NCBI GenBank assembly: GCA_013375475.1
Contig: JABXKD010000102.1
Location: 1 to 11,185, forward strand
Reading direction: 5' to 3'
Length of the DNA stretch: 11,185 bases
From: Promethearchaeota archaeon
GTDB taxonomy: Archaea; Asgardarchaeota; Lokiarchaeia; Sigyniarchaeales; SOKP01
The notes below the pieces were generated by a model. The model was not told where the DNA came from and did no database searches. It saw only the letters and a program-made list of their open reading frames with translations. Below are positions 1 through 11,185 of this stretch, one piece after another. The first letter of the stretch is position 1, and each line of letters opens with the position of its first letter. The position numbers were made by a program, and so were the translations under genes.

Positions 1-380
1 CCAAAAATTCCAGTGGATATCGCGGGGAATGCGATAGATTTTAACCCATGCTCGTCCATCAATTTAAGGCTGTTTAAAACTGCGTTCATTAGTTTATTGT
101 CTTCATCGCCTTCTCCCATACGAGGTCCAACAGCGTGGATTACATGTTTAGCCTTTAAATTTCCTCCTGTTGTAATTACTGCACCCCCCACGAATGTACC
201 TCCTATTTTATTACATTCTTCTTGAATTATCGGTCCCCCTTTGCGTCTAATTGCGCCAGCAACTCCGCCACCCAGAATTAACTGAGCGTTCGCTGCGTTA
301 ACAATGGCATCTGTGGCTAGATCTGTTATATCTCCTTGAGTCAGCTTTATTAAAGAATTTTTAACTTTTATTTCTTTCAT
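1..380 (-). CDS. Macrodomain protein (MacroD/YmdB type; ADP-ribose-binding, O-acetyl-ADP-ribose deacetylase-like), 3' end outside the window
   Basis: Not in the ORF track. Manual translation from the ATG at 380-378 gives [49 protein letters not shown]...HVIHAVGP...[13 protein letters not shown], open to the window edge. GDIT, IVNAAN, GGGV, HAVGP and [10 protein letters not shown] are hallmark MacroD motifs. Confidence 0.96.
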
Positions 381-405
381 CCAAAACTTAAACTCTTTTA
401 TTATG

Positions 406-414
406 GTTATAAAA
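406..414 (-). promoter_or_regulatory. Putative archaeal TATA box for the macrodomain gene
   Basis: Minus-strand TTTATAA at 413-407, about 27-33 nt upstream of the ATG at 380, which fits a leaderless or short-leader archaeal transcript. The adjacent T-tracts could also terminate the upstream YkgJ gene. Confidence 0.4.
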
Positions 415-432
415 AAAGTATAGAAAAAATAT

Positions 433-1173
433 TTATTCTGGTTGAGGTTCTTGATCTTTCTTTAAAATTTCGTCTAATTTAGCTCGATCTTCGTCGCTCA
501 TTTTACTCATTGCTTGCATATTTTGCCGCATTAAGTCCATCATAACTTTTTGCGAAATCAGCTGACTTAAAACCGGTAACGCAATTCTCATACGAGTTAG
601 TTCGAAGAACATCTGTTTGGCAGTATCTCTCATTTCCGTTAGATCTTCTTTAGTCATTCCTTCTTCGCCTATACCTGGGCATTCGACATCGACTACTGTA
701 TAGTTCTTACCATCGAATTCTAAAGGGTAAGTTCTACAACTCAAAGGGCGATTATCATAAACTAAACATTCCTTTTTCTCTTTATTGTAAAGCGGGCATT
801 TTACTTCTAATAAATCCTCAATGGGAACATTTCCGAATGGATCCCTTGGTTTCTCTTCCTCTCCTTCTTTAGGAGGGGGTGGTAGTGGTTTAAGAACTAA
901 ATCAATTCCTCCGTCAGGTTTACTGTATATGTCCATATAAGGTAAAAAATTAGCTACAACGCCATTCCTTGCCCATAATTCTAAGTCCCAAAAAGTAATG
1001 GGTATTGGCCCTCGAGCAAGGCAGCATTTATCACAACGGGTACATTTAAAAGTAAATTTTGCTTTAGATTCTTCAGATTCAGTTTTTACCTCAGTTTCTT
1101 CTTTTACTTGCTCTTGTTCTTCGACTTCGTCCTTTGCGTCTGATTCTTGTTCATTTTTATTATTTTCCGTCAT
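433..1173 (-). CDS. YkgJ-family (CxxCxxCC) cysteine-cluster protein, putative Zn/Fe-S binding
   Basis: [10 protein letters not shown], then CPLY...[16 protein letters not shown] and a distal CPG, which is the 8-Cys YkgJ pattern. It has an acidic N-terminal tail. Confidence 0.9.
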
Positions 1174-1315
1174 TTCTATACACTATTTATGTTTATTTTA
1201 TTATAATTAAATTATTGTTTTTCAATGTGAAGAATAATACTTCGAAAAAAAATTTTATTTTTTTATATGATAGATTGATATGACATTCCTTAAATTTTAG
1301 GTGATTTAGTTTTAT

Positions 1316-1609
1316 TTAATCGAAAAGGGGTAAATAGATTCCATAAAATACTATAGGTAATGCTACCAGGGCAATAATACCTAGAGTTAAGCCTACGATC
1401 GCCATATTTTTAGGCACTTCATCGGTAATTCCGATAATTCCTAATATTATTGCAGCTCCTGGAAAATATGGCCATAAAGGAACAATCAAAATACCAGGAA
1501 ATATACTAATTATCCCGCAAAGTAAAGATAAAATCCCTATTACTCTTAATGTTTTATTAATATTGTTCAATTTTCTCAGGTTTCGAATGATCGTAGTTGA
1601 GTGGATCAA
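1316..1609 (-). CDS. Small integral membrane protein (about 3 TM segments, DUF4190-like)
   Basis: Gly-rich hydrophobic segments (VIGILSLLCGIISIF; GAAIILGIIGI; MAIVGLTLGIIAL) resemble DUF4190-type proteins. The TTG start is bounded by an in-frame TAA at 1627-1625; the exact start is uncertain. Confidence 0.65.
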   Translation of the reverse strand: MIHSTTIIRNLRKLNNINKTLRVIGILSLLCGIISIFPGILIVPLWPYFPGAAIILGIIGITDEVPKNMAIVGLTLGIIALVALPIVFYGIYLPLFD

Positions 1610-1762
1610 TTTAAAAATATGTTCTTATTCTAATAAATTTTTATACTAGCTCTATAATTTTAGCAATTTTGTTCCTTTAAACCCTAAACAACAATATATT
1701 AAAGAATCGTTATCCTACTAAATTTATATTGATCTTTTGATTTTTAATAAAAATTTATTAAA

Positions 1763-1768
1763 AAGGTG
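1763..1768 (+). promoter_or_regulatory. Putative Shine-Dalgarno (AAGGTG)
   Basis: AAGGTG matches the archaeal GGAGGTGA-type SD core and lies 6 nt before ATA-CCA-GGA-CCG. The same hexamer precedes the 8471 gene. Confidence 0.45.
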
Positions 1769-3010
1769 TTAATAATACCAGGACCGGGAATGGATATTAT
1801 TGGAAAGGAAGAAAAAGAAGCGCTTTTGGAAGTTATTGAATCGGGGTATTTATATAGATATGGGGATTTGCAAAATCCTAAGTTTAAGGCAAAGGTTTGG
1901 AACTTAGAACAAGATTTTGCAAACTATGTACAAACAAGTTATGCGTTAGCAGTGAATTCGGGCACTTCCGCTTTATTAACTGCCTTATGGGCTTTAAGGA
2001 TAGGGCCGGGAGACGAGGTTATAGTTCCGGGGTATACTTTTATAGCCAGCATTACTTCAATTATATTTGCTAGAGCCATACCAATCTTAGCTGAAGTAGA
2101 TGAGTCTTTAACACTTGACCCAACAGATGTGAGACGTAAAATTTCGCCTCGCACAAAAGCGATAATGTTAGTTCACATGTTAGGAAACCCTGGGCATTTA
2201 GATGAAATAACTAAAATAGCACAAGAACACAATCTAATTCTAATCGAAGACTGTGCTCAAGCGTTTGGGGCAACTTTTCGCGGTAAATCCGTAGGAACTT
2301 ACGGTAAAATGGGCGCGTTTAGTCTGAATGTTTATAAAACGATCACTGCGGGTGATGGAGGTATGGTTGTAACTGACGATGAAGAATTATATAAAAGAGC
2401 ATTTGCGATTCATGATCAAGGGCATTTACCATTACGACAAGGCGTAGAGCAAGGTAATAGAACTGTTTTAGGACTCAATTTTAGAATGAACGAACTCACT
2501 GCTGCTGTAGCTGGAGCGCAACTAAATAAAATCAATTATATTAAAGAGACGCTTCAAAGCAATAAGAAACATCTAAAATCTATTCTTTCAGAAATCAATG
2601 AAATTAAATTTCGAAGAATCTTGGATGTGGAAGGCGATATAGGGACTCTTTTAACTTTCTTTATGCCAACATTAGAGAGCGCTGAAAAGCTAGCAGAAAA
2701 ATTAAATTGTTCTACTATCGCTAAATCAGGCTGGCATGTCTATAATAATATGGAACACTTTTTGAACCAGAATACCGTAACTGATGAGGGGTGCCCATTT
2801 AAATGCCCATATTACGAAGGAAATTCTATTAAATATAGTAAAGGGATGTTACCTTATACTGATGAATTGCTTAAAAGAGCCATTAATATTAGCGTAGGAG
2901 TGTCTGATGCTGGTCTCGGTTCCAGTTATGGTATTAGAATAAACAGTTCTGAAGAAGAAATTAGATCTAAGGGACAAAAAATAGTAGATTTGATTAAAGA
3001 AAGTCTGTAG
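1766..3010 (+). CDS. PLP-dependent DegT/DnrJ/EryC1/StrS sugar aminotransferase, KdnA-like subgroup
   Basis: Motifs NSGTSAL, IGPGDEVIVPGYTFIAS, IEDCAQA, FSLNVYKTITAGDGG (PLP lysine codon at 2336-2338) and GLNFRMNE. The true start may be at 1775 (ATA) or 1790 (ATG) rather than GTG 1766. Confidence 0.93.
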   Translation: MLIIPGPGMDIIGKEEKEALLEVIESGYLYRYGDLQNPKFKAKVWNLEQDFANYVQTSYALAVNSGTSALLTALWALRIGPGDEVIVPGYTFIASITSIIFARAIPILAEVDESLTLDPTDVRRKISPRTKAIMLVHMLGNPGHLDEITKIAQEHNLILIEDCAQAFGATFRGKSVGTYGKMGAFSLNVYKTITAGDGGMVVTDDEELYKRAFAIHDQGHLPLRQGVEQGNRTVLGLNFRMNELTAAVAGAQLNKINYIKETLQSNKKHLKSILSEINEIKFRRILDVEGDIGTLLTFFMPTLESAEKLAEKLNCSTIAKSGWHVYNNMEHFLNQNTVTDEGCPFKCPYYEGNSIKYSKGMLPYTDELLKRAINISVGVSDAGLGSSYGIRINSSEEEIRSKGQKIVDLIKESL

Positions 3011-3103
3011 TTAATGAGTTCTATAACAAATAATCTTAAATATTATTAACATTTAACTTTTGCATCTAGTTTCTAAGGAATTAATCAATAATCTCTGGTC
3101 ATA

Positions 3104-4174
3104 ATGAAGATAAATTTTGCTAATAAATACGTAGTTTGGGTCGTATTATCCATAATTCTGATTTTAGGTTTTATACTTGGTATTTTCATATCTCTTCTTG
3201 CTTCAGATTTAAGTAGTATTATTCGATTTATCACAATCGTTTTTTTATTCATCGTTCAAGCCTATTTAATAGTAAAGTTTATCGGGACGAGATTAGAAAA
3301 CAAGCAGAAATTTGGCATTATATTATATCATTCGTTAAATTTACTGTTCACTGTCGTAATAGGATTTTCCATTCCGTTAATGGAATCTGATTTTAGAAAT
3401 AATACCGGGCTAGTAATGCTTCCAATGATTTTGATATTAGGGTTAATTATAACCGATAAATACGATAAAAATATTAAAAATATTACTTACGATCAAAACT
3501 TAGAAGAAAGTAAAACTCGCGATATCCCGGTTATTGAGTTTGAAGATAAAAAATACATATTCACCTTAAAATCGTTATTGCTATTTGCAATTGGAACACC
3601 TCTATTAGCTTTAGGAATATACCTATTTTTTAGTACCGAAGCACAATTTTGGTTGCACGAAATTGTAGTCAAACAAACCGTATATTTCCTCAATTTATTC
3701 TTTAATATGGATGTGTCTGCAAGTTATGCTCTTGGTGGCAATTATCATTGGAGTTTTGACTTTCTTGACGGCAACATCAACGGCGATCCGTTATCGAGTA
3801 TTTTCTTTGAGACCTTTTGTACGGGAATTCAAGCAATTTGTATTTTTGCGGGTATTATAATATGTACGCCCCATTCTAGAGACAAGAATACAAATAAAGA
3901 TATTATTTGGAGAAAGGCTAAAGCGCTAGTCGTTTCATCCGTCATATTCTACGTCGTAAATATCATTAGGATGTTAATTCAAATTGAATTATACTATCTC
4001 GGCTATCCATGGGATAGTATTCACGTATCTATCAGTGCCGCGAGCTCGTTTATTGCAGCTATAATCATTCTTTTGCTTCATAAGTGGATTCCCGAGTTCA
4101 TCATAAGTATCATTTATATTGGTACTTTGATTAGCAATAAGTTCAAAAAGCGAAAAAACCCAAAAGAAGAATAG
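3104..4174 (+). CDS. Archaeosortase/exosortase-family transpeptidase with an extra N-terminal 4-TM domain (archaeosortase H-like)
   Basis: Polytopic membrane protein with the exosortase Cys-Arg-His triad: FCTG (Cys239), NIIR (Arg289) and SIH (His307). About 120 aa of additional N-terminal TM helices precede the catalytic region. Confidence 0.85.
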   Translation: MKINFANKYVVWVVLSIILILGFILGIFISLLASDLSSIIRFITIVFLFIVQAYLIVKFIGTRLENKQKFGIILYHSLNLLFTVVIGFSIPLMESDFRNNTGLVMLPMILILGLIITDKYDKNIKNITYDQNLEESKTRDIPVIEFEDKKYIFTLKSLLLFAIGTPLLALGIYLFFSTEAQFWLHEIVVKQTVYFLNLFFNMDVSASYALGGNYHWSFDFLDGNINGDPLSSIFFETFCTGIQAICIFAGIIICTPHSRDKNTNKDIIWRKAKALVVSSVIFYVVNIIRMLIQIELYYLGYPWDSIHVSISAASSFIAAIIILLLHKWIPEFIISIIYIGTLISNKFKKRKNPKEE

Positions 4175-4219
4175 TAATGTTTTAATGATACTAATTGTTC
4201 ACCTAATCAAATTTTTTTA

Positions 4220-5131
4220 ATGATTAATATGCTAAATTTTGAAAAAGAGCAAAAAGTAGTAGATATTGGACCTATTCGCATGGGAGGTCAACCCGGAGAA
4301 AATCCCGTAGTGATGATTGCTACTGTTTTCTATACTAAACACGCTGCTTTATTAGACGAAAAAACGGGTAAAATAGATAAAAAACTCCTTGAACAAGAAT
4401 TACACGATTATTCAGAAGTCATCGAAGAAACTGGAATGCAAGGGATAATTGATGTAGTTGGAGCTTATCCCGATGCTCTATTGAAAGAATGTCAATTTGT
4501 AGCCGATATCGTCGATTATCCCTTCTTAGTTGATGGTCTTAACGATAGTTCGCGAATTCCAGCGATGGAAGGGTTAAAAGAAGTGGGGCTTTTGGACAGA
4601 GCTATTTTAAACAGCATAGACGAAGCTACTTCGGAAGACAGTTTGAATAGATTAAAAGAAATTGGAGTAAAATCCGCTGTTCTATTAACTTTTGGAAATA
4701 GGTATATATTTCCCCCCCAAAAAATACAATTTCTAAATGAAGTTCTAATCCCCAAAGCACAAAAAGCAAATATTGAAAATATGATTGTGGACACCGCAGT
4801 ATTAGATTTACCGTCTATTGGGATTAATGTTGAAACTACTCGATTGGTAAAATCTGAATTAGGATTACCTACCGGATTTGCTCCAGCTAATGCGATTTAT
4901 GGATGGGATTTCGTTAAAAAGTACGGTGATAAATCTAGATGTGGCGGAATTGCTTCATTAATGGCGTATTGTGTTAATGCTGGAAGCGATTTTGTGCTAT
5001 TTGGACCTATTAAATTTGCTAAATGTGTTATTCCTGCTATGGCTCTCATATCCGGAATAAATTCGTATTATCGTAAACGAATTCTAAGGAAAAAAATTTC
5101 GGATCGAACCCCATTGAAGCACATATTTTAA
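4220..5131 (+). CDS. mtrH: MtrH-family methyltransferase (tetrahydromethanopterin/tetrahydrofolate:corrinoid methyltransferase), stand-alone
   Basis: N-terminal FEKEQKVVDIGPIRMGGQPGENP...FY..H, then EVGLLDRAILNS, GLPTG..PAN...W, GSDFVLFGPI and a C-terminal PLKHIF, all matching MtrH/MtxH. The start is possibly ATG 4229. Confidence 0.88.
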   Translation: MINMLNFEKEQKVVDIGPIRMGGQPGENPVVMIATVFYTKHAALLDEKTGKIDKKLLEQELHDYSEVIEETGMQGIIDVVGAYPDALLKECQFVADIVDYPFLVDGLNDSSRIPAMEGLKEVGLLDRAILNSIDEATSEDSLNRLKEIGVKSAVLLTFGNRYIFPPQKIQFLNEVLIPKAQKANIENMIVDTAVLDLPSIGINVETTRLVKSELGLPTGFAPANAIYGWDFVKKYGDKSRCGGIASLMAYCVNAGSDFVLFGPIKFAKCVIPAMALISGINSYYRKRILRKKISDRTPLKHIF

Positions 5132-6651
5132 GAAATGTATCTGATCAGAAGATCTTGGGTACGTTTTAAGAATTCTTGTAGATTTTGATTAATTAGATCT
5201 TTCTTGTTTTCTTCATCTAATAGAAAAAGAACGTACATATCGTAATTTAACACGCGTATTTTTTTAAACAAAATAACTGAATCTGAAACTTTAAATGTCG
5301 CTTCATCTTTTTCTGTGGCTTTAAAATTAGCAAATATTTTAAATAACATAGTAAATTGAGGTGCCACGACTTCAAATACGTTCAATAAGTCCTCGGATTT
5401 TTCCATTTCAGTGATTTTCAAAGCCTTAGGTCTAAACGATTCTGCCAATACTAATCCGTCACTGCTAAGGAGGAGAATTAAAAAAGCACCTGTTGTCGTC
5501 GAAAATTCTTCAAGATTATGTTCAACTAAGTTCCTATTTGGACTGAGTTTAGCTACTCCCGAAGAAAAGGCTCTTAAAATAGAGAAGATCTCAAAAAGAC
5601 TCGTAATATAGATTTCAGGTGGGCCATCTTGAGATAATTTAGTTAATTTATTCGTTATGCTTTTTATGTTGCTTTTAATTTCTTTAGATTCAATTATATC
5701 AGAATCACCTTTTGATAATACATAAATAATTGGTGTATTCTGTTCTAAATCCGATAGCGCTTTTTTCATCTTATTAAGATATTCTAGGCTTTCTTCAAAG
5801 CGATCCCTATCTCTGATGTCTATAAAATAGAATAGTAAATCTGCTTCAAATAGATAAATTTGAGCTTTATTAAGATACTTTTCATGGTACTTCTTTTGTC
5901 CCCCTAAATCCCATAAAAAAATGGTTGCACCTAGCGCTTCTATTGAACTCACATCTGCACCTCTGGTCGGGCTTAGTCCAATCAACTTTGAGAATTTTCT
6001 GTCAACTGAAAGCAAAAAACTTGTTTTTCCACTATTATCCAAACCAGCGATCAAAATCTTCATTTTTCTCTGGGAAGATATCGGTGTGGAGGGCGTTTCT
6101 TCAATAGTGATAATTTTTTTTAAAAGTCCATTAAAATCTGACTCAACCTGTTCTTGTGGGGGAAATTCAGTAATCATTTTTTTATCAAATTCAGAAAAAA
6201 AATCTATTACAATGTTTTTAAGCCTATTTATGTTGTTATAGAGAAAACTTCTCCTCTTCTCGTCTATCAAAATACAGAAAGCGCTCGCTGTTGGGATTTC
6301 AGTTGATTCTATATCGATAAAGTGAAAGTAAGTAAGAGATGTTAGTTGAAGATCTGGAAAGGGAATAATTCCGAAGTATTGGTATTTTCTCAAAATCTCA
6401 ATTTCTTTGTTATATACAGCTCCGTCCCCTATTAAGAGAGATATATTTTTGATAGCTATCTGAATGTAATCCCTCAAAGAGATAGTAAGTATATTGTCAG
6501 CTTTATCCTCTGTTTTTTTAATTTCTAATTCCTCCATCTCTAAAGGAGGAGGAAACATGTAAATTGGTTGAGGACCTAGTGTATCGAAAGCGCAAAAGGC
6601 TAGTCCTTTGATGATTGAAGATTCAATTAATTTATTGAAATTTTTTTTCAA
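5128..6651 (-). CDS. Multidomain small GTPase: N-terminal longin/uDENN-like domain + Arf/Rag-like GTPase + C-terminal roadblock-like domain
   Basis: G1 GLDNSGKTS, G2 PTRG, G3 WDLGGQ, G4 SKGD, G5 TSLFE. The C-terminal LLLSSDGLVLAE is a roadblock signature, and the N-terminal AFCAFDTLGPQPIYMFP resembles uDENN/longin beta1-beta2. TTG start. Confidence 0.85.
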   Translation of the reverse strand: MKKNFNKLIESSIIKGLAFCAFDTLGPQPIYMFPPPLEMEELEIKKTEDKADNILTISLRDYIQIAIKNISLLIGDGAVYNKEIEILRKYQYFGIIPFPDLQLTSLTYFHFIDIESTEIPTASAFCILIDEKRRSFLYNNINRLKNIVIDFFSEFDKKMITEFPPQEQVESDFNGLLKKIITIEETPSTPISSQRKMKILIAGLDNSGKTSFLLSVDRKFSKLIGLSPTRGADVSSIEALGATIFLWDLGGQKKYHEKYLNKAQIYLFEADLLFYFIDIRDRDRFEESLEYLNKMKKALSDLEQNTPIIYVLSKGDSDIIESKEIKSNIKSITNKLTKLSQDGPPEIYITSLFEIFSILRAFSSGVAKLSPNRNLVEHNLEEFSTTTGAFLILLLSSDGLVLAESFRPKALKITEMEKSEDLLNVFEVVAPQFTMLFKIFANFKATEKDEATFKVSDSVILFKKIRVLNYDMYVLFLLDEENKKDLINQNLQEFLKRTQDLLIRYIS

Positions 6652-6699
6652 TAGTCTGGAGTTTCTTGTATATTATTTTCTAATAATAAAAGGTAGGAA

Positions 6700-6716
6700 A
6701 TTTAATTATATATAGC
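6700..6716. promoter_or_regulatory. Candidate TATA element(s) in the divergent intergenic region between the GTPase fusion and the AIR-synthase-like gene
   Basis: ATTTAATTATATATAGC lies about 20-33 nt upstream of ATG 6734. It is near-symmetric, so it could serve both directions in this 82-bp gap. Confidence 0.35.
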
Positions 6717-6733
6717 TTTATTCTAGAACATTA

Positions 6734-7693
6734 ATGCTAGAAAAAATTGCAGACTATATACGAACCAACAAAATTATTCTTGAAAAAGAAGAGCTTAATC
6801 CTATTGTCCGATTCATTAGCACAAACTCTTTTAAGAGTCCTCGTATCTTTTCCGACGTAGGACAAGATTCTGCTGCCATTGATAACAAGAGTGAAATGTA
6901 CACCTTGGTTACAACGGATAGGATTAAAACAAGCTACATTGAAAAATATCCTTTCGGTGCAGGATTTAGTTCTATCTTAGTTGGAGTTGATGATATTTTT
7001 GCTTGTGGAGGGACACCATTAGCTGCAACCATCATTATTTCCTTTAAAGAACAAAACATCGGCCAAAAAATGATTGAAGGGATTTGTAACGGTTCAAACA
7101 AGTTTAAAGTTCCTATAATTAGAGGTCATACTAATACAAAAGATTATTACGAGTTAAGCTCCACTTTAATTGGTGAAATTAAAAGGACAGATTATATTCC
7201 AGCAGATAACGCCCGAGAAAACGATAATATTATTTTAGCAGTAGATTTTGATGGTCAAATAGGGAGAGCTAGTAATCTACATTGGGACACAGTTACGCAC
7301 AAATCTTCTAAAGTCGTATTAAACAAAAGGTTAGCTATGAACATCATCGCTAAAGAACATCTTGTTAACTCTTCAAAAGACGTGTCAAACGGAGGGATTT
7401 TCGGTACAATTTTACAGCTGTTAAAATATTCTAATGTCGGAGCAGATATCAATGTTGAAAAGATCGTTATTCCTCCTAAACTAGTAGAAAAGGGTTATCA
7501 ACTAGAAACCTATGTTCAAATGTTTTTAACCACTTCTTATATTTTAACTGCACCAGAAAAAACATCTCAGGAAGTAATAAAGACTTTCAACAATCATGAC
7601 ATGTCAGCTGCTTTAATTGGAAGGATTAGAAATGAATCGGAATTAAATATTGCTGATAGTAAAGATTCAATGAAAGTTTTAGAATTTTTATGA
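6734..7693 (+). CDS. AIR synthase-related (PurM/ThiL superfamily) protein, methanogenesis marker 2 / sll0787-like
   Basis: Motifs GQDSAAI, TTD, GFSSILVGVDDIFACGGTPLA, IIRGHT and SSKDVSNGGIFGTI, which follow the PurM-like ATP-binding pattern of this subfamily. Confidence 0.82.
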   Translation: MLEKIADYIRTNKIILEKEELNPIVRFISTNSFKSPRIFSDVGQDSAAIDNKSEMYTLVTTDRIKTSYIEKYPFGAGFSSILVGVDDIFACGGTPLAATIIISFKEQNIGQKMIEGICNGSNKFKVPIIRGHTNTKDYYELSSTLIGEIKRTDYIPADNARENDNIILAVDFDGQIGRASNLHWDTVTHKSSKVVLNKRLAMNIIAKEHLVNSSKDVSNGGIFGTILQLLKYSNVGADINVEKIVIPPKLVEKGYQLETYVQMFLTTSYILTAPEKTSQEVIKTFNNHDMSAALIGRIRNESELNIADSKDSMKVLEFL

Positions 7694-7722
7694 TAAAGAG
7701 GACAAAAAAAAGTTGATATTTT

Positions 7723-8283
7723 ATGAATTTTGATTTTAAAAGAAACTTTAAGGGAACTATTTCTATTATTGGGACGAGCGAAATCGATTCTGCAACAAAA
7801 AAGCTAACAATTGAATTAGGACGATTATTAGCTAAAAATCATTTCGCAATTGTTTGTGGAGGTCTTTTTGGTGTTATGGAAGCTGTATGTAAAGGCGCGA
7901 AACAGGAAGGTGGCTTTACAATCGGAATAATACCTTTTGAAGATAAGAGTAAAGCAAACAAGTATATAGATGTTGTGATTCCAGTTCCTTTTTCTCAAGC
8001 TCGAAACATTATTGTCGTGCTAAGTGGTGATGCATGTATTGCCATAGAAGGAAAAGCAGGAACGTTATCTGAGATGTGTTTTGCTTGGATATATGGTAAA
8101 CCAATCATTGCATTAACTGGAGAAATCAATGGATGGTCGTCGAAGATGGCAGGAACCAAGATTGACGATAGGAGGAATGACATAATTTATGGTGCTAAAT
8201 CGGCTCAAGAAGCGGTTGAAAAACTAAATGAAATATTTAAAATTAACCCTAATATTACATACGATATGCCTACAGAGTTTTAA
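7723..8283 (+). CDS. LOG/SLOG-family Rossmann-fold protein (TIGR00725-like; putative nucleotide monophosphate phosphoribohydrolase)
   Basis: Motifs IVCGGLFGVMEAVCKGAK, TIGIIP, ARNIIVVLSGDA and GKAGTLSE. It begins 29 bp after the AIRS-like gene, so the two are probably co-transcribed. Confidence 0.9.
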   Translation: MNFDFKRNFKGTISIIGTSEIDSATKKLTIELGRLLAKNHFAIVCGGLFGVMEAVCKGAKQEGGFTIGIIPFEDKSKANKYIDVVIPVPFSQARNIIVVLSGDACIAIEGKAGTLSEMCFAWIYGKPIIALTGEINGWSSKMAGTKIDDRRNDIIYGAKSAQEAVEKLNEIFKINPNITYDMPTEF

Positions 8284-8320
8284 AAATTACGAAGCTTATT
8301 AATGGCTAATTATGTAAACT

Positions 8321-8350
8321 AATTTTTGGGGGAATATCCCTTTTAAAATT
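8321..8350 (+). terminator. Weak imperfect hairpin downstream of the LOG gene
   Basis: AATTTT-T-GG-GGGA-ATA-TCCC-TT-TT-AAAATT forms an imperfect stem with a T run after the GC core. Its function is not demonstrable from sequence. Confidence 0.25.
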
Positions 8351-8456
8351 AAAAAATTGCTAAAAGTTTTAATATTTAAGTGTGAGATAATTTTATAAGA
8401 ATGAGTGCAATATTATCTTACATAAGAATATATACAAAAATTACATTGTCTATTTC

Positions 8457-8462
8457 AAGGTG
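8457..8462 (+). promoter_or_regulatory. Putative Shine-Dalgarno (AAGGTG) for the GTPase at 8471
   Basis: AAGGTG ends 8 nt before the TTG start at 8471. Confidence 0.5.
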
Positions 8463-8470
8463 TAACTATT

Positions 8471-9439
8471 TTGGCAATTCAATTTTTAACTAAAGATGAG
8501 AAAGATAAGAAAAAGGTTGTCTCAGCATCGAAACTACTCTTTACAGGCTTAGACAACGCGGGAAAAACGACAATCATTTACGGAATACAACGCGAATTCT
8601 CTAAAATAGCTTTCCTAAAACCAACTCGTGGAGCCCAACGAAGAATTTTCGAGTTCATGGGAAGAGAGATTGCAGAATGGGATCTAGGAGGGCAAATCTC
8701 TTATCGAATTTCGTATTTGAAAAACCCAGGTAAATATTTCGACGACACAGAAATAGCTATTTATGTAATAGATATTCAGAATAAAGTAAGGTTACCTGAA
8801 GCAATAAGCTATTTAAAAGACGTCGTAGAGCAATTCAAAACACTTGAGATCGCTCCGCCTATTTACATATTTTTGCATAAATATGATCCTGCTTTAAGGC
8901 GAAATGCATTAAATGAAATGAAAAATCTCGAAGTAGAAATAAAAGAAAAAATAAAGCGCAATGTAGAATATAAACAAATCTTTTATTATAATACTAGCAT
9001 CTACGATCTCCCATCAATTATAAAAGCGATGTCAGAAATATTATTAAGCTTATATTCAAAATCAGAATTAATTGAAAAAACAATCATCGAATTTGGTAAG
9101 AAGACTTACTCTGATGGAATTGTTTTACTTGATGACAATTCTTTAATCATCGGAAGCTATTATAAGGATGATGAAACTAAGAATTTACTATCTGCAAGCA
9201 CTCCTTATTTTCTAACCCTTAATGATAGCTTTGTTTTTACCGAAGTCCAACCCAGTCGCAAGGAAGAAGACAATCACATGATTGTCCAAAGATTTGGAAG
9301 AAACTTCTTGTTTAAGCAACTGTCTTTAAAAGAAGGTATTAACCCTTATTATATTCTCATGCTCAAACAAGACACTCACATCAATAACGAAGATATAGCT
9401 TGTTTTTCAAACTTATTAAAAGAGATACTTTATAGCTAA
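8471..9439 (+). CDS. Rag-like/Arf-related small GTPase with a C-terminal roadblock-like domain
   Basis: G1 GLDNAGKTT, G2 PTRG, G3 WDLGGQ, G4 HKYD (8876-8887), G5 TSIYD (8993-9007). The C-terminal ~125 aa contains IVLLDDNSLIIGSY (roadblock beta hairpin). Confidence 0.88.
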   Translation: MAIQFLTKDEKDKKKVVSASKLLFTGLDNAGKTTIIYGIQREFSKIAFLKPTRGAQRRIFEFMGREIAEWDLGGQISYRISYLKNPGKYFDDTEIAIYVIDIQNKVRLPEAISYLKDVVEQFKTLEIAPPIYIFLHKYDPALRRNALNEMKNLEVEIKEKIKRNVEYKQIFYYNTSIYDLPSIIKAMSEILLSLYSKSELIEKTIIEFGKKTYSDGIVLLDDNSLIIGSYYKDDETKNLLSASTPYFLTLNDSFVFTEVQPSRKEEDNHMIVQRFGRNFLFKQLSLKEGINPYYILMLKQDTHINNEDIACFSNLLKEILYS

Positions 9440-9440
9440 C

Positions 9441-9466
9441 TCTTTTATTTTTTATATTTGTTTTTG
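9441..9466 (+). terminator. Oligo-T tract terminator candidate
   Basis: TCTTTTATTTTTTATATTTGTTTTTG immediately follows the stop of 8471-9439, typical of archaeal U-rich termination. Confidence 0.45.
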
Positions 9467-9508
9467 TCAATATTAATAAAATTGTATTTTGTTACTACTA
9501 TTATAGTT

Positions 9509-9522
9509 AAAGGGTTATAAAA
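9509..9522 (+). promoter_or_regulatory. Putative BRE + TATA promoter for the zinc-ribbon/roadblock gene
   Basis: Purine-rich AAAGGG is followed by TTATAAAA (9515-9522), about 44 nt upstream of ATG 9566. Confidence 0.5.
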
Positions 9523-9565
9523 GTAATATTTCTGATTTCAATAACTGATAGAAGAGATAAGTAAA

Positions 9566-10582
9566 ATGATTATTTGTTCCAACTGTGGGACCACAAACAA
9601 AGAAATGGATGGTCGCATCTGTAGAAAATGTGGTGCACTACTTCCCAGTTCCAATAAACCCCCAAGGATAAAAATCTCTCCCAAAAAAGCCGCAAAACCA
9701 CAATTCGATGAAAAGCGAGCACCACCTGAAAAAGAGAAACAAGTAGCTACTCCTCAAAGAAAAGAACCGAAAAAAAAACCTGATACTAAACCAAAAATTT
9801 TAGATCTTCACGAAATTCCTAAACCTGAAAATAAAGTCAAGGAAGGATTATTAGAGGATGAAATAGAAAGTGAGTTTAGCGACCTTGATGATGAAAATAA
9901 TAAGAAATTTCTGCAAGAGATCACACCACAACCTTTTAGAGGTTCAATTATTGCAGATAAAAGCGTTTATGGTAGTTCTAAGCACGTTAAGCTCTCAACG
10001 GGTTCAAAATCTCAATCTTCTAAAAGTACCTCTACCTCATCCCGCCAAATAGAATCTACTCTCTTAAAACAGAAGCAATTAGAAGATGATATGACAAAGG
10101 TACTTTCATTTCTTTCAAAAAAGATTACTGTAAAACCACTGGAAACGATTCAAAAAGAAGAAAAAATTAAATATAAACCTGTAAAAGCCATACCCCCTTC
10201 AAGTATGAGCGAAATTCTAAAAGATCTTCTGAAATTGGATTTACATATCGAAGCCTCTGCTATTATTAAGAATGATGGTACAATCCTAGCTTCTGCGATT
10301 AGTTCGAGGATATCAGATTCTCTCTTTGCTACGATCGGTCAGAATTTATCAATGATTGGCAACGATATAATTGAAGGATTAAGTGCTGGAACACTATTGA
10401 ACATATCTATTAGAGGAACTAATGGAGTATTAGATCTTGCTCCTATTGGCTCAAAAGAGACTTTAGGAAATGATATGATTTTAATTATCCTTTCACACCC
10501 TAAAGTGAAAAGTGGAATAATTCATTTTGCTGTATCTATTGTAAAAAAACAAGTAACTCAATACTTGGGATTATCAAAATAG
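9566..10582 (+). CDS. N-terminal zinc ribbon + low-complexity linker + C-terminal Roadblock/LC7 (MglB-like) domain protein
   Basis: CSNCG-x10-ICRKCG zinc ribbon, followed by a K/P/E- and Ser-rich linker of about 185 aa. The C-terminal ILKDLLKLDLHIEASAIIKNDGTILASA...GTLLNISIRGTNGVLDL...LIIL matches the roadblock pattern. Confidence 0.87.
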   Translation: MIICSNCGTTNKEMDGRICRKCGALLPSSNKPPRIKISPKKAAKPQFDEKRAPPEKEKQVATPQRKEPKKKPDTKPKILDLHEIPKPENKVKEGLLEDEIESEFSDLDDENNKKFLQEITPQPFRGSIIADKSVYGSSKHVKLSTGSKSQSSKSTSTSSRQIESTLLKQKQLEDDMTKVLSFLSKKITVKPLETIQKEEKIKYKPVKAIPPSSMSEILKDLLKLDLHIEASAIIKNDGTILASAISSRISDSLFATIGQNLSMIGNDIIEGLSAGTLLNISIRGTNGVLDLAPIGSKETLGNDMILIILSHPKVKSGIIHFAVSIVKKQVTQYLGLSK

Positions 10583-10599
10583 AATATCACGCTTGGATT

Positions 10600-11185
10600 T
10601 TAGAGTAATTGTTTTTGAACAACTAATTTTGAGACTTTTTCTATTTTAAAATATTGCAAGTTAATCATTAGCTCTTGTAAAAACGAATTTAGATTATTTA
10701 TTCCCACTAGGGGGACAGAATTATCATTAATTTTAATCCAATTAGTTTCTAATGTCACCATAATTGGAATTAGCGTAAAAGGTAGTCTTATACGGATTTT
10801 GAAGTTCATTCCTAACAGTTTTTGTATTAAATCTGAAAGCGTTTCAGGATTTTTTTTTAAAGCGACGACTCTTTGATATTGCAAATTAGCGGCTTTATTC
10901 ATTGCGTCGTAAGAATCTTTCCTTTTCCATTGTTTAGCATCTATTATGAGGATATAATTTTGATAAATACCTATAACATCAATTTCATATCGTTTTTGAG
11001 ATGTTTCGTATTTCAAATTCGATCTATCTGAGAATCTAAAATTTTTAATTGTTCTATAATTGTTTTGAGATAAAATCTCTTGAATTAGAGCTTCAAATCC
11101 GTCGTAATTTAATAAAAGAGATAACTGGCTAACATCTAACTCTAAAAATTGTATACACTTAGTAATAAAAATGATTTTATCTATT
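10600..11185 (-). CDS. PD-(D/E)xK nuclease, Mrr-like/NERD-like restriction-endonuclease fold; 5' end outside the window
   Basis: The frame stays open upstream of TTG 11016 to the window edge: ...LLLNYDGFEALIQEILSQNNYRTIKNFRFSDRSNLKYETSQKRYEIDVIGIYQNYILIIDAKQWK. This gives the FE helix, EIDV and IDAK catalytic motifs. Confidence 0.8.
   Translation of the reverse strand, partial: IDKIIFITKCIQFLELDVSQLSLLLNYDGFEALIQEILSQNNYRTIKNFRFSDRSNLKYETSQKRYEIDVIGIYQNYILIIDAKQWKRKDSYDAMNKAANLQYQRVVALKKNPETLSDLIQKLLGMNFKIRIRLPFTLIPIMVTLETNWIKINDNSVPLVGINNLNSFLQELMINLQYFKIEKVSKLVVQKQLL

Follow-up and report, generated by a model that had tools for sequence, protein, structure and literature searches.

A longin domain lacking the arginine finger, fused to a Rag-like GTPase in an Asgard archaeon, and its arginine-bearing paralogue

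Rag GTPases are clients of FLCN and GATOR1. The longin domains of eukaryotic GAP complexes come in pairs, namely C9orf72:SMCR8, FNIP2:FLCN, yeast Lst4:Lst7 and NPRL3:NPRL2, and a GP motif at the turn between strands beta1 and beta2 marks this class. According to the accessible text of PMC12290439, this motif is specific to GAP-type longins, being absent from those of DENND, TRAPP and adaptin, and it neighbours the arginine finger within a pocket to which two symmetric longins contribute. The catalytic arginines, Arg164 of FLCN and Arg147 of SMCR8, are in the longin beta4-beta5 loop, and C9orf72 by itself and the isolated SMCR8 longin both lack GAP activity (accessible part of bioRxiv 10.1101/2020.04.16.045708). 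In Asgard genomes, the domain order longin-GTPase-roadblock has been published from AlphaFold2 models and asCOG analysis (PMC10933270 and bioRxiv 10.1101/2020.10.19.343400, as far as their text is accessible), and PMC12290439, in the same limited sense, asks which Asgard GTPases pair with GP/arginine-finger longins. Here we describe a protein of this kind, LGR1, encoded in an 11,185-nt stretch of DNA (the window) from a Promethearchaeota archaeon, and compare it with a second Rag-like GTPase of the window, the 8471 GTPase, and with its paralogue LGR2 from the same genome.

Domains of LGR1

The LGR1 gene occupies 5128..6651 on the minus strand, including the stop codon, and starts with TTG; the open reading frame list and its translation give a protein of 507 aa with a longin domain, a Rag-like G domain and a roadblock domain. 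The longin domain, residues 1-190 (6082..6651, minus strand), is supported by AlphaFold2 (AF2), VIA-align and Foldseek, the Rag/Gtr-like G domain at about residues 196-370 (5542..6066, minus strand) by Pfam PF04670 and PF00025, and the C-terminal roadblock-type domain at about residues 371-507 (5131..5541, minus strand; the boundary is approximate) by alignments to Gtr1 chains. The segment 6064-6651 on the minus strand, for which the original prediction had proposed a longin domain fused in cis to a Rag-like GTPase, corresponds to residues 1-196. That fusion was confirmed, with Gtr1_RagA (Pfam PF04670) matching residues 198-402 at 75.9 bits (cut-off 22), and no Pfam DENN model was found after the longin, these residues being the Gtr1/RagA G domain instead.

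The G domain has the P-loop GLDNSGKT, the switch II motif DLGGQ and the G4 motif SKGD, and G203..G208-K209, D248-x-x-G251-Q252 and K314-x-D316 are invariant. Among PDB sequences, LGR1 matches 8yl2_A (E 1.2e-29) as well as RagA and Gtr1, and in phmmer its residues 191/198-491 align to residues 2/5-302 of the Gtr1 chains 4arz_A, 6jwp_A and 3r7w_A (307-312 residues). By these sequence matches, LGR1 has a Gtr1/RagA-like G domain plus C-terminal roadblock domain. In NCBIfam, nothing beyond the generic small_GTP domain was matched, with a score under the cut-off, and within the window neither a tRNA nor an Rfam family was found. With residues 1-195 as query, 178 proteins matched at E <= 0.001, and PF04670 or Arf-family PF00025 is present in all 120 matches listed of these 178, most of which have 497-511 aa. 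Because of these 178 homologues and the invariant residues, the longin-GTPase fusion is not due to chance.

AF2, with a 46-row alignment as input, modelled residues 1-195 with pLDDT 88.3 and pTM 0.87. The elements E14-23, E26-33, H59-74, E91-98, E103-112, E121-130, H131-159 and H166-185 follow the order beta-beta-alpha-beta-beta-beta-alpha-alpha, which is the longin order with five strands. The elements named in the original prediction, i.e. the helix DYIQIAIKNISLL, the strands YFGIIPFP, LTSLTYFHFID and ASAFCILID and the final helix RSFLYNNINRLKNIVIDFF, are all AF2 elements of the predicted kind, and the longin fold predicted from them was obtained rather than another fold. In VIA-align, the top match was the Lokiarchaeota longin 8yqg_B (Z 16.5, rmsd 2.5, 145 aligned), followed by longins of GAP complexes, C9orf72 (7o2w_A, Z 12.9), Lst4 (4zy8_C, 12.6), FLCN (6nzd_H, 11.6), a GATOR1 chain and SMCR8 (8fw5_C and 6lt0_B, both 10.6) and FNIP2 (6ulg_N, 10.4), and by TRAPP, VAMP7, DENND1A, adaptin, Sec22 and Mon1 at Z of about 7.5-10, where rows within 1 Z are ties and GAP-class and other longins differ by about 1-3 Z. 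Sixteen chains had Z >= 8, and every one of these entries contains longin-domain proteins. Foldseek gave 5 matches at E <= 0.001, all of them 8yqg (2e-6) or Lst4 (5.5e-4). Judged from the model, the N-terminus of LGR1 is a longin fold, and structurally it belongs to the FLCN/Lst4/NPRL/C9orf72-SMCR8 class.

Folliculin, NPR2, DENN or longin hits had been expected from structure and profile searches. The structural part of this expectation was borne out by the longin matches of Foldseek and VIA-align, the latter including FLCN, but Folliculin PF11704, NPR2 PF06218 and uDENN PF03456 were found in 0/29 LGR1 N-termini at E <= 10, and the LGR1 N-terminus had no Pfam match of any kind at that level. 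An ESM Atlas feature search with residues 1-190 gave a best score of 0.84, short of 0.9, the level below which this search offers leads at most. Against the same residues, an Asgard cluster of the Atlas with NPR2 on 19% of its members reached 0.79.

The GP motif and the beta4-beta5 loop

Residues 14-35 of LGR1, IKGLAFCAFDTLGPQPIYMFPP, contain F22-x3-G26-P27-x6-P34 and fit the pattern F-x(3-4)-GP-x(4-6)-P given in the original prediction. The GP motif itself, G26-P27 (6571..6576, minus strand), is located at the beta1-beta2 turn, flanked by strands E14-23 and E26-33 in the AF2 model, and it is invariant in 46/46 aligned sequences, together with P34, K68, P97, P99 and D100. It is also present in 41/41 LGR1 plus LGR2 N-termini, and 91/94 cluster representatives from the wider family have it.

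The beta4-beta5 loop, the arginine-finger position of GAP longins, is formed in LGR1 by residues 113-120 (DIESTEIP; 6292..6315, minus strand) and contains no arginine and no other basic residue; a conserved arginine in this loop is absent in 68/68 LGR1 orthologues. Because the arginine position of FLCN and SMCR8 lacks a conserved arginine throughout these orthologues, the LGR1 longin, as far as sequence can tell, is probably not a GAP module in its own right, and LGR1 would therefore match at most the non-catalytic partner. Against such a non-GAP reading, a basic residue located elsewhere or an arginine-free GAP mechanism could still be invoked. The original prediction had taken the LGR1 longin as an FLCN/NPRL2-type GAP module, with either the fused G domain as its target in cis or the 8471 GTPase in trans. 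This agrees with the class of the fold and the presence of GP, and the cis fusion and a second Rag-like GTPase in the conserved neighbourhood would suit it; however, the catalytic loop has no conserved arginine in any of the 68 orthologues, the Folliculin, NPR2 and uDENN profiles are unmatched, and in eukaryotic complexes the arginine-less partner alone is inactive (accessible part of bioRxiv 10.1101/2020.04.16.045708). We thus retain the class but consider the GAP-module reading of LGR1 itself highly improbable.

A missing arginine would also suit a longin that binds a G domain (that of LGR1, of LGR2 or of the 8471 GTPase) in the way Mon1-Ccz1, TRAPP, DENN and SRX do, and that serves nucleotide exchange or readout of the GTP state and not hydrolysis. 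Structural similarity to such longins is present (TRAPP Z 10.0, DENND1A 9.0, Mon1/Ccz1 8.0 and 7.3, the SRP-receptor complex chain 6frk_y 7.4), but the best eukaryotic matches are GAP-complex longins, DENND, TRAPP and adaptin longins are reported to lack the GP motif (accessible text of PMC12290439), and the nearest paralogue, LGR2, has the GAP signature. For a DENN-type domain in particular, the DENND1A longin scores below the GAP class, and neither uDENN nor DENN of Pfam is matched. A GEF-like or effector role appears improbable to us.

The paralogue LGR2, the conserved neighbourhood and a modelled longin pair

LGR2 is encoded outside the window in the same genome (contig C62 of G000); it has 470 aa, the same architecture as LGR1 and about 35% identity to it. 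In contrast to LGR1, it has A-R-G in the beta4-beta5 loop, invariant in 16/16 LGR2 sequences, and in its AF2 model R91 lies in the loop between strands E76-86 and E94-104. Alignment of the two families by hhalign (probability 99.8%) puts the A-R-G of LGR2 opposite the LGR1 loop. Pfam Folliculin PF11704 matches 12/12 LGR2 N-termini (best E 4.6e-6), the LGR2 of our genome reaching 18.6 bits, under the cut-off of 23.3. The best eukaryotic structural matches of the LGR2 longin are Lst4 (Z 13.0) and FLCN (Z 12.7), and 8yqg has Z 18.1. Searching all PDB sequences with the LGR2 longin profile gave 0 matches at E <= 10; therefore the link of LGR2 to FLCN and Lst4 rests on structure, PF11704 and motifs. 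In a tree of 70 longin domains, the arginine-bearing longin-Ras and roadblock-longin groups are outside the LGR1+LGR2 group, itself weakly supported (88/63); this suggests that LGR1 has lost the loop arginine.

The 8471 GTPase (Rag322; 8471..9439, plus strand) has 322 aa with a G domain plus roadblock, and matches Gtr1_RagA of Pfam at 85.9 bits. Its residues 11-319 match PDB chain 8yl2_A with E 4.7e-84, an entry titled as the homo-tetrameric RagA-like GTPase LokiRagO, and by this sequence match the 8471 GTPase is an orthologue of the solved LokiRagO. A separate open reading frame for an orthologue of this GTPase was found in 37/46 LGR1-centred loci having about 6 kb upstream. Adjoining it, in a conserved arrangement, is a gene (9566..10582, plus strand) for a zinc ribbon, a low-complexity linker and a probable roadblock, whose Pfam matches (Zn_ribbon_3 7.6e-4, Robl_LC7 0.0069) are both weak and below cut-off, and whose match to the MK-D1 roadblock 7yh1_D is likewise weak (E 0.011). 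This gene is present in 29/68 LGR1-centred and 8/12 LGR2-centred loci. The recurrent order in the loci compared is LGR2, NERD, Zn-ribbon-roadblock, Rag322, SLOG, AIRS, LGR1, and in relatives LGR2 adjoins the same conserved cluster. LGR1 and LGR2 do not share an operon, LGR1 being divergent from AIRS-SLOG-Rag322, and LGR2 being set apart by the convergent NERD gene.

Co-occurrence was determined in a GTDB-based sample of 151 genomes from the phylum, in which LGR1 and LGR2 are confined to two families (f1 and f2) of the window's own order. These families account for 33 genomes, counting our own: both genes occur in 28 of them, LGR2 alone in 3, LGR1 alone in 1 and neither in 1. The two genes are on one contig in 19 of the 28 genomes, 5.6-19.5 kb apart, and in family f2 they are on different contigs in 3/3 genomes. 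The genomes with a single gene are G048 and G121 (99% complete), G097 (93%) and G109 (85%), of which G109 has LGR1 without a detected LGR2. The labels given by submitters to LGR1 homologues (Thor-, Heimdall-, Hod-, Odin- and Hermodarchaeota) differ from this GTDB-based sample.

In complex models, the LGR1 longin (residues 1-190) with the LGR2 longin (residues 1-160) reached ipSAE 0.70 (runs 0.69, 0.70, 0.73) versus 0.01 for the best of 3 controls, using a tool that also passes near relatives of a true partner and may pass lookalikes of solved longin dimers by having memorised them. The mark applied was passed by 116/157 solved complexes and 2/215 mismatched pairs, a benchmark that is rough here, where our own alignments were used. 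At least 83% of the contacts were common to the runs, with partner pLDDT of at least 80. The model covers the longin domains only; the full-length pair (977 residues) could pass via the roadblock domains alone. The modelled interface consists of LGR1 residues 92-100, 68-79 and 131-142 facing LGR2 residues 65-73, 39-54 and 105-115, and its predicted edge in LGR1 is strand beta3 with the P-F-P-D turn, residues 91-100 (6352..6381, minus strand; interface core 92-100). F93, P97, P99 and D100 are invariant across LGR1 and LGR2, and the interface residues are nearly identical in the paralogues (YFGI[IL]PFPD; I.[IM]K..SLL.GD). Since these residues are common to both, an LGR1 homodimer would probably score as well as the LGR1:LGR2 model.

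Two readings thus have to be weighed at this interface. In the one we favour, with a confidence slightly short of even, the LGR1 longin would be the non-catalytic half of an FNIP2/C9orf72-like pair, with LGR2 as the most likely partner. Devoid of the arginine finger, it would most likely not activate GTP hydrolysis by itself, and it would dimerise through strand beta3 and helix alpha1, where the invariant YFGIIPFPD and IKN.SLL..D surfaces lie, most likely with the longin of the syntenic LGR2, which has both GP and A-R-G. One catalytic and one non-catalytic longin would then form a single pocket, as in C9orf72:SMCR8, FNIP2:FLCN and NPRL3:NPRL2, and this pocket would have as its substrate one of the assembly's Rag-like G domains, be it in LGR1, LGR2 or the 8471 GTPase. 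What was observed, in silico, comprises fold, motifs, missing arginine, paralogue, synteny, co-occurrence and modelled interface; the choice of LGR2 over LGR1 itself as the partner, the GAP activity of the pair and the identity of the client G domain are inferred.

A homodimeric scaffold is a somewhat unlikely alternative, in which LGR1 would pair with itself via the beta3/alpha1 longin edge, and probably via the roadblock too, with no need for LGR2 and no GAP chemistry; the longin would be a platform for dimerisation or docking, or would lock its own G domain intramolecularly. With interface residues conserved between LGR1 and LGR2, self-pairing would meet no greater steric obstacle, and the PDB title of 8yqg, the nearest relative with a solved structure, reads 'dimeric structure of the longin domain'. 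Moreover, Rag-like architectures of MK-D1 were modelled as homodimers by Tran et al. 2024 (PMC10933270, accessible text), 8yl2, the solved orthologue of the neighbouring GTPase, is titled homo-tetrameric, and G109 has LGR1 with LGR2 undetected, in a genome 85% complete. However, a scaffold leaves unexplained why GP, otherwise tied to the catalytic pocket, is invariant in an arginine-less domain, and why 28/33 f1/f2 genomes hold an arginine-bearing paralogue besides LGR1, less than 20 kb away in 19 of them.

Extending the LGR1:LGR2 pairing, one could regard the two proteins as a self-contained forerunner, made of two polypeptides, of the Rag/FLCN-FNIP (or GATOR1) module of eukaryotes, a proposal that we hold as speculative and rather unlikely. 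In it, paired roadblocks at one end and the asymmetric longin pair at the other would clasp two Rag-like G domains. GAP and client would thus be built into a single heterodimer, whose unequal longins would force the two G domains into opposite nucleotide states, as happens in RagA:RagC. The LokiRagO-type GTPase would be a further client, and the zinc-ribbon-roadblock protein a Ragulator-like anchor.

Comparison with known systems

LGR1 has the domain order of the longin-GTPase-roadblock protein of Prometheoarchaeum MK-D1 (PMC10933270; bioRxiv 10.1101/2020.10.19.343400, accessible text). The GP/arginine-finger class, the split into arginine-bearing and arginine-less longins and the conserved cluster were not found in the accessible main text of these two sources. 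The Rosetta-stone fusion put forward in the original prediction is a sound idea but not a new one: longin-Rag fusions and an FLCN/NPRL2-like class of Asgard longins are already published, and what is gained here is a sharper hypothesis, not a new system. Longin-Ras fusions with the same longin class exist too. The closest solved structure to LGR1 is 8yqg, a Lokiarchaeota roadblock-longin protein with 20% identity from the same Asgard longin superfamily; unlike LGR1, its family has the roadblock in front, no G domain and the loop arginine kept. Proteins of this type found by profile search are about 285 aa long, their longin lying at residues about 110-260, and 10/10 of those in the tree have the R-G loop motif. 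A limited literature search found no paper describing 8yqg, 8yl2, 8zla or 9m28, which are cited here by PDB title.

RagA/B-RagC/D and Gtr1-Gtr2 share with LGR1 the G domain plus C-terminal roadblock, PF04670 scoring above cut-off and the alignments to RagA and Gtr1 chains spanning both domains, whereas LGR1 has an additional N-terminal longin and SKGD as its G4 motif. With GP longins covalently joined to Rag-like G domains, Rag-type GTPases are likely clients of such longins in at least one Lokiarchaeial order.

Compared with the longin pairs of eukaryotic GAP complexes, LGR1 is alike in fold (Z 10.4-12.9) and in having GP at the beta1-beta2 turn, but it has no match to them at the sequence level, while LGR2 matches Pfam Folliculin weakly. 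In contrast to FLCN, FNIP, SMCR8 and C9orf72, the longins of LGR1 and LGR2 are followed by no DENN domain and run straight into a Rag-like G domain with roadblock. If LGR1 and LGR2 do pair, the asymmetry of longins would predate eukaryotes and would be open to testing in soluble prokaryotic proteins about 500 aa long. The presence of the arginine in LGR2 and its absence in LGR1 resemble SMCR8, FLCN and NPRL2 versus C9orf72, FNIP2 and NPRL3, and this split mirrors the catalytic and non-catalytic subunits of the folliculin, GATOR1 and C9orf72-SMCR8 complexes. The closest distribution of motifs is that of C9orf72:SMCR8, where, according to the accessible text of PMC12290439, GP is in both longins and the arginine in one.

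Longin fold of the LGR1 N-terminus

The minus-strand ORF at 5128–6651 (ORF list and translation), within a window of 32–38% G+C, encodes LGR1, a protein of 507 aa, and the region in which the original prediction had placed a FLCN/NPRL2-type longin domain fused to a Rag-like GTPase corresponds to the first 196 codons of this ORF. Pfam locates a Gtr1/RagA G domain at residues 198–402 (75.9 bits, cut-off 22) and has no match to residues 1–195. The top PDB sequence matches in phmmer were two Asgard 'GTP-binding proteins', 8yl2_A (E 1.2e-29) and 8zla_A, followed by Arl3, RagA and Gtr1, and the Gtr1 alignments span residue 191 or 198 to 491, i.e. the G domain plus a C-terminal roadblock domain. Thus, the order in LGR1 is a Pfam-blank N-terminal domain, a Rag-like G domain and a roadblock domain. 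Used as a query, residues 1–195 matched 178 proteins at E <= 0.001; among the best 120, which were listed, most are 497–511 aa long, and PF04670 or the Arf-family PF00025 is present in 120/120.

To model the N-terminus with AlphaFold2, its sequence was aligned with 45 of the 120 listed homologues, the remaining ones being close relatives. The model (pLDDT 88.3, pTM 0.87) has the element order beta-beta-alpha-beta-beta-beta-alpha-alpha, and each strand or helix named in the original prediction coincides with a predicted element of the same kind. In Foldseek, five PDB chains passed E <= 0.001: two from 8yqg, a longin domain taken from a Lokiarchaeota roadblock-longin protein, and three from the Kluyveromyces lactis Lst4 longin; GATOR1, FLCN-FNIP2 and C9orf72-SMCR8 chains came next. 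In VIA-align against 48,161 representative chains, 8yqg_B was closest (Z 16.5), followed by 7o2w_A of a C9orf72-SMCR8 entry (12.9), Lst4 (12.6), 6nzd_H of a folliculin complex (11.6), 8fw5_C of GATOR1 (10.6), 6lt0_B (10.6) and 6ulg_N (10.4); TRAPP (10.0), VAMP7 (9.6), DENND1A (9.0) and other longins (∼7.5–9) scored lower, and roadblock domains reached 6–7. The longin fold holds by model and both structural searches, whereas the narrower FLCN/NPRL2-type assignment is favoured by scores whose margin is just 1–3 Z units. As modelled, the LGR1 N-terminus belongs to the folliculin/C9orf72 structural class of longins and bears a GP motif.

[quoted passage not shown]

PMC12290439 places the GP motif immediately ahead of strand beta2, adjoining the arginine finger, and finds both features in some Asgard longins that stand alone. 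The LGR1 counterpart, G26-P27, lies exactly at the beta1-beta2 turn and is invariant in the alignments. According to bioRxiv 10.1101/2020.04.16.045708, FLCN and SMCR8 carry their arginine fingers (Arg164 and Arg147, respectively) in the loop joining longin strands beta4 and beta5. The corresponding loop of LGR1 is DIESTEIP (residues 113–120), and a conserved arginine is absent from it in 68/68 orthologues taken from 80 fetched loci. What the original prediction observed is confirmed and its interpretation is partly supported: the FLCN-like reading stands as regards structural class and GP motif, but a catalytic GAP role is unlikely, the LGR1 longin not being equipped as a catalytic GAP subunit.

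Loci fetched with the LGR1 alignment also contain a paralogue, LGR2, with ∼35% identity to LGR1, the same three domains (longin, Rag-like G domain, roadblock) and ∼470 aa. The window's own genome has a single copy of 470 aa on another contig (G000:C62, locus L082 435–1847, plus strand), and examples in relatives are L001 1–420 (minus strand) and L055 5995–7407. The LGR2 beta4-beta5 loop reads D-x-x-A-R-G-x-A-[KR] in 16/16, with GP kept too, and R91 lies between strands 76–86 and 94–104 of an AlphaFold2 model (pLDDT 83.6, 12-row alignment). The two families match in hhalign at 99.8% probability, with the LGR2 A-R-G opposite the Arg-less LGR1 loop. The best structural matches of the LGR2 longin were 8yqg (18.1), Lst4 (13.0), FLCN (12.7) and C9orf72 (12.4). 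Pfam Folliculin (PF11704) matched 12/12 LGR2 N-termini weakly (best E 4.6e-6), the own-genome copy at 18.6 bits, under the 23.3 cut-off, and 0/29 LGR1 N-termini.

A profile of LGR1 and LGR2 N-termini, searched against 1.84 billion cluster representatives, retrieved just 139 proteins at E <= 0.001. Pfam scans of 46 of them gave longin-Rag-roadblock proteins (∼460–520 aa), longin-Rag proteins with an N-terminal extension (536–682 aa), longin-Ras/Rab-like proteins (∼335–360 aa), one TrmB fusion, and ∼285-aa proteins with no Pfam match whose longin occupies residues ∼110–260, as in 8yqg. Both motif regions could be aligned in 94 representatives, of which 91 have GP and 55 the loop R-G. The 430–529 aa class comprises nine proteins with R-G (462–518 aa; eight LGR2-like and the TrmB fusion) and ten LGR1-like proteins without it (479–512 aa). 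Five longer longin-Rag proteins (P0140, P0145, P0148, P0152 and P0161; 536–682 aa) carry an insert after the GP-bearing beta1-beta2 hairpin, which splits the longin into two matched stretches in HMMER, and are without the R-G motif.

A tree of 70 domains (both motif regions aligned, at least 120 residues) supports LGR2 (98/97) and an inner LGR1 clade (99/96). Arg-bearing longin-Ras and roadblock-longin groups, the latter with R-G in 10/10, fall outside an LGR1+LGR2 group that is weakly supported (88/63). This topology, rooted by midpoint only, suggests that LGR1 lost the arginine following duplication. Two further genes of this longin class occur in the own genome (G000:C220:26713–27114, minus; G000:C252:2418–2858, plus), in ORFs of ∼350–362 aa, the size of the longin-Ras/Rab-like fusions among the cluster representatives; between one and three genes of this kind are present in most family f1 genomes.

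Gene neighbourhood and co-occurrence

The order archaeosortase H, MtrH-like methyltransferase, LGR1, AIR-synthase-like, SLOG/TIGR00725, 322-aa Rag-like GTPase, zinc-ribbon-roadblock, NERD, LGR2 is deeply conserved, down to ∼42% LGR1 identity (window 3104–11184 and loci L001–L080). In 68 LGR1-centred loci we counted the AIR-synthase-like gene (methanogenesis-marker-2-like, match under cut-off) in 65, the MtrH-like gene in 56, archaeosortase H in 54, SLOG/TIGR00725 in 51, the separate 322-aa GTPase in 43 (37 of the 46 loci having ∼6 kb upstream), zinc-ribbon-roadblock in 29 and NERD in 24. LGR2 follows directly past NERD in the three LGR1-centred loci long enough to reach there, and is missing from the window because the window stops within NERD. 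In LGR2-centred loci, NERD adjoins LGR2 in 11/12 and the 322-aa GTPase is also visible in 7/12. We found no functional link of the GTPases to their metabolic neighbours in this cluster.

LGR1 and the AIR-synthase-like gene are divergent with a gap of just 82 bases (6652–6733), so that the promoter region may be common to both. The 322-aa GTPase (8471–9439, plus strand) is an orthologue of PDB 8yl2 (E 4.7e-84), by its title the homo-tetrameric RagA-like GTPase LokiRagO, and, compared locus by locus, is better conserved than LGR1 (e.g. 85% vs 70% identity in L006). L006 (DATKTW010000091.1), titled 'Candidatus Nanopelagicaceae bacterium', carries the whole Asgard cluster at 65–85% protein identity to the window, and is probably mis-binned or mislabelled.

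Among 151 sampled genomes across the phylum (completeness >= 80%), orthologues of LGR1 (E <= 1e-25) and LGR2 (>140 bits) were restricted to families f1 and f2. Counting the own genome, 33 genomes belong to f1 or f2, of which 28 have both genes, three LGR2 only, one LGR1 only and one neither; the pair shares a contig in 19/28, separated by 5.6–19.5 kb.

Modelled longin pair and known systems

We modelled LGR1 1–190 with LGR2 1–160, each with its own alignment. The ipSAE was 0.70 (runs 0.69, 0.70 and 0.73), compared with 0.01 for the best of three controls; the mark is attained by 116/157 solved complexes and 2/215 mismatched pairs, counts that are only rough here because alignments were self-made. 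The runs have at least 83% of contacts in common, with a partner pLDDT no lower than 80. The modelled interface pairs beta3 with beta3 antiparallel (LGR1 92–100 with LGR2 65–73), together with alpha1 and the start of alpha2, and uses the segments invariant in both families (YFGI[IL]PFPD). Antiparallel beta3-beta3 pairing with alpha1 is the usual longin/roadblock dimer geometry, so the ipSAE pass may reflect resemblance to dimers already solved, and a homodimer might do equally well. Pairing of LGR1 with LGR2 is the most economical reading: the LGR1 longin would supply the second, non-catalytic half, and the LGR2 longin would donate the arginine.

The longin-GTPase-roadblock order in Asgard archaea is prior art from Liu et al. 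and Tran et al. Asgard longins with GP and arginine finger are described in PMC12290439, which poses their GTPase partners as a question and whose main text lacks the word 'fused'. Our literature search returned no account of fused longins as Arg-bearing and Arg-less paralogues and no description of the LGR1/LGR2 cluster, and supplements of the cited papers may bear on both. The proposal is a testable refinement of a known kind of longin-Rag fusion, not a new kind of system. Its likeness is to C9orf72:SMCR8, in which, as reported in bioRxiv 10.1101/2020.04.16.045708, neither longin is active alone; the proposed LGR1:LGR2 pair would likewise join a non-catalytic longin to an Arg-bearing one.
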